Shown one piece after another: positions 1 through 64,000 of a DNA stretch of 64,000 nucleotides. How positions within the stretch are numbered: the first letter of the stretch is position 1; each line of letters begins with the position of its first letter. The translations under genes were made by a program, and so were the position numbers. A model generated the notes under the pieces. The model was not told the DNA's origin. It searched no databases and saw nothing but the letters and a program-made list of their open reading frames with translations. The stretch is from Calditrichia bacterium (GTDB taxonomy: Bacteria > Calditrichota > Calditrichia > RBG-13-44-9 > J075), in contig JBOEGD010000027.1 in NCBI GenBank assembly GCA_050633245.1, positions 104,339-168,338 of the forward strand, read 5' to 3'.

Positions 1-205
1 GGGGCACATCTTCCTGGGTAAATGGCTGTAGCTCAATCATTAAAACTCCGGATTGCGATGGAAAAAAAGATAGACATTTTGAATCTGGAAAACAAACCAC
101 TCCAGACTTGAAATCTGCTCGTTTATAGCTTAAATTAAAGATTGAAAAAAACGAATTACTTTACATACACCTCAGAAGCATGACATAAGAACAAGGAGTT
201 TGGAC

Positions 206-2086
206 ATGGCTGAGACAAAGGCAAAAAAGAAAAAAAGCAGTGCAAAGCAGTTTGAATATCAAGCCGAGATGAAGCAGCTTTTACAGCTCATCGTACATTC
301 GCTGTATACCAATCAGGAAATCTTCCTCCGCGAAGTGATCTCAAACGCTTCAGACGCGCTGAATAAGGCGCGTTTCCGCTTACTGACCGAAAAAGACAAC
401 ACGCTTGATGCCGATGCAGAACTAGGCATTCAAATTTCGCTCGACAAAGAGAACAACACGCTTTCGATTGAAGATAATGGCATTGGTATGACCGAAGAAG
501 AGCTTTCCAGCCGTCTCGGTACTATCGCCAGTTCCGGAACACTCGAATTCATCAAGGAAATGCAAAAGGCGGAGAAGAAAGCCGATTCCAGCATGATTGG
601 CCAGTTTGGCGTCGGGTTTTACTCGGTATTTATGGTTGCCAGTGAGGTAACGGTCGATACACGCCATGCGGCAAACGATTCCAAAGCACTGCGCTGGATT
701 TCTTCAGGCGAAGGCACGTATACCATTGATGAAAGTGACCGTGAGTTACGCGGAACGAAAATCACGCTGAAGTTAAAGGAAGAAGCGAAAGAATACGCTG
801 AAGACTATCGTATCAAACACATCGTAAACACCTATTCCAACTTTGTTGATTTTCCCATTAAAGTAAATGATGAAGCAGTGAACACGGTGCAGGCGCTTTG
901 GCATAAGCAAAAAAGTGATATCACCGATGAAGAATTAAACGAATTCTATAAGTTTATCAGCAACGACTTTGTAGACCCGATGGGTCATCTGCAGCTCAGC
1001 ATAGAAGGGGTTGTCAATTTCAAGGCACTGCTCTTCTTCCCTGCCAAGCGTCCGCCGCAGTTCTTCCGTTCGGAAGAAGAACGCTCACTGCATCTGTATT
1101 CCAACAAAGTATTTATCCAAAACGATTGTAAAGATCTGCTTCCGGAGTATCTGAGCTTTTTGAAGGGCGTTGTGGATACTGAAGATCTTCCGCTAAACGT
1201 ATCACGTGAAGTAACGCAAAACAGTCCGGTAATGACCAAGATCAGCAACATTCTCGTCGGCAAAATTCTCGGATTTCTCGAAGACTGGGCCAAGAAAGAA
1301 CCCGCCAAGTACGCAGAGTTCACCAAGGAGTTCGGACAGGTTATTAAACTTGGTCATCAGAGTGACTTTGCCAATAAAGATCGCATCACGAATCTAATGC
1401 GCTTCGAAACGACGATTACCGAAGATGACAAGTTCACCTCGCTCGAGAATTATGTTAGTCGCATGGGCGAAGATCAAAAGGAAATTTATTACATCTCCGG
1501 CGAAAACCGCAGTGCCTTACTGCGCAATCCGAATCTCGAATATTTTCGCAAGAACGAGCTCGAGGTGTTACTGCTAACCGATCCGGTAGACGTTTTTGTT
1601 GTTCCGGGAATGAACGAATACGACGGCAAGCCGATCAAGTCTATTGAAAAGGCAGATCTCGATTTAGACGAAGATGATAAGTCTGGCGAAGAAAAGCTGG
1701 CAGAGAATCTTTCAAGCTCGTTGATTGATGTCTTTAAAGAAACGCTGGGCGATAAAGTTGAAGACGTTATCGAATCGCAGCGTTTGGTAGATTCTCCAGC
1801 TACGTTGGTATCCGGCAAGGATGCACTCGATCCGCAGATGGAGCGCATGATGAAGATGATGCAGCAGGAATTTGCCGGTTCGAAGAAGATTATGGAGATC
1901 AATACCAGACACCCGCTAATCAAGAATCTGTCTCGTTTGAATATGGGCAGCAGCACCGACCCAATGTTACGCAACTGTATTCTTCAGCTCTTTGAGTCCG
2001 CTATGCTGATTGACGGCGAATTAAAAGACACATCAGACTTCGTGCAACGCCTTACAGATTTTATGGAGGCGGCAACCAAGGGTTAA
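206..2086 (+). CDS. htpG: Molecular chaperone HtpG (Hsp90)
   Basis: Motifs IFLREVISNASDA, DNGIGMT, IGQFGVGFYS and DLPLNVSRE. The AGGAG RBS at 194-198 favours ATG 206 over TTG 200. Confidence 0.97.
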   Translation: MAETKAKKKKSSAKQFEYQAEMKQLLQLIVHSLYTNQEIFLREVISNASDALNKARFRLLTEKDNTLDADAELGIQISLDKENNTLSIEDNGIGMTEEELSSRLGTIASSGTLEFIKEMQKAEKKADSSMIGQFGVGFYSVFMVASEVTVDTRHAANDSKALRWISSGEGTYTIDESDRELRGTKITLKLKEEAKEYAEDYRIKHIVNTYSNFVDFPIKVNDEAVNTVQALWHKQKSDITDEELNEFYKFISNDFVDPMGHLQLSIEGVVNFKALLFFPAKRPPQFFRSEEERSLHLYSNKVFIQNDCKDLLPEYLSFLKGVVDTEDLPLNVSREVTQNSPVMTKISNILVGKILGFLEDWAKKEPAKYAEFTKEFGQVIKLGHQSDFANKDRITNLMRFETTITEDDKFTSLENYVSRMGEDQKEIYYISGENRSALLRNPNLEYFRKNELEVLLLTDPVDVFVVPGMNEYDGKPIKSIEKADLDLDEDDKSGEEKLAENLSSSLIDVFKETLGDKVEDVIESQRLVDSPATLVSGKDALDPQMERMMKMMQQEFAGSKKIMEINTRHPLIKNLSRLNMGSSTDPMLRNCILQLFESAMLIDGELKDTSDFVQRLTDFMEAATKG

Positions 2087-2088
2087 TA

Positions 2089-2889
2089 TTGCCGAATCAG
2101 ATGATAAAATCAATTCCCTTTCGCGATCCGGATGGCAGAAAACGCCGTCTGGATCCGCTTTTTGAGAACGACCAGCTTCTGGCTGTCAATAAAGACTCCG
2201 GTCTGCCGGTGCTTCCGGATCGCTGGGATCCCGACATTCCGAATGTTCGTGGCCTGCTCGAACGTGAATACCGGAAGATTGATCCACAGAATGAACATCC
2301 GGTTTGGATCGTTCACCGCATCGATGCTGCTACCAGCGGTATACTGTTGGTAGCTAAAACCGCAAATATGCATCGGGAATTGAACATCATGTTCAGCGAA
2401 ACAAAGATTGAAAAGACTTATCTGTGCGTCGTTCAGGGAGCTCCACCGGCAGAATCCGGTGTGGTCGATCTGCCGCTTGAGAAAACGTCACGCGCGAAAC
2501 GCCCGGTGCGCATCGGTCATCAGGGAAAACCTGCCGAAACAGGTTGGAAGATTATCGAACGCTTTAAGCGCTATACTCTGGTTGAAGCTCGTCCGAAAAC
2601 AGGTCGCATGCATCAAATTCGCGTGCACATGCAGAGCCTTGGTTGTCCTCTGGCACTCGATCCACTCTACGGCAATTCCAATCCATTGACAATTGAGCAG
2701 TTTAAGCACAATGCCCGACGAACAGCTGACGAAAATGCAGGAGGCGCACTTACCAATCGCCTGACGCTGCATGCTGCACAGTTAAAGTTTACCGACCCGC
2801 TCGATGGCAGCGAGCGTCATTTTGAAGCTCCCTTATCAAAAGACCTAACAGCCCTGTTGAAGACACTGCGAAAATGGGATAAACCTTGA
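2089..2889 (+). CDS. RluA/RluC/RluD-family RNA pseudouridine synthase
   Basis: Motifs AVNKDSGL, catalytic VHRIDAATSG, TGRMHQIRVHM and LHAAQL. Confidence 0.93.
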   Translation: MPNQMIKSIPFRDPDGRKRRLDPLFENDQLLAVNKDSGLPVLPDRWDPDIPNVRGLLEREYRKIDPQNEHPVWIVHRIDAATSGILLVAKTANMHRELNIMFSETKIEKTYLCVVQGAPPAESGVVDLPLEKTSRAKRPVRIGHQGKPAETGWKIIERFKRYTLVEARPKTGRMHQIRVHMQSLGCPLALDPLYGNSNPLTIEQFKHNARRTADENAGGALTNRLTLHAAQLKFTDPLDGSERHFEAPLSKDLTALLKTLRKWDKP

Positions 2890-3314
2890 TTTCTGCTATA
2901 TTTGGAAACATTTTTCCCACTAGCTAGGAAAAACGAAACGATAAATGATGAACAGCCGACTCTTTGAAATCAACGTAACTCGTTTAAAAACAGTATTCAA
3001 GAAACAAAAACACCCTAATTGGTATCTTTTTTGTTTTAAAATGAACAATAGTTGTCGATAAGAATACAATAAACAGCACGGGTTGAAATAGCTTTCGAAC
3101 ATTTGTTCCAGCGATCCTCTCTAATCGAAAGCAGCCGCGCAGCAGAATATAGATTCAGGATAATCACAGTCTCTCGTAGACGCGACCTAAAAAACCGCGA
3201 CTCAATATACCTTTTTTACATTTTTAGCATTAATTAAACGCTCAGTGATAGATCTGCTATCAGCTGAAATCGCTGCATATAATACCATTGATATAGATGT
3301 GAGGATCGTATTCA

Positions 3315-6176
3315 ATGACACGAAATGATACACGCTATCCACTACTACTCTGCATTTTTCTAACCGTTCTTATGGCCGCCCCCCCTGTAGCTTCACAGTG
3401 GTTTTATTTCGGCAGGAACAAAGTTCAATACACCGACTTCGATTGGAAAGTGCTGAAGACCAAGCACTTCGACATCTATTATTATGATGAGACCGAAGAG
3501 CTCGCTGAACGCGGTGCAAAGTATGCTGAGGAAAGCTATACTTATCTTGAAAATAAATTCAACTTTGCCGTTACCAGACGCATTCCGCTAATCTTCTATA
3601 GTTCCCACCTACATTTTCAGCAGACGAATATCACCCCCGGACATATCCCGGAAGGGGTTGGAGGATTTTTCGAATTCCTGAAAGGTCGAGTCGTTATTCC
3701 CAGCACCGGCAGCACGAATGCCTTTAAAAAAGTGATTCAGCACGAGCTGGTTCACGTGTTTATGCACTCCAAGGTATATTTCGTAAATAAAGAGCATGGC
3801 CGCTTCGATGGAACCTATCCCCCACTCTGGTTTGTGGAGGGCTTGGCTGAATACTGGTCCAGCACCTGGGATGCGCAGGCAGAAATGATTATCAAAGATG
3901 CGGTGTTACACAATTACCTGGCCCCGCTCTCGCAGATCTGGCGCATTAACGGCACCTTCTCGATGTATAAGGAAGGCCAGGCAATTCTGGAGTATATTGG
4001 TGAACACTACGGTGAAGATAAAATCCTGCTACTGATGGAAAATGTCTGGAAGTACGGAAAATTCTCAGACGTCTGGCACGAGGTGATTGGTAAAAGCTAT
4101 GAAGAATTTGATCAGGAATGGGTCTACCACTTAAAGAAAAAATACTATCCGCTTCTCGCAGATCACGATTTTTCGCGAATCACCTCTGAAACAGTGGTCA
4201 AAAACGGCTACAATTTTAAGCCGGCCTATTACAAAAACTCTGAAGGTGATGACAAGCTGCTCTTCATCGGTAATCGCACCGGTTATACCAACATTTTTAT
4301 GACCGATCTCGATCCGAAAAAGAACAAGAATAAAAAGGGCAAAGAAAAGCTGAAGCAGCTGGTAAAAAGCGGCACCAGCTCAGATTTCGAAGCGTTTCAT
4401 ATTTTCTCGAGTAAGATCGATGTATCAAAAGACGGTCGATTGGCCTTCTCTTCGAAAGCCGGCGAAAAAGACGCACTCTATTTATACAATGTTGAAGATG
4501 AAGAAGTGACGCATAAGCTGGAGTGGAATGATATTGTTGGCATTTCGTCCCCGGCTTTTTCAACGGACAATAAGAGGATTGTTTTCAGCGGGCTGCGATT
4601 TAACGGTAACAAAGATCTGTTTGTTTACGACCTTACCAGTGAAGAGCTAATGCAGCTTACCAACGACTTCTATGATGACAGTGCTCCTTCTTTCTCACCG
4701 GACGGCCGTTATATCACTTTCTCCTCCGATAGGACAACATACGGTGATCAGTGGAGCTACAATGTATTTGTCTACGATTTGGAGACGGGTTTAACCTACT
4801 ACGTTACCTCCAGCCGCAATCAGGACAATACCCCTGTATGGTCACCAGACGGCGGACATATTGCTTTTACATCAGATCGCGATTCTGCACTCAACATTTG
4901 GGTCGCAGACGTATCCGATATATCAGAATGGTCGGCGGAGAGCTATTTAAATATTCCGCTAAAACAGATATCCAAATTTGCCAATGCCGCCTTCGACCCG
5001 GAGTGGGTGAGCGACGATCAACTCTGCTTTGCCGTATATGAGCAAAACCGCTTCGAAATACGCAGCATGAAGAACGTTTCCAAGAAGATTGAAGAACCTT
5101 CTGCCGTTGTTGAGAATAAACCAATGCTTGCTCATTCTCACTGGCAGCCCGGGAAAGTTCCCGGAAACAAAGTTATTTCAAAGCTGAAATACAATAAACG
5201 CTACAATCTGGATGTCGCCCAGACCCAGGTGGACCAAAATCCATTCTGGGGCACCAGTGGTGGTGCTGTTTTCGCCTTTACAGACCTGCTTGGCAACGAT
5301 CAGTATTATTTTCTGCTCTACAACAATGCACAGAGTAGATCAGACTTTCTTAAAAGCACCAATGTCGCAATCTCGAAGGTGTCGCTCGGTAAACGCACCA
5401 ACTATGCCTATGGATTATTTCGCTACGCCGGATTGCGTTTCAACTTTAAGGATGACTTTTTCTTTGAGGATCAGGTTGGTGGCTTCTTTACCATTAGCTA
5501 CCCGTTCTCACATTATCACCGAATGGAGTTCAGCTCTAATCTGGCCTACTCCGACAAGGAGTCGGTAGTTGTCGATCGGCGCTTTGCCTGGCTTAGCTCG
5601 AATTTTGTTTCGCTTATTCACGATAATTCTATCTGGTCTTATACCGGGCCAATCGAAGGAAGTCGCTACAACTTGTCTATCGGTAACACCTATGATGTTA
5701 AAAACTCTAACGTCAATTACTGGACCTTCCTGGCAGATTATCGTCGCTACGACCGACTAACAAGTAAAATAACCTATGCCTCGCGCTATCTTGCGTTACT
5801 GAATGACGGTCGCGAGACGCGCTGGTATTATCTCGGTGGAAGCTGGGATATGCGCGGCTATCGGCGTTTTTCAATTCGTGGCGAAAAGATCGTTTTTACC
5901 TCGCATGAGATTCGCTTTCCTTTCATTGATTATCTCGGTGTAAAGTTTCCCTTTATCTCAATGGTCTTTCCGGGAATTCGCGGTGCCTTATTTCTCGATG
6001 CCGGTAATGCCTGGAACGGCAATGATTATGACGGCTTAGTCGGTAGCTTTGGCTTTGGCGCGCGGGTTAACCTCGGTGGTTTTCTGGTACTTCGTTACGA
6101 TGTCGGTCGTAAAACTGACTTTAATTCCATCAACAACAACTGGTTCACTCAATTCTTTTTCGGATGGGATTTCTAA
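3315..6176 (+). CDS. Omp85/BamA-TamA-family outer-membrane protein with N-terminal zincin (peptidase MA-like) domain and PD40/TolB-like propeller
   Basis: Signal peptide; HELVH...WFVEGLAEY zincin motif; PSFSPDG and PVWSPDG repeats; Omp85 signatures LGGSWDMRGY and GALFLDAGNAW; C-terminal Phe. Confidence 0.85.
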   Translation: MTRNDTRYPLLLCIFLTVLMAAPPVASQWFYFGRNKVQYTDFDWKVLKTKHFDIYYYDETEELAERGAKYAEESYTYLENKFNFAVTRRIPLIFYSSHLHFQQTNITPGHIPEGVGGFFEFLKGRVVIPSTGSTNAFKKVIQHELVHVFMHSKVYFVNKEHGRFDGTYPPLWFVEGLAEYWSSTWDAQAEMIIKDAVLHNYLAPLSQIWRINGTFSMYKEGQAILEYIGEHYGEDKILLLMENVWKYGKFSDVWHEVIGKSYEEFDQEWVYHLKKKYYPLLADHDFSRITSETVVKNGYNFKPAYYKNSEGDDKLLFIGNRTGYTNIFMTDLDPKKNKNKKGKEKLKQLVKSGTSSDFEAFHIFSSKIDVSKDGRLAFSSKAGEKDALYLYNVEDEEVTHKLEWNDIVGISSPAFSTDNKRIVFSGLRFNGNKDLFVYDLTSEELMQLTNDFYDDSAPSFSPDGRYITFSSDRTTYGDQWSYNVFVYDLETGLTYYVTSSRNQDNTPVWSPDGGHIAFTSDRDSALNIWVADVSDISEWSAESYLNIPLKQISKFANAAFDPEWVSDDQLCFAVYEQNRFEIRSMKNVSKKIEEPSAVVENKPMLAHSHWQPGKVPGNKVISKLKYNKRYNLDVAQTQVDQNPFWGTSGGAVFAFTDLLGNDQYYFLLYNNAQSRSDFLKSTNVAISKVSLGKRTNYAYGLFRYAGLRFNFKDDFFFEDQVGGFFTISYPFSHYHRMEFSSNLAYSDKESVVVDRRFAWLSSNFVSLIHDNSIWSYTGPIEGSRYNLSIGNTYDVKNSNVNYWTFLADYRRYDRLTSKITYASRYLALLNDGRETRWYYLGGSWDMRGYRRFSIRGEKIVFTSHEIRFPFIDYLGVKFPFISMVFPGIRGALFLDAGNAWNGNDYDGLVGSFGFGARVNLGGFLVLRYDVGRKTDFNSINNNWFTQFFFGWDF

Positions 6177-7384
6177 TGAAAAATAAAATAAGCAGTTTCA
6201 TCAACTATCGCAGTCGTTTCCGGAGCAACCTCATTTTGCTATCCAGCTTGCTGATTGTGCTGGCTGGCTGCGCCGGTCTGGTAAAGCTGGATCTTCCATC
6301 GGAGTCAGAACGTGACGCTGATGAGAGCTGGACCATGCTCGGCAAAAACGATCAGCGGCAACACTTCTCCACAAAAAACGTTGTGCCTCCACTAGACATC
6401 GTGTGGAAAAAGAGAGTGAAATCTGTTGTTGTCGATCATCCCCTGGCGATAGGCGACTACATTATTGCACCAACCAAAGCCGGTGAACTTTATCTGGTGG
6501 ATTATCTGACCGGGAGTGGTATTGGTACCGGTAAGATTGGTGTGGCAATGGATAATGCGCCGATGATCTCAGGAAACAGCCTGCTGGTCGCAATGAAAGC
6601 CGGTAAGGAAAAGCTGTTAAAACTCGATCTGCGCTATGCAGAGAAAGAGTATAATCAGCCCTATCCTGCAATTAATACGTCGCCGCTGGTTTGGGAAGAC
6701 AAAATTTATTTCGGCAGCGACCGGAAACGATTCTTTTGTGCAGAGTTTCAAAGCGGCGAACAAATTTGGGAATATGAAACAGAAGGAGCGGTTCATAGTT
6801 CGCCGGCTCGATCTGGCAATACGATAATCCTGGCGGATGTTAACGGCAACCTATATGCGCTGGATGCTGAAGAAGGCACAGAAGTCTGGAAGACTCAGCT
6901 AACCGGAACTATTTATTCTCATCCGGTTCTCGATGACGAGCATATATTTATCGGCACGGTTTCGGGCAACTTTTACGCGGTATCTGTAGAAACCGGAGAA
7001 ACTGTTTGGGAAAAGAGTTTCCCCGGATCCGTTTACAGCAGCCCGTCAATTTATGGAAATGAGCTCTATATAGGACACAATGCCCACGAGCTGCTTTGCA
7101 TTTACAAAACTACCGGGGAAATCGTTTGGCGCTACCAAACAGAGGGCATCATCAACACAGTGCCTCTCCCCTCGCCAGACTACGTCTATGTTACATCCTG
7201 GGATAAAAATCTACACGTGGTGAATCGCCTTAGCGGACAGCTCGTTTTTAAATATGAGCTTAAAAAGCCGGTAAAGAGTTCTCCTATAATTTATCGTGAC
7301 TACCTGCTGCTGCATCTTGCCAACGACCAGCTTATTGCCTTGGCAAATGAAAAGATCGTGACAGAACGGAGACCAAAACTATGA
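6176..7384 (+). CDS. BamB-like PQQ-type beta-propeller lipoprotein
   Basis: LAGC lipobox; repeated SSP...LYALDA..G...W propeller blades; ATG 6176 overlaps the upstream TAA (TAATG). Confidence 0.85.
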   Translation: MKNKISSFINYRSRFRSNLILLSSLLIVLAGCAGLVKLDLPSESERDADESWTMLGKNDQRQHFSTKNVVPPLDIVWKKRVKSVVVDHPLAIGDYIIAPTKAGELYLVDYLTGSGIGTGKIGVAMDNAPMISGNSLLVAMKAGKEKLLKLDLRYAEKEYNQPYPAINTSPLVWEDKIYFGSDRKRFFCAEFQSGEQIWEYETEGAVHSSPARSGNTIILADVNGNLYALDAEEGTEVWKTQLTGTIYSHPVLDDEHIFIGTVSGNFYAVSVETGETVWEKSFPGSVYSSPSIYGNELYIGHNAHELLCIYKTTGEIVWRYQTEGIINTVPLPSPDYVYVTSWDKNLHVVNRLSGQLVFKYELKKPVKSSPIIYRDYLLLHLANDQLIALANEKIVTERRPKL

Positions 7385-8154
7385 GACATATACTATTCTT
7401 TTTGCTAATCGCCCTTCTTATTCTCCCGCTTTCGGCTCAGGACAACACAGACGGCTTCCTAACGGTTGATAGTAACCCGGACGGATGCTGGGTGAGAGTC
7501 GATTCTTTACTGGTTGGCAAAACACCCCTCCAGCGTTATGCCATTCCTGCTGGCGCCCATCGCATTCAAATCTACCCGCCTCAGACGGGCATTTGGAATC
7601 TACAGGAGCGTAATTTCGATATTGAGATTTCTGCAGGAGCCGTAGAAGAAATTCGGGCCAGTTTCAGTCGACCCGTGTTAATAAATAGCCTTCCGTATGG
7701 CGCTCAGGTCTATCAGGATACCACCAAACTGGGTATAACACCTTTATCCCTCTCTTTTGAGCAATATGCCGGTAAATCGCTTCAAGTATCGAAATCCGGT
7801 TACGCACCTCACAAATTTGTATTGAACGAGCCCATTGCAATTCTGGCACGACTCGAAAAGAACGACAGCTTTGTGGAAGAGGCCAAAAAGCCACAGCTTC
7901 TGGGTGTGATTCCCAAACGCCACGTTAAGAGTAAATTTTCACTACTGGCGCTTTCTGTAGCATCGCACTGGGCTGCCTTTCATTTCAAGAATGTTGCAGA
8001 TAGTAACTTCGATAAATATCAGCTTTCCGGAGACCCTGCTTCCAGAGACAGGCTTTTCGACAATACCCAGCGCTACGACCGCTTTTCCGAGATTAGTCTT
8101 GGCGTTTCCTACGCAAGTCTTGCCGGCCTCATCTATATGGTGATCTGGAAGTAA
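7381..8154 (+). CDS. PEGA-domain protein with C-terminal hydrophobic segments
   Basis: Signal peptide; two PEGA-like units (VDSNPDG..VRVD...GKTP and INSLPYGAQV....LGITP); ATGA overlap with the previous gene. Confidence 0.8.
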   Translation: MRHILFFLLIALLILPLSAQDNTDGFLTVDSNPDGCWVRVDSLLVGKTPLQRYAIPAGAHRIQIYPPQTGIWNLQERNFDIEISAGAVEEIRASFSRPVLINSLPYGAQVYQDTTKLGITPLSLSFEQYAGKSLQVSKSGYAPHKFVLNEPIAILARLEKNDSFVEEAKKPQLLGVIPKRHVKSKFSLLALSVASHWAAFHFKNVADSNFDKYQLSGDPASRDRLFDNTQRYDRFSEISLGVSYASLAGLIYMVIWK

Positions 8155-8205
8155 TAAATCGTTTTTTTATTATTGCCATTATCACATTTTCCCTCTAAAT
8201 TCGAT

Positions 8206-8243
8206 TCTTATCTGAATATAAATATATCCGTATTCAGATAAGA
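8206..8243. promoter_or_regulatory. 13-bp perfect inverted repeat upstream of the dehydrogenase gene
   Basis: TCTTATCTGAATA (8206-8218), a 12-nt spacer, then TATTCAGATAAGA (8231-8243). Confidence 0.5.
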
Positions 8244-8428
8244 GGGAATGATTTCATACGACGATATAAGAACATCCTCGTGCTTTCTAAAGAAAGCGGA
8301 TGTATTGTTGTCTGGCCAAACCGTTTCCGTCTTGATTTCCTAATCATCGAACGTAACTATACGCATAGTGACGCTTTTACATTTCATCTTAATTCCAGTT
8401 GGGCCCCCATGGCCCCGGAGGATAAACT

Positions 8429-9703
8429 ATGGGATATCTGAAGCAACGCAATCCTTTCGAAAATGCCCTCAAGCAGTTCGACAAAGCCGCGGACGCGCTA
8501 GAACTCAACACCAACCAAATTGTTATGATCAAAGAACCACGCCGTGTTACCGAAGTAAACCTTCCGGTAAACATGGATGATGGAAAGATTCAGCTTTTTA
8601 AAGGTTTTCGCGTTCAGCACAGTATTATTCGCGGACCGGCAAAAGGTGGCATTCGCTACCATCCCGGAGTTTCTGTAGATGAGGTGAAAGCACTCGCCTT
8701 CTGGATGACGTATAAGTGCGCAGTCGTAAACGTACCGTTTGGCGGCGGAAAAGGGGGCATCATCGTCGATCCTTCGCAGCTTTCCGACGCTGAACTGGAA
8801 AGACTTACACGACGCTATTTTTCGGAGCTGGAAGATTTATTTGGCCCCGACAAAGATGTTCCAGCACCCGATATCAATACTAACCCACAGGTTATGGGCT
8901 GGATGTTTGATACGTTTGCCATGCACCAAAAGCAACATATTACCGGCGTAATCACCGGAAAGCCGGTTGAAATCGGCGGATCGGCAGGACGTGCCGAAGC
9001 AACAGCGTTAGGGATGTTCTATTGTGTTCGTGAGGCTTGTGAAAAACTCAATATGCGCATGAGCGGAGCAAAGGTTGCGATCCAGGGTTTTGGAAATGCC
9101 GGCTCGCATGCTGCACGCTTTCTATATGAAAACGGCGCGAAAATAATCGCGATTTCCGACGCAAGTGGGGCTTATTATAATCCCAAGGGCATCAATATCG
9201 AGGCAGCTCTGCAAACCTGCGCAAAAAACAAGCGCTGGACGCTCGACGGACTTGACCACAATACGCGTGTCGAAAAAATGGATGATCCTATGAAATTGCT
9301 CGAATTAGATGTTGAGATCCTGATTCCGGCGGCACTGGAAAATCAAATTACCGAAGACAATGCAGAGAATATTAAAGCTCGACTTATCGCCGAATGTGCC
9401 AACGGTCCTATTACCGTCGAAGCCGATGCAATTCTGGATGAAAAAGGCTGTGTGCGTATTCCCGATATTCTTTGCAATGCCGGTGGAGTTACTGTCTCCT
9501 ATCTTGAATGGGTGCAGAACCGAATGGGCTACTACTGGACTGCAGACCGCGTTCGCGAAGATTTGGAACGCTTTATGGTTACCGCCTTTAATGAAGTCTG
9601 GACAACGCGTGAACAGTATGGAGTAAATAACCGTATTGCGGCCTTTATTTTGGCCATCGAACGCGTAACAAGAGCCGCCGAAGTACGCGGACTTTATGGT
9701 TAG
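8429..9703 (+). CDS. gdhA: Glu/Leu/Phe/Val dehydrogenase (probably glutamate dehydrogenase)
   Basis: Motifs GPAKGGIRYHP, GGGKGG, DVPAPD, QGFGNAG and NAGGVTVSYLEW; GGAGG RBS. Confidence 0.92.
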   Translation: MGYLKQRNPFENALKQFDKAADALELNTNQIVMIKEPRRVTEVNLPVNMDDGKIQLFKGFRVQHSIIRGPAKGGIRYHPGVSVDEVKALAFWMTYKCAVVNVPFGGGKGGIIVDPSQLSDAELERLTRRYFSELEDLFGPDKDVPAPDINTNPQVMGWMFDTFAMHQKQHITGVITGKPVEIGGSAGRAEATALGMFYCVREACEKLNMRMSGAKVAIQGFGNAGSHAARFLYENGAKIIAISDASGAYYNPKGINIEAALQTCAKNKRWTLDGLDHNTRVEKMDDPMKLLELDVEILIPAALENQITEDNAENIKARLIAECANGPITVEADAILDEKGCVRIPDILCNAGGVTVSYLEWVQNRMGYYWTADRVREDLERFMVTAFNEVWTTREQYGVNNRIAAFILAIERVTRAAEVRGLYG

Positions 9704-9762
9704 TATTCCTCGGGTAACGGCGCTTAAAGTTGTTACCTGTTTTTACCCCCAATTTAACTCTT

Positions 9763-9810
9763 GATTTACTGCATATGTTGGCTAATTCAGTCAGCATATG
9801 CAGGTAAATC
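9763..9810 (+). other. Long intergenic RNA hairpin between the two dehydrogenase genes
   Basis: GATTTAC-TGCATATGTTGGCT, loop AATTC, then AGTCAGCATATGCA-G-GTAAATC. The two non-Watson-Crick pairs are G.U wobbles on the + strand. Confidence 0.6.
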
Positions 9811-9876
9811 CTGCTTTCACCTTTGAGAAAATAATTGCCTTAAGTATATTGGGATCAGTCTTAAAAAGGATCTGAT

Positions 9877-10845
9877 ATGCAACTGATAAACAAAACGATT
9901 AGCTATATACTTCCCGTCTTCCCTAAGGCTGTTGTTGGCTATTTTGCCAAACCTTACATCGCCGGAGAGCGTCTGGATGATGCTGTAGAGATAGTTCGAG
10001 AACTGATGCAGGAAGGCGCTTGCGCAACCTTGGATGTGCTTGGAGAAGAGGTTCATCATGAAGAGCAGGCACTACATGCTGTCGAGCTATATAAACAGGT
10101 TCTACAGCGCATCTACTCCGAAAAGCTTCACTCGGGAATCTCCGTAAAACCCACACACATGGGTCTGAAAATAGATAAAGAGTTTTGCTATAAGAACATT
10201 CGTTCATTGGTCGAAATGGCAAGCCTCTATAAGCGCTTTGTCCGCATCGACATGGAAGACCACACCACCACGCAGGACACAATTGATATCTATAAACGCC
10301 TGCGAGAAGATTTTGATAATGTGGGAACAGTTCTTCAAGCGTATTTGCGTCGCACAGTTCAGGACATTAACGGCTTAATTCCGCTTAAAGCCGATCTGCG
10401 ACTCTGCAAAGGCATCTACATTGAACCGCGGAGCGTTGCCTGGAAAGATGGCGGAACGGTAAATCAAAACTTTGCCTACACGCTTGAAAAGCTCATTGTC
10501 AATAATTGCTATGTTGGAATTGCCACTCATGATGAGAAGCTGGTTTGGGAGGCGATGCGAATTTTAGATAAGTATCAGGTAAAGAAGGATCGCTACGAGT
10601 TCCAGATGTTACTTGGTGTTGATGCCGATCTGAGACGTATTATCATCAATAGCGGACACAAGCTACGCGTCTATGTGCCCTTTGGTGCCGAATGGTTTGC
10701 CTATTCAACACGCCGTTTAAAGGAGAATCCCGCTATTGCCGGACATATTATGGGTAATCTTATTACCTCAATTTTTAAGCGTAGCGAAGCGCCTAAAATA
10801 GCAGAGAAGAAAGAAGCTAAGGCAAAGGTTGATGCAGGGAGCTAG
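9877..10845 (+). CDS. Monofunctional proline dehydrogenase
   Basis: Motifs YIAGE, DVLGE, RIDME, VLQAYL, RLCKGIY, IATHD, FQMLLG, YVPFG and RRLKE. Confidence 0.93.
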   Translation: MQLINKTISYILPVFPKAVVGYFAKPYIAGERLDDAVEIVRELMQEGACATLDVLGEEVHHEEQALHAVELYKQVLQRIYSEKLHSGISVKPTHMGLKIDKEFCYKNIRSLVEMASLYKRFVRIDMEDHTTTQDTIDIYKRLREDFDNVGTVLQAYLRRTVQDINGLIPLKADLRLCKGIYIEPRSVAWKDGGTVNQNFAYTLEKLIVNNCYVGIATHDEKLVWEAMRILDKYQVKKDRYEFQMLLGVDADLRRIIINSGHKLRVYVPFGAEWFAYSTRRLKENPAIAGHIMGNLITSIFKRSEAPKIAEKKEAKAKVDAGS

Positions 10846-11468
10846 CCCTCATCAGCCTTCAGGTTCGTTTTGCTAATCGCGATAACTTCCCGCAGCTTGC
10901 TCTCAAACGTTTTACGATCCCAAAACGGAACATCCGTCAGACCACTCAGTTGACGCATCCAAAAGTCTGGCGGCTCAGCAGTTTGCACCCAACGATGCCC
11001 TTTATCATATAGCAGATACACATCCCAAGCCGGCTGATCTATCTGCAATGCCAGCTGCCATTGCTTTGCAGCGATATTTTGTGCATCCCAAATTCCCACT
11101 AAACGACTATCATCAAATTCTCTGGTTAACTTAAGCGCCTGTTTGCGCTTATCGTTTTCGAGAACCGATACCCATACGATGTACAGTCGAATATCTTCAT
11201 CCGGAATCTTGTTAAAGATTTGCTTTAGATCTTTAAAAATTCGCAATGAGAGCGGGTCTCCAGGGGACATCAATGCAATTACGCGAGTGAAACGGCTGTC
11301 GCGATTAAACTGTTCAACAACCTGATCGAAGGCATGGAGCTCCATTAACTCTACATAGGCAGAATTTTCGAGGTCTTCGGATTCAGCACATGAGGGACAA
11401 AGGAGGAGAAGGAGGACAATCGCCAATAGGCTGAATACACGAAAGAAATGGATGGTCTGGCAATTCAA
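10842..11468 (-). CDS. Exported thioredoxin-fold-like protein with degenerate active site (SPGDPLS)
   Basis: Hydrophobic N-terminus ending in a possible lipoprotein Cys; FN...RVIALMSP, YIVW..VL..D, AWDVYLLY and PPDFWM.QL; AGGAGG RBS. Confidence 0.65.
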   Translation of the reverse strand: MNCQTIHFFRVFSLLAIVLLLLLCPSCAESEDLENSAYVELMELHAFDQVVEQFNRDSRFTRVIALMSPGDPLSLRIFKDLKQIFNKIPDEDIRLYIVWVSVLENDKRKQALKLTREFDDSRLVGIWDAQNIAAKQWQLALQIDQPAWDVYLLYDKGHRWVQTAEPPDFWMRQLSGLTDVPFWDRKTFESKLREVIAISKTNLKADEG

Positions 11469-11534
11469 ACGTTCCTCCTTTCAGGGCTTCGGTGGAACAC
11501 AACCAGATAGGTCAACTCAACTAAAGTAAAGGAT

Positions 11535-13430
11535 CTACTGTTTTTCTGCCAGCTTAGCGACAATCGGCTCTGCCGTTAATCCGGCAAACTCTACCCGCAT
11601 ATTCGGATCGGCATATAATCCAATACCACCGCGCACATTTTTGTCGGTTACCATGGTTAATAAATGACCATTGACATAAAGCAGAATCGTCTTATCAATG
11701 CATTTAATCTTAAGCTGAGCAGGTGTAAGATTCTGATTCAAACTTACGGGGATTTCACCACTTGCGATCGTTTTAATGCTCTTACGCGAAATACGCTGCA
11801 GAGCAAAGCGCGAATCTTTATCTATTGTAAACAGATAAAAATTGTCAAAGGGATCGGAAATGTCATGTCCGAAGATAATACCGTATTTTCCATTGCCTAA
11901 GCCGCCAACTCGTTTGGCGTTTACCACAATTTCAGCATTTCCATAGGCATCAATTCCAAACGCCTTTTTTATGCGGATATTGTTTTCGAAGATCATCGTA
12001 TTGTTCTGAATAAAAAAATCATCGCCTCGATAAAGCCCCGGAGTTTTCCAGTTTCGCATCGAGAGATAGGTAGGCAGCAACTCTTCCTGAAGTGGTGCAA
12101 CCGGCTCCGGATTAACATTTTGTAGTCGCTTGCTACGACGCGAGCGTTTTACACTGGCAGTTCGTGCCAGGGCAGGCTTGGCTATTTCGCTACGCACGCT
12201 GGCCAGTTTACTAACTAACAGCTTATTCTCTGGATCAATGGTTGCTGCAAGTCGATAATCTTCCTCTGCCGATCGCCAGTTTTTTACTGCGGCAAATGAA
12301 TCACCACTTGCCATATAAATTCCAACAATTGAATCAAGTCCGAAAAGAGCTTTCGCGTTCGTAGGATCGGCCTTGAGGATTCGTCGATATATATCGACTG
12401 CATCGTGCAAATTTTCACCCTCTATATATCCGCTTGCATTGGAAAGGCGTTCTTCAAGCGTTTTGGCATGAAACCCTTCCTCGTCAAGTGAAACAGAATA
12501 GCGCCCAATAGTGGCTTCGGCCATCTGCGGCAGCTCATCAAGAAAGAAGCTTAACAGAAGGAACATCGCTGCGCCAAATAAAAAGGTAAAGGTAATGGAC
12601 ATACCCAAGCGCGATTTACGTGTGGAAGCTTCATCACTTCTTCCCTCTTGACCAGATTTTTCACGGCCACGCTTGCGATATTCGTTATAAATCTTTATTA
12701 CCTGAACCGCGACATTACCATCAGCCCCACGCTCGATGGCCAATTCCTGCAACTTCTTGCTGGCCGTTTGTGGGGTGTGCGACAAAACAACAGACTGAAT
12801 CTCGTGCTCCTGCAATACATCGAGTGCTGCTGTAGACATAATAAAATATTCGTCGCGCTGAACGGGAATTTTATTAATTGTCTCGATCTTCACGCCAAGT
12901 TTTATACCAAGAGCACGTGTTAGTACTGCACGCGTTCCATCACGACTACCAACTTCACGAGGAAGCATATCTAATACGCGAGTGTGTTCCTGCGTCAAAC
13001 GCTCCACTTTTCTTACGCTTACACGATAGATACGACAGTCTCCAACATGGGCGACATACGCATGGCGATCGGTAATTACGAGTGCAGAGCAGGTTGCTCC
13101 GATTTTCTTGTGAAGGGCATTGGTTTGAGCGTATTGATAAACCCGACGATTTGCAGTATCCATTGCTCGCTGTAGACAGAATGCGATATCTGCTGAAGGA
13201 TAGGTAAAGTAATTTTCCTGAATGATATCTATTGCCATTTTCCCGGCATCACTGGGTTCCGGTCGGCGGGTTTTTGAGTCTGCGATAACAAACAGACGAC
13301 CTTTGCGGGAAGCAATCGCTGTAGCCGAACCATAATGATCGAATGGAGTCGACTCTCTATATGTTGACGGCATCTTCGTTGACGAAGAGGCAACATCAAG
13401 TTTAAGATTTGAAGCAGTTTGCAAGCTCAT
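11535..13430 (-). CDS. Membrane protein with PP2C-like domain (degenerate), TM helix, TPR repeats and C-terminal beta-sandwich (DUF1080-like)
   Basis: GATCSAL, AHVGDCRIY, LTQEHT and LTRALG are PP2C motifs; TM segment near aa 277-297; TPR-like helices follow. Confidence 0.8.
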   Translation of the reverse strand: MSLQTASNLKLDVASSSTKMPSTYRESTPFDHYGSATAIASRKGRLFVIADSKTRRPEPSDAGKMAIDIIQENYFTYPSADIAFCLQRAMDTANRRVYQYAQTNALHKKIGATCSALVITDRHAYVAHVGDCRIYRVSVRKVERLTQEHTRVLDMLPREVGSRDGTRAVLTRALGIKLGVKIETINKIPVQRDEYFIMSTAALDVLQEHEIQSVVLSHTPQTASKKLQELAIERGADGNVAVQVIKIYNEYRKRGREKSGQEGRSDEASTRKSRLGMSITFTFLFGAAMFLLLSFFLDELPQMAEATIGRYSVSLDEEGFHAKTLEERLSNASGYIEGENLHDAVDIYRRILKADPTNAKALFGLDSIVGIYMASGDSFAAVKNWRSAEEDYRLAATIDPENKLLVSKLASVRSEIAKPALARTASVKRSRRSKRLQNVNPEPVAPLQEELLPTYLSMRNWKTPGLYRGDDFFIQNNTMIFENNIRIKKAFGIDAYGNAEIVVNAKRVGGLGNGKYGIIFGHDISDPFDNFYLFTIDKDSRFALQRISRKSIKTIASGEIPVSLNQNLTPAQLKIKCIDKTILLYVNGHLLTMVTDKNVRGGIGLYADPNMRVEFAGLTAEPIVAKLAEKQ

Positions 13431-13805
13431 GATTTTCTGTATTCTCTACCCAGGGCTTTTATGCTACATGGGATTAAACGTACCCATTATCGGCGCCGGA
13501 CAGCTGAAGTAAATAAAAAAATGTAGAAATTTACCGTGCATCCGTGCCGATTTACAATCATTCACATATGTAATGATTACTCTTTTCCTACAGATGAGGA
13601 GGGAAATTGCAAGCGAGCGTTAAAGATAATCCCATACCGTTTGTCAATTTATGCACCAACATGACCCTGTCACATCATTCTGAGGGAACATGTAGAATAT
13701 ACGACAAACTGAACGACGGTTTGTGACAAATCGCAATTCTGAACACTGTTTAAAAACCCGGTCAATGCCGGGCATCACAACCCATACATTTCTTTGTGAG
13801 CTGGC

Positions 13806-16800
13806 TTACTTAAGTTTGATAAGACGCTTAACGTCCTGCGTACCTGAAGTCTCAAGCATATAAAAATAGAGTCCGCTAGCGACTACTTTGCCTGCATTCG
13901 TGCGTCCATCCCACTCTACTTCATAGAAACCGGCATTTTGCTCACCATTTACCAATGTGCGCACAGCCTGCCCCAAAATCGAATAGATTCGAATAACAAC
14001 ACGACCGCTCTTTGCAACCTGATATGGAATACGCGTCGATGGGTTAAAGGGGTTGGGGTAGTTTTGGGCCAGATGCGGCTGCGATGGCACTAGTCTCTCG
14101 ATTCCGGAAAGAGCAGATTCGATGTCTGCTGCCGGGGCGACCAACAGCGCAAATCGCGACTCTTCTTCCGAGCGAATGGCTCGCAGCGTTATCTCGCTAT
14201 TGCTGCGAAGATCATATCGTTCATTATATTTTGAATCGAAGAGCACCACTTCGAAACCACCAGGCAAAGCAGAAATTTGCTGCATAGTCAGACTGACAAC
14301 TGTTTCAGAACTGCGGATTCCAAAGCGCCAGGTATCTCCATTTTGTGATGTCTTTCTGAAGTCTGTCGCAAAATACGTTTTATCACTCCCCCACTCTTCC
14401 CGAGCAAACACAATTGAAACCCCCTGAAGGTCAGGAGAAGATGGATTCGGATAATCGAAGCGGTCTTTTTCGTCCAGTGCTTCAGCATGCATTCCAAGCA
14501 CATTCACATCAAAACTATGGTTATTCTCTGCCCGAAGCACCAACTGCCAGTCTCCTAATTTGCTTGACGGTGCAGGACTTATTTTGCCGCTTGTTCCGGT
14601 ACGAGGATCGAAAACAATGTTCACCGCATCTGGACTATTATTCATAACGGCATAGCCACCCCATGGTTCCACGCTGAAGTTTGCACCAAGAAGCGGTGTC
14701 CAACCAGATTTTGCAAGAGAATCCTGCCATGCCTGACCATCCCAGCGATAAATTTGCAGTGACTCCTTGCCGGAAGATCGCACGCTGTCCCAAGGCACCG
14801 GAAAGCTATATGGATTGCCCACTTGATTCCATCCCGGTTGAAGCGCGTAGACAAAGGAATCAGGCGAAACAGTTTGCATCGCCGGGAACGTTAATGTCGT
14901 GGTAGGAATTTGACCATCGGCATCATCGCGAAGATAAAGCCAGAAGGCATTACCCGGCTCGAAGCGACCGTAGCTATCTGGACGACTGTTAAGCGCATCA
15001 GACCCCAAATAGCTGCTATTGCTGCCCGTAGGATCAACTCGATAGATGCGCCACGTAAAATCACCTTCTTCGCCTAAATCGGCCAAAATTGAGGCAATAG
15101 ACTTATTCGCATCGGTGATTGCATCATACGGCAGCGAAAACATCTGCCAACGGTTGAGCGCTGTAAGGCTGGAAGACGCGCTACCAAGCGTTATCTCACC
15201 GGCGGGAATTGAAACCGAACTAAAAATCGTATCGCGTACCGTAACCGGATACTCATCTGAAACCGCAGCTTCCAGCTTAATTCCATTCGACGTTATTGCA
15301 GCCCCTGGCAGTACCCCGCTATAAACGCCACCCCCGAGATCCGACAAATTTATGGCTCCTGCTGTAAAGCCGTCCGAGTTGGCATTTCCATAACGAACGC
15401 GCACCTGTCGCAAAGTCGTGTCGGCACTAGCCGTAACCAGAATCTGAGAATCTTGCCCCAGCTCAGGATTAACCCTAATCGATTGAATGACTGGCGCAAT
15501 AACGCCCCGCCCACTTAGAAAAACTGACGTAAATGGATTCGCTCTATCGTTACTGCCAATGGCCAGCAAAGCTTGTCTTCTTCCCGTTGTCAAAAGCGGG
15601 CGAAATGCAACTTCCAAAATGAATGCCGCACTATCCGGGGGAATAACAAATGGCAGATCGGGTACGTTTTTTAAACGAAATTCCGGAGAATTTATTCCAG
15701 CCAGATCAATGGACTGAATCGTTAGTGGAGCAGCCCCTACATTTACGATTGGTAACAAGAACGTCGAATCTCCGGAAACAGGCACCGCATGATAGTCCAG
15801 GCTGTCTATACCTACGGAGATACGTGGCAAAGCACCACGCCCAATAACCGGCACAACGAGTTCCTCAAACTCCGGATCATCACTTTCGATAATCAAGTTT
15901 ACTGCTGAAACACGCTCTTCAATCGGAGAGAAGTTAACGGAAAATTGCAGCGAATCTCCGGGAGAAATGGATTGCGGGAAATCGCGTATCTGCGTCTCAA
16001 ACAGCAAGCTGTCGGAGCCTGTTAATCGCACATTAGAGACCAACAAACGATACGTACCTTCATTGCGAATTACCATTGGTAATGTTTCAATAGAATCCAG
16101 CACAACACGCCCAAATAATAGCGAATCGGAGTTAACCGCAAGATCCGGAGCCGCACCACTCCCATTTAGCACAACACTCTTTATCGGTTCAAGCGGATCA
16201 TTACTTATCAAATTAAATATCGCCTGCGACTCACCAAGCTCCGCCGGTGAATAGCGCAGGGCAAGCGCCACCGGATTCCCACCCGAAAGAATGGTAAATG
16301 GTATGGCCGGCACTTCTTCGAAGGAGAATAAATTACTGTTTATACCGGTAATACTTGTATCGCTTACCGTCAGAGGTGCGCCCCCATCGTTACGAATAAG
16401 AATTTGTGTTATTGAATCTGTTTTAATCAGAACGTTGCCAAAGTTCAATGTATCCGGTACCGTGACAATTCTTGGCTGCACTCCGGTGCCAAGAAGTTCT
16501 ACCTCGAAGGGATTTTCATCGGGATCATTACTGATTACCTGAAGGGTTGCGGAGGAAGCACCGAGAGCAAGGGGTTTAAACTTCACCGAAAGCGGCGCAC
16601 GCCCACCATTCGGAGGAACAGTTACCGGCAATGAAGGAAATGTGACCACTTCAAATTGTCCATCGCTAGAGACTAAACTGGTATCCGTAATTATTAGCGG
16701 TGCGAGTCCAACATTAGAGATCTGAAAGAAAATAGTCAGGCTATCCCCAACAACAACCGGCCCATAGTTCAGTGGATTCACATCGGACTTAATATCCGGT

Positions 16801-17876
16801 TCAATTCCGGTGCCACGGAGAATAATCTGTTGCTGACCTTCATCCGGATCGTTACTTACAATAGTTAACGTGCTGGTTTTTAAACCTCCGGACGTTGGAA
16901 CGAAGCGGGTTTGAATAAAGCCGGAACTGCCACCGGGCTGGATAAGCAGCGGAAGGACGGGCGGATTAACCAACAGAAACTGATTCTCGTTGCCCCCTGC
17001 GATCTGTAAATCTGTCACCATCAGCACCGCATCACCATCATTAAAGATTCTAAGTTGCTGAGTTGAATCGTCACCTACAGGCACATTCCCATAGTCAAAT
17101 TCTTCAACAGAAAGGCGAATATCGGCCTCCGTTGCCGTTCCGTCCAGCTGAATGAACAGTGGATTTTCATCAGGGTCGTTGCTAACAATGCTCAGGAAGG
17201 CAACTTTGCTTCCCTTAAATGTGGGATTAAAGGAGATGATGACCTGCGCAGCGCTACCGCCGGGTGTTACTTTTATCGGCAGTGGCGGAGCCTGAAAGGC
17301 GAACTCGCTTGCATTGGCTCCAACTAACTGTAGTGAACTGATTAGCAAATTACCCTGACCCAAATTGCTAATTCCGAGCGCCCGTAACGAGTCGCTGCCA
17401 GCCGGTAGTTCGCCAAAGTTGAGAGCAACAGCTGAGGGTTCAATATCAGGAAACACACCGGTTCCGCTTAGCGCAACATCAAGCGGGTTTTCATCGGGAT
17501 CATTATTCACCATAATCAGAAAGCCGGATTTCACACCGCCTGTCGTCGGACTAAATCGCACATCAACGCTGACTTCAGCGCCACCGGGCTGAATAACAAT
17601 TGGAAAAACGGGAACATTCGGCAGGCTAAACTCACTTGCATCAGCTCCAATCACATCGATAGAGGTTACCTGAAGCTCTGCGGTTCCTCTATTGCCGATT
17701 GAGATAGTGAGCAGCGAGTCATCCGAAACACCTACATTGCCAAAGTTTAGGGCAGCAGGCTGCACGTCAATATCTGGCTGCGGCTGCGCAAAGATCATGG
17801 CTGTAGAAAGCAAGAGCATCGCAAACAATGCTCTTGGCGTCACAAAAAGGTTCTTATTCAAAATGAAGGTCAACAT
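13806..17876 (-). CDS. Large secreted protein with 7 tandem Ig-like (choice-of-anchor D/ASH-type) repeats and a C-terminal T9SS/FlgD-type sorting domain
   Basis: Seven ~110-aa repeats of L.FG.V...I.N.G...L.....F.P....(S/N)(N/D)DP; C-terminal QNYPNPFNPST...IYSILGQ.V...WDG....G..VASGLYFY. Confidence 0.85.
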   Translation of the reverse strand: MLTFILNKNLFVTPRALFAMLLLSTAMIFAQPQPDIDVQPAALNFGNVGVSDDSLLTISIGNRGTAELQVTSIDVIGADASEFSLPNVPVFPIVIQPGGAEVSVDVRFSPTTGGVKSGFLIMVNNDPDENPLDVALSGTGVFPDIEPSAVALNFGELPAGSDSLRALGISNLGQGNLLISSLQLVGANASEFAFQAPPLPIKVTPGGSAAQVIISFNPTFKGSKVAFLSIVSNDPDENPLFIQLDGTATEADIRLSVEEFDYGNVPVGDDSTQQLRIFNDGDAVLMVTDLQIAGGNENQFLLVNPPVLPLLIQPGGSSGFIQTRFVPTSGGLKTSTLTIVSNDPDEGQQQIILRGTGIEPDIKSDVNPLNYGPVVVGDSLTIFFQISNVGLAPLIITDTSLVSSDGQFEVVTFPSLPVTVPPNGGRAPLSVKFKPLALGASSATLQVISNDPDENPFEVELLGTGVQPRIVTVPDTLNFGNVLIKTDSITQILIRNDGGAPLTVSDTSITGINSNLFSFEEVPAIPFTILSGGNPVALALRYSPAELGESQAIFNLISNDPLEPIKSVVLNGSGAAPDLAVNSDSLLFGRVVLDSIETLPMVIRNEGTYRLLVSNVRLTGSDSLLFETQIRDFPQSISPGDSLQFSVNFSPIEERVSAVNLIIESDDPEFEELVVPVIGRGALPRISVGIDSLDYHAVPVSGDSTFLLPIVNVGAAPLTIQSIDLAGINSPEFRLKNVPDLPFVIPPDSAAFILEVAFRPLLTTGRRQALLAIGSNDRANPFTSVFLSGRGVIAPVIQSIRVNPELGQDSQILVTASADTTLRQVRVRYGNANSDGFTAGAINLSDLGGGVYSGVLPGAAITSNGIKLEAAVSDEYPVTVRDTIFSSVSIPAGEITLGSASSSLTALNRWQMFSLPYDAITDANKSIASILADLGEEGDFTWRIYRVDPTGSNSSYLGSDALNSRPDSYGRFEPGNAFWLYLRDDADGQIPTTTLTFPAMQTVSPDSFVYALQPGWNQVGNPYSFPVPWDSVRSSGKESLQIYRWDGQAWQDSLAKSGWTPLLGANFSVEPWGGYAVMNNSPDAVNIVFDPRTGTSGKISPAPSSKLGDWQLVLRAENNHSFDVNVLGMHAEALDEKDRFDYPNPSSPDLQGVSIVFAREEWGSDKTYFATDFRKTSQNGDTWRFGIRSSETVVSLTMQQISALPGGFEVVLFDSKYNERYDLRSNSEITLRAIRSEEESRFALLVAPAADIESALSGIERLVPSQPHLAQNYPNPFNPSTRIPYQVAKSGRVVIRIYSILGQAVRTLVNGEQNAGFYEVEWDGRTNAGKVVASGLYFYMLETSGTQDVKRLIKLK

Positions 17877-17915
17877 AGTGTATCCATAAACTGGTTATTG
17901 TCTAAGTAAATGTGC

Positions 17916-19355
17916 CTAGCGTGGCAGATTTGGTGGTAATCCAATCGCCGTTGGAGAATCTTCTCCGGAATCGCGGCTTATTAGCAAGAACGTCGTTGCA
18001 CCGGCCGCAGTAAGAACGCCTGCTCCAATCAAGTATTTCCCCCAGGAGGCGCCTGAAGGATTTTTCAATGCAAAGTTTTTTGCACGTTCCTGAATATCTT
18101 TCCCTTCTAAAATAGCTAAGTAAAGACGCGAATAGCCACCACGTTCGGTAATGACCATCAGGTTTTTGGCGCGGCTGTCAAACTCGCTTACGCGCGGAAA
18201 GCGCTTTTGAATATCCGTTAATTGAATTATTGCATTCTCTTCCTTTTGCAACCAGCGCTCTACATTTATAGCGTAAAGCGGATCGCTTTGTGCTTCCAGC
18301 GAAGATTGACAGAGAATGCTTTGTCCGCCTTCCAACCAGACAGCACGACTTCCAACAAGCTCAATATTTTTAAAGATCTCCGTTTTATAGCCGGCAAGAT
18401 CTTTGTTTTCGAGACGCTTATTCTTTCCCCAGGTCAGCTCGGTAATATAGAGGTTAGCCGTAGCTTCATCGGTAATCGACTGGCCTACATATAACAGCCT
18501 TGAGGCCTGATGAGGATCCCACTGCGGCTTGGTATAGTCTGCAAGAGGATCATCGGTTACCCGAAACAAATTGTCTTCTTTTTGAGCAAGATTTAATACG
18601 TGAATTTGAAAAGTAGATATTTCACGACCGGGAAACTGTTCGAGGCGGGCATAAGCTAAAAGCTGTGCCTCCGGGTCAGGATTCCAGGCAATATCCAGTT
18701 CCTCAAAAGGGTTCGATGTAAGCTGACGATGACGTAGCTTGGTATAATCACGCTTTTCAAGCGCCTGATCGACGTTTTCAAAGAGATAAATATCTCCCGC
18801 ACCTGTGGCAGAAGAGATATAGGCAATGGACTTTCCATCGGGAGACCAGCGGGGTGAATAGTGTTCACCGTCCGAACTTGAAAGCTTTATATAGCTGTTG
18901 CGTCCCACCGAGCCCAGATAAATGTGACGGCTTTCTCCACCCGCGTTGCTTACGAATGTAAACCATTGATAGCCTTCTTTGTCCAACATGGGACGCCAGT
19001 CTATTTGCCCACTGTAAAAAGCGCTGCTCTTGGCCAGAGACACATCTGCAGATGTGCTATCTGCACTTAACACTATCTCATAAAGCTGAGATGCGCCAAG
19101 ATCATAGATATGTAAATAATGATCGCTGGCATCCTGCCGTTCGAAGGACAGCAGGCGCGACGGAAATGGCGAAAATTCAGGTTTTGAAAAGACACCCGGT
19201 ACGCGGGGATCTCGACTGGAGATAATCTCGTAAGGCGCACCAGATATAACCAATGAATCCGAGGCCGCCTGAAGACCAAAAGACAAAAGAAGAATGCAAA
19301 AGGCTAACTTCATAACGCTCCTGTTTGCAGAGTTATTGCACATTTTATGCTTCAC
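17916..19355 (-). CDS. TolB-like PD40 beta-propeller protein with C-terminal membrane anchor
   Basis: Signal peptide; SPRWSPDGKSIAY plus related WNP/WDP blades; C-terminal hydrophobic helix. Confidence 0.7.
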   Translation of the reverse strand: MKHKMCNNSANRSVMKLAFCILLLSFGLQAASDSLVISGAPYEIISSRDPRVPGVFSKPEFSPFPSRLLSFERQDASDHYLHIYDLGASQLYEIVLSADSTSADVSLAKSSAFYSGQIDWRPMLDKEGYQWFTFVSNAGGESRHIYLGSVGRNSYIKLSSSDGEHYSPRWSPDGKSIAYISSATGAGDIYLFENVDQALEKRDYTKLRHRQLTSNPFEELDIAWNPDPEAQLLAYARLEQFPGREISTFQIHVLNLAQKEDNLFRVTDDPLADYTKPQWDPHQASRLLYVGQSITDEATANLYITELTWGKNKRLENKDLAGYKTEIFKNIELVGSRAVWLEGGQSILCQSSLEAQSDPLYAINVERWLQKEENAIIQLTDIQKRFPRVSEFDSRAKNLMVITERGGYSRLYLAILEGKDIQERAKNFALKNPSGASWGKYLIGAGVLTAAGATTFLLISRDSGEDSPTAIGLPPNLPR

Positions 19356-19690
19356 TAAAGCTATTCATTTTATTGGCAGAGTACAAGCGAAAACATACAC
19401 AATAAATCCAGTGATTTCAACTATCTGAATGTTTATTTTTACAACTGTTATCCAATTGTTGCACGGTTGTATTAGCGAAGGTTTCAGCTTTGTGAAAAGA
19501 ATGTCGACACTTATCTCACATCACAGCACAACGCGGTTTTTCAGGTTATGTTGTGGAAATCTTAACTTGTATACACTATCTTATCCATTCTCATGACAAT
19601 CCGGTATGACAAATGCCACAGCACAATACTGATTTACCTGTGATGTGGTAAGACAATAAACGCTGCCAGAAACGAAGGAGTCTCCACACT

Positions 19691-20437
19691 ATGGCAAACA
19701 TTGCAACTGTAATACTTGCGGCAGGAAAAGGAACACGCATGCAGTCCGATCTTCCCAAGGTACTTCATCCGCTTAACGAACGCTCTATGATTCACTATGT
19801 AATTGATGTCGCTGAAGCGATTAATTCTGAGAAGACGGTTTTGATCATCGGCCACAAACGTGAACTGGTAGAAGAAGCAACCTCCCAGAGAGGTGTTGAA
19901 TATGCCGTCCAGGATCCTCAGTTAGGGACAGGACACGCCGTTATGCAAACGCGACCACACTTTGAGGGCTTTGAAGGCAATGTTCTGGTGCTCTCCGGGG
20001 ATGTTCCGCTATTGCAGGCAGACAGCATTCAAAAGCTTATCGATTACCACGTAAGCAGCGATAAACTCGCGACGCTTCTAACAGCAGAAATGGACGATCC
20101 TACCGGCTATGGCCGCGTTGTTCGCGATAGCGAAGGCAATGTAGTGAAGATTGTTGAAGAAAAAGATGCTGATGAGGAAACTCGACAGATCAAAGAGATT
20201 AACGTTGGGATTTACATTTTTAAAGCAGCTGAACTCTATCAGACGCTTCCGCTCGTTAAGAATGATAATCGGCAGTCTGAATATTATCTGCCCGATGTGT
20301 TGAAAATTTATGTTGAGAATGGTGAGAAGCTCGCCGCAATTCTAACTCCTGACGTAGAAGAGACGCATGGAATTAATACGGTGGATCAGCTTAAGAATGC
20401 TGAAGACATATTGAATGCACGACTACAGTCGGCCTAA
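19691..20437 (+). CDS. GlmU-like nucleotidyltransferase (N-terminal uridylyltransferase domain only)
   Basis: Motifs ILAAGKGTRMQSDLPKVLH, QLGTGHAV, GDVPL, PTGYGRV and EYYLPD; ends at 248 aa with no hexapeptide acetyltransferase domain. Confidence 0.9.
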   Translation: MANIATVILAAGKGTRMQSDLPKVLHPLNERSMIHYVIDVAEAINSEKTVLIIGHKRELVEEATSQRGVEYAVQDPQLGTGHAVMQTRPHFEGFEGNVLVLSGDVPLLQADSIQKLIDYHVSSDKLATLLTAEMDDPTGYGRVVRDSEGNVVKIVEEKDADEETRQIKEINVGIYIFKAAELYQTLPLVKNDNRQSEYYLPDVLKIYVENGEKLAAILTPDVEETHGINTVDQLKNAEDILNARLQSA

Positions 20438-20478
20438 AGAATGATGTCTTCCCGACGTTTCTGCGTTGGGAAGACGAC

Positions 20479-21033
20479 TTATTCAACAGCAGGCCCTTTG
20501 TTATTGCCCTCCGGGTCTGTCGCCAAAGCGGAATCTTCTGCCTGGGGCGCAACGTCTTTCCAACCACCAAACAGCAACATCAATCCCAGGCCGCACATAA
20601 TGGCAACATCAGCGACATTGAAAATCCCAGTTCGCACACTTCCAATACCCATGTTCATAAAGTCGATTACCAGTCCGGAGTTCAGAATGCGATCGAGAAT
20701 GTTACTGAATCCGCCGCTAAAAATAAGCGAGAGGGCAATTGTTTGCAGAGACGTCAGGCGTTTATTAAACACCAAGTAGCCGAGCAGGGCTATCAACAGC
20801 AAAGATGGTAAGATTGTCAGTCCGATAAATCGCAGTTCATCGGATAAGCCGGAACCAAACCCAAGCATGCCACCATTGTTCTCGGCATACTGAAAACGAA
20901 AAAAATCATTCCAATATATCTTTGCCATTCGGCCGCGCAACATATCCTGCGCGATTGTTTTGCTTATCTGATCGATTGCAACAATCAACAGCGTGGTAAT
21001 CGATATCCAAATCATGCGTTTATTATTTGTCAC
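20479..21033 (-). CDS. lspA: Lipoprotein signal peptidase II
   Basis: Motifs DQISK, N.GG..G, GGFSNILDR, VIDF and FNVAD. Confidence 0.92.
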   Translation of the reverse strand: MTNNKRMIWISITTLLIVAIDQISKTIAQDMLRGRMAKIYWNDFFRFQYAENNGGMLGFGSGLSDELRFIGLTILPSLLLIALLGYLVFNKRLTSLQTIALSLIFSGGFSNILDRILNSGLVIDFMNMGIGSVRTGIFNVADVAIMCGLGLMLLFGGWKDVAPQAEDSALATDPEGNNKGPAVE

Positions 21034-21109
21034 AGTAATCCTTTCTTGCAGAGCCGTTCATTCAGAGGACACAATGTAGTCATTTTTTTCTGATGCCACA
21101 GCAAAAAAA

Positions 21110-21493
21110 TCACGTCTTCGCAGGCACTTTTGCCGGCGGCTCATCATCACTTTCAATCCCCTGATCGGTAAAGGCATCGCGAAGATAAAATCCTGCGGCA
21201 CATGCTGTTCCCCCACAAATCAGAGCGATCAACACTGCCCCTACAAACAGCAATTGCGGGGAACTGGCTTGACTCAGTTCAACAATACGCGGCAATAACT
21301 CATCGGCAAAACGAGCATAGTAGAGCGTTGGCGCTAACCAAACCAGGCTACAGCTAAGTCCACCTGCCAGAAAAGCACGAAATCCACTGGCTGGGCGCCA
21401 CACACCATACAAGAACGGAAGCGGGATAATCCACCACCAGAATGGGGTTAAAAGATGGAGTGCGGTGAGTGCTGCTATTAAAAGAAGTATCAT
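21110..21493 (-). CDS. Small integral membrane protein of unknown function
   Basis: 127 aa with three to four hydrophobic segments. Confidence 0.7.
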   Translation of the reverse strand: MILLLIAALTALHLLTPFWWWIIPLPFLYGVWRPASGFRAFLAGGLSCSLVWLAPTLYYARFADELLPRIVELSQASSPQLLFVGAVLIALICGGTACAAGFYLRDAFTDQGIESDDEPPAKVPAKT

Positions 21494-21515
21494 ATACTGT
21501 CGGATTTAAGAGTTA

Positions 21516-21584
21516 TGATCGGTGATCGGTGATCGGTGATCGGTGATCGGTGATCGGTGATCGGTGATCGGTGATCGGTGATCG
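21516..21584. repeat. Heptamer tandem repeat (TGATCGG), about 10 copies
   Basis: Perfect array visible directly; intergenic. Confidence 0.97.
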
Positions 21585-21664
21585 AAATTTATTTCTTGAT
21601 AAGCACCTGCATAAGATCAAAATTTTTCGTTGCCCGTTGCCTCCCGGCGGTTCGGAATAGTCCG

Positions 21665-21701
21665 TCGCTTCTCGCTTCTCGCTTCTCGCTTCTCGCTTCT
21701 C
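21665..21701. repeat. Heptamer tandem repeat (TCGCTTC), about 5 copies
   Basis: Perfect array immediately downstream of the acylase stop codon. Confidence 0.95.
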
Positions 21702-21703
21702 AC

Positions 21704-24118
21704 TCAAGGCCGCAGAACCGTTCCATCATCAAGCTCGGAAGCTTTTTGCAGGTAGTTCAGCTCATAAAATACGCCGTCTCTCCAATCGTCAATCGTTGCG
21801 TCGTAATTTTTAGAACCGGGATTACCTGATTGTCCGCCGGGATAAATACCCCATGCCTTTATCGGATTGCTCATTTCTACTACCATTCGCCAGGTTGGGC
21901 CATGAACACGCTTGGTAGCATTCACTACAATCGGAGCGCCATCGGTTACCAATCCAACCCGTCCAAGCCCCTTAATTCGAGCCATGTGCAGCATGTCTGT
22001 TCCCTGAACGTTACCCCACTCCCAACCTTTTTCCAGTGGATCGTATTTGTTATACAGCTGCTGACGAGTTTGCTGAAATGCCAGCAGAAGCACTTCGCTA
22101 CACGTTTCCACAATGGCGCTGCTATCAATATCAAAGAATGGACTTTCAGGCTCTTCAAGGATTAGCTGCATCAACACTTCGTCAGGCGGGTAAAGCAGCT
22201 TTTCATCCTCACTCTCAAATTCATTCTGCCAGGTGATATGACTTATGTATTGCCACCAAAAGGAAAAGAAAGTCGCAGCTTCCGATGTGCGGTCTTGCCT
22301 AAAGTCCCAATCGTTGAGTAAATCTATCTGATCTGCCTCCGAAAGGGATAAATCTTCCCAGGGCAGTAACTGCATCATAGTAGGAAGCACTTCCCGGGCA
22401 CGGACATTTAGCACATCAAGCTGCAGATCACGCATGGCCTTTGCTGAAATCTTTTTGCCGGGCTCCAGCATCTCAGCTATTCGAACACTGCGCTCGAAGG
22501 AGGCATATTTACCATACAGATTGTAGGGATAGCCCTGCGTCGTCGGTAACTGATTACTCGAAGCTACGTAGCCTTCAGCCGGATTTACCAGTTTCGGCAA
22601 GTGTTCACGTGGAATCCATCCCTGCCAATCATAAGCCGGGTCGCGGCCATCGGAGACAAACCGTCCCTGATGTTTCCAGCGCATTGGCAGCTTGCCAAGG
22701 TGATGAATGGCAATATCGCCCTCGCCGGTGGCAAAGGCAAAGTTCAGAGCGGGAGTTTGATACGTTTTAAGAGCTGTAAGCGCCTCCTGATGCGTTTTTG
22801 CACGATTCAATTTCAGAAAGGCAAGCAGTTCGTTACTGGCATCATGTGCAACCCAGCGTAGCGCTGCTCCTGCCGGAACGCCTTTGTTTGTAACGACTTC
22901 GTCCTTTTTGTAGACCACTAAGCCATGTCGCGTAACAGGAATCGTATCGCGGACTACGCGCCCGCCGCGCATGCGAATGTCTTCAATTAAAAGATCAGCT
23001 TCCAGCCACTTACCATCGTAGAGATAACGTTTTGCGCTCCCAGCTTCAAATTCAACTTCATACCAATCCAGCACATCTGTTTGGGCATTTGTAAGTCCCC
23101 AGGACACATCTGAATTAAAGCCAATAACCACTGCCGGTAACCCGGGCAAACTAACACCATAAACATTTACATCCGGAGCAGCCAGCTGTATCTCATACCA
23201 GATGGAAGGCAGGGTAAACCCCAAATGCACATCATTACTCAAAATTGCATTGCCGTTAACTGTTCGCGATCCCGATACGGCCCAATTGTTACTTCCATTG
23301 TGCGGATCCGGACGCAGCGGGAGCTGTTCAGCCAGCGGTTTTTCCGGGCGATAAATGGAATCCGGTGCGGTCGGGACAACATCCGGCTTGAACTTCCATT
23401 GCGTTTTCGAGCCAGCTACCGGCCTACTGCGCGTTAAAGAAGGCAATAATAGCTTTTGCAGCAGTGAGTCACCAAGCTGTTCCCGCGTACGCGTTAGCAG
23501 CAGCTCTTCACTGTAACCGGTTAGATCCCACGCCAGATACTTTAAAATGAGCAAAGATTTTATTGGTGTCCAAGCTTCGGGAGAATAATCAAGGAGCTTA
23601 AATTCAAGTGGAAAGTCTTTCGCAGCAAGCTGATTAATCCAGGCATTTACACCATTTGTATATGCCATCAGAGCGGCATGTGAACCGGAATCTTTCCCTA
23701 CTTCTTCCAGCATTCGTTCGGCAGCCAATCGCATTCCAATACGCCGACGGTAGCGATCGTATTCCAACATGCTCTCGCCAACAACCTCAGCGATACGGCC
23801 GCCGGCGGCGCGAGAGAGAAAGTCCATCTGCCATAATCGATCACGTGCTTCCAGAAATCCCTGCGTAAAATAAAGATCGTGATCATTCTCGGCAAAGACA
23901 TGAGGCACCCTACGCTCGTCCCAACGCACCTGAACGGCCTCAACAAGTCCGGTTACGTTCAATTCATCAGGTAAAATGTCATCTTCACCATTTTGAAGAT
24001 AGCCGCTAAACGGATTAAGAAACTTCCCGATGGGCGGTTGAATGCCACGCGGATAGTTCAAAAAATAAAACAGGATTGCCAATATGCTGACGGAGGCAAA
24101 AAATTTAAACCACTTCAT
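21704..24118 (-). CDS. Penicillin acylase family Ntn-hydrolase
   Basis: Motifs VPHVFA, ARDRLWQMD, autoproteolytic GSNNWAVSG, PSIWYE and PGGQSGNP. Confidence 0.93.
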   Translation of the reverse strand: MKWFKFFASVSILAILFYFLNYPRGIQPPIGKFLNPFSGYLQNGEDDILPDELNVTGLVEAVQVRWDERRVPHVFAENDHDLYFTQGFLEARDRLWQMDFLSRAAGGRIAEVVGESMLEYDRYRRRIGMRLAAERMLEEVGKDSGSHAALMAYTNGVNAWINQLAAKDFPLEFKLLDYSPEAWTPIKSLLILKYLAWDLTGYSEELLLTRTREQLGDSLLQKLLLPSLTRSRPVAGSKTQWKFKPDVVPTAPDSIYRPEKPLAEQLPLRPDPHNGSNNWAVSGSRTVNGNAILSNDVHLGFTLPSIWYEIQLAAPDVNVYGVSLPGLPAVVIGFNSDVSWGLTNAQTDVLDWYEVEFEAGSAKRYLYDGKWLEADLLIEDIRMRGGRVVRDTIPVTRHGLVVYKKDEVVTNKGVPAGAALRWVAHDASNELLAFLKLNRAKTHQEALTALKTYQTPALNFAFATGEGDIAIHHLGKLPMRWKHQGRFVSDGRDPAYDWQGWIPREHLPKLVNPAEGYVASSNQLPTTQGYPYNLYGKYASFERSVRIAEMLEPGKKISAKAMRDLQLDVLNVRAREVLPTMMQLLPWEDLSLSEADQIDLLNDWDFRQDRTSEAATFFSFWWQYISHITWQNEFESEDEKLLYPPDEVLMQLILEEPESPFFDIDSSAIVETCSEVLLLAFQQTRQQLYNKYDPLEKGWEWGNVQGTDMLHMARIKGLGRVGLVTDGAPIVVNATKRVHGPTWRMVVEMSNPIKAWGIYPGGQSGNPGSKNYDATIDDWRDGVFYELNYLQKASELDDGTVLRP

Positions 24119-24213
24119 TATTTTTCCGGATGTAGGATGATTGCTGCGCCTTTATTTAAAACACTTCCGACAAAAATAAAAGCAGAAATATGAATTTGCC
24201 CGGGGTGGGCTTT

Positions 24214-26064
24214 TTACTGACCGTCGTCTACCGGCAAACCGGCCAGCTTCATAATGGTAAGCGCATTTGTGGTTGGGCACGGTCCCGGATGGATTTTATA
24301 GTCAAACGTCATTTTTCCGTCTACTACCTCTTCACGAAAATGCATATTGCGCAGCTTTGGAAACGAGTCTGCAAGCTGCGTCAGTTCAAGATCATGAGTT
24401 GATATTGCACCGACGCCAAACTTACCGGACAGACCGGCGATGTAAGCCTGGCTCCCAATCAACCGTTCGCGGTTATTCGTGCCCTTGAAGATTTCATCAA
24501 TAAGAAAAAAGAGCGGTTTGCTCTCCCCTTCTCTTTCCAGTGATTCGAGAAGGTGCTTTAGTCTGCGCACCTCTGCGTAGAAATAACTGAACCCGTCGAC
24601 CAGCGAATCACTCACATTGATGCTGGTAAAAAGACGCAGCGGCACCAACTGCATATCACGACTGTCGACGACCCCGCCGGCATTCGCCAGCACCAGGTTT
24701 GCGCCCATCGTTTTCAGAAAGGTGCTTTTACCAGACATGTTTGAGCCTGTAATTAAAAGTGTCTCGCCTGTCGAGTCGAAGCGAATATCGTTGCGAATTT
24801 TACCGCCTTCGGGCAAAAGCGGATGCCCCATCTCGGTCGCGGAGAACGTCGGCTCACTTACATCAGCCGCCATCTTTGGAAAGGTAGATGCCGGGTTTAG
24901 CCACCCCATTGTGGCAAGCGAAGACATTGCTTCCAACTCTGCCCAGCTTTGAAGCCAGTTAGGCAGTTGCTCTGCCAGTTCTGCACGCACGCGATACAAC
25001 CGGCGTGCCCAAAAATAATCGTATGGGAAAATCAAATTTAATATAACCATCAACATGGGATTCATGCGAATGCCCACCGCATAGATAATTCGCTGGATGC
25101 GCTTAATCAATTGCGGAACACCGTCTGCATTGCGAAACGGTGCACAGAATGCGGCCAAATGAGGGGCATTGTGATATGGATATTCTCTTAGATAGCCTAA
25201 GATTCCGGACATTTGCTGTAGCTCATCACTCAGCATCAGGGTATCATTAAACAACTGACTCAATTGTTTGGCATTACCGAAATATAAAATGACATAGGCG
25301 ACAAGCGGCATAGCCCAATAGGAATTCGGCATGGTCGTTATGTTTAATAGTAGTAATCCTAACATAGAGCCAAGCAAAACCTTCATGAGAATCAGCAGCT
25401 TCATTGAAGGAGCTGAATCATCATCACGCTTCAATTTCGTCAACAAAAGTCGTCCGTTAAACGCCTGATCAGAGACACGACGAAACTGCCAGAACAGATT
25501 ATCACAAAAACCGGACAGCCCTCGCAGTTCACGAACAATCTTTTGGCGAACCAGAACCTGCTCGGGTGAGGCTTCACGATGGAGCAGCCATTCTGCCAGC
25601 TGACGCGAACCATCTACCGAGATTGCCGGATTAAGTAAGCGATGCAGCGATGTTTCACCGGTAACCTCAAGGTCTTTATTGAAAGGATGGTCTTTATCGG
25701 TATCAAAATGTTCTGCAACAGGAAGTTCATCCCAACTTACGCGCATGCGAGCGAGCTGCAGATGCTTGAGCTCTTTCCAAACGCGATTCTTATGCAGCCG
25801 TCGACGGACAATACGATGGTTTCTTGCCAAGAAGAAAAATATAATTGCCGAAAACAACAGAATCACTAAACCGCCACTGCGATTTATCCAAAAAATGGCC
25901 GAGCCTGCTATGCCACCGCTTAAAAACACCAGTAGTCGCCAGAGCGAGATCTTTTCCAAAAGTGCACGCAGTGAATCTTCTTGTTTACTGTATTGCTGTA
26001 CCGTTTTTTGCAGGATTCTTTCCCGCTGGTCACGTTTCGTTTGTTTACCCAAAGTCATATCCAC
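24214..26064 (-). CDS. Membrane-anchored MutS-related protein (MutS domain V ATPase)
   Basis: N-terminal TM segments; GHPLL, ITGSNMSGKSTFL, SYFYAEVRRL, IDEIFKGTN and STHDLEL. Confidence 0.9.
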   Translation of the reverse strand: MDMTLGKQTKRDQRERILQKTVQQYSKQEDSLRALLEKISLWRLLVFLSGGIAGSAIFWINRSGGLVILLFSAIIFFFLARNHRIVRRRLHKNRVWKELKHLQLARMRVSWDELPVAEHFDTDKDHPFNKDLEVTGETSLHRLLNPAISVDGSRQLAEWLLHREASPEQVLVRQKIVRELRGLSGFCDNLFWQFRRVSDQAFNGRLLLTKLKRDDDSAPSMKLLILMKVLLGSMLGLLLLNITTMPNSYWAMPLVAYVILYFGNAKQLSQLFNDTLMLSDELQQMSGILGYLREYPYHNAPHLAAFCAPFRNADGVPQLIKRIQRIIYAVGIRMNPMLMVILNLIFPYDYFWARRLYRVRAELAEQLPNWLQSWAELEAMSSLATMGWLNPASTFPKMAADVSEPTFSATEMGHPLLPEGGKIRNDIRFDSTGETLLITGSNMSGKSTFLKTMGANLVLANAGGVVDSRDMQLVPLRLFTSINVSDSLVDGFSYFYAEVRRLKHLLESLEREGESKPLFFLIDEIFKGTNNRERLIGSQAYIAGLSGKFGVGAISTHDLELTQLADSFPKLRNMHFREEVVDGKMTFDYKIHPGPCPTTNALTIMKLAGLPVDDGQ

Positions 26065-26066
26065 TC

Positions 26067-26429
26067 TTAATCTTCACGATGTACCGTATCCGGGCTGAAA
26101 GCCGGTATGCAAAACGACCAATATTCCGCCGGTTCTTCATAGGGGTTTGAATATCGAAGGCGCGTACCGGCATTAACCAACAGCGTCTCACCTGCTTTAA
26201 GCTCGACAATCTCGTCATTAAACTCAATTATTTTTGTACCGGAAATCATAATTGTGAACTCATCAAATTCCGGTTTTTGATACGGCTCAGACCATCCAGG
26301 CGGGGCAATCATGTGTGCAACACTACATTGACTGCTGCCGGTGCTGGCCATGCCAAAGTGCTCCTCAATCAACTTGCCGTCAGTCGTGGGAACAATAAAT
26401 GGATTTGTCTGCTTTTTAAATCCTGCCAT
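26067..26429 (-). CDS. Cupin-domain protein
   Basis: Cupin-like motifs EPYQKPEFDE and LKAGETLLV. Confidence 0.8.
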   Translation of the reverse strand: MAGFKKQTNPFIVPTTDGKLIEEHFGMASTGSSQCSVAHMIAPPGWSEPYQKPEFDEFTIMISGTKIIEFNDEIVELKAGETLLVNAGTRLRYSNPYEEPAEYWSFCIPAFSPDTVHRED

Positions 26430-26525
26430 TGGAGAATCTCACAATATTTTTTTTGGAATTTGCTACGATAAATAGTATATAGTTTAACACCTTATCCTAC
26501 TCAATCCAAAGTCCGGTAGAAAAAA

Positions 26526-27509
26526 ATGATTCGTGAAGCGGCGTTTTTGAGAGAGAATTCCCGTAAATGGCAGCGAATGGAATCCTTGTTAAATGCATCG
26601 GGGAAACAGAATCCCGATGAATTAGCCGAACTCTATTTGGAGATTAACAGCGATCTCTCATTTGCCCGCACGTTTTATCCGGACAGCAAAACCGCTCTTT
26701 ATCTTAATGGACTGGCCGGACAGCTTCATCAACGCATCTATCGTAACAAAAAAGAAGAATCCAATCGCATTGTTACGTTCTGGCGCGATGAATTGCCCGA
26801 GATTTTTCGCCAATCACGTCGAGAACTACTCTACTCGTTCATTATTTTTGTTATCGCTGTTAGCGTCGGTGTGCTATCAACCGCACATGACGAAGGCTAC
26901 GCACGCTATATTCTTGGTGATCACTATATTAATATGACAGAGAGCAACATTGAAAGCGGCGACCCTATGGCCGTTTACAAGGATATGAATCAGATCGATA
27001 TGTTTCTCGGGATCACCTTCAATAACATTCGCGTGTCGTTTATGGCCTTTGCCATGGGCATCTTCTTTTCGCTTGGCACGGTTTACATTCTTATTACCAA
27101 TGGCATAATGTTGGGCACATTTCAGTATTTTTTCTATCAGCGCGAATTACTTACTGAATCGGCTTTGGCAATTTGGGTTCATGGCACACTCGAAATTTCT
27201 GCAATCGTCATCGCCGGTGCTGCCGGCATGGTAATGGGCAACAGCCTGATATTTCCCGGCACCTTTACACGTATGCAAAGCCTTATTCGCGGTGCACGAC
27301 GTGGACTAAAAATCGTAATCGGCATGCTGCCAATTTTTGTTGCGGCAGGATTTTTGGAAAGTTTTGTAACAAGGCTTACCGACATGCCGCTGCTCTTAAA
27401 CCTTGCTATCATTCTCGGTTCTCTGGGATTCATACTATGGTACGTAATCATGTATCCAATAATGCATGGAGGCGCTTCTTCTGATGGACCAGACGATGCA
27501 ACTTCGTGA
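26526..27509 (+). CDS. Stage II sporulation protein M-like (DUF95) membrane protein
   Basis: Motifs DLSFART.YP, I.FNNIRVSF, HGTLEISA and AGFLESF. Confidence 0.88.
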   Translation: MIREAAFLRENSRKWQRMESLLNASGKQNPDELAELYLEINSDLSFARTFYPDSKTALYLNGLAGQLHQRIYRNKKEESNRIVTFWRDELPEIFRQSRRELLYSFIIFVIAVSVGVLSTAHDEGYARYILGDHYINMTESNIESGDPMAVYKDMNQIDMFLGITFNNIRVSFMAFAMGIFFSLGTVYILITNGIMLGTFQYFFYQRELLTESALAIWVHGTLEISAIVIAGAAGMVMGNSLIFPGTFTRMQSLIRGARRGLKIVIGMLPIFVAAGFLESFVTRLTDMPLLLNLAIILGSLGFILWYVIMYPIMHGGASSDGPDDATS

Positions 27510-28302
27510 GGTACGGGATTTTAGCCAGGTATTAAGTGCCAGCGTCAGCTTTATTAAAGCCCACTTTATTCCACTTGGGCGAGTTCTGTTAAGTATTATC
27601 ATTCCTTTCGCGATAATCGACCAGCTTTCCGGGCCACCAGAGACAAGCTTAAACATTCCGGTATTTCTGCAAACTTCAGATAGTCTTGCAACTCATTTTT
27701 GTGCTTTTCTGGTAACCGGATATGTTTACTGCTATCTCGTGCTCTTTCAGGAGCAAGGATTAATACCCGGCCCCATTGATATCTGGCGTTTGCTATTCAG
27801 ACGAAGCTTTGCGGTGATAATAGGATTTATTCTCAGCATCACGATAATTGTTCTGGGTCTTTTCTTTCTGGTTATTCCGGGTCTGTATCTCGCAGGCATA
27901 TTCTCATTAATGACTATGGTTATTATCTCCGAGCGCAAAGGCGTATTTGAAGCATTTGGACGCTGTTTCGAATTGGTTTCCCGGGAGTGGTGGGGAACGA
28001 TGGGCATCTACATTATTACGATGTATTTTTCCGTTGTCTATGCAATAGGCACCGGACTTCCACTGGAGCTGCTCGTTTCAATTCTGGAGGGCAACTCTAT
28101 TGTTACTCAACCGGTAGAGGAAGTCAACCATCTTATCAATCGAGCCAATGTTTTCATTACCTTTATTTCCAGCCAGCTGTTAAGCGCCATCCCCCCCGTT
28201 GCACTTGGCATTCAGTACTACAGCATTGTTGAAAAGCGCGAAATGGTCGGACTAATGAATCGCCTCGCCACACTTATTCCAATGGAACAGGTGGCGGAAT
28301 GA
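27466..28302 (+). CDS. Polytopic membrane protein of the MoxR-associated cluster
   Basis: Multiple TM helices; cluster position. True start may be ATG 27484. Confidence 0.7.
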   Translation: MEALLLMDQTMQLREVRDFSQVLSASVSFIKAHFIPLGRVLLSIIIPFAIIDQLSGPPETSLNIPVFLQTSDSLATHFCAFLVTGYVYCYLVLFQEQGLIPGPIDIWRLLFRRSFAVIIGFILSITIIVLGLFFLVIPGLYLAGIFSLMTMVIISERKGVFEAFGRCFELVSREWWGTMGIYIITMYFSVVYAIGTGLPLELLVSILEGNSIVTQPVEEVNHLINRANVFITFISSQLLSAIPPVALGIQYYSIVEKREMVGLMNRLATLIPMEQVAE

Positions 28303-29021
28303 AAAACGTTCTTTTGATAACTGCGTTTATTTGCTCAATCAACGCCCTTTTGGCTGCAGAAAGCTCATGGATTTCCGAAATTGCCATCGATAGCAGCTTA
28401 ACCGAAATTCAGCAATTCGATCTAGAAACCCTGCGCGAATTTCGGGAAGACAGCGACTTTTTCTATGATCACCAACCTCCTAATACGATCGGATGGTGGG
28501 AAGATTTCAAGCGGTGGTTGTGGCATAATATTTTTCGTTCACTTGGTGTAGTAGACAACCCTTTTCTAAGAAACTTACTTTTCTACGGCTTTATTGCAGC
28601 CGTTTTAGGCTATGCTGCATATAAGATGTCTGAAGGCGATATTCAGAAGCTTTGGAAAGGACGCAGTCGCAAGGTTACCGTAGATTTTCTTGAAGATGAA
28701 AAAGACATCCAGGATCTCGATATCGAGAAGCTGCTAAAGCAGGCATTGCAAGAGAACGATTTGCATCGTGCAACTCGACTGCTCTACCTTAAGGCATTGC
28801 GTCAATTAAGCGAGCGAGCGTTGATTCTCTGGCAGCGCGACAAAACAAACAGCGACTATATCCTCGAGCTATCCGGCAATCCCATTCAAGATAATTTCCG
28901 TGAAATTACCCGGATATTCGACCATGTTTACTATGGCGATTTCAAGCTCCGTATTGCGAGTTTCCCCGAGTTGAGGGCACATTTCGAGCAATTCTATGAA
29001 AGACTCGGAGCACTCAAATGA
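28299..29021 (+). CDS. DUF4129-domain membrane protein
   Basis: Motifs A.RLLYL..L..L, W..DKTN.DY and FDHVYYG. Confidence 0.82.
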   Translation: MKNVLLITAFICSINALLAAESSWISEIAIDSSLTEIQQFDLETLREFREDSDFFYDHQPPNTIGWWEDFKRWLWHNIFRSLGVVDNPFLRNLLFYGFIAAVLGYAAYKMSEGDIQKLWKGRSRKVTVDFLEDEKDIQDLDIEKLLKQALQENDLHRATRLLYLKALRQLSERALILWQRDKTNSDYILELSGNPIQDNFREITRIFDHVYYGDFKLRIASFPELRAHFEQFYERLGALK

Positions 29022-30208
29022 GAAAACACCTGCCTATGCTCATCTTCGGCGTGCTGATACTGGTCTTTTTAACGCTCATTGAAATCAGTCGCCCGCCAGA
29101 ACTCACCTGGCGCGACAGCTTTTCGCGCACCGAAAAAATACCCTACGGCTCCTATCTCGTATTTGAAGGTCTGAAAGATCTTTTTCCAAACCAGGATATA
29201 GAAATTCTGAGTCAACCAATAGCTAAAACTGCTGACAAGGGCTACTATAAAAACAACGACTCATACTACACTTATTTTTTCATCGATTCAGAGTTGGAAA
29301 TGGATCACTATGATATTTCTGACATACTCTGGCTTGCCGCAGAGGGAAATACGGTTTTTCTGGCGGCCAATACCTTTAGCCAGGCCATTATGGATAGCCT
29401 GCACTTCAGTACCAGACCGGCTCTGAATTTTGATGAAGACTCAGCAAAAGTTACTCTTTATGGCGGTAGCTCAGCATCTCACCGGACGTTTATTTACCCT
29501 TATGAATTGGGCAACGAATATTTTCTGGAAGTTGATACTACTCATGTACAAATACTCGGTACCAATTCTGATGGCAGGCCAAACATGCTGCGACAACAAG
29601 TCGGAGATGGAACTGTTTATATAAATTTAGTACCACATGCTTTTACCAACTACTATATGGTAGACAAGACCAACTACGCTTATATCGAGCACGCCTTCTC
29701 CTTCCTCCCCCGACAGCATTTACTTTGGGATGAATATTATAAAGACGTTAGAAGAAACATACCACAAACCTCATTGCGCTTTATCTTAAGTGATCAATCC
29801 CTTCGTTACGCCTACTACCTGATGTGGGCATCTGTTCTACTATTTATGATCTTTCAGGGAAGACGAATTCAGCGAATTATTCCGGTAAAAAAACCACTGG
29901 AAAACACAACGCTGCAGTTTATTGATACGGTCAGTCGCCTCTATTTTCAAAATGGCGATCACAAGAATCTCGCAGAAAAGCAGATAATACATTTCAAAGA
30001 ACACCTGAGACAGCAGTATGGAATAAATACAGACGACATTACTTCTCATAGCATCGAATTGCTAAGTCGGCGCAGTGGCCTTCCACAGCAAGATTTGGAA
30101 AAAACCTTTGCACTTATGAAAAGAATTAGCTCGCAGGAAGCCATTTTAGAGTCCGAGCTTCAAAGTTTGAACAAAGAAATTGAAATCGTTTATCAAATAA
30201 GCAGGTGA
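29018..30208 (+). CDS. DUF4350-domain protein
   Basis: Motifs KIPYG, G.TVFLAA, FTNY, WDEYY and R.QRIIP. Confidence 0.78.
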   Translation: MRKHLPMLIFGVLILVFLTLIEISRPPELTWRDSFSRTEKIPYGSYLVFEGLKDLFPNQDIEILSQPIAKTADKGYYKNNDSYYTYFFIDSELEMDHYDISDILWLAAEGNTVFLAANTFSQAIMDSLHFSTRPALNFDEDSAKVTLYGGSSASHRTFIYPYELGNEYFLEVDTTHVQILGTNSDGRPNMLRQQVGDGTVYINLVPHAFTNYYMVDKTNYAYIEHAFSFLPRQHLLWDEYYKDVRRNIPQTSLRFILSDQSLRYAYYLMWASVLLFMIFQGRRIQRIIPVKKPLENTTLQFIDTVSRLYFQNGDHKNLAEKQIIHFKEHLRQQYGINTDDITSHSIELLSRRSGLPQQDLEKTFALMKRISSQEAILESELQSLNKEIEIVYQISR

Positions 30209-31194
30209 TTAGAATGGAAGAGCAAGGCATGTTTGCGAACAGAGTAGACTTATCGGCCCTTCAACAATCCGTTGAAGAGGTGCGCATAGAAGTGCGAAAA
30301 CTGATAGTCGGCCAGGAGAAGATGGTTCAGTTGATGATTGCCGCGATTCTCGCAGATGGGCATATCCTTCTCGAAGGCGTTCCCGGTGTAGCCAAAACGC
30401 TTGCGGCAAAGCTGCTGGCGCGCACGTTTAAGGCAAACTTTTCGCGTATTCAATTTACACCCGATCTGATGCCTTCGGATGTGGTCGGTACTTCGATTTT
30501 TAATGCAAAGGCAGGGAACTTCGAATTTCGCCAGGGCCCCGTTTTTTCCAATCTGGTGTTAATCGACGAAATAAACCGCGCACCAGCAAAAACTCAGTCT
30601 GCACTATTCGAAGTAATGGAAGAACGCCAAGTTACTGTAGATGGCACGACTTATCAAATGGAAGAGCCCTTTATGGTAATTGCGACGCAAAACCCGATTG
30701 AACAAGAAGGCACCTACCAGCTTCCCGAAGCCCAGCTCGACCGCTTTCTATTTAAGATCGATGTTGGCTACCCCACACTGGAAGAAGAAAAACTTATTCT
30801 GGCAGAATTTCATGCGCGCAAAAACCGCAACGACCTGAGCGTGGTAAAGCAGATTCTGGATCAAAAAAAGATTGCCGCATACAGACAGACCGTCAGCATG
30901 ATTCATATTGGAGACGAGCTGCTGGATTATATTGCACGCATTACCGATCTTTCACGTAACCACAGCTCGTTGTTTCTTGGTGGCTCACCGCGAGCATCTC
31001 TGGCTATTATGACAAGCGCGAAAGCCTTTGCTGCTCTATCGGGCAGAGATTTTGTAACACCCGATGACATCAAAAACGTGGTTACGCCGGTTTTAAGACA
31101 TCGCATCCAGCTCACGCCGGAGCGAGAAATGGAAGGCATGACCACTGACGGCGCCATTAGCCAAATCATCGAAACGGTAGAGGTGCCGCGCTAA
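30205..31194 (+). CDS. MoxR-family AAA+ ATPase
   Basis: Motifs LEGVPGVAKT, RIQFTPDLMPSD, DEINRAPAKTQSAL and ATQNPIEQEGTY.LPEAQLDRF. Confidence 0.96.
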   Translation: MIRMEEQGMFANRVDLSALQQSVEEVRIEVRKLIVGQEKMVQLMIAAILADGHILLEGVPGVAKTLAAKLLARTFKANFSRIQFTPDLMPSDVVGTSIFNAKAGNFEFRQGPVFSNLVLIDEINRAPAKTQSALFEVMEERQVTVDGTTYQMEEPFMVIATQNPIEQEGTYQLPEAQLDRFLFKIDVGYPTLEEEKLILAEFHARKNRNDLSVVKQILDQKKIAAYRQTVSMIHIGDELLDYIARITDLSRNHSSLFLGGSPRASLAIMTSAKAFAALSGRDFVTPDDIKNVVTPVLRHRIQLTPEREMEGMTTDGAISQIIETVEVPR

Positions 31195-31210
31195 GGCGCA
31201 GCAGAGAACC

Positions 31211-32533
31211 ATGCGTAATTTGTCTTTCACCAGTCAGTTTTACCTCTTATGTGGCCTGCTTGTCAGCGGGTTTACACTGGGCTTCGTATGGCCGGTCTTT
31301 TTTAACCTATGCAAACTGGCACTGTATATTTTTGGCGGATTTATTATTCTTGATGCACTCCTACTCTTCCTTTTAGACGGTGGTGTTCGCGCTGAAAGAA
31401 CATGCCCGGAGCGCTTATCGAATGGTGATGCCAACGAAATAAAGATGTCTATTTACAATGACTTTAAGTTTCGCAGCACAATTCGCATTATTGATGAAGT
31501 TCCGGTTCAGCTCCAAATTCGAAATTTCCTAAGAAACACGGTTATAGAAGCGGAATCCAACCAAAGCTTTAGCTATACTTTACGTCCCGTGGAACGCGGT
31601 GAATATCATTTCGGAGACATTATTTGTCTTGCAGAGAGTCCGTTAAAACTCCTGCGAAGACGTTTTGCAGCGCCTGCGGCTCAGATGGTGCCGGTATATC
31701 CCTCGTTCATTCAGATGCGACGCTATGAAATGATGGCAATATCCAATCGCCTCAGCGAGGTTGGCATCAAACGCATTCGCCGTCTTGGTCATACCATGGA
31801 ATTCGATCAGATTCGCGAATATGTGCCGGGAGACGACATACGCACTATCAACTGGCAGGCAACTGCCCGCAAAACCAGTCTGATGGTCAACAGCTATGAA
31901 GATGAGCGTTCACAGCATATTTACAGCGTTATCAATATGGGCCGCGTTATGCAGATGCCCTTCGATGGTCTCAGCCTGCTGGATTATGCAATAAATGCCA
32001 GTCTAGTTATTTCCAATATCGCTATGCGCAAGCAGGATAAAGCGGGCGTCATTACCTTTTCCAACAGGGTAATCGACTTTCTAAAGGCACAGCGGCAGCC
32101 GGCGCATATGGCGCGAATATTAGAACTTCTTTATCGCCAGGAAACCCAATTCAAAGAATCTGATTATGAGGCCCTCTTCCTCAGTATGCTAAAGCGGCTT
32201 ACTCAGAGGAGCTTGATTTTACTATTCAGCAACTTCGAAACGCTCTCCGGCTTACGCAGACAGCTGGCATCGATGCAGCGCCTGGCTCGACACCATGTTT
32301 TGGTGGTGGTCTTTTTCGAGAACATTGAGATGACAAACTTGCTACGGCAGAACGCATCTTCAACAGAAGATATTTATCTTCACACTATCGCGCGTCAATT
32401 CTCCTTCGAAAAGAGGCAGATTGTGAAGGAACTACAGCGTTATGGCATTCACAGCATACTAACTGCACCGGAGAACCTAACGGTTAATGCCCTAAACAAG
32501 TATCTGTATCTCAAAGCGCGCGGCATAATTTAA
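31211..32533 (+). CDS. DUF58-domain (vWA-like) protein, MoxR partner
   Basis: EFDQIREYVPGDDIRTINWQATAR motif. Confidence 0.92.
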   Translation: MRNLSFTSQFYLLCGLLVSGFTLGFVWPVFFNLCKLALYIFGGFIILDALLLFLLDGGVRAERTCPERLSNGDANEIKMSIYNDFKFRSTIRIIDEVPVQLQIRNFLRNTVIEAESNQSFSYTLRPVERGEYHFGDIICLAESPLKLLRRRFAAPAAQMVPVYPSFIQMRRYEMMAISNRLSEVGIKRIRRLGHTMEFDQIREYVPGDDIRTINWQATARKTSLMVNSYEDERSQHIYSVINMGRVMQMPFDGLSLLDYAINASLVISNIAMRKQDKAGVITFSNRVIDFLKAQRQPAHMARILELLYRQETQFKESDYEALFLSMLKRLTQRSLILLFSNFETLSGLRRQLASMQRLARHHVLVVVFFENIEMTNLLRQNASSTEDIYLHTIARQFSFEKRQIVKELQRYGIHSILTAPENLTVNALNKYLYLKARGII

Positions 32534-32544
32534 CGGGAAGAGTA

Positions 32545-33282
32545 ATGGAAACCATTCATATCCAAACCAGCCAGAACGTAACGATTACTTTCGAGCTTGC
32601 GGGAATTGGTGATCGCATTGCAGCAAGCCTTATAGATCTGGCTATCATTATTGGCTATGTTCTATTCGCTTCCACCATTGTTGGTGGAGTAGGCCTTGGC
32701 AGCTGGGGAATTTGGACACTTATTATGCTGCCGATATTTTTTTATGATTTGGTACTTGAAATCGCAATGGAAGGGCAAACGATTGGCAAGCGGGCACGTC
32801 GCATCCGCGTGGCCAATGTGGATGGTTCTGCACCGACATTTACCGCCTATCTATTGCGCTGGATTATTCGCCCGGTTGAAGTGGTTATGGCACTGGGTGT
32901 CGTTGCGATGACAACCATCCTGCTGAATAATCGCGGACAGCGCCTCGGAGACATTGCTGCAAACACGACTGTCATAAAAGTTGGAAAACGGCTAAGCCTG
33001 GAAGACACGCTTTATACAAATATTGAAGAAAACTACGTTCCTGTTTACCGACAGGCTGCTGACTTGGAAGCAAAAGAAGTTGAAATGATAAAGGACGTTC
33101 TCAGAGCAAGACTTTACGCAAGCGATCGTAAGACCTTCGACAAAATTGCCCGAAAAGCTCGGCTTGCCATCGAAGCCAGGCTTAAAATAATACATACTGA
33201 GTCAACTACAACACAACTTGATGTTCCCTTTTTGGAAGCGATATTAAAAGACTATAATGCGATTACCAGTGGTTTAGTGTAA
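32545..33282 (+). CDS. RDD-family membrane protein
   Basis: Motifs GDRIAASLID, GQTIGK and QRLGDIAANT.V. Confidence 0.92.
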   Translation: METIHIQTSQNVTITFELAGIGDRIAASLIDLAIIIGYVLFASTIVGGVGLGSWGIWTLIMLPIFFYDLVLEIAMEGQTIGKRARRIRVANVDGSAPTFTAYLLRWIIRPVEVVMALGVVAMTTILLNNRGQRLGDIAANTTVIKVGKRLSLEDTLYTNIEENYVPVYRQAADLEAKEVEMIKDVLRARLYASDRKTFDKIARKARLAIEARLKIIHTESTTTQLDVPFLEAILKDYNAITSGLV

Positions 33283-33418
33283 AGCCTCTTGGCTTTCAGC
33301 CTGATTAAAAGACAAAAGTTTAATTTTCATCAGGCAACTCAGTTTTAAATTCGCTATACTATATGCCTTTCAGGTGGTTTTCCAAGCTGAAACTAATCAC
33401 CAAAAATGGAGTTTAGTT

Positions 33419-33481
33419 ATGTGTAAAAGAATCAGGACAGCTAACAGAGTAGCTGAAACACTCAGTCGAAAGCAGTTATGA
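33419..33481 (+). CDS. Putative 20-aa leader peptide (MCKRIRTANRVAETLSRKQL), coupled to the next gene
   Basis: GGAG RBS at 33408-33411, 7 nt before ATG 33419; its TGA (33479-33481) overlaps ATG 33478 (ATGA). Confidence 0.35.
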   Translation: MCKRIRTANRVAETLSRKQL

Positions 33482-34149
33482 AAAAGAACAGTATTTTATT
33501 CTTGCTCACTCCCCTTCTCTTTATATTCTCGCTGGGATTCGGGCAGGAAATTCAGTCTGATTCCACTGTCGTGGAACGTCCAAAATTCTCCATGACACCT
33601 ACATGAGTAGGCTGACCCGGCGAGGGTGCGCCGCTCCGTGGGAGCGGGATTCATACAAAGTGGAGATTTTCAGGACGTTATGTGGATACCGAACTGGATC
33701 GTCCGCAATGGCGTTTTACGGCAAACTATCGTTTGCATAATCGGGTTCAGGTTGGCATTGAAATCAACCCGAAGGCAGAAGAAATCGGTCCTCTGCTTAC
33801 ACTGTTTTTACTTACGGAAACGGAAAAACGCCCGGCAGTATTTTTCGGCACGAGTTCAGATCGAATAGGATCACCGGCTGGTGAGCAGTCATACTTTGCG
33901 ACGGTTAGTAAATATGTACCCTTACTGCATTCTTCCTTATATGGAAGCTTAAATTACTCCGAGTGGGATGAGCAGTTTAACGTGCCATTTGGACTAACAG
34001 TAGAGCTTGGCAAGGGATTTTCATTTCGTCCCATGTACGACGGTAATCGAAGCCATCTCATGCTAAACTATTTCACCACACAATATGGCATCAGCGCCAT
34101 GTATGTCTGGCTCGACACATTGGGTATTTCAGTATCAGTTGGACTATAA
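33478..34149 (+). CDS. Predicted exported di-selenoprotein (223 aa, U43-V-G-U46) with C-terminal beta-barrel-like domain
   Basis: ATG 33478 encodes signal peptide MKKNSILFLLTPLLFIFSLGFG/Q. The frame runs through TGA 33604-33606 and TGA 33613-33615 into the tracked ORF 33682-34149. SECIS-like hairpins lie just downstream of the UGAs. Confidence 0.75.
33611..33647 (+). promoter_or_regulatory. Putative bacterial SECIS element(s)
   Basis: Perfect 7-bp stem CCGCTCC (33631-33637), loop GTG, GGAGCGG (33641-33647). A second, smaller hairpin ACCC-GGCGA-GGGT lies at 33615-33627. Both loops start with G. Confidence 0.6.
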
Positions 34150-34162
34150 TTTGGAGAACGTT

Positions 34163-34846
34163 TTGCGAATATCTTATCTGTTTTTTATGCTCATTTTAGT
34201 CTCTTCTATGGCTCTTTTCTCTCAAGAGACATCACACCCTGAAAAAGCGATGTGCAGCGTATGTGTTTTAAAAGGAGAAAGCGAGGCTGAAAAGGTCAAG
34301 GCTCATTCCAATCACAATGGAACAATGTATTATTTCTGTTCAAAAAATTGCAAGAAAGAATTTGATGCCGCACCAGAAGCCTATCTGCCACCCAAGCTCC
34401 CCCGCCCTGCCCCCGACTTTGCCATCGAAACACTCGACGGCGCAACTGTTTCTCTGAAGGACTTTAAAAACAAACTCGTTCTTCTGGATTTCTGGGCTAC
34501 ATGGTGCAAACCCTGCCTTGAAATCATGCCTGAATTACAGCAGCTGCAGGATACCTACTCAGACAAGGGATTTTCTGTTGCGGGCATATCTATTGATGAG
34601 GATAAAGATTCTATCAAAAAAATTAAGAAGTTCATCAAGAAGCTGAAGGTCTCTTATCCAATCTTTTACGATGCCAAGCAAAAACCGGCATGGAACATGT
34701 TCAACGTTAAGGCCATTCCTGCGCTCTTCCTAATAAACGGAAATGGACAGGTTGTTGCACAGTGGACTGGCAAAGTTGATCACAAGATCATCGAAGCCAA
34801 GGTTGTTGAACAATTAGCTGTAAGTGAAGCTACCGGTTCTAATTAA
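34163..34846 (+). CDS. Exported YHS-domain + TlpA/ResA-like thioredoxin fusion
   Basis: GGAG RBS (34153-34156) before TTG 34163; signal peptide; CSVC...YYFCSKNCKKEF (YHS/TRASH); APDF...LLDFWATWCKPC...IP. Confidence 0.88.
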   Translation: MRISYLFFMLILVSSMALFSQETSHPEKAMCSVCVLKGESEAEKVKAHSNHNGTMYYFCSKNCKKEFDAAPEAYLPPKLPRPAPDFAIETLDGATVSLKDFKNKLVLLDFWATWCKPCLEIMPELQQLQDTYSDKGFSVAGISIDEDKDSIKKIKKFIKKLKVSYPIFYDAKQKPAWNMFNVKAIPALFLINGNGQVVAQWTGKVDHKIIEAKVVEQLAVSEATGSN

Positions 34847-34878
34847 ATCACACAGACTATTTTCTTAGTATTACCAGC

Positions 34879-34905
34879 AAGAGCCTTAATATCAGGGCTC
34901 TTTTT
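34879..34905 (+). terminator. Probable intrinsic terminator after the YHS-TlpA gene
   Basis: AAGAGCCTT, loop AATATC, AGGGCTCTT, running into a T tract. Confidence 0.55.
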
Positions 34906-34973
34906 AGCAAGGTATCGTCACACCAAAAGTTAAACTTCTTTACTTTATGCTTCAGACTTAGAAAGATTCATTT

Positions 34974-35687
34974 ATGAATTTGTTTAGAAAAACCTGCGCC
35001 GAATTTATTGGCACTTTTGCTATTGTGTTTGGTGGTTGCGGCGCCATTGCTGTCGATCAAATTAGCGGTGGGGTTATTGGTCATCTTGGAATAGCAACGA
35101 CCTTTGGGCTTATTGTGATGACGATGGTTTACGCTACCGGTCATATATCCGGCGCGCATCTCAACCCGGCCGTAACACTGGCTTTTTCAGCCACCCGACA
35201 TTTTCCAACCAGAGAGATAGCGCCCTACATTTTTGCTCAATTGCTGGGAGCTGCTGTGGGAAGCGCTCTTCACGCCTATAGTTTACAGGGAATACTGGAA
35301 CTCAGCTCGCCCGGCATGGCCTTGAGTTTTGGCACAACAACCCCCATTGATGGGGTCTTCGCCACTGCTTTCATCTGGGAGTTCGTGCTCACCTTTTTTC
35401 TGATGTTTGTTATTATGGCTGTGGCAACCGATTCCCGCGCAGTCGGTAAAGCAGCTGGCCTGGCAATTGGATCTACGGTATGGTTCTGCGCCTTATTTGG
35501 GGGCCCCATTTCCGGTGCATCGATGAATCCGGCGCGTAGTTTTGGTCCGGCGCTTTTGGCTGGCGACTGGGCAAACTTTGGCGCTTATCTCGCAGGTCCG
35601 ATTCTGGGTGCCCTTGCGGCAGCCTTTATCTACATGTACTTAGCATTTGATGCTGAAAAACAGACTACAGAATCACCCAATGTGTAA
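34974..35687 (+). CDS. MIP-family channel (NIP/AqpN-like aquaporin or aquaglyceroporin)
   Basis: AEFIGTF, HISGAHLNPAVT and GPISGASMNPARSFGP (two NPA motifs). Confidence 0.95.
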   Translation: MNLFRKTCAEFIGTFAIVFGGCGAIAVDQISGGVIGHLGIATTFGLIVMTMVYATGHISGAHLNPAVTLAFSATRHFPTREIAPYIFAQLLGAAVGSALHAYSLQGILELSSPGMALSFGTTTPIDGVFATAFIWEFVLTFFLMFVIMAVATDSRAVGKAAGLAIGSTVWFCALFGGPISGASMNPARSFGPALLAGDWANFGAYLAGPILGALAAAFIYMYLAFDAEKQTTESPNV

Positions 35688-35703
35688 CCATTTGCATAGA
35701 AAG

Positions 35704-35729
35704 ACAAAGCCCGTTTGCACGGGCTTTGT
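35704..35729. terminator. Hairpin/terminator between convergent genes
   Basis: ACAAAGCCCGT, loop TTGC, ACGGGCTTTGT: 11-bp perfect stem. Confidence 0.75.
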
Positions 35730-35783
35730 GCAATTCCAGAGAACCTGACATTTTCACGGATATACGGATGGACGGATACGTGC

Positions 35784-36962
35784 TTAGTATAGTCTCGCCG
35801 CCCGTCTTTTTGGCTCAAACTCTGTAGCTTCTGCCTGCCAGCGCTGCTCCATCTCAGCCAGATCCGCTCCTTTATCAATGGCTTGACGCAACCAGTCGTT
35901 TCCAACCAGAATATCAAACGGCATCAGTTCATATTCATATTCGTATGGCGGGTCGTTCCACTGAAACTTATTTGGATACAATCTCCGCACCTCTTTCAAT
36001 AAGGCAATTGTGGTCAGAAACGGCTTAAAGGTTTTGCGATCGGTTACGTGTAAAAAATAGCCTTCACAAATCTGTTCGGCATGCTTGTGGAAAGTCGGTT
36101 GAAACTGAAGTGGTCGTAGTGCCATGCCCGGTAAATTATGTTTAGCAAGCGCTTCACTCAGCTCTTGCGTATTGAACCAGGGTGCACCGAAGGTTTCGAA
36201 TGGTCGCGTCGTGCCACGTCCCTCAGATAAGTTGGTTGCTTCCAAAAGGCATTTGCCCGGGTATACGACAGTTCCTTCGATTGTAGGTAGATTTGGAGAC
36301 GGCATTGCCCACGGCAAACCGGTGTCTTCAAAATACATGTTCCGATCGTAGTTCTGCATCTCGATGACTCGCAAGTTACAGCGGTAAACATGTTCATTCT
36401 TCAAATACAACGCTACCTCGCCAATGGTCAGGCCATGACGAATTGTCATGGGATATAAACCAACGAAACTACGAAAGTCCTTATTTTTGGCCGGCCCTTC
36501 CACCTGCCCACCAATTGGATTCGGTCTATCCAGCACCACGACTTCTATATCGGTATCATTAGCCACTTCCATACAGTGCGCCAGTGTCCAGATAAACGTA
36601 TAATATTTTGCTCCTACATCCTGCATGTCCACAACGATCGTATCAACACCAGTAAGCATTTCGGCGGTCGGCTTTCTATGTTGTCCATAAAGCGAATAAA
36701 TGGGCACTCCATCGCTCTCGCCGCCACCTTCCCATTCAATCATATTATCCTGGGTATGTCCCCACAACCCGTGCTGTGGTCCAACCAATGCCTTTAAATG
36801 CAGTACGCCACCTTCCTGGGCCTGATAAAAGTAATCTATCGCATGCTTGTGGTCGGATGCGATTGAAGCCTGATTACAAACCAGCATGACATTCCTGCCT
36901 TTGAGAGATTGAAACGATTCAGCAATTAAGCAATCCAATCCACTTGCTACGCGAGTATTCAT
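35784..36962 (-). CDS. namZ: Exo-beta-N-acetylmuramidase NamZ family (DUF1343)
   Basis: Motifs PQHGLWG, YSLYG, DMQDVG..YYT, VLDRPNP, PSPNLP and SEGRGTTRPFE. Confidence 0.9.
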   Translation of the reverse strand: MNTRVASGLDCLIAESFQSLKGRNVMLVCNQASIASDHKHAIDYFYQAQEGGVLHLKALVGPQHGLWGHTQDNMIEWEGGGESDGVPIYSLYGQHRKPTAEMLTGVDTIVVDMQDVGAKYYTFIWTLAHCMEVANDTDIEVVVLDRPNPIGGQVEGPAKNKDFRSFVGLYPMTIRHGLTIGEVALYLKNEHVYRCNLRVIEMQNYDRNMYFEDTGLPWAMPSPNLPTIEGTVVYPGKCLLEATNLSEGRGTTRPFETFGAPWFNTQELSEALAKHNLPGMALRPLQFQPTFHKHAEQICEGYFLHVTDRKTFKPFLTTIALLKEVRRLYPNKFQWNDPPYEYEYELMPFDILVGNDWLRQAIDKGADLAEMEQRWQAEATEFEPKRRAARLY

Positions 36963-37001
36963 AGTTTCTCCCTAAAAAACGAGTCTGACAAAAGTGAATA
37001 G

Positions 37002-37053
37002 TGACCTTTGACCTTTGACCTTTGACCTTTGACCTTTGACCTTTGACCTTTGA
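37002..37053. repeat. Heptamer tandem repeat (TGACCTT), about 7 copies
   Basis: Perfect array in the divergent namZ/SDR intergenic region. Confidence 0.96.
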
Positions 37054-37184
37054 ACAAGTTACCCAAAATCAAAGCTGTTTTCAAACCCCAAAAAAGCAAT
37101 AACAGATACTATTTGTCAGCTTGCCACCTCTCGTGTTATATTCAGTCCCTTTACTGAAATAAAACCAAACAGGAGATCTGAATA

Positions 37185-37946
37185 ATGGTTACATCCTCCA
37201 AGCGCACGGCAATTATTACTGGTGCAACCAGTGGTATCGGACTGGAAACTGCACGCCTTTTTTCTCAGACGGGTTATCAACTTGCCATTACAGGAAGAAA
37301 CGAAACACGACTGGAAAATCTGGCGCGGGAAATCGGCAATAACGTCCTTGCGCTGGCAGGTGATATCGGTAATATATCCTTTCGTAGAGAGCTTGTAGAA
37401 AAAACAATCGATCGATTTGGCAGCCTTGATGTGTTAGTGAATTCTGCAGGTATTATTCAATCAGACACCGTGGAGAATGTTAAGCTGGAGTCTTATGAGA
37501 ACATGATGAATGTGAACGTCACGGCACTTATTGATCTTATTCAGCAGTCCGTCCCCCATCTTGAAAAAACCAAAGGCAATATTCTGAACGTTTCGTCGGT
37601 GGCAGGAACCCGCTGCTTCCCCGGAATTATGTCTTATTGTGTCAGCAAAGCAGCCGTCGATCAGCTTACTCGCTGTGCCGCAATGGAATTAGCTCCAAAA
37701 AAGATACGAGTAAACGCCGTAAACCCAGGCGTTGTCGAAACTATGCTTCATCGCAACAGCGGAATGGACGATAACCGATATGCAGAGTTTCTTGAACACA
37801 GCAAGGCAACGCATCCCATTGGCAGAGCTGGTCAGGCAAATGAGGTTGCCGATCTCATCGCATTTTTATGTTCAGAAAATGCCGGTTGGATTACCGGTGG
37901 CACATATGCGATTGATGGTGGAAGAGCTTTAACCTGCGCACGCTAG
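37185..37946 (+). CDS. Short-chain dehydrogenase/reductase
   Basis: Motifs TGATSGIG, VNSAG, YCVSK and RVNAVNPG. Confidence 0.93.
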   Translation: MVTSSKRTAIITGATSGIGLETARLFSQTGYQLAITGRNETRLENLAREIGNNVLALAGDIGNISFRRELVEKTIDRFGSLDVLVNSAGIIQSDTVENVKLESYENMMNVNVTALIDLIQQSVPHLEKTKGNILNVSSVAGTRCFPGIMSYCVSKAAVDQLTRCAAMELAPKKIRVNAVNPGVVETMLHRNSGMDDNRYAEFLEHSKATHPIGRAGQANEVADLIAFLCSENAGWITGGTYAIDGGRALTCAR

Positions 37947-38029
37947 AGATGGTGCTATTTTGATATTCGTATTGTAGATCACCTGAAAAGGCAAAACGTC
38001 GGTTTATATTATCGTAAGGTTAATCCCGC

Positions 38030-38641
38030 ATGAAATACATAGTGTTCGATCTTGGCAGAGTTCTGGTAACTATACGTCCGGAAAAAGTATCCAAAAAATT
38101 AGCGGATTTAGCAGGACTATCTACCGAAGAAGTTACTCCATTTTTGCATGGAGAGGCTCATTTAGAGCTGATGAGTGGCAAAATCGACTTTGCTGAATTT
38201 CATCGCAAATTTAATGAGAGTTATTTTTCTTCAATTAATTTCCAAAATTTTAGTAAAATTTGGGAAGATATGATAGGAGAAGCAAATACAGGAATTGAAA
38301 AGCTGCTCGATAGTCTTGAACCAGATTATGAACTCATTATTTGTTCTAATACAGACGAGTTACACTGGAAGAAGAGTTTGCAAACATGCGATTTTATTGA
38401 AAAGCGCTTTAGTCGGTTTTTTCTTTCATATAAGTTGGGACTGATTAAACCAGATAGAAAAATTTTTCAGCACATAATAACAGAACTGGAAACAACTTCC
38501 GAAAAGATCGTATTTATAGATGACACGCTGGAAAATGTCCAGGCTGCCCGGTCCTGCGGAATTCGTAGTATACATGCAGATAAGGTAGAAAATATGAGAG
38601 AAGCATTAGAACAAGAATTTGTGCTGGACTTTAAAGAATAA
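38030..38641 (+). CDS. HAD-family phosphatase (YihX-like)
   Basis: Motifs FDLGRVL, SNT, KPD..IF and FIDD...NV. Confidence 0.9.
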   Translation: MKYIVFDLGRVLVTIRPEKVSKKLADLAGLSTEEVTPFLHGEAHLELMSGKIDFAEFHRKFNESYFSSINFQNFSKIWEDMIGEANTGIEKLLDSLEPDYELIICSNTDELHWKKSLQTCDFIEKRFSRFFLSYKLGLIKPDRKIFQHIITELETTSEKIVFIDDTLENVQAARSCGIRSIHADKVENMREALEQEFVLDFKE

Positions 38642-38953
38642 TTAGATTTACTTAAGACCAACGGTAAGGAACAAAAAAACTTACATCCAGTTCCAATTCA
38701 CACTCGTATTTTACGTATCTCACGGCCCCGAATATTTACCTTCTTACTTCCATGTTTATGCAGGTGATTAACTGTATTACTATGTGCTGAGCAATATTTC
38801 AAATGAATTGGCGTTAATCGTTCTGTTAAAAAAATGATTAACAATCAATGAAGATCTACCGATAATTGTGTTAGAGCCTTTCAGGTTTCCTTAGGAATTA
38901 CCTCTAAGCCCGAGACACCATCTATTTCTACCTGGAAACATTTTAATGAACAT

Positions 38954-39092
38954 TTCTTGACAGACTGCGTTATAAATGTACTATTAAAATAACTAATGCA
39001 ACTGCAAGAATATGAATATTCCATTTATATTGGTGACTTTTTCGGTATATACAAGTCCCAATAGCAGAACACGTCATTCTTGACACACTGCG
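38954..39092 (+). promoter_or_regulatory. Duplicated TTGACA-containing 16-mer (tandem promoters or operators)
   Basis: TTCTTGACAGACTGCG (38954-38969) and TTCTTGACACACTGCG (39077-39092). The first is followed by TACTAT at 16-nt spacing. Confidence 0.55.
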
Positions 39093-39306
39093 ACATAGAA
39101 CATGCCCTATTGCTAAAGAAAGGAGAAAGTTTGAGTAAAATAGGCTATACCGATAAGTAATCAATACCATAATGCGTTGGAATAAATAAGAAACCCAATA
39201 ACCTACTTGTTCTGAAGGTCGGCATCGTTAGCCAACGAAATGAACACCATTTCCACCTCAATACTTCCAACGAGTAAAAAAACAACCTCTTAGGAGATAA
39301 ATACAT

Positions 39307-40656
39307 ATGTCAGATAAATTAATTCACATGACGTCCCTGTCCATTCGTAAATGGGACCTTGAACATTATCGTCTTTACCTGGATACCTGGCAGGTAGCAT
39401 TGGGCGAAGAACATGCGCTTTCGCTTGAGATTGGCATAGCGAAACCATCAGATATGCTTAAAGATTTTTTGAACACTATTCAACAATCTGCAAAAGAACT
39501 ATTCTCAACGAATGGCAAAGCTTCCAAAATAAAAATTGAAAATGAAGCGCTGGTAAAATCGAGATTATTAGCTTGGTTCAAGCGCATAAATTCTGAGCTA
39601 AATAATCCGAAGCGAAAAAAAGACCAGCCCAAAATGATCTTTACCACTTACCAGGACGTCTATCCTGAGGGTGAAGATATTAAGAGCCTTGATAAGAAGA
39701 CACAATCTCATGTAATGTTGAGCTGGGCTCGCAAGTATTACGAAAAAGGTGACTATAAGAAAGCGATTGATCCACTACGTCGCCTTATTAAAGCGGTGCC
39801 TGATTTTGGCCTTGCACACAAGTGGCTTGCCCGTTCTTTAAAGAAAGTTCGCAAGTACGATGAAGCAATGCGACAATATGAAAAATATGTTGAGGTTGAA
39901 AACTCGCTCGATGCGTGGTTGGATCTGGCGAAGTCTTACCGAAAAGGCAAAGTCTTCGACAAAAGCGAAGAGATTTATCAAAAGATCTTGAAAGATAATC
40001 CGCAGGAAAAAGAAGCGTTGATTGGGCTCGCACAAATTCACTACGCGCAAAAAGACGATCGTTACTCTGTAATTCTGGATGACCTCGGTAAAGTAGATCT
40101 GGACTGGCTGCAGGACTGGCTGAGAGACGAATTCAACTTTCGTATTTACCTATCCGAAAAAACACCTCTCTCCCCTATTCAAGCGGCCAAGTTTCTCGGT
40201 TACACGCGCGTTTTCGACTTAACAGAAAAGGCCTTCAAGAATGATGTGCCGTCCCATTTTAATCCGGCGCGTGCCCGCGTTAGTTTTTACCGCGAGGAAT
40301 TAGAGAATTGGGCAGCTGTAATGAATCGCTTTTCATGTCTGGATGAGCCGATAAAGCTGTATCCTGAAAAGATCAATCGCGATGACCCGAATCTGGAGAT
40401 GCCGGATAGCAACACAATCAGTCGCATTACCCAACCGCTTGCTCAGGAAACAGAAGCTCCTGTAACAAAAGTTGAGGACATCCTTGCGCATATTCGTGCG
40501 CGAAAGGCTGAGCGGCTGGCAATGCAAGAGAGCAATGAGCCGTTAATGGAACCAGCCGATGGGCAAAGCAGTCAGCCGCAGCTGGTACATGATAGCACAG
40601 CGCCTCCAAAACGAGCTCGTAAATCCCCTGCAAAAAAGCGAGTGGCCAACTCATAA
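39307..40656 (+). CDS. TPR-repeat protein with probable excisionase/MerR-type HTH domain
   Basis: TPR helices at about aa 135-250; LSPIQAAKFLG...VP......RVSFYREELENW resembles HTH_17; AGGAG RBS. Confidence 0.72.
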   Translation: MSDKLIHMTSLSIRKWDLEHYRLYLDTWQVALGEEHALSLEIGIAKPSDMLKDFLNTIQQSAKELFSTNGKASKIKIENEALVKSRLLAWFKRINSELNNPKRKKDQPKMIFTTYQDVYPEGEDIKSLDKKTQSHVMLSWARKYYEKGDYKKAIDPLRRLIKAVPDFGLAHKWLARSLKKVRKYDEAMRQYEKYVEVENSLDAWLDLAKSYRKGKVFDKSEEIYQKILKDNPQEKEALIGLAQIHYAQKDDRYSVILDDLGKVDLDWLQDWLRDEFNFRIYLSEKTPLSPIQAAKFLGYTRVFDLTEKAFKNDVPSHFNPARARVSFYREELENWAAVMNRFSCLDEPIKLYPEKINRDDPNLEMPDSNTISRITQPLAQETEAPVTKVEDILAHIRARKAERLAMQESNEPLMEPADGQSSQPQLVHDSTAPPKRARKSPAKKRVANS

Positions 40657-40671
40657 CGTTTTTTCGTAGCA

Positions 40672-40719
40672 TTATAAAAAAGCCCGCTGTGGATTTTTCC
40701 ACAGCGGGCTTTTTTATAA
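40672..40719. terminator. Bidirectional intrinsic terminator
   Basis: 22-bp perfect inverted repeat TTATAAAAAAGCCCGCTGTGGA, loop TTTT, TCCACAGCGGGCTTTTTTATAA, between convergent genes. Confidence 0.93.
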
Positions 40720-40879
40720 ATAAACTTCAGGTCAATTAACGCACCGCGATTTCTTCTTTACAGACTTCCACTTAGACCTTTTCGACAAAGAGTCTGCCTA
40801 AAAAGCGGATTTAAGAACTATTCAGACACTTTAACCATGGAGTAGAGTGCTCACATTATGAGTTATCTTCCTTAGTAGA

Positions 40880-41572
40880 CTAACTAATAACTTTTACTGC
40901 GATAAGTGACTTGGTTAGCCCAGCAGTTTTTTCTTCGATCACTTTACCTTCGGGAAATAGAGTAGCCATTTCTTTTTTATCAAGTAAATTCCAGTCCGGG
41001 CTTGTTTTCTTTACCCAAAATGAATTCACCACTCGCAATACCGGGATGAGAACAGGCCGCGGTAACCAGGCAATAAATGGTAACCAGGTGTGGCTTTCAA
41101 TAATAAAATTGCGATACGGTGTTTGTACAAAATATTGTTTTCCTAAGCGTCTTACTTCCCTGGCAAACTCCTGTTGACGACTAAATGCACGTTCGCGAAA
41201 TTCTTTGCCTGATTTGATTTGCCAAACCTGCTCTTTTGGGACTGTAACATGTTCAATAACAGAAGAGCAGTAAACGATATCAAAAAAGTGTTCTTCAAAA
41301 GGCAAGGCACCAGACTCGGTTATTTCAACCGGAGTAAACCCATATAACCTCTGTCCTTTTTTTACTGCCTCTGCACTAATGTCAGCAATAAAAACATTTT
41401 GGGGAAGAATTTCAGTTCCAGATATTACGCTGTGGATATGAGAACCATATTCTGAGCCTAAATCAAGGATCTTGGTCGAAGAGGAGATGTCAAAGTGCTG
41501 GCTGAAAATTCTAATACGTTTTTCTCTGAATGATTTTGATGCCTTCAATGCGAGGTTCTTAAAAAAACTCAT
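40880..41572 (-). CDS. Class I SAM-dependent methyltransferase
   Basis: Motifs ILDLG, LPF....FDIVYCSSVIEHV and VQTP. Confidence 0.85.
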   Translation of the reverse strand: MSFFKNLALKASKSFREKRIRIFSQHFDISSSTKILDLGSEYGSHIHSVISGTEILPQNVFIADISAEAVKKGQRLYGFTPVEITESGALPFEEHFFDIVYCSSVIEHVTVPKEQVWQIKSGKEFRERAFSRQQEFAREVRRLGKQYFVQTPYRNFIIESHTWLPFIAWLPRPVLIPVLRVVNSFWVKKTSPDWNLLDKKEMATLFPEGKVIEEKTAGLTKSLIAVKVIS

Positions 41573-41616
41573 GTTTCCTCATTTTTTGTATGTAGACAGG
41601 TAAAAACCGAACGAGT

Positions 41617-42174
41617 TTAGCCTCTCACTAAAAGAACTGTCAATTTTTCCGGGCCGTGAACACCTAAAACCAGTTTTTTTTCAATGTCAGCTGTTCGGCT
41701 TGGCCCGGTAAACAAAAACGGCTTTGAAGAATTTTTATCGATAAATTCATAAAGTTTCACCAGGCTTGATAATATCTTTTCCTCTTCTATAACGACGATG
41801 ACTGCCGGTGGCAGAAGTGTAAGCAAGCGACTTTTATGTGTTGGCTCTAAAAAAACAATTGTTCCGGTATCAGCTAATAAATAGTCTGCGGTTGTAATAG
41901 CTAATTCACAATCCGCAATCTGCTTTTTAAACTGTTTCCTCTCTTGCCTTGTCATGGAATTTGCAGAAACACGAACGATTTTCGCTTCGCAAGAGTCCAT
42001 TACCACTTGAACACTATCTTCAGTTGCAAGAATACCCGCCTCATGGAGTGCAATAGCTGTATTGCAGGATGAAACCATCTCTCGTAGCGTCTCACCTAAC
42101 TCAGCTTTTGATCGTGTAAGAACACTTCCCTTTAGCTCAGTAAGACGAGTGATAATGTGTTCAACACTACTCAT
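41617..42174 (-). CDS. lutC: LUD-domain lactate utilization protein C (LutC/YkgG)
   Basis: Motifs LADTGT, SRLLTLLP and TGPSRTADIEKKLVLGVHGP. Confidence 0.88.
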   Translation of the reverse strand: MSSVEHIITRLTELKGSVLTRSKAELGETLREMVSSCNTAIALHEAGILATEDSVQVVMDSCEAKIVRVSANSMTRQERKQFKKQIADCELAITTADYLLADTGTIVFLEPTHKSRLLTLLPPAVIVVIEEEKILSSLVKLYEFIDKNSSKPFLFTGPSRTADIEKKLVLGVHGPEKLTVLLVRG

Positions 42175-43567
42175 TAGTATCTCGGTCTGTCTGTAATTCT
42201 CTCCACAGCTCTTTAAACGAAGAAGCGGGTGGCTGTGGGAGGTTTCGCGAGCTGGACCATCCAGGAACTTTAAGTTTGCTGCCGAGTAATCTTTGCAATC
42301 CTTTTCCCAAGCCTATCAAACGGGAAAAAGACCTGGAAGAGGAGGCTGAATTAACGAAAGCCTTCATTCCAAATGCCTCCAGATTTGGCTGTAGCCCGGC
42401 CTCAACCACTTGTTCACGTTGATATAACAGCAACTCATGTAAAGGAATCTTTACCGGGCAAACCTCGCTGCAGGTTCCACAAAGTGAGGATGCAAATGGT
42501 AAATCCTTTGCCTTTTCAAGGCCTAAAAGGCTTGGTGTTATTACAGCACCAATTGGTCCCTGATAGACCCAACCGTAGGCATGTCCGCCAATGTTTTGAT
42601 AAATTGGACAGGAATTATAGCAGGCACCGCAGCGGATACAGTGCAGAGCCTCCTTCAGCCGCTTATCGGCGAGCAGCTTACTGCGTCCATTGTCAACAAT
42701 AATATAGTACACCTTTTCAGGACCATCCGGGTGCTCCTCACTAACGGGGCCACCAAAGGTGGAGATGAAGCTGGTCAGGCGTTGCCCCGTACTGCTGCGA
42801 CACAGCAACGGCAAAAAGAGACCCAGATCCTGCATTTGAGGAATTAAGCGTTCCATACCGATAAAAGCTACGTGAATATCTGGTAAGGAAGCACATAATC
42901 TCGCGTTTCCTTCATTCTCAACAACTGTAATGCAGCCGTTCTCGACAATGCCGAAATTCGCTCCGGTAATCCCCATATCCGCTTGTAGAAATTCTTTGCG
43001 CAAACGTTCACGAGCGGCTCGTGTTAGCGTTTCAGGATCATCGGAGTAAGGTATGCCAAGATACTTCTGAAAAATCTTTCCAATTTCCTGTCGAGATAAG
43101 TGAATTGCCGGGCCTGTAAGATGGGATGGTGGATCGCCATTGAGTTGTATGATATATTCACCAAGATCAGTCTCAACCACGCTTATGTCGAGCGATTGAA
43201 GATAGTCATTCAAACCGATCTCTTCTGTAAGCATGGATTTTGACTTAACCACACGCTTTACATTATTTTCTTGCGCAATTATTCCAGCAAGCTCCACGGC
43301 TTCTTTTGCACTGCTCGCACGTTGTACACTAATCCCCTGAGATTCAGCTTGTTCTATGAATTGCTCAAGATAGACTTCCAGATTGTCTACAACTTCCTTC
43401 TTTATTTGTCTGGCCTGTTCGCGCGATGCATGCCAGTCTATCTCAGCAATCACCTTTTCGCGCTTATTCATCGATAGCCACGTGGCTCGATCTACATTTT
43501 GACGCATGGTTGAATTGTTAAGATGTGATGGAAGGTCTTCTTTGAAAAGATGAGAGCGGCTTTGCAT
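42167..43567 (-). CDS. lutB: Lactate utilization Fe-S protein B (LutB/YkgF)
   Basis: Motifs KSKSMLTEE, ETDLGEYI, ENEGN, CIRCGACYNSCP and SSLCGTCSEVCPVKI. Confidence 0.93.
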   Translation of the reverse strand: MQSRSHLFKEDLPSHLNNSTMRQNVDRATWLSMNKREKVIAEIDWHASREQARQIKKEVVDNLEVYLEQFIEQAESQGISVQRASSAKEAVELAGIIAQENNVKRVVKSKSMLTEEIGLNDYLQSLDISVVETDLGEYIIQLNGDPPSHLTGPAIHLSRQEIGKIFQKYLGIPYSDDPETLTRAARERLRKEFLQADMGITGANFGIVENGCITVVENEGNARLCASLPDIHVAFIGMERLIPQMQDLGLFLPLLCRSSTGQRLTSFISTFGGPVSEEHPDGPEKVYYIIVDNGRSKLLADKRLKEALHCIRCGACYNSCPIYQNIGGHAYGWVYQGPIGAVITPSLLGLEKAKDLPFASSLCGTCSEVCPVKIPLHELLLYQREQVVEAGLQPNLEAFGMKAFVNSASSSRSFSRLIGLGKGLQRLLGSKLKVPGWSSSRNLPQPPASSFKELWRELQTDRDTNE

Positions 43568-43718
43568 GGATTAGATCTACTTGTTATGGTTTTGGGAGGA
43601 GCAGATACACAAACACGCTGAGTGTCTGGGCAAAAAGAAACAATCGTCTCATTGTACTTGATGTTTACAAAGCAAAAGGTCGAAATCGGTTTAGTTGAGT
43701 GACGAAAGCAAGAATATC

Positions 43719-45137
43719 CTAGTAGGCGCCTTTGCAGAATACCACAATCGGGATAGTTTTAACAATGATCTTCAGATCAAGCCAAAACGACCAGTTGTCA
43801 ATATATTTCAGATCGAGTCTCATCCATTCCTCGAAGCCGATATTACTGCGCCCTGAAATTTGCCAGACACAGGTAATGCCAGGCCTCATGGATAAACGAC
43901 GGCGCTGCCAGCTTTCATAATTATTCACTTCCGATGGAACAGGTGGTCGCGGGCCAACCACACTCATTTCACCTTTTAATACATTGATGAACTGTGGAAA
44001 TTCATCCAGACTGGACTTACGAAGCCACTTGCCAACCCATGTTACGCGCGGGTCATTTTTCATTTTAAACACCGGCCCGCTAACTTCATTCATCCCGGCG
44101 AGATTGGCTTTCAGCACCTCCGCATCCTGCACCATCGTACGAAACTTAAGCATGGGAAAACGTCTGCCATTTAATCCACAACGTTCCTGGATAAAGAAGA
44201 TTGGTCCTTCAGAAGTAATCTTAATCAGTAGACTGATAATTAAGAAGAACGGGGAGAATAACAATAAGATAATTGATGCAACAACAATGTCCAGCGCACG
44301 TTTAAGGAGCAGCGGCATCAGATTATTTGGAGTAGAGGTAAATGTCAACATCGGCAAACCATTCAGATGTTCGACGGAGGTTTGTGCTATCAGCATGCGG
44401 AAGAAGTTTGAGAGCAACCGAACCGTTACACCGACTTCTTCACAAACATCGATAATACTCTGAATATTGTCCATCTTTTTAAAAGGAACAGCACAAACCA
44501 CTTCATCTATCGGATAAGCTTGTAGAATCTCGTGCAAATCCGTATCTGTTCCCAGGATTTCATAGCCATAGCGATACTGCCCGACAGTTGTTGTGTCTTT
44601 ATCAATCAAACCCACAACACGAATCCCCATTAGCTCTTGTTGATGAATAGTATCGAGAAATTCCTGGGCCTTCTTTCCACTTCCAACAATAAGCACATTG
44701 CGCTTACTATAACCATTTTTTCGCAAGTAATGGATAATATTTTGCAGTAAAATTTTGTTAAAAGTAATCATCAACGTGGCCATACCGCCATATAGAAAAA
44801 TCAGAATGCGGCTGACTGACTGAAATTTCAGAACAAAAAAGACAACCAAAATAGAGATGATAACCATCGCCATGGTCTTTGCAGAGTTTTTAAGGATTTG
44901 CCAAATGCTCTTAAAACGGACTGAATCGAACATCTTAAATTCCTGTCCCCAGAAATAATAGAGGAATGGAATAAAAACGAGGGTAATAAAGATTTCGTCG
45001 GTAACGCGTAGTCCGCGAACATTAATTGGCAGGAAATTGGTCTTGATCATATACGCGATATAAAGGGCAACAGAGTTCGCAGCCAAGTCCCAGAAGATAT
45101 AAACACGCCGTATTAGCGCTTGTCGTTCTCTAATCAT
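43719..45137 (-). CDS. Undecaprenyl-phosphate sugar-1-phosphate transferase (WcaJ/CpsE-like priming transferase)
   Basis: N-terminal TMs; KRALD, KFRTM, DPRVT.VG..LRK.SLDEFPQ, SVVGPRP and RPGIT..WQ. Confidence 0.95.
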   Translation of the reverse strand: MIRERQALIRRVYIFWDLAANSVALYIAYMIKTNFLPINVRGLRVTDEIFITLVFIPFLYYFWGQEFKMFDSVRFKSIWQILKNSAKTMAMVIISILVVFFVLKFQSVSRILIFLYGGMATLMITFNKILLQNIIHYLRKNGYSKRNVLIVGSGKKAQEFLDTIHQQELMGIRVVGLIDKDTTTVGQYRYGYEILGTDTDLHEILQAYPIDEVVCAVPFKKMDNIQSIIDVCEEVGVTVRLLSNFFRMLIAQTSVEHLNGLPMLTFTSTPNNLMPLLLKRALDIVVASIILLLFSPFFLIISLLIKITSEGPIFFIQERCGLNGRRFPMLKFRTMVQDAEVLKANLAGMNEVSGPVFKMKNDPRVTWVGKWLRKSSLDEFPQFINVLKGEMSVVGPRPPVPSEVNNYESWQRRRLSMRPGITCVWQISGRSNIGFEEWMRLDLKYIDNWSFWLDLKIIVKTIPIVVFCKGAY

Positions 45138-45256
45138 AATTCGATTCCGTTAAAGTCCCTTTGGGGCAACATGACGTATGCAATATGCAGTTCATAGTGC
45201 AAATTCGTTTGCGGGATATCACGCAGTTGTGTGACTATTTTTCAAAGACTCGTAAT

Positions 45257-46051
45257 TTAATCGCTTCTCTTCGGAAAAAAAAACCTCTTTATTTTCTCCT
45301 TAAAAACCAGATAAAGAAATAAAGAATTGGTTCTGGCATAGCGTTTCCACATACGCCCTGGTTCCTGATACACTCTGTAGAGCCATTCAAGTCCGGACTG
45401 TTGCATCCACACCGGGGCACGCTGTGTTTTCCCCGCGACAATATCAAAGCTCCCACCAACTCCCATGCAAAAAGGAACTGCCATTTGCTGAAGATACTTG
45501 TTAATAAAGATTTCTTTCATTGGCGAACTTATACCAAGAAGAAGAATATCTGCTTTTGATTCTTTAATACTCTCGACAATTGTCATTTCTTCTTTAGCTG
45601 AGAAGTAGCCATGATGCCCTAATATTTGAAGGCCTGGGTATCGGGATTTATAGATGCGCAAAACACGGTTATTGACTTCACTTGTAGCACCGAGGCAATA
45701 CACCCGCCATCCTTTAGTCGCTGCTTCCACAATGAGGCGCTGCATCAAATCGACTCCCGCCACCCGCTCTTTCAGCGGTGTACCAAGAATCCGCGATGCC
45801 CATACCACGGCCTGCCCATCGGCATTTATAAGATCGGCCTCATTGATAATACCTCGTATTTTTGAGTCACCATGCGCCTGCACAGTCTTAAGAGCATTTA
45901 TAACGACATGTTGGATGATCTGGCGACTTGCAATAACGTCTGTAATCTTCAGGATCGTTTCTTCCATAGTTAGATTGTCAATTGGTAATCCAAGGAAGTC
46001 GACTCTTTCCTGACGTGCTTCTTCTGTTTTGAAATCACTATTTTGTCTCAT
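45257..46051 (-). CDS. WecB/TagA/CpsF-family glycosyltransferase
   Basis: Motifs NADG, ERVAGVDL, HHGYF, GVGGSFD and RAP.WMQ..GLEW.YR...EP.R. Confidence 0.95.
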   Translation of the reverse strand: MRQNSDFKTEEARQERVDFLGLPIDNLTMEETILKITDVIASRQIIQHVVINALKTVQAHGDSKIRGIINEADLINADGQAVVWASRILGTPLKERVAGVDLMQRLIVEAATKGWRVYCLGATSEVNNRVLRIYKSRYPGLQILGHHGYFSAKEEMTIVESIKESKADILLLGISSPMKEIFINKYLQQMAVPFCMGVGGSFDIVAGKTQRAPVWMQQSGLEWLYRVYQEPGRMWKRYARTNSLFLYLVFKEKIKRFFFPKRSD

Positions 46052-46445
46052 TAGCGATAATCCATGGTTTAGACATCAAAAATTGCAGATACATTAAATT
46101 AGCCGGTTTTAGAAAACAAAAGAGTGTCATATCGCAAAGTGCTGAAACAAAAAAAGTGTTTTTAAAATAAACTCGTCGTCAAGCAGGTAGAAATAAAGAG
46201 GAGCGATATGCTTAGATCTGTAACAACGGGGTGTTAAGCAAATAATGATAAAGCTCGAATTACTTTATTTTTGTTTTCGGCGAAGGTGAAGACACCTTGG
46301 GCATAATTCTAACCGACTCCCTTTACTTGAAAACTCCCTAATTTACGTCGTTCAAACTTGCCGATATTACTTTGAATCTAATAAGGTCGTTATGAAGTGC
46401 CTCCGGTACTTTTTAAATCATTTTTATCTGAGCAGTTCGTTTTTT

Positions 46446-46522
46446 GCCCCGACCGCGTCGGGGCGATATATTTATAGCCAAGTAGATAAATTAGATCCCA
46501 CAAGCTTCAGCGGGGCGGCATA
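46446..46522. repeat. REP-like GC-rich palindromes
   Basis: GCCCCGAC-CGC-GTCGGGGC (46446-46464) followed by GATATATTTATAG; degenerate second copy AGCTTCAGCGGGGCGGCATA (46503-46522). Confidence 0.4.
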
Positions 46523-46636
46523 ATTAGTTTAATTTCTCTGATAATCGTTAATTGCCAACACTCTAGTTTAATCTTCTTTTTTAAAGCAGCCGCAAGATAA
46601 AATACACAAAATACAAATAACCTTCTTTTACCTAAT

Positions 46637-47932
46637 CTACGATGTATGAGCGATATTTAGCTTTATAGTTTTAGATTTTTTTAATACACAGCTCTGTAGC
46701 AAACATAAGGATGCAAACAGTTGCGACTGTGTCCAGCGCGGTGTCGGGAAACGCATTTTAATCCCAAACAAGAGTTCACGGGTTACAAAGTAACCTTCAG
46801 GTGTTTGATAGTCCTCTAAGAGCCATTTTCCCAGCCTTTTAGCCGTTTTTAATGCTTCAGGATGGCGGTCTGCCAGCAAGATACCAAGGTTAATCCCTTC
46901 AGCATAATCATACATTTCCTGTTTTACTAACTGCATGCGATTCACATGATAAAAGGGTTTTGGACGAAGCTCCTTGTTCATCAGATTTTGAAGGTAGAAA
47001 TCATAACCTCGGATTACAGCTTTATTAATTTCTGGTAAATTCAAATAGCTATTGGTGTAGATAAGATTTTTTAAAACAATACAGGTATGAAAATTATCAA
47101 TAAACTCATCATGCGGATTTGTTACATCGTATAACCATGCCCCGTCTTCTCGCTGTGCGGCCAGAATAAAGCGACAGTTTTTGCGTGCTTCTTCAAGTAG
47201 CTTCTGATCAGAAAAACGTGTACCAGCATCCGCAAGTATAGTAGCCCTATAAGCATTTGCATTAACAACCGTCGTTGAATCTATTGGAGAATAGCTCGTT
47301 GAGACCGTTCCATTCGGCAAAGTTCTTTTATTGAGATCTTTTAGAGCAAAATTGGCAATCCCACGGCACATATCGGCATACTTTACATCAGACGTTATAT
47401 CAGCTAGTTCTGCAAAAACCTTGTAAACATATGGAGTCGTTGTAATAAACGGCGTACCCTCTGGCCACAGCCCGCGGTTTGTTTGCCAATCGAACGGATA
47501 TCCCCAACATGGCCCCGAATAACCCTCAATAACGTAAGATTCCATTGCCTCGGCTAACTCAACAACTTTTTCGAGCCATATTTTCTCCCCAGTCATTCGG
47601 TATTTCGTAAGGAAAGCAAAGGCATAATGCGCGTCAGCAGTAGCATACCGTTTTTTTTTTGCAACATATTTACGTAATTGCGGCCAAACATAATCTGCAA
47701 AAAAAACAGGAACAACAAACGGAGTTCCAAGATATTTCTTCTCGTGATATAACCCTTTCGCCCATTTACCATATCTTGTTGCCCACAAATCGTAAAGGTC
47801 ATACCCGGCATAGCCATAGCCATCAAGCCACTTCATAAAGAGATCTATTCCATGCCCCAAACTTTTATTCAGAGCTATATCCAAATTGTCATCTACTGGA
47901 AGTTCTTTATCAGTTTTTGGGTTCTTATTCAT
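46637..47932 (-). CDS. Polysaccharide-locus protein, probable (alpha/alpha)6-barrel fold, unknown function
   Basis: Motifs GY.G.CWGYPFDWQ, V.NAN, Q..DG.W.Y, IDNFHT and RW.QS. Confidence 0.6.
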   Translation of the reverse strand: MNKNPKTDKELPVDDNLDIALNKSLGHGIDLFMKWLDGYGYAGYDLYDLWATRYGKWAKGLYHEKKYLGTPFVVPVFFADYVWPQLRKYVAKKKRYATADAHYAFAFLTKYRMTGEKIWLEKVVELAEAMESYVIEGYSGPCWGYPFDWQTNRGLWPEGTPFITTTPYVYKVFAELADITSDVKYADMCRGIANFALKDLNKRTLPNGTVSTSYSPIDSTTVVNANAYRATILADAGTRFSDQKLLEEARKNCRFILAAQREDGAWLYDVTNPHDEFIDNFHTCIVLKNLIYTNSYLNLPEINKAVIRGYDFYLQNLMNKELRPKPFYHVNRMQLVKQEMYDYAEGINLGILLADRHPEALKTAKRLGKWLLEDYQTPEGYFVTRELLFGIKMRFPTPRWTQSQLFASLCLLQSCVLKKSKTIKLNIAHTS

Positions 47933-49074
47933 TTATTAGCCTCCTGTAGCGAAGCATTTTCGTTTATTTTAGCCACTTCTTTGTAAATCTTTCTCAATCG
48001 TTTTGCTACATTTTCTGCAAGAAAGTGTTTCCGGGCATAATCGCTATTATAGTGTCCAACTTCCACCATTTTAGTTGGTGATGACAGCAGCCTATCGCAC
48101 TCTCCTGCGAGCACTTTCGGTTCCAGAGAGTCGGTTAATGCCCCCATTTTACCCGCATCAAAGAAATCTGCTAAACCAGCGACTGGCCGCGTAACAACCG
48201 GTAATCCTGCCGCCATGGCTTCCAAGACCGATGTTGGCATTCCCTCAGGATAATACGTTGGAAAAAGGTAAAGATCAGCCCTTTGGTAGACTCGATACTT
48301 ATCCACTCCGCTTATGTAGCCAGGAAATTGAATCCAGGTGATACCTGCACAAAAATCACGCACTTCTTTCTCGACAGAACCATTTCCTGCAACAATAAGC
48401 TGTAAATCGGGATAGCTTCGTTTGAGAATTCGACAAGTCTCAATTGTTTCAAAAATCCCCTTTTTCCTCTCAAGTCTTGATAGAAAAAGTATGACCGGCT
48501 TTTTTTGCTTTGTAGAGTTATTGTTATCGTTTTTAGATTGCTCAATAAACGCAAAGAGGTCCTTATCAACGAAGGTGGTTTCAAGGTAGACAGGCCGTTC
48601 ATAATCCCACGATTTCAAAACTTGTTTAAACTCGTTTGCCAGAACAGCACTGGCATCTGCTTTTAGCAAAAATTTAAGAAAAAGACGCCATGGGAAATGT
48701 CCACATTTTTTGGCAAAATCAACATGCCAACCGTGAAAAAAAACAAATGTCTTTTTCTTATACAGGTAAGCAAGAAGGATAAAAATACTGTCACGTATTA
48801 ATCCAGCCGGATTAAGAGAAGGGTTACTGTGCACCAGGTCGATAGAATCATTTCTGAGGATTTTTACATATCGCACATAGTCCATTAGAAATCTTTGGAT
48901 TTGTGTGGATCCTTTACGAGAACCCTCTCTACTACCAAGAACAAAGTAGGTAATATTATCACCTAACTTTGGTGTAAGAATTGACAGATAATTAGCAACT
49001 CCTCCACTTTCTTCAAAAGACGGGCCGGTAATCAATACCTTTATCGAAGTTTTACGATTATCTATTGATGACAT
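47929..49074 (-). CDS. Glycosyltransferase family 4
   Basis: Motifs FLSRLE..KG and EGMPTSVLEAMAAGLPVV. Confidence 0.92.
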   Translation of the reverse strand: MSSIDNRKTSIKVLITGPSFEESGGVANYLSILTPKLGDNITYFVLGSREGSRKGSTQIQRFLMDYVRYVKILRNDSIDLVHSNPSLNPAGLIRDSIFILLAYLYKKKTFVFFHGWHVDFAKKCGHFPWRLFLKFLLKADASAVLANEFKQVLKSWDYERPVYLETTFVDKDLFAFIEQSKNDNNNSTKQKKPVILFLSRLERKKGIFETIETCRILKRSYPDLQLIVAGNGSVEKEVRDFCAGITWIQFPGYISGVDKYRVYQRADLYLFPTYYPEGMPTSVLEAMAAGLPVVTRPVAGLADFFDAGKMGALTDSLEPKVLAGECDRLLSSPTKMVEVGHYNSDYARKHFLAENVAKRLRKIYKEVAKINENASLQEANK

Positions 49075-49253
49075 TCACTGTCCTTTCATCACTCTTCCAA
49101 AAATTGTCTAATTGGGTTTACGACTTCTTTCTAAAGACTGCAATAGTGCCTTTTTCCCAATCATATCAAGCAAGAATGCATACTAGCGAAAATCCCTTGT
49201 AGCGTTGTGTATTCAGGTTGGCAATGAGCCACTCAATATGAATGAACTGTTTA

Positions 49254-50441
49254 TTATCCAGTGATATCGCGGAGAAATGTTACGAGTTTGTCAACATGTG
49301 TCGCGGGATCAAAAAACTTCCGGCATTTTTCCCTACCGCTACGCCCCATATCTAACACGTCGGTCTGATTGCGCACCGCATATTCCAGTGCTTCAGCAAT
49401 TGCCGGAACGTCATCAGGCTCCACCAACAGCGCATCTTCGCCATTTTTCAGATAGCGCGAAACATCTCCAACTTGTGAGGCAATTACCGGATTTCCGGTA
49501 GCTAAATATTCCCCCAGTTTGAATGGAAAGCCGGCATTGGCAAAATCACTACCAACCCGCGTCATGCAAAGAATATCGGCTTCATCAAGAAAGCGATAAA
49601 AGGCATCATCATCCAGATAACCGATAAAATTAATTTGCTTCTCCCCTTCTACTTTCTGACGATATGTGTCGGCATTTTGTCCTTTGCCGGTTAAATACAA
49701 CTGTGCTTCAGGGATGGCTTCACGCTTGTGTTTAAAGGCATCGATCAAATTACCTACGCCATCCTTATTATTGAATGAACCGGAATAAACAATCTTTATC
49801 GGATCACCAAAGCTTTCTTTTTGCTTCTTTTTACGTATCTGCGCGGCAATTGGTAGCAATAAAATCGGGAATGCATCTCCAAGCATTTTTCGGTAGCGAT
49901 CCATAAGATAATGGGAAATAACAACCAAACCATCTGCCAGTCGCCCCAAATGAGTATCGAGCCACCCAAGCGACTTTACTTTGATACGTCCCAGTAAATG
50001 TCGCCGCTCGCTGGCATCTTCAAGCTCTTCCACTATATCAAAAACTATCTTGAAACCAAGTCGCTTTGCGTAGAGAAGAAACGGCAGGTTTTCAACTGTT
50101 GGTCCGCCGTAATAATATAAAATATTTGATAAATCCTGATTTAATCGGCTCTTTAGGAACGTCATTCCCTTTTTCAAATATGCGGGTGTCTGCAACAGCC
50201 CCCTAAAATCGGGACGTATATCATGACCTGTTGTTTGATACTCAACGCCATTGTAGATACCGTCTGGTTTGGCAACCGACTTAACTCCGCCCTGCCGTAG
50301 CAAGAGCAGGGAAACCGGGATTTCCCTGCCATGGAGAGAATTTACGATGTGTTGAATTCGCTTAGTTCCTGCCATACCATGTGGCCAGGGAAAGTTCCCC
50401 ATAACAATAACGTTACAGGGTGGCTGTGAGACCTCAGACAT
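49254..50441 (-). CDS. Glycosyltransferase family 4
   Basis: Motifs YSGSF..KDG and PFKLGEYLATGNPVIAS. ATG 50441 lies just after the carbamoyltransferase stop. Confidence 0.88.
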   Translation of the reverse strand: MSEVSQPPCNVIVMGNFPWPHGMAGTKRIQHIVNSLHGREIPVSLLLLRQGGVKSVAKPDGIYNGVEYQTTGHDIRPDFRGLLQTPAYLKKGMTFLKSRLNQDLSNILYYYGGPTVENLPFLLYAKRLGFKIVFDIVEELEDASERRHLLGRIKVKSLGWLDTHLGRLADGLVVISHYLMDRYRKMLGDAFPILLLPIAAQIRKKKQKESFGDPIKIVYSGSFNNKDGVGNLIDAFKHKREAIPEAQLYLTGKGQNADTYRQKVEGEKQINFIGYLDDDAFYRFLDEADILCMTRVGSDFANAGFPFKLGEYLATGNPVIASQVGDVSRYLKNGEDALLVEPDDVPAIAEALEYAVRNQTDVLDMGRSGREKCRKFFDPATHVDKLVTFLRDITG

Positions 50442-50443
50442 GC

Positions 50444-52135
50444 TTACTTCTCCAACACATAATTGCCAAGCACCAGACAATCCATACCGTTATCATAGAA
50501 GCAACGTATGGCTTGGCGTGGATGATTAATAATTGGTTCACCCATAATATTCAGCGAGGTGTTCAGCACTAAATACTCTCCTGTAAGCTTGCCGAATTCG
50601 TTAATCAGGTTCCAATAGCGTTCATTGAATTCTTTTTTCACTGTTTGTGGTCTCAACGTACCGTCGGCATGAACAACTGCCGGTACTTTACTGCGTCGCT
50701 CTTCGGGACAGGTAAAACTGGTTACCATAAAGAACTCATCGCGTGGGTTCGTCATGTAATCCTCTTTGCGCTCCCACTGCATCGACGGGCAAAATGGACG
50801 GAAAGCTTCGCGAAACTTGACGCGTGCATTGATCGTGTCTTTATTTTCTGCCTTATTTGCACTCATCAGAATCGAACGATTTCCCAATGCGCGTGGCCCA
50901 CTTTCCATACGCCCTTGAAACCATGCAACGATCTTGTCTTCAGCCAGCTTTTTGGCAGCATACTCGGCAACATTTTCCTCATAGCGATACGTCAGATGAC
51001 GAAGTTTCAAGATATCTTCAATCTCCTCATTGCTATATTCAGGTCCCCAATAAAGATTATCCAGCGGATGAATCTCATCATTCGGATTGTTTTCATAGTA
51101 TACATGAAGCGCAGCACCTGCTGCCAATCCTGAGTCGCCGCAATTTGGATAGATATGCTGCTTTGTCACGTTACCAGATTCCCAAATTCGCTGATTAAGC
51201 TTTACGTTCAGAAAAACGCCACCAGAGCAACTTAGATTGCGTGTATTTTCTTTTTCAAGCCACGGATAAACTAGCTGCGCAACCTGCTGTTCAAGCAAGC
51301 GCTGTGCTTCAGCTGCAATGTCTTCACGACCATGCTTGTTTATTAGATCACGAATTTCATACGCCTCATCAAAGTGCCACTGAATAGCGCCACCTTCATT
51401 CCAGAAATTGGGACTGTCGTAAGGATAGGGCTCGGCAAGCTTACCGTTAAGAAACTTCGGAGTAAACTTATCGAGAACACCGGTTACTTTAGCAGGGTCT
51501 CCATAAGGCGCCAACCCCATGGTCTTTCCCTCACCATCTCCATGCCACCAGCCGAGAGCCTCGGTTACATTACTGTAGAACCAACCAAGTGAAGACGTGC
51601 GATCAAACTTTTCAATTGGCTCAATTTTTCCGTTCTCTCCACGCCAGAGACAGGTTGAAAAACCATCACCAGCACCATCAAGTGTAACAATTAATTGTTT
51701 TTCATTGCGATTGCCACTGGTATAATATGCTGACGCGGCATGAGCCAGATGATGATCTACATGAACTAATTCTGTATCATCGGTAATCGGAAAGTTTTTA
51801 ACATATATCGGGGGTTTTGCAGTAGAGCGCTTCATGAAACCTTGCACAATATCCAAAAGCTGCCGTTTTGTCGTTTTATTTTGTTCACGATCTCCTGCAA
51901 GCCCGAGCAAAAAGTTAAGGGATGGAATACTACCACTACTGGGCACTGCAACAGCATCTATCTGGTCCATTGTCAGATTCTGTGAAGATAAACAATATTC
52001 AATTGATTTTAGCGGCAGACCACAATAGTGCTTGGTTCTTGTAAAACGCTCCTCGGCAGCATCTGCAACAATTTTACCATTAATAACCAGTGCTGCACTA
52101 CTATCATGCCCGATATGTATTCCCAAAACTTTCAT
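50444..52135 (-). CDS. O-carbamoyltransferase (NodU/CmcH family)
   Basis: Motifs HDSSAAL, EERF.R.KH, HHLAHAASA, EGKTMGLAPYG, GPRALGNRS, KFRE.FRPF and NTSLN..GEP. Confidence 0.95.
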   Translation of the reverse strand: MKVLGIHIGHDSSAALVINGKIVADAAEERFTRTKHYCGLPLKSIEYCLSSQNLTMDQIDAVAVPSSGSIPSLNFLLGLAGDREQNKTTKRQLLDIVQGFMKRSTAKPPIYVKNFPITDDTELVHVDHHLAHAASAYYTSGNRNEKQLIVTLDGAGDGFSTCLWRGENGKIEPIEKFDRTSSLGWFYSNVTEALGWWHGDGEGKTMGLAPYGDPAKVTGVLDKFTPKFLNGKLAEPYPYDSPNFWNEGGAIQWHFDEAYEIRDLINKHGREDIAAEAQRLLEQQVAQLVYPWLEKENTRNLSCSGGVFLNVKLNQRIWESGNVTKQHIYPNCGDSGLAAGAALHVYYENNPNDEIHPLDNLYWGPEYSNEEIEDILKLRHLTYRYEENVAEYAAKKLAEDKIVAWFQGRMESGPRALGNRSILMSANKAENKDTINARVKFREAFRPFCPSMQWERKEDYMTNPRDEFFMVTSFTCPEERRSKVPAVVHADGTLRPQTVKKEFNERYWNLINEFGKLTGEYLVLNTSLNIMGEPIINHPRQAIRCFYDNGMDCLVLGNYVLEK

Positions 52136-52193
52136 CCACTACTCCTTTCAAAACACTTAAAACTATTACGATATTTTCATTGAAGAATTTTAT

Positions 52194-53384
52194 CTACTTT
52201 TTATCATCCAAAATCTTTTGATATGCTTTCATGAGTTTGGCACCAACTTTAGCGGGTTTGTGTCGCATATGGGCAATCTCTCGCGCGGCAAAACTTAATG
52301 CCTGCCTTTTTTCGGGGTTATCGAGAAGGCTTTTTAGAGCTTCTGTTAGCGAATCAACATTCGAAGGTTCAACGAGAAGCCCGGTCACATTATCTTCGAT
52401 CATAGAAGGTACTCCACCAACGCTCGAAACAACGACGGGTAAACCGGAGACCATAGCTTCCGCAACCCCATTGGGACTATTTTCTGCAAAAGAAGGATAT
52501 GCCAAAATCTGATGTCGCATATGTGCGGCGGCAATCTCTTTTTGAGAAAGGAATCCGGCAAAGCGAATTTTGCCGATTAAGCCCTGAGCGGCAGCAATTT
52601 CTTCAAGGTGAGCTTGATATTCTACGGAGACACCGCCAACAATAGTTAACGATAAGCCGGGAAACTGCGTCAGCAGCTGCCCGAGTGAAAGCAAAAGAAT
52701 TTCGATGCCTTTACGCTTAATTACTGAACCGACGAAAAGAATGCTGTGTTCATTTTGAACCTGCCAACTCTCAGCAAAGAAGTCAGGGTGTATGGCATGG
52801 TGTATCTCAAAGATATGTGCCTTCTCGTTCAGTTCTTTAACGAAGCCGGTGTCAAGGTTTGTACGACAATCGAAGTATTTTGCTTTACTTACAACAAATC
52901 GCTCTGATTCTTTTACAGTTTTGGCGGCTCTGGAATGGGAATCTGCTGCAATCAAATTCATAACACCCTGTATGGTAATCAAGCATGGGTAGTTAGAATG
53001 GTAAGCAGCAAGTGAGTATCCCCTCTCAGTTCCATAAGCATGAACTATATCAGGGTTCAGCCGCTTCACTTCTGCGACCAAACGCCTGACATTAAAACGG
53101 TGTGCGGTAAGAATTTCCAGATTGAAGTATGGGGGATAGCCTCGATTCGTAAAAGGGATTCCACTCTTGATGACATGGAACGTGATGCCTCCCTTTCGAA
53201 CGATGGTCGTTTTGTTTACAAGTGGACTCTCTGTAATAATATGTAAATCAATATCCGGATACAACGCGATCTCTTCAGAAAGCGTGACGATCCAGCTACA
53301 TGAGTGTCCATCTAAATGCCGTGCCAGAGATAGTTCCGGCTCGAGCGTTGTCACGTTGTATGGGCTTAGCCAGGCAATTTTCAT
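52194..53384 (-). CDS. Glycosyltransferase family 4
   Basis: Motifs FVGS...RKG and ENSPNGVAEAMVSGLPVV. Confidence 0.92.
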   Translation of the reverse strand: MKIAWLSPYNVTTLEPELSLARHLDGHSCSWIVTLSEEIALYPDIDLHIITESPLVNKTTIVRKGGITFHVIKSGIPFTNRGYPPYFNLEILTAHRFNVRRLVAEVKRLNPDIVHAYGTERGYSLAAYHSNYPCLITIQGVMNLIAADSHSRAAKTVKESERFVVSKAKYFDCRTNLDTGFVKELNEKAHIFEIHHAIHPDFFAESWQVQNEHSILFVGSVIKRKGIEILLLSLGQLLTQFPGLSLTIVGGVSVEYQAHLEEIAAAQGLIGKIRFAGFLSQKEIAAAHMRHQILAYPSFAENSPNGVAEAMVSGLPVVVSSVGGVPSMIEDNVTGLLVEPSNVDSLTEALKSLLDNPEKRQALSFAAREIAHMRHKPAKVGAKLMKAYQKILDDKK

Positions 53385-54928
53385 ACAGCAATATTTCTTC
53401 TCAATGCTGTATCACGAGGCTTTGCTACCGCAGTTGACGGCAGATTCAACTGGAATGTTCGAATAACTGCTGAGGAAAGGCCCAGAAAGACCCAAACCAG
53501 CATCTGATAATTCATCATTCGTAAAATACTGATCTTAAACTGATCAGCCAAAAGAAGTATCCAAAACAGTGATAGCCCAATAATGAGAGGCATTAGGTAA
53601 TGCTTTGTTTTTCTGTGGGATATCATAATTTTAATTAACCGGAGCAGTATGACTAGAATAATTCCTAGATAAGCGAATGCGCCTACCCACCCATAAATAA
53701 TCGGAAGTGCAAAATACAGGCTGTGGAAGTCAGAATAAATCGTCGATCTTCCGTTAAATAGTGCATTATAATTATTCAGAGGAATTCCTGATCCATAGCC
53801 TACAAGCCAATTATCACTTGAAATACGTTGCATCCCCATTAAAAACAATGGGCCACGGTTAATAGCCTCACCGCTTGTTATATCTGTAACCGTAATACTT
53901 GAACGATCGGATATGGTTCTTTCAAGACGTGTTAAAGTCGATTCCAGACCGACTGACGTTCCAACAACAGATAAAAAGGTTAAGATAATCAAAATGTAGC
54001 TAATGTATTTTCGTCTGGCATCAACAATCGCAATGGGAATGACAAGGAAAAATGTTGTGTAAACAATTCCGGTTAATATAACAAGCAAAAAAGCCGAGCG
54101 CGTTCCTGATAATAATACATTGAACAAGGCAAATAGCAACAACCAAAACACCAGCCCCTTCCTCAATTTTAGAAACTTTTGCGTCATATTTGAAACAATT
54201 AGCGGGATCGCCAATGTAATCATTAACATTGAATATTCACCAAAAAGTTCAGAATGCCTCAAGCTACTGGTTGCTCGAATAGAGCCCGCACTGATCTGCC
54301 CCAAACCATCGGCTGAGTAAGACCCCAACAGTGGTGTATTTAAAGTAACTATTTCAAAACGCTGGTTCATAGCAACCACAAACATAGTGATCATCATTGC
54401 GCATAAGGTATAGAGGAGTACTTTTACTCTCTCGGGCGTAATTACAACACGACTCATCAAGATATAGCATAGAAGCATTCCCAGAAAACTGAAGATACCT
54501 AAGAAATAAGGTGCTCCGGTCATTTCGTTTCGCAATATCCAGCCTACTAAATTGCTAATAACCAGCGCAAGTAAAAGAGAATTCATTGTGAAATCGGAAT
54601 TCCCCAACCTTTTTATCGGTTTTCCAGTGAAGTAATAGATGAGGATAAGACCAAATGCCAGGAGGTTCCACAGTCCGCCTTGACTTTCGGCATAAGCAAA
54701 ATGACAGCAAATAAACACTATCAGAATAAAGCCAAAGACGTCCCGTTTATGACAGAGCACATAGAAGAGGATCAAAAACAATATACCTCCGCCAACAGCT
54801 CCAACTATAGGGCTCGGCATGAATTCTCTTAGAAGAAAATGCCCGAAAATTAAGCATACAAAAGCAAATTTAAGCACATCCTGAAAGTTTTTAGATATCG
54901 CTTTATTAAAATATATAACACTAAACAT
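53381..54928 (-). CDS. O-antigen/polysaccharide polymerase or ligase (Wzy/WaaL-like)
   Basis: More than 10 TM helices; LSGTRSA; periplasmic loop with G.G.G and HSLY. Confidence 0.75.
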   Translation of the reverse strand: MFSVIYFNKAISKNFQDVLKFAFVCLIFGHFLLREFMPSPIVGAVGGGILFLILFYVLCHKRDVFGFILIVFICCHFAYAESQGGLWNLLAFGLILIYYFTGKPIKRLGNSDFTMNSLLLALVISNLVGWILRNEMTGAPYFLGIFSFLGMLLCYILMSRVVITPERVKVLLYTLCAMMITMFVVAMNQRFEIVTLNTPLLGSYSADGLGQISAGSIRATSSLRHSELFGEYSMLMITLAIPLIVSNMTQKFLKLRKGLVFWLLLFALFNVLLSGTRSAFLLVILTGIVYTTFFLVIPIAIVDARRKYISYILIILTFLSVVGTSVGLESTLTRLERTISDRSSITVTDITSGEAINRGPLFLMGMQRISSDNWLVGYGSGIPLNNYNALFNGRSTIYSDFHSLYFALPIIYGWVGAFAYLGIILVILLRLIKIMISHRKTKHYLMPLIIGLSLFWILLLADQFKISILRMMNYQMLVWVFLGLSSAVIRTFQLNLPSTAVAKPRDTALRRNIAV

Positions 54929-54938
54929 AGGTAATTCT

Positions 54939-56132
54939 TTAGTTTAAAATTTTCTGAACAATACTGCTCCAATTTAACTCTTTTTCCACCAACTCGCGTC
55001 CGCGCTTCCCCATTGCAGAAGCTTCTTCCATATTTTCCAGCAACTGTCCCAGTTTCAAAGTAAGGTCATCTAAATCACCAGGCTGAATACGCAGTCCATT
55101 GCAGTATTTGGTACGGTGTTCATACCCATGAAAATCCGGTACAATAATGGGGATGCCAACAGCCGAAGCTTCAATAGTACTAATTGTGGCATGATCAACC
55201 CATATTGCAATATCTGATGCAGAGAAATAGTGGTGCAATTCTACCGGCGCCACCCAAGGCACAAAGTTTACCTGTTTTTCAAGGCTATGTGCTTTTATCA
55301 GATCAGTAAGCGTACTTTGGTAAGCAGGTTCACATTTCCCTATCAACAAAAGTTTCAGATCTCTTCTTCCGAGTCTTCCTATCGCTTCCAGTATAAGATG
55401 CGTCTTTTTATAAGGTGCCATTTTACCTGAATGAACGATAAGGATTTCATCTGGTAAAACCCCATATTCTTTGCGAATCTTTCTACGACTTTCTGGCTTA
55501 TGAAAGATGGTTTCCGAATCGACTCCGAGAGTGATTTCAGTCATCTTTTCTGCTGCACCGAAATAAAGCTTTTTTGCAACTTCCGAACTGTATTCATTCA
55601 TACCAATTATCCTGGTTGCCGCTGCTAAACTCACTTTTTTACAAACTTTTGCAACAGCATCAAGGAAAGCGGCCTTTATGCCGGCAATTCCTGAAGCTCC
55701 CGCTCCCCGGGCATAAATATAATGTTCATTAACTACAACATAATAGCGATATCCAAGCCGATATTTTAATAGAGCAGTCTGTAGAGCAATTGGAAAGTTT
55801 TCCACACTTTGAAAGAACAGCAAATCGGGTTTCAGGTTCTTCAAAGCTGCTGATAACCCCGGCAACAATTCAATACCGCCATTTCGCCCCCAACAGTGAC
55901 CTTCGAGACGTACCACAGTAAAACCATTTTCTTCCAATGTCCCGGCAGGTCGGTCGCCATGTTCATCATCGGCAGAAAGGATTTGCTGGTAGTTTCTCGG
56001 AATAACCCGGGTTGTAGTTACAATAGTCACACGATGTCCAAGAGATTGAAACTGCCTGGCAAAGGCATTTTCCATATATTCAAAATCGGCGGAGAAGTAG
56101 CGACAAAAAAGAACAATATTCATAGGTCTCAA
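54939..56132 (-). CDS. Glycosyltransferase family 4
   Basis: Motifs HSGK..PYK, SDIAIW and EASAVGIPII. Confidence 0.88.
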   Translation of the reverse strand: MRPMNIVLFCRYFSADFEYMENAFARQFQSLGHRVTIVTTTRVIPRNYQQILSADDEHGDRPAGTLEENGFTVVRLEGHCWGRNGGIELLPGLSAALKNLKPDLLFFQSVENFPIALQTALLKYRLGYRYYVVVNEHYIYARGAGASGIAGIKAAFLDAVAKVCKKVSLAAATRIIGMNEYSSEVAKKLYFGAAEKMTEITLGVDSETIFHKPESRRKIRKEYGVLPDEILIVHSGKMAPYKKTHLILEAIGRLGRRDLKLLLIGKCEPAYQSTLTDLIKAHSLEKQVNFVPWVAPVELHHYFSASDIAIWVDHATISTIEASAVGIPIIVPDFHGYEHRTKYCNGLRIQPGDLDDLTLKLGQLLENMEEASAMGKRGRELVEKELNWSSIVQKILN

Positions 56133-56134
56133 AT

Positions 56135-57223
56135 CTATTGAAGAATGCTACATACATATTCGATTTGCGCATCAGTCAATTCGGCAAACATAGGCAAAGA
56201 AAGTATTTGTTCTGCCGCAGTAACGGCTACCGGGAAATCGGCCTCGGCACAACCCAGAAATTCATATGCAGGTAACATCGGCAAAGCTGTTGGGTAATGA
56301 ATAGCGCTGGCCACCCCTTTTGCGTTCAATCGTTGCTGCACGGTTTCTCGATTATCGGTTTGTACCACAAATAAATGATATACATGCCGACTATAAGCCG
56401 GCGCCTGCGGTAGCTGTAAAAACGTATCTTTTAACAGCCGCAGATACTTGGATGCCGCACGGCGACGTGCTTCCGTCCATTCTTCCAGGTAATCCAGCTT
56501 TACGTTCAAAATAGCAGCTTGCATCCCATCCAGACGACTATTACGGCCTTCAATCTGATGATGATGCTTTTGCAACTGTCCGTGGTTTCCTATAATCCGG
56601 CACTGCCTTGCAATCGCCTCATCATTGGTAACAAGACCACCAGCGTCTCCATAAGCGCCGAGATTTTTGCCGGGGTAAAAACTGAATGATGCAGCGTGCC
56701 CGATTGTGCCAACCCGCTTTCCGCGATATTCGGCACCATGCGCTTGAGCGCAGTCTTCGATAACGATCAATCGGTGTTTGCCGGCTATTTCCATTATTTG
56801 ATCCATATCCGCCGGAAGACCATAGAGATGAACCGGAATAATTGCTTTTGTATTTGCGGTTATCGCAGCAGAAATTTTTTCCGGATCAATTGTATAGTAG
56901 ATTGGATCGACATCGACAAATACCGGCTTGGCTCCTGCAGTGGAAACGACTTCCGAGGTAGATATCCATGAGTTTGCCGGCACGATAACTTCATCTCCCG
57001 GGCCAATTCCATAAGCCCGTAGAAGGATTTCCATCGAATCTGTACCATTTGCACAGCCCACACAGTAGCGAACACCGATATAATCTGCGAACCGCTCTTC
57101 AAATTGTTTTACATACGGCCCCTTGATAAAGGCTGTTTGTGAAATGGTGTCGGCAATAGCCGCATCAATTTTCTCCTGAATGCTCAAGTACTGGGCATGC
57201 AGATCAACAAAAGGTACTCTCAT
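56135..57223 (-). CDS. DegT/DnrJ/EryC1/StrS nucleotide-sugar aminotransferase
   Basis: Motifs [29 protein letters not shown] and NSRLD..QAA. Confidence 0.95.
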
Positions 57224-57232
57224 AGTATCCTA

Positions 57233-57772
57233 TTATAACTGTAAATTTTTTTTCCAGCGTTTCAGCAGGCGGTTTTCATCATTATAAAACTGTTCCGCTG
57301 TAAAACGATAGTAGATGAATGTCTCATCTTCACCGCGTATTTCAGCGCCATATGTGGGATGAAATGCAACAACACGGTGATTTCCCTTTCTTACCTCAAA
57401 GTCGCTGCGCTCCAACTTCAGTGTTTCAAATCCCAAATAATACAACAACAACATAGATTCAATGGATGTTGTAAACGGTGATTCCCGAGCAATAATCCAG
57501 CGGCCCCAGTCGAAGACCTTTCCCTGAATATCATATAGCGCAACGATTCCAAGTGGCTTACCTTCAAGCGATTCGATGATCATATGATAATCGCCTTCCG
57601 CATCCATTCGCCTGGTAATCCAGGCTCGCTGTTTCTCAACAGAGGGATCAGTCGTTTTCAAGAATCGCCCCAGTTCACTATCAAGCCTTAAAGAAAGCGC
57701 AAACTCAGCGTCGTTCGGAACAGCGGTGCGCAAGCGAATATGTTTACCGGTAATGGGTTTTTGAAGAATCAT
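57233..57772 (-). CDS. GNAT-family N-acyltransferase
   Basis: RimJ/L-like pattern with LR, WGRWI and EVRKGN.RV..FH..YG. Confidence 0.8.
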   Translation of the reverse strand: MILQKPITGKHIRLRTAVPNDAEFALSLRLDSELGRFLKTTDPSVEKQRAWITRRMDAEGDYHMIIESLEGKPLGIVALYDIQGKVFDWGRWIIARESPFTTSIESMLLLYYLGFETLKLERSDFEVRKGNHRVVAFHPTYGAEIRGEDETFIYYRFTAEQFYNDENRLLKRWKKNLQL

Positions 57773-57775
57773 CTG

Positions 57776-59119
57776 TTAATTTCTGTTTTTCTTAAATCGT
57801 GAAGTTACGTGTTGATCTTCCTGAACAATTTTAATCCGTAGCGGTATCTTATGAGGTTCCAGCAGTTCACGACAGTGTTTTTTTATACGGCGGGGAAGCG
57901 TCTTTTCATCCGTTCCTTCTACGGCAGAAACGCGCGCGCACACAATATTGCCTATTATCGGGTTCGATTCTGAAAACACTGTAGCTTCCACAATATCATC
58001 CATTAAGCTTATGGCAGCCTCTACTTCTGCCGGATATACTTTATCTCCGCCAACATTTATGATGTCGCTTTCCCGGCCAAGAATCTTTACATAGTCTCCA
58101 TCTGTTTCAACGGCATCCTGTGTATTAAACCAGCCATCTTCGGTAAATGGCGAAGGAGCATTCAGGTAACCAAGCATGGCTGATTCCGCCTTTATCTGCA
58201 GAATACCATCGACAATCCTGGTTTGGTAGCCCTCGCCACCGATCTTCATCCACAAAGAGTCGGAACTGCGCGATTTGGAACGCAGTGTTCCAACCTCTGT
58301 CGTGCCGTATTTCTGCAACATCGTAACTCCGGGAAAGAGTTCAGCACAGCGCTGTAGGGTGATAGCAGGCATTACTTCGGCACCATATGTGATATATTTC
58401 AGCGACGAGAGATCGTAACGCAAATAACTTTGTCTCAGCAATAACATATTCAGGAACGTTGGAGAAACCGGCAGTACCTCAACCCGATGTTTGGCAATGA
58501 GTTCACAAACGGAATCAGGGGAGCGGTCTTCTATGGTAATAAGGCAGCTTCCGTTAGAAAGACTATAGAAAAGCGTATCGATACCACCAATGTGATCAAA
58601 AAGCAAAAATGCCATGGTTCTGAGGTTATGACGCCGGGTTTGAAACTTTTGTAGTAATCTGCTGAAATCGTGTACCGCGGCTTTGCTTTTTCCGCTGGAA
58701 CCTGAGGAAAACAGCACCAGTCCGGGATGCCCTGTCTTGCGTAATGTTTCGTAGTACGGGTGTTGTGCTTTTTCCTGTAAAGTGTGAAATTCATAATTTC
58801 CAGCACCTTCAATACGTAACAAGAAGCCACATTGTGCGATATTTCGCAGCTCTTCACGCTGGCTTTCAGGCATAACGGTCATCGGCACCGCAACGCACTC
58901 AGCTTGTATCAGTGCAATCATTGCGGCAGCTGCATCGGGAGAAAAGTCCGCTTCAAGAGCAACCACTGCACCGGGTAGCACCGCTTCTTCCAGCAAAAGA
59001 GCCGTCCAAAAATCGCAGCGATCCAATAGCCACTGATAACTATAGCTCTCACCCTGCCAAACCAGTGCGACGCTATCAGAATTTTCACGGAAAATATTCA
59101 GAAGAAAGTCGGCATGCAT
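57776..59119 (-). CDS. AMP-binding acyl-CoA/acyl-ACP ligase
   Basis: Motifs FSSGSSGKSK, YGTTE, WFNTQD and GRESDIINVGG.KV.P.EVE. Confidence 0.92.
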   Translation of the reverse strand: MHADFLLNIFRENSDSVALVWQGESYSYQWLLDRCDFWTALLLEEAVLPGAVVALEADFSPDAAAAMIALIQAECVAVPMTVMPESQREELRNIAQCGFLLRIEGAGNYEFHTLQEKAQHPYYETLRKTGHPGLVLFSSGSSGKSKAAVHDFSRLLQKFQTRRHNLRTMAFLLFDHIGGIDTLFYSLSNGSCLITIEDRSPDSVCELIAKHRVEVLPVSPTFLNMLLLRQSYLRYDLSSLKYITYGAEVMPAITLQRCAELFPGVTMLQKYGTTEVGTLRSKSRSSDSLWMKIGGEGYQTRIVDGILQIKAESAMLGYLNAPSPFTEDGWFNTQDAVETDGDYVKILGRESDIINVGGDKVYPAEVEAAISLMDDIVEATVFSESNPIIGNIVCARVSAVEGTDEKTLPRRIKKHCRELLEPHKIPLRIKIVQEDQHVTSRFKKNRN

Positions 59120-59121
59120 GC

Positions 59122-59826
59122 CTATGCTACTCCTCCAAGATACAATACCTGAGCAGTGATAAAATCACTCTCGGGTCGAATAAAAAAATCGATAGCATTA
59201 CTTACATCTCGTAGCTCACCATAGCGACGGATCGCCTGCCGGTTAATTAGGGCAGTCATTTTTTCCTGCGGCACGGAACGAATAAGATCCGTCGGTACCG
59301 GGGTTGGCCCAACAGCATTAACGGTGATATTATAATCGGCAAGTTCACGGGCAAAAATTTCGGTAAGCGATACAACTGCTGCTTTAGAGGCGGCATAAAT
59401 GGCCTCCCCTTCCAGACGCAAGGGTGTTGCAACAGTGGCGAAGTTAACGATTCGCCCGTAGCGGACGCGCTGCATCAGACGAGCGGCTTCGCGACAGAAA
59501 AGGAATGTACCGACAACATTCGTATTCAAAATATTGGTAACAGTCTTTTTGGGGGTCAACAATAGATGGTTCATCGAGGCAATGCCGGCATTATTCAACA
59601 ACACGTCCAGCCTGCCGTATCGCTTGCGCACGTCGCGCATCATTCTCCTCACCGCGTCTTCATCGGCAACATCCACACAATAATGATAATAGTTTTCCAG
59701 CGCATAATCGACCTCACTTCGACTGCATCCAACTACATCGAAGCCTTTCTCGACGTAGTATTCCGCCAAATACTTACCAATGCCTTTTCGCGTGCCGGTA
59801 ATAGCCATTACAGGACGTTCGTTCAT
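59122..59826 (-). CDS. FabG-like SDR (3-oxoacyl-ACP reductase-like)
   Basis: Motifs TGTRKGIG, NNAG and YAASK; ATG 59826 overlaps the ACP stop (ATGA). Confidence 0.9.
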   Translation of the reverse strand: MNERPVMAITGTRKGIGKYLAEYYVEKGFDVVGCSRSEVDYALENYYHYCVDVADEDAVRRMMRDVRKRYGRLDVLLNNAGIASMNHLLLTPKKTVTNILNTNVVGTFLFCREAARLMQRVRYGRIVNFATVATPLRLEGEAIYAASKAAVVSLTEIFARELADYNITVNAVGPTPVPTDLIRSVPQEKMTALINRQAIRRYGELRDVSNAIDFFIRPESDFITAQVLYLGGVA

Positions 59827-60128
59827 GCTTCCTCCGTCAACCGGGTGCAAATATAATCCGCAAGCGAATCGATGCTACGGAAGGGACTATTGCGTAAAGA
59901 CATCGCCTTTTCGTCCGCAAGGGTTATTGCAGCGTCAAATTGATCTTCAATTTTTTCTTCGGCGATAACTATCAGGTTAACAAGGGATAAAGAATCCAGT
60001 GAACTTCCTTCTCCATATAGCATGGTAGATGCTGTAGTGTCCAGCTTTTCATCTTCTTCACGCAACTCGTTCAGTTCAGTTACGGCTTCCATCACCAGGC
60101 TCAGCACCTTTTGTTTATCTACAGTCAT
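59823..60128 (-). CDS. Acyl carrier protein
   Basis: Small acidic protein with the LDSLSLV phosphopantetheinylation motif. Confidence 0.88.
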   Translation of the reverse strand: MTVDKQKVLSLVMEAVTELNELREEDEKLDTTASTMLYGEGSSLDSLSLVNLIVIAEEKIEDQFDAAITLADEKAMSLRNSPFRSIDSLADYICTRLTEEA

Positions 60129-60202
60129 TTTTGTCCTTGATTCGTTTTTTTACGGCACTGCCCTGAAAGCCCGCCGTGGTTCAACAAGGTCTTATTTCTT
60201 AA

Positions 60203-61219
60203 CTAATTGATTTTGCTGTTATAAATTAATTCGATAGCCTCAATCGTTTTGATTCCTTCATCGCCTTCTATAACATGATGTCGCTCATTCAGTAACGCAG
60301 CGGCAACATTTCGATAGAGTTTATCATGGTTCGAGCTGCTGCCTTGATACTTGCTGCCATAATCATTCGGCTTATCAACATATTCAATATCCTCTTGCAA
60401 AGGATACGACATTACGTCCCAGAACTCTATTTTATTAAGGTATCTACCGCCGATCTTAATTGTCCCTTTTTCACCGATGATAGTAATACTACCTTCATAA
60501 TTTTTGTTATATACACATGTAGTCCAATTTAAAGCACCGGTTACACCGCTGGAGAAATCAAGTAAAGTGTGGCCACAATCCTCTATTTCAATATCATGAT
60601 TCCGTGTCGAAAGATGAGTGCTTGCTTTTGTGATATCTCCAAACCACCAGATCAACAGATCTATAAAGTGGCTTACCTGGGTATACAGTGCCCCACCTTC
60701 TAACGACTTACTTCCTCGCCAGTTAGAATCGGAGTAATACTCCTGATTGCGGTTCCACAGAACGTTGCATTCCACCATATATACTTTGCCTAGCTTGTCG
60801 GCAATCAATGCCTCGCGCGTGAGTCCAATCGGCACATTAAACCGATTTTGTTTAACTACCATTAGTCGCATATCGTTGCGCTTGGCAGCTTCGATCATTC
60901 TATGGCAATCGGCAACCGAAAGAGCCATCGGTTTTTCTACCAGCACATGTTTGCCCGCCTCGGAAGCCTGAATAGACATGTCAGCATGCAGCCCATGCGG
61001 TGTGCAAATTGAAATTACATCAATTGTACTATCCTGCAGCATTTCTTCATACGACTCGTAGCTTTTACAATTGTATGAGGCGGCATATTTTTGACTACGT
61101 TCATTTTCTATGTCATAAATGCCTGCAAGTCGGGTCGATTCAAGCTCGTCTAACAGGTGAACATGGCGTCGACCAATATTGCCACATCCGGCAACTCCAA
61201 ACATAACAGATTTTTGCAT
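60203..61219 (-). CDS. Gfo/Idh/MocA oxidoreductase (WlbA/WbpB-like nucleotide-sugar dehydrogenase)
   Basis: Motifs GCGNIG, TPHGLH, VEKPM, VKQNRFN and WRG....GG....Q.SH. Confidence 0.9.
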   Translation of the reverse strand: MQKSVMFGVAGCGNIGRRHVHLLDELESTRLAGIYDIENERSQKYAASYNCKSYESYEEMLQDSTIDVISICTPHGLHADMSIQASEAGKHVLVEKPMALSVADCHRMIEAAKRNDMRLMVVKQNRFNVPIGLTREALIADKLGKVYMVECNVLWNRNQEYYSDSNWRGSKSLEGGALYTQVSHFIDLLIWWFGDITKASTHLSTRNHDIEIEDCGHTLLDFSSGVTGALNWTTCVYNKNYEGSITIIGEKGTIKIGGRYLNKIEFWDVMSYPLQEDIEYVDKPNDYGSKYQGSSSNHDKLYRNVAAALLNERHHVIEGDEGIKTIEAIELIYNSKIN

Positions 61220-61223
61220 TTGT

Positions 61224-62684
61224 TCAACCTCCCTGACCCGGACGTAAATGTCTGACCAGCGTTGTAAAAAAATCTTTGATTTCGTCTGCCCTAACCAGTC
61301 TATTCACAATCAGCAACACCGGCAGAAACATAAAAACAACTGATTTTGCTCCAAGTGTATACCAAAAAGAGCCCAATTGAAGCTGATAACCGACAGCTAT
61401 CAACAATGTTGCGAACAGCAATGCCCGTAACAGAATAATCGGAGAGTGTGGTACGTGATAAAATTTTTGGGAAAAATACATATTAATGGAAAAAATAAGC
61501 ATATAACTGAACAGGGTTGCCAGAGCGGCACCGAGAATACCCAGCCATTGGAGCAATACCCAATTAAGGATAACATTTATTACTCCGCCAGCAATATTAA
61601 TAGTGGCAAGATAACCGGTTTTACGTGCAATACCAAGTCCGGGTGTAAAAATATACATTTGGGACAAAAAGGTAGAGACAACGAGTGAGGGAATGACAAT
61701 TGCTGCTCCATAGTAGGCCGGAGTGGTAAGCAGCATCAACATTTCCAGACCGAAAAGACTCAAAAAACCGGTAACAAGCACTGCAACAAATAGAAACAAT
61801 CTGAAGATCCGCGCCAACTCATCACGGGTTTTATCGTCGCGAAATGAGGCATAAATAAGCGGAGTTAATGCTGTGATCATTCCTGCCATCAAAACACTAA
61901 CCAATGAGGCCACTCGGAAACCAATACCATAAAGCCCAAGCTCGCTAAGCGATAACATGCTTTTAATAAATATGCGGTCCACATAGGAAAGGAAGAATAA
62001 GCCAACGCCTGATGGTACCAACGGCAAGCTGTAGGCAAGCATCTCCCTGAGCATTGGCAAATTTAGTTTAAAAACATAGTTCTCACGGGAAAATGAGTAA
62101 GCTATAAGCGACGCAACCGCCCCCGCAATTGACTGTGCCCAGAAAACGCCGATAACACCAGTTTTCATAATCAATATAAATACAACATTCAGACTGAGGC
62201 TGATAACTGAAAAAGCAATCGACGAAAGAGCGTGTTTAATTGGTTTAATACTTGCCTGAAGCTGAACCTGAAAGACATAAAACAGCTTCATAGCAAATAT
62301 ACTTACTCCGGCTGCCTGTACCACTCGCCATGCGTATGGATCTGCGTCCTCATAAAGCCAGGTACCGAGCGGCTTTGCAAAGAGCTCGATGCCCAGTAGA
62401 AATATGCCCAAGGTAAATACAGAGAAGTAGAGGGCATTCGAGGCTATTATCTGGCGTTTTGCCGGCTCTTTGGCATCGGGGAAAAGTCTTCCCACGGCCT
62501 GAGTAATTTCCAGAGGAAAGACCGTTCCGGCAATCATCGCTATAACGGCAATAAAATCGATGATGCCGTAATCGGCCGGGGTTAGGACACGGGTGTAAAA
62601 AGGCACCAAAATAAAAGCTATTCCACGACTCAACAAATTACTGACGGAGTAAATACCGCTATTCTTCAAAAACTCTTTTAACAT
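61224..62684 (-). CDS. wzx: Polysaccharide flippase (Wzx)
   Basis: Many TM helices; P.YTRVL.P.DYG, DRIFI, LGLY..G.R and GILGAALAT. Confidence 0.88.
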   Translation of the reverse strand: MLKEFLKNSGIYSVSNLLSRGIAFILVPFYTRVLTPADYGIIDFIAVIAMIAGTVFPLEITQAVGRLFPDAKEPAKRQIIASNALYFSVFTLGIFLLGIELFAKPLGTWLYEDADPYAWRVVQAAGVSIFAMKLFYVFQVQLQASIKPIKHALSSIAFSVISLSLNVVFILIMKTGVIGVFWAQSIAGAVASLIAYSFSRENYVFKLNLPMLREMLAYSLPLVPSGVGLFFLSYVDRIFIKSMLSLSELGLYGIGFRVASLVSVLMAGMITALTPLIYASFRDDKTRDELARIFRLFLFVAVLVTGFLSLFGLEMLMLLTTPAYYGAAIVIPSLVVSTFLSQMYIFTPGLGIARKTGYLATINIAGGVINVILNWVLLQWLGILGAALATLFSYMLIFSINMYFSQKFYHVPHSPIILLRALLFATLLIAVGYQLQLGSFWYTLGAKSVVFMFLPVLLIVNRLVRADEIKDFFTTLVRHLRPGQGG

Positions 62685-64000
62685 CTATAGCCCAACGCCC
62701 ATTCCATTTATAGGAGCTGGAGATGGCTTGACGTTAATTTGCCTGCGAGCTTCGTTGCTACGTCCCCCCAGATATTGCCGATGCCAAAGCTCGCTATTGA
62801 AAATTCGCCAGAGCATCGTATCGAACGGGCGTTTTCCATCCAGAAAATCCTGTAACATTGTTATGGCCTGGTCTCTTTTATATTGGGCATCGGCAGGAAT
62901 GCTATGAAACACATCTTGAAAGACAGTCCGGCCGGCTCCTCTAATCCACATTTCTTCGGCTGTCGCAAATCCGATTTTCCTAACTCTGTCCAGCACCTTG
63001 CTAGGCAGAATATCTTTCATCGCTTCACGATAAATCCACTTGCAGCTTCCGGCCCGAATCTTCATTTCTGCAGGTAGCGTAAAGCTGAATTCTACCAAGC
63101 GGTGATCGAGAAACGGCACCCTGGATTCCACAGAAAAAGCCATGGAATTGCGATCGACATTACGCAAAATCCCTGGGAGTATATCCCGCATTGTCTGTAA
63201 ATACATACGTCTATTAAACAGCCCCGCTTTTCCCTTAATACGTCTATTTAACTCATCCAACGACTCCAGATAAGTAGACTCCCGAAAACCCTTTTCAAAT
63301 ATCTCAGGTTGAAACAACTTGGCAGCAGCAGCCATATCAGCAGCATGCCGTTTGAACCGAGCCATTCCAGGAAATTCAAGCATTAAAACTTTAGCAATCC
63401 TGCCAAATGGTACCGGATACAATTTGCGGCGCTCACGATAGTCAGAAAAAAACTTTACGAATCTGCCGGTCGCTAAATCCTCTGCCATACGAGCTTCCAT
63501 CATAGTCGTATAGTAACCGCCAATCATTTCATCTGGCCCTTGGCCGTCAAGCGTTACAGTGACCCCGGACTTACTTACCAGTTCAAATACTTTCCATCCC
63601 GCAAAAATGCTGGTGCTTATAAATGGCTCATCATGATGCCAAACCAGTTTTTCGACGTCTTCCAGCAGCGCATCAGCTGTCGGTTGTGTAAAATGAGGTT
63701 CAACCTGTGTACGGTCAATAACCGCTTGAGCATAGTCGCTTTCATCGAAGCGCAGATCTTCTGACGTCGCGGTAAACGTTTTCTGAATTGCAGAAGGATT
63801 TTTTTCGCGAATTAATTTATCAGCGATGCAAACGATTCCGCTGGAATCCAATCCACCGGAAAGGCATGTACCTACAGGCACATCGGCACGCAGACGCAGG
63901 CGCACGGCATCGGTTAAAAGCTCGCGATACCTGTCTGCACAGTCTTCATCGGAGGCAATTGTGCGTCGCGAAAGGTCAATATCCCACCAGCATTGCGGAA
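62685..64000 (-). CDS. asnB: Asparagine synthetase-like amidotransferase (AsnB family), 5' end outside the window
   Basis: Motifs ADVPVG..LSGGLDSS, LDGQG.DE..GGY and DRNSMAFSVESRVPFLDHRLVE; the frame stays open to the window edge. Confidence 0.9.
   Translation of the reverse strand, partial: PQCWWDIDLSRRTIASDEDCADRYRELLTDAVRLRLRADVPVGTCLSGGLDSSGIVCIADKLIREKNPSAIQKTFTATSEDLRFDESDYAQAVIDRTQVEPHFTQPTADALLEDVEKLVWHHDEPFISTSIFAGWKVFELVSKSGVTVTLDGQGPDEMIGGYYTTMMEARMAEDLATGRFVKFFSDYRERRKLYPVPFGRIAKVLMLEFPGMARFKRHAADMAAAAKLFQPEIFEKGFRESTYLESLDELNRRIKGKAGLFNRRMYLQTMRDILPGILRNVDRNSMAFSVESRVPFLDHRLVEFSFTLPAEMKIRAGSCKWIYREAMKDILPSKVLDRVRKIGFATAEEMWIRGAGRTVFQDVFHSIPADAQYKRDQAITMLQDFLDGKRPFDTMLWRIFNSELWHRQYLGGRSNEARRQINVKPSPAPINGMGVGL

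What the first reader, a model, noticed from the sequence alone, without database searches (positions are those of the whole stretch)
33478..34149. Hidden exported di-selenoprotein with a UxxU motif on a non-thioredoxin, beta-barrel-like scaffold
Seen: the tracked ORF at 33682 lacks a signal peptide. The same frame extends back to ATG 33478, giving MKKNSILFLLTPLLFIFSLGFG|QEIQSDSTVVERPKFSMTPT-*-V-G-*-PGEGAPLRGSG... The only interruptions are two TGA codons (33604 and 33613) in exact CxxC spacing, followed by Pro. The 223-aa product has no Cys. Its C-terminal part shows alternating amphipathic strands (WRFTANY, VQVGIEI, YFATVSK, LGISVSVGL). Established: UGA followed by a 3' hairpin encodes Sec in bacteria; UxxU motifs are rare, the characterised case being thioredoxin-fold SelL, which forms a diselenide. 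Inference: this is an exported or outer-membrane selenoprotein with a redox or metal-binding diselenide in its N-terminal arm, a family standard pipelines would truncate. I do not recognise it as a described family.
Basis: partly seen in the sequence, partly recalled or inferred. Interest (0 to 1): 0.93.

Follow-up and report, generated by a model that had tools for sequence, protein, structure and literature searches.

The report
Outer-membrane barrel protein with two selenocysteines
This gene most likely encodes an exported, barrel-shaped outer-membrane protein whose flexible front arm carries two selenocysteines three residues apart, a widespread family that gene callers cut short and that I did not find in the selenoprotein inventories I checked.

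Summary
Window 33478-34149 (+) is one 223-codon frame broken only by TGA at 33604 and 33613.

The selenoprotein reading is strongly supported:
- Both codons are TGA in 82 of 82 homologous loci that cover the site, from at least eight submitter-labelled phyla.
- Distant homologues carry Cys at both positions, as PTCAGCAGEA.
- A 7-bp hairpin with a G(G/U)G loop lies 31 and 22 nt after the two UGAs. It is kept through compensatory synonymous changes and is absent from the Cys forms.
- The genome has selA, selB, a Sec-containing selD and tRNA-Sec.

Residues 60-223 fold as a roughly 12-stranded outer-membrane beta-barrel. A signal peptide precedes it, and the family usually ends in Phe.

The gene pairs with a YHS/TRASH plus TlpA-like thioredoxin gene in 60 of 84 loci. 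Cys forms fuse YHS domains to the barrel and keep the thioredoxin next door.

I infer a selenol/diselenide arm, kept reduced by the thioredoxin partner, that handles a soft metal at the outer membrane. No Pfam or NCBIfam model matches, and none of the 119 families in a 2026 inventory fits. Sec insertion and the function are untested experimentally.

The parts
33478..34149 (+). Full gene of the di-Sec barrel protein: 223 sense codons plus the TAA stop, with two UGA codons read as Sec.
   Evidence: Homologues cover the full length, with 2 in-frame TGA in G007, G013 and G005 and in 82 of 82 loci.
33478..33543 (+). Predicted signal peptide, MKKNSILFLLTPLLFIFSLGFG. It has no lipobox Cys.
   Evidence: Read from the sequence. 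80 of 82 loci have an in-frame start followed by a hydrophobic h-region upstream of TGA1 (own heuristic; SignalP was not run).
33604..33606 (+). UGA 1, codon 43, read as Sec.
   Evidence: TGA in 82 of 82 loci. TGC or TGT in 9 of 9 Cys-form loci.
33613..33615 (+). UGA 2, codon 46, read as Sec.
   Evidence: TGA in 82 of 82 loci. TGC or TGT in 9 of 9 Cys-form loci.
33631..33647 (+). SECIS-like hairpin: 7-bp stem (33631-33637 with 33641-33647) and GUG loop (33638-33640). The loop starts 31 nt after UGA1 and 22 nt after UGA2.
   Evidence: RNAalifold consensus on 45 sequences. 98.1% of cells are paired, against 30-70% when the partner is slid. Two pairs show compensatory changes at synonymous third positions: G-C to A-U in 5 sequences and C-G to U-A in 9. 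Cys forms pair only 3-5 of 7 at these columns.
33655..34146 (+). Beta-barrel domain, residues about 60-223, with about 12 strands.
   Evidence: In the AF2 model the ten-residue blocks from residue 61 have pLDDT 73-93, mostly about 90. Foldseek against the PDB finds FapF, designed transmembrane barrels, KdgM, NanC and OmpU.
34151..34846 (+). Partner gene beginning 2 nt after the stop. It encodes a signal peptide, a YHS/TRASH-type four-Cys domain (C35, C38, C63, C67) and a TlpA/ResA-like thioredoxin domain with WCKPC.
   Evidence: Pfam YHS, AhpC-TSA, Redoxin and Thioredoxin_8. NCBIfam ResA and TlpA matches fall below the family cut-offs. Translation. Adjacent in 60 of 84 homologous loci.

Best explanation
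SHOWN BY COMPUTATION. The locus encodes one 223-residue exported protein in which both UGA codons (33604, 33613) are decoded as selenocysteine. One SECIS-type hairpin at 33631-33647 directs both events. After signal-peptide cleavage the protein has a flexible arm of about 38 residues carrying Sec-x-x-Sec (PTUVGUPGEG), followed by a small outer-membrane beta-barrel of about 12 strands. It forms a conserved module with the next gene, a periplasmic YHS/TRASH metal-binding domain fused to a TlpA-like thiol:disulfide reductase.

INFERRED. Both termini of an even-stranded outer-membrane barrel face the periplasm, so the arm should sit at the periplasmic mouth or inside the pore.
1. Its two selenols cycle between a diselenide and a diselenol.
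2. The TlpA-like domain keeps them reduced.
3. In the reduced state the pair binds a soft metal ion. Cu(I) is my first guess; Hg, Ag, Cd, Zn or Fe are alternatives.
4. The ion is exchanged with the YHS domain and passed to or from the barrel channel.

I put the selenoprotein and barrel core at about 0.9. The metal hand-off mechanism stands at about 0.45. The figure below is for the whole statement.
For: Recoding
- TGA,TGA is kept in 82 of 82 loci that cover the site, across loci labelled Latescibacterota (19), Poribacteria (19), Acidobacteriota lineages (9-10), Eisenbacteria (9), Gemmatimonadota (6), Krumholzibacteriia (3), Calditrichia, Planctomycetota and others.
- Both flanks are conserved at the protein level.
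- In alignment columns 13-45 after UGA1, the freely variable columns are 15, 18, 21..., 45. All are third positions of the UGA frame.
- Both positions are Cys in distant full-length homologues, encoded by TGC or TGT in 9 of 9 loci.
- The hairpin meets the four bSECIS constraints quoted in PMC13188914: 3-nt loop, 7-bp stem, G then G/U at the start of the loop, spacing of 31 and 22 nt, and consensus energy -12.05 kcal/mol. It also shows covariation.
- The genome's own selD UGA is followed by a comparable 7-bp stem with a GGUC loop.
- selA, selB, selD and tRNA-Sec are present. selB is over its cut-off in 5 of 5 other carrier genomes tested.
- TGA is an ordinary stop in these genomes. It ends 9 of 36 long ORFs in the window and ends this very gene in 39 of 81 loci.

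Fold
- AF2 gives pLDDT 78.6 and pTM 0.71, with the barrel at about 90.
- All strong Foldseek hits are transmembrane beta-barrels.
- The C-terminal residue is Phe in 75 of 81 loci.

Partnership
- The YHS-Trx gene is adjacent in 60 of 84 loci. That is 60 of 65 outside Poribacteria, and 3 of the 5 misses are cut by a contig end.
- Cys forms occur as a YHS-YHS-barrel fusion followed by a 160-aa TlpA-like gene (L107, L112, L113), or as a barrel followed by a double-YHS protein (L105, L106).
- In an all-against-all clustering of neighbouring ORFs, only these two gene families recur across the labelled phyla. A third large cluster (49 loci) looked like antisense ORFs of lineage-specific genes, judged from one locus.

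Metal hint
- YHS is a presumed metal-binding domain. YHS occurs together with thioredoxins in the FetMP-FetABCDEF iron system (passages of PMC10783030).
- Some Cys forms have His/Asp-rich inserts.
- One Cys-form locus has metallothionein-like Cys-rich ORFs just upstream (L108).
Against: - There is no experimental evidence of Se incorporation, and I could obtain no expression data (look-up of sequencing runs was unreachable).
- The window's hairpin region alone is not more stable than shuffled sequence (z -0.95 to -1.07). The case for the hairpin therefore rests on conservation and covariation.
- The covariation involves only 2 of 7 pairs. Related sequences can inflate such counts.
- The arm is modelled with low confidence (pLDDT 44-56), so its position is inference.
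- The barrel orientation and the strand count come from a model only.
- No metal is identified. The 19 Poribacteria loci lack the YHS-Trx neighbour, so the partnership is not universal.
- The window protein ends in Leu, not Phe.
- The wider window neighbours (MoxR, DUF58, RDD, MIP, NamZ) are not conserved with the gene and say nothing about function.
Confidence: 0.6

Rival explanations
1. Pure redox relay with no metal. The UxxU arm is a diselenide/selenol catalytic site at the outer membrane, for example reducing peroxides, polysulfides or disulfides of envelope or incoming substrates. The TlpA-like partner recycles it. The YHS domain is structural or regulatory.
For: The review states that many uncharacterised prokaryotic selenoproteins are homologous to thiol oxidoreductases or carry redox motifs such as UxxC and CxxU. 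A CxxC-type spacing and a dedicated thioredoxin-like neighbour are what a redox couple looks like. The thioredoxin gene persists next to the Cys-form fusions.
Against: YHS/TRASH domains are linked to the barrel both by neighbourhood and by fusion, and they are presumed metal binders. The arm is not on a thioredoxin fold. The 19 Poribacteria loci show no reductase gene within the fetched flanks.
Confidence: 0.25
2. Chalcogen handling. The arm carries or passes selenium or sulfur species (selenide, polysulfide, Se0) through the barrel. Selenotrisulfide-like intermediates form on the Sec pair.
For: The reviews list YHS-domain selenoproteins and YedE/YeeE-type transporters among known selenoproteins. 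The arm sits at a channel.
Against: No sulfur- or selenium-metabolism gene recurs in the fetched flanks. Nothing in the data points to chalcogens specifically.
Confidence: 0.08
3. The TGAs are real stops. The locus is a small 42-aa ORF plus a separate 155-aa ORF, or a pseudogene.
For: Public gene callers annotate only the downstream part. The single-sequence fold of the hairpin region is not exceptional.
Against: Both TGAs and both flanks are conserved in 82 of 82 loci across labelled phyla. Third-position periodicity lies in the TGA frame. Homologues align Cys at both sites. The truncated ORF would lack the signal peptide and the first barrel strand, residues 62-69. The annotated starts differ between homologues.
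Confidence: 0.02
4. TGA is read as Trp or another standard residue, through code 4 or near-cognate read-through, giving a WxxW protein.
For: Three database proteins read PTW..WPGEG (P0013, P0066, P0193).
Against: P0066 corresponds to locus L093, whose DNA has TGA at both sites, so the W comes from the gene caller's code. TGA ends 9 of 36 long ORFs in the window and ends this gene itself in 39 of 81 loci. No locus has TGG at either site (0 of 82). The distant forms have Cys, not Trp.
Confidence: 0.02

Closest known systems
SelL and the Prx-like UxxU selenoproteins
   Same: Two Sec residues in U-x-x-U spacing, expected to form a diselenide. The GOS study reports UxxU sequences in a Prx-like 2 family (passage of PMC2398784).
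   Different: Those are thioredoxin/peroxiredoxin folds. Here there is no thioredoxin-type Pfam match, and the body is a transmembrane beta-barrel with the motif on a flexible N-terminal arm.
Metal-binding UxxU double selenoprotein (putative mercuric reductase, NF041115) and MbdU (NF045648)
   Same: Double-Sec motifs interpreted as metal-binding sites (Table 1 of PMC13188914).
   Different: P0001 matches no NCBIfam model at E <= 1. The architecture and cellular location differ.
Outer-membrane barrel selenoproteins: GSU2204/MtrB-PioB family (NF041027) and FCYXU-type TonB-dependent receptor (NF049945)
   Same: Predicted selenoproteins built on outer-membrane beta-barrels (Table 1).
   Different: Those are large barrels with one Sec each and belong to other families, and there is no HMM match to them. 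This is a 160-residue barrel with two Sec on an N-terminal arm.
Small 12-stranded outer-membrane barrels: FapF, KdgM, NanC
   Same: Best structural matches: 5o68 E 1.8e-5; 4fqe, 4pr7 and 2wjq TMq 0.46-0.49. FapF also has an N-terminal segment ahead of the barrel; that point is recalled, not tested.
   Different: Sequence identity is 8-14%. There is no Pfam match and no PDB sequence relative at E <= 10. None of these carries a Cys or Sec pair, as far as I recall.
TlpA-type periplasmic reductases, and YHS with thioredoxins in FetMP-FetABCDEF
   Same: A membrane- or periplasm-located TlpA/ResA-like thioredoxin paired with Cys-motif metal-handling partners. FetA has a YHS domain, and FetE and FetF are thioredoxins (passages of PMC10783030). 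TlpA's role in reducing copper-site proteins is recalled.
   Different: Those systems act at the inner membrane or in the periplasm and contain no barrel and no Sec. The neighbour here scores below the curated cut-offs for ResA and TlpA.

Membership tests
Bacterial selenoprotein gene (SelB/SECIS-dependent UGA recoding) | In-frame UGA conserved among orthologues, with conserved flanks on both sides | tested here: met
   82 of 82 loci have TGA,TGA. Flanks PT-U-xx-U-PGEGAPLRGSG are conserved. Third-position periodicity lies in the UGA frame.
Bacterial selenoprotein gene (SelB/SECIS-dependent UGA recoding) | Homologues with Cys aligned to the UGA | tested here: met
   PTCAGCAGEA in P0150, P0168, P0174, P0164, P0226, P0169, P0167, P0163 and P0212. 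TGC or TGT at both sites in 9 of 9 loci.
Bacterial selenoprotein gene (SelB/SECIS-dependent UGA recoding) | bSECIS stem-loop: 3-9 nt loop, 4-16 bp stem, G in the first two loop positions, 16-37 nt from the UGA, MFE <= -7.5 (criteria quoted from PMC13188914) | tested here: met
   Loop G(G/U)G, 7-bp stem, spacing 31 and 22 nt, consensus energy -12.05 kcal/mol, with covariation. Checked by hand against the criteria; bSECISearch itself was not run.
Bacterial selenoprotein gene (SelB/SECIS-dependent UGA recoding) | selA, selB, selD and tRNA-Sec in the genome | tested here: met
   All four are over their cut-offs in G000. selB is present in 5 of 5 other carriers.
Bacterial selenoprotein gene (SelB/SECIS-dependent UGA recoding) | Selenium demonstrated in the protein | not testable with these tools
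   Needs 75Se labelling or mass spectrometry.
SelL / thioredoxin-fold UxxU selenoproteins | Thioredoxin or peroxiredoxin fold carrying the motif | tested here: not met
   No Pfam match. AF2 gives a beta-barrel and Foldseek finds only transmembrane barrels.
Outer-membrane beta-barrel protein | Cleavable signal peptide | tested here: inconclusive
   The N-terminus is a K-rich n-region, then a hydrophobic h-region, then G-F-G | Q. 80 of 82 homologues have the same layout by my heuristic. SignalP was not run.
Outer-membrane beta-barrel protein | Closed antiparallel transmembrane barrel | tested here: met
   The model has barrel pLDDT of about 90 and about 12 strands. The best PDB matches are FapF, designed transmembrane barrels, KdgM, NanC and OmpU. 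This is a prediction only.
Outer-membrane beta-barrel protein | C-terminal aromatic residue (beta-signal; the rule is recalled) | tested here: met
   Phe is last in 75 of 81 loci. The window's copy ends in Leu.
KdgM/NanC porin family | Match to the family's sequence model | tested here: not met
   No Pfam family at E <= 0.01. The resemblance is in fold only.
Known double-Sec or barrel selenoprotein models (NF041115, NF045648, NF041027, NF049945) | Match to the NCBIfam model | tested here: not met
   No NCBIfam family at E <= 1 for P0001.

The most novel reading that the evidence does not exclude
This is the first selenium-based gate of an outer-membrane channel. An obligately di-Sec arm captures a soft metal, or switches the pore by forming a diselenide. 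It is serviced by its own periplasmic YHS-thioredoxin partner. The three parts would form a previously unrecognised envelope system, shared laterally among many uncultured phyla, including dominant sponge symbionts.
Probability: 0.3. Interest if true: 0.85.

Novelty: new variant of a known kind. Interest (0 to 1): 0.72.

Why it matters
- It would add a widespread family to the bacterial selenoproteome. One search found 577 database clusters, and 173 genome loci encode a relative. The 2026 inventory holds 119 families, most of them thioredoxin-like and with a single Sec.
- All 81 members of the Sec clade in the tree keep both Sec residues, with no Cys reversal, although a Cys sister group exists. 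That is unusual and suggests selenium is chemically required here, not optional.
- The two Sec residues sit in the cell envelope on a membrane barrel, where almost nothing is known about selenium chemistry.
- The finding exposes a systematic annotation error. Public calls either cut off the first 60-70 residues or translate TGA as Trp.
- It gives a testable three-part system: barrel, YHS domain and TlpA-like reductase.

Tried and rejected
- Single-sequence folding of the region after the UGAs gave z-scores of only -1.07 and -0.95. It is uninformative on its own in this G+C-rich stretch, so I used the alignment instead.
- Pfam and NCBIfam scans of the protein found nothing. A profile search of PDB sequences found nothing at E <= 10.
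- Rfam gave one chance-level match upstream: sRNA162, E 0.34, 21 bits against a 78-bit threshold.
- The promoter and terminator scan found nothing above the shuffled expectation.
- No tRNA gene lies in the window.
- The wider window neighbours (DUF4350, MoxR, DUF58, RDD, MIP, NamZ) do not travel with the gene. tblastn found only DUF58, in 2 of 84 loci, so I dropped them as functional clues.
- A 49-locus ORF cluster looked like antisense ORFs of lineage-specific genes. In L026 it lies opposite an ankyrin-repeat gene.
- The 'Trp homologue' lead was rejected as a code-4 gene-calling artefact.
- P0133 reads PACVGWPGEG.
- I did not run complex prediction. The Sec form is not a table-11 product, the Cys-form alignments are shallow, and a reductase with its substrate is a poor case for that test.
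- Literature. Five searches and passages or tables of PMC13188914 (section 7, parts 1 and 2 of 3, plus further passages), PMC9312934, PMC2398784, PMC12013277, PMC13326102 and PMC10783030 showed no matching family. Supplements are closed. The candidate lists of deep-Sep, BSepDB and the groundwater-MAG study cited in PMC13188914 could therefore hold it unseen.
Full report
**1. The observation**

Window 33478-34149 on the + strand reads as one frame from ATG to TAA.
- The only interruptions are TGA at 33604 and 33613. With these read as U, the product is 223 residues: MKKNSILFLLTPLLFIFSLGFG|QEIQSDSTVVERPKFSMTPT-U-VG-U-PGEGAPLRGSG...
- The product contains no Cys.
- Under table 11 the frame falls into a 42-aa ORF and a 155-aa GTG ORF at 33682.

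**2. Is UGA recoded here?**

*Machinery.* The window's genome is G000 (6.35 Mb, 59 contigs, 97% complete).
- selA and selB lie side by side on contig 20.
- selD itself has one in-frame TGA.
- tRNA-Sec scores 71.2 bits against a gathering score of 47.

*Orthologues.* Three relatives in the same family (G007, G013, G005) have the gene with two in-frame TGAs.
- A scan of one genome per species found 173 stretches that encode a relative; the best 80 were kept.
- Of the 85 loci then in hand (L020-L104), 82 contain the site. All 82 read TGA,TGA within P-[TS]-U-x-x-U-P-G-E-G-[AS]-P. The other three do not show the site.
- The submitters' labels span Latescibacterota (19), Poribacteria (19), Eisenbacteria (9), Acidobacteriota lineages (9 by my reading of the titles, 10 by the NCBI ranks), Gemmatimonadota (6), Krumholzibacteriia (3), and one each of Calditrichia, Planctomycetota and Deferribacteres. 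Eleven carry no phylum label.
- 80 of 82 loci have an in-frame start codon and a hydrophobic segment upstream of the first TGA. One is cut by its contig end. One (L045) has an upstream stop.

*Coding frame.* In the 45-sequence DNA alignment that starts at UGA1, the freely variable columns between 13 and 45 are 15, 18, 21, 24, 27, 30, 33, 36, 39, 42 and 45. Every one is a third position in the UGA frame.

*Cys pairs.* A search of 1.84 billion representative proteins gave 166 hits.
- The distant full-length hits carry Cys at both positions...APTCAGCAGEAR....
- In nine metagenome loci both codons are TGC or TGT.

*TGA is otherwise a stop.*
- It ends 9 of 36 long ORFs in the window.
- It is this gene's own stop in 39 of 81 loci.
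- No locus has TGG at either site.
- Three database proteins show W-x-x-W. P0066 matches L093 over the stretch printed, and L093's DNA has TGA,TGA. The W therefore reflects a gene caller using a TGA=Trp table.

**3. The SECIS candidate**

RNAalifold on the 45 sequences finds a 7-bp stem, CCGCUCC / GGAGCGG, with loop G(G/U)G at columns 28-44. That is window 33631-33647.
- 98.1% of cells are paired, against 30-70% when the 3' arm is slid by 1-3 columns.
- Two pairs change on both sides: G-C to A-U in 5 sequences and C-G to U-A in 9. The four columns involved are the synonymous third positions of the Pro, Leu, Gly and Ser codons.
- Of 500 column shuffles, none reached the observed paired fraction or the observed covariation score. 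The tool warns that related sequences can do this without any structure.
- The hairpin satisfies the published bacterial SECIS model as quoted in PMC13188914: 3-nt loop (allowed 3-9), 7-bp stem (allowed 4-16), G then G/U opening the loop, and 31 and 22 nt between the two UGAs and the loop (allowed 16-37).
- One element could therefore serve both codons.
- The genome's own selD has a 7-bp stem with a GGUC loop 17 nt after its UGA.
- The nine Cys-form loci pair only 3-5 of 7 at the equivalent columns.
- Caveat: the window sequence alone does not fold better than shuffles.
- Part of the amino-acid conservation of APLRGSG probably reflects this RNA constraint.

**4. The protein**

An AlphaFold2 model built on a 36-row alignment has mean pLDDT 78.6 and pTM 0.71.
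- Residues 60-223 score about 90 and form about 12 antiparallel strands.
- Residues 22-57, the arm with the two Sec, score below 60.
- Foldseek against the PDB returns only transmembrane beta-barrels at the top: FapF (E 1.8e-5), designed 10- and 12-stranded barrels, KdgM, NanC and OmpU.
- The family ends in Phe in 75 of 81 loci. This fits the usual C-terminal signal of outer-membrane proteins (recalled).
- There is no Pfam, NCBIfam or PDB sequence match.
- The annotated 155-aa ORF would lack both the signal peptide and the first strand (residues 62-69).

**5. The module**

The next gene (34151-34846) starts 2 nt after the stop.
- It encodes a signal peptide, a four-Cys YHS/TRASH-type domain (C-x2-C-x24-C-x3-C) and a TlpA/ResA-like thioredoxin with WCKPC.
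- tblastn finds this gene beside the barrel gene in 60 of 84 loci.
- The 24 misses are all 19 Poribacteria loci, three loci cut by contig ends (L024, L037, L060), and L075 and L092.
- In an all-against-all clustering of flanking ORFs, only the barrel and this partner recur across the labelled phyla.
- The Cys forms rearrange the same three parts:
  - a double-YHS-barrel fusion followed by a 160-aa TlpA-like gene (L107, L112, L113; P0169 and P0167 have two YHS hits);
  - a barrel followed by a double-YHS protein (L105, L106);
  - a YHS protein upstream of the barrel (L108).
- Neighbourhood plus fusion is good evidence that barrel, YHS and thioredoxin work together.

**6. Mechanism (inferred)**

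With an even number of strands, both ends of an outer-membrane barrel face the periplasm. That is where the YHS-thioredoxin protein would also be. My proposal has three steps:
1. The Sec pair alternates between diselenide and diselenol.
2. The TlpA-like domain reduces it.
3. The diselenol binds a soft metal that is exchanged with the YHS domain and passes through, or is kept out of, the barrel.

The hints for a metal are weak:
- the presumed metal-binding nature of YHS;
- the co-occurrence of YHS and thioredoxins in an iron-uptake cluster (passages of PMC10783030);
- His/Asp-rich inserts in some Cys forms;
- metallothionein-like ORFs beside one Cys-form locus.

A metal-free redox role is the main rival. 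The data do not decide between them.

**7. Evolution**

I built a quick maximum-likelihood tree of 90 rows. I left out L021, which duplicates L053, and the three loci without the site.
- The 81 Sec forms fall on one side of a branch (SH-aLRT 97) and eight Cys forms on the other (99).
- P0133 sits as a long-branch sister of the Sec clade.
- No Sec-clade member has reverted to Cys.
- The window's copy groups with rows labelled Latescibacterota and Gemmatimonadota. Its best identity there is 79%, against 61-62% to G007 and G013 of its own family. Within its own phylum only 4 of 86 genomes have the gene. This suggests lateral spread.

**8. Known or new?**

- The 119-family table of a 2026 review (PMC13188914, section 7, parts 1 and 2 read) has no entry that fits.
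- The UxxU entries in that table are a Prx-like family, a mercuric-reductase-like metal binder (NF041115) and FmdB.
- Its barrel entries are the GSU2204/MtrB-PioB family and a TonB-dependent receptor.
- None of these NCBIfam models matches the protein.
- Passages of the 2022 review, the GOS study, deep-Sep and BSepDB gave nothing either.
- I therefore rate it as an apparently undescribed selenoprotein family. Within the known kind 'bacterial selenoprotein' it is a new variant, with a new scaffold, an obligate double Sec and a new three-part system.

**9. Verdict**

- Real feature: yes.
- Selenoprotein: about 0.9, on purely computational evidence.
- Outer-membrane barrel: about 0.85.
- Functional link to the YHS-TlpA-like partner: about 0.8.
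- Metal hand-off mechanism: about 0.45.
- Interest: 0.72.

Noticed in passing
G000 contig 14 (locus L009); not in the window: The genome's selD is itself a selenoprotein (context ...KTCGUAAKISP...). Its UGA is followed 17 nt later by a GGUC loop closed by a 7-bp stem. This makes a useful in-genome reference for SECIS shape.
   Followed up: partly
P0013, P0066, P0193 (database proteins); L093: Public protein collections hold full-length versions of this family with Trp at both Sec positions. The matching DNA (L093 for P0066) has TGA, so some pipelines called these short contigs with a TGA=Trp table.
   Followed up: yes
L045 (Latescibacterota-labelled chromosome), around 3067-3131: This copy looks degraded. 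An in-frame stop lies 19 codons upstream of TGA1. The sequence reads RESS instead of RGSG, two hairpin pairs are broken, and LDT replaces LGT in the most conserved block. It may be a decaying gene.
   Followed up: no
window 33478-34149 compared with L022, L053, L024: The window's copy is closer to copies labelled Latescibacterota or Gemmatimonadota (up to 79% identity) than to those of its own family (61-62% for G007 and G013). Only 4 of 86 genomes of its phylum have the gene. This suggests lateral transfer.
   Followed up: partly
L108 261-1158 (and the near-identical L109): Two secreted, extremely Cys-rich metallothionein-like ORFs (runs of CKCC and CCxGC) lie just upstream of the YHS protein and the Cys-form barrel gene.
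   Followed up: no
L112 275-3318: An OmpR-type response regulator, a histidine kinase and a Gly/Pro-rich protein that looks to me like a CpxP/Spy-type LTxxQ protein (recalled resemblance, no family scan) lie beside a YHS-barrel fusion. This may be an envelope-stress or metal-sensing context.
   Followed up: no
P0133: An intermediate-looking homologue reads PACVGWPGEG. If its W is another TGA artefact, it would be a C-x-x-U form that sits as sister to the Sec clade. Its DNA could not be fetched.
   Followed up: no
window 29018-33282 and 34974-36962: The module is flanked by a DUF4350 / MoxR AAA+ / DUF58 / RDD cluster upstream, and by a MIP-family channel and NamZ (on the opposite strand) downstream. 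None of these is conserved next to the gene elsewhere.
   Followed up: partly
L102 around 3001-3684: One Poribacteria copy has an 11-residue insertion rich in Glu, Ser, Asn and His before the last strand of the barrel.
   Followed up: no
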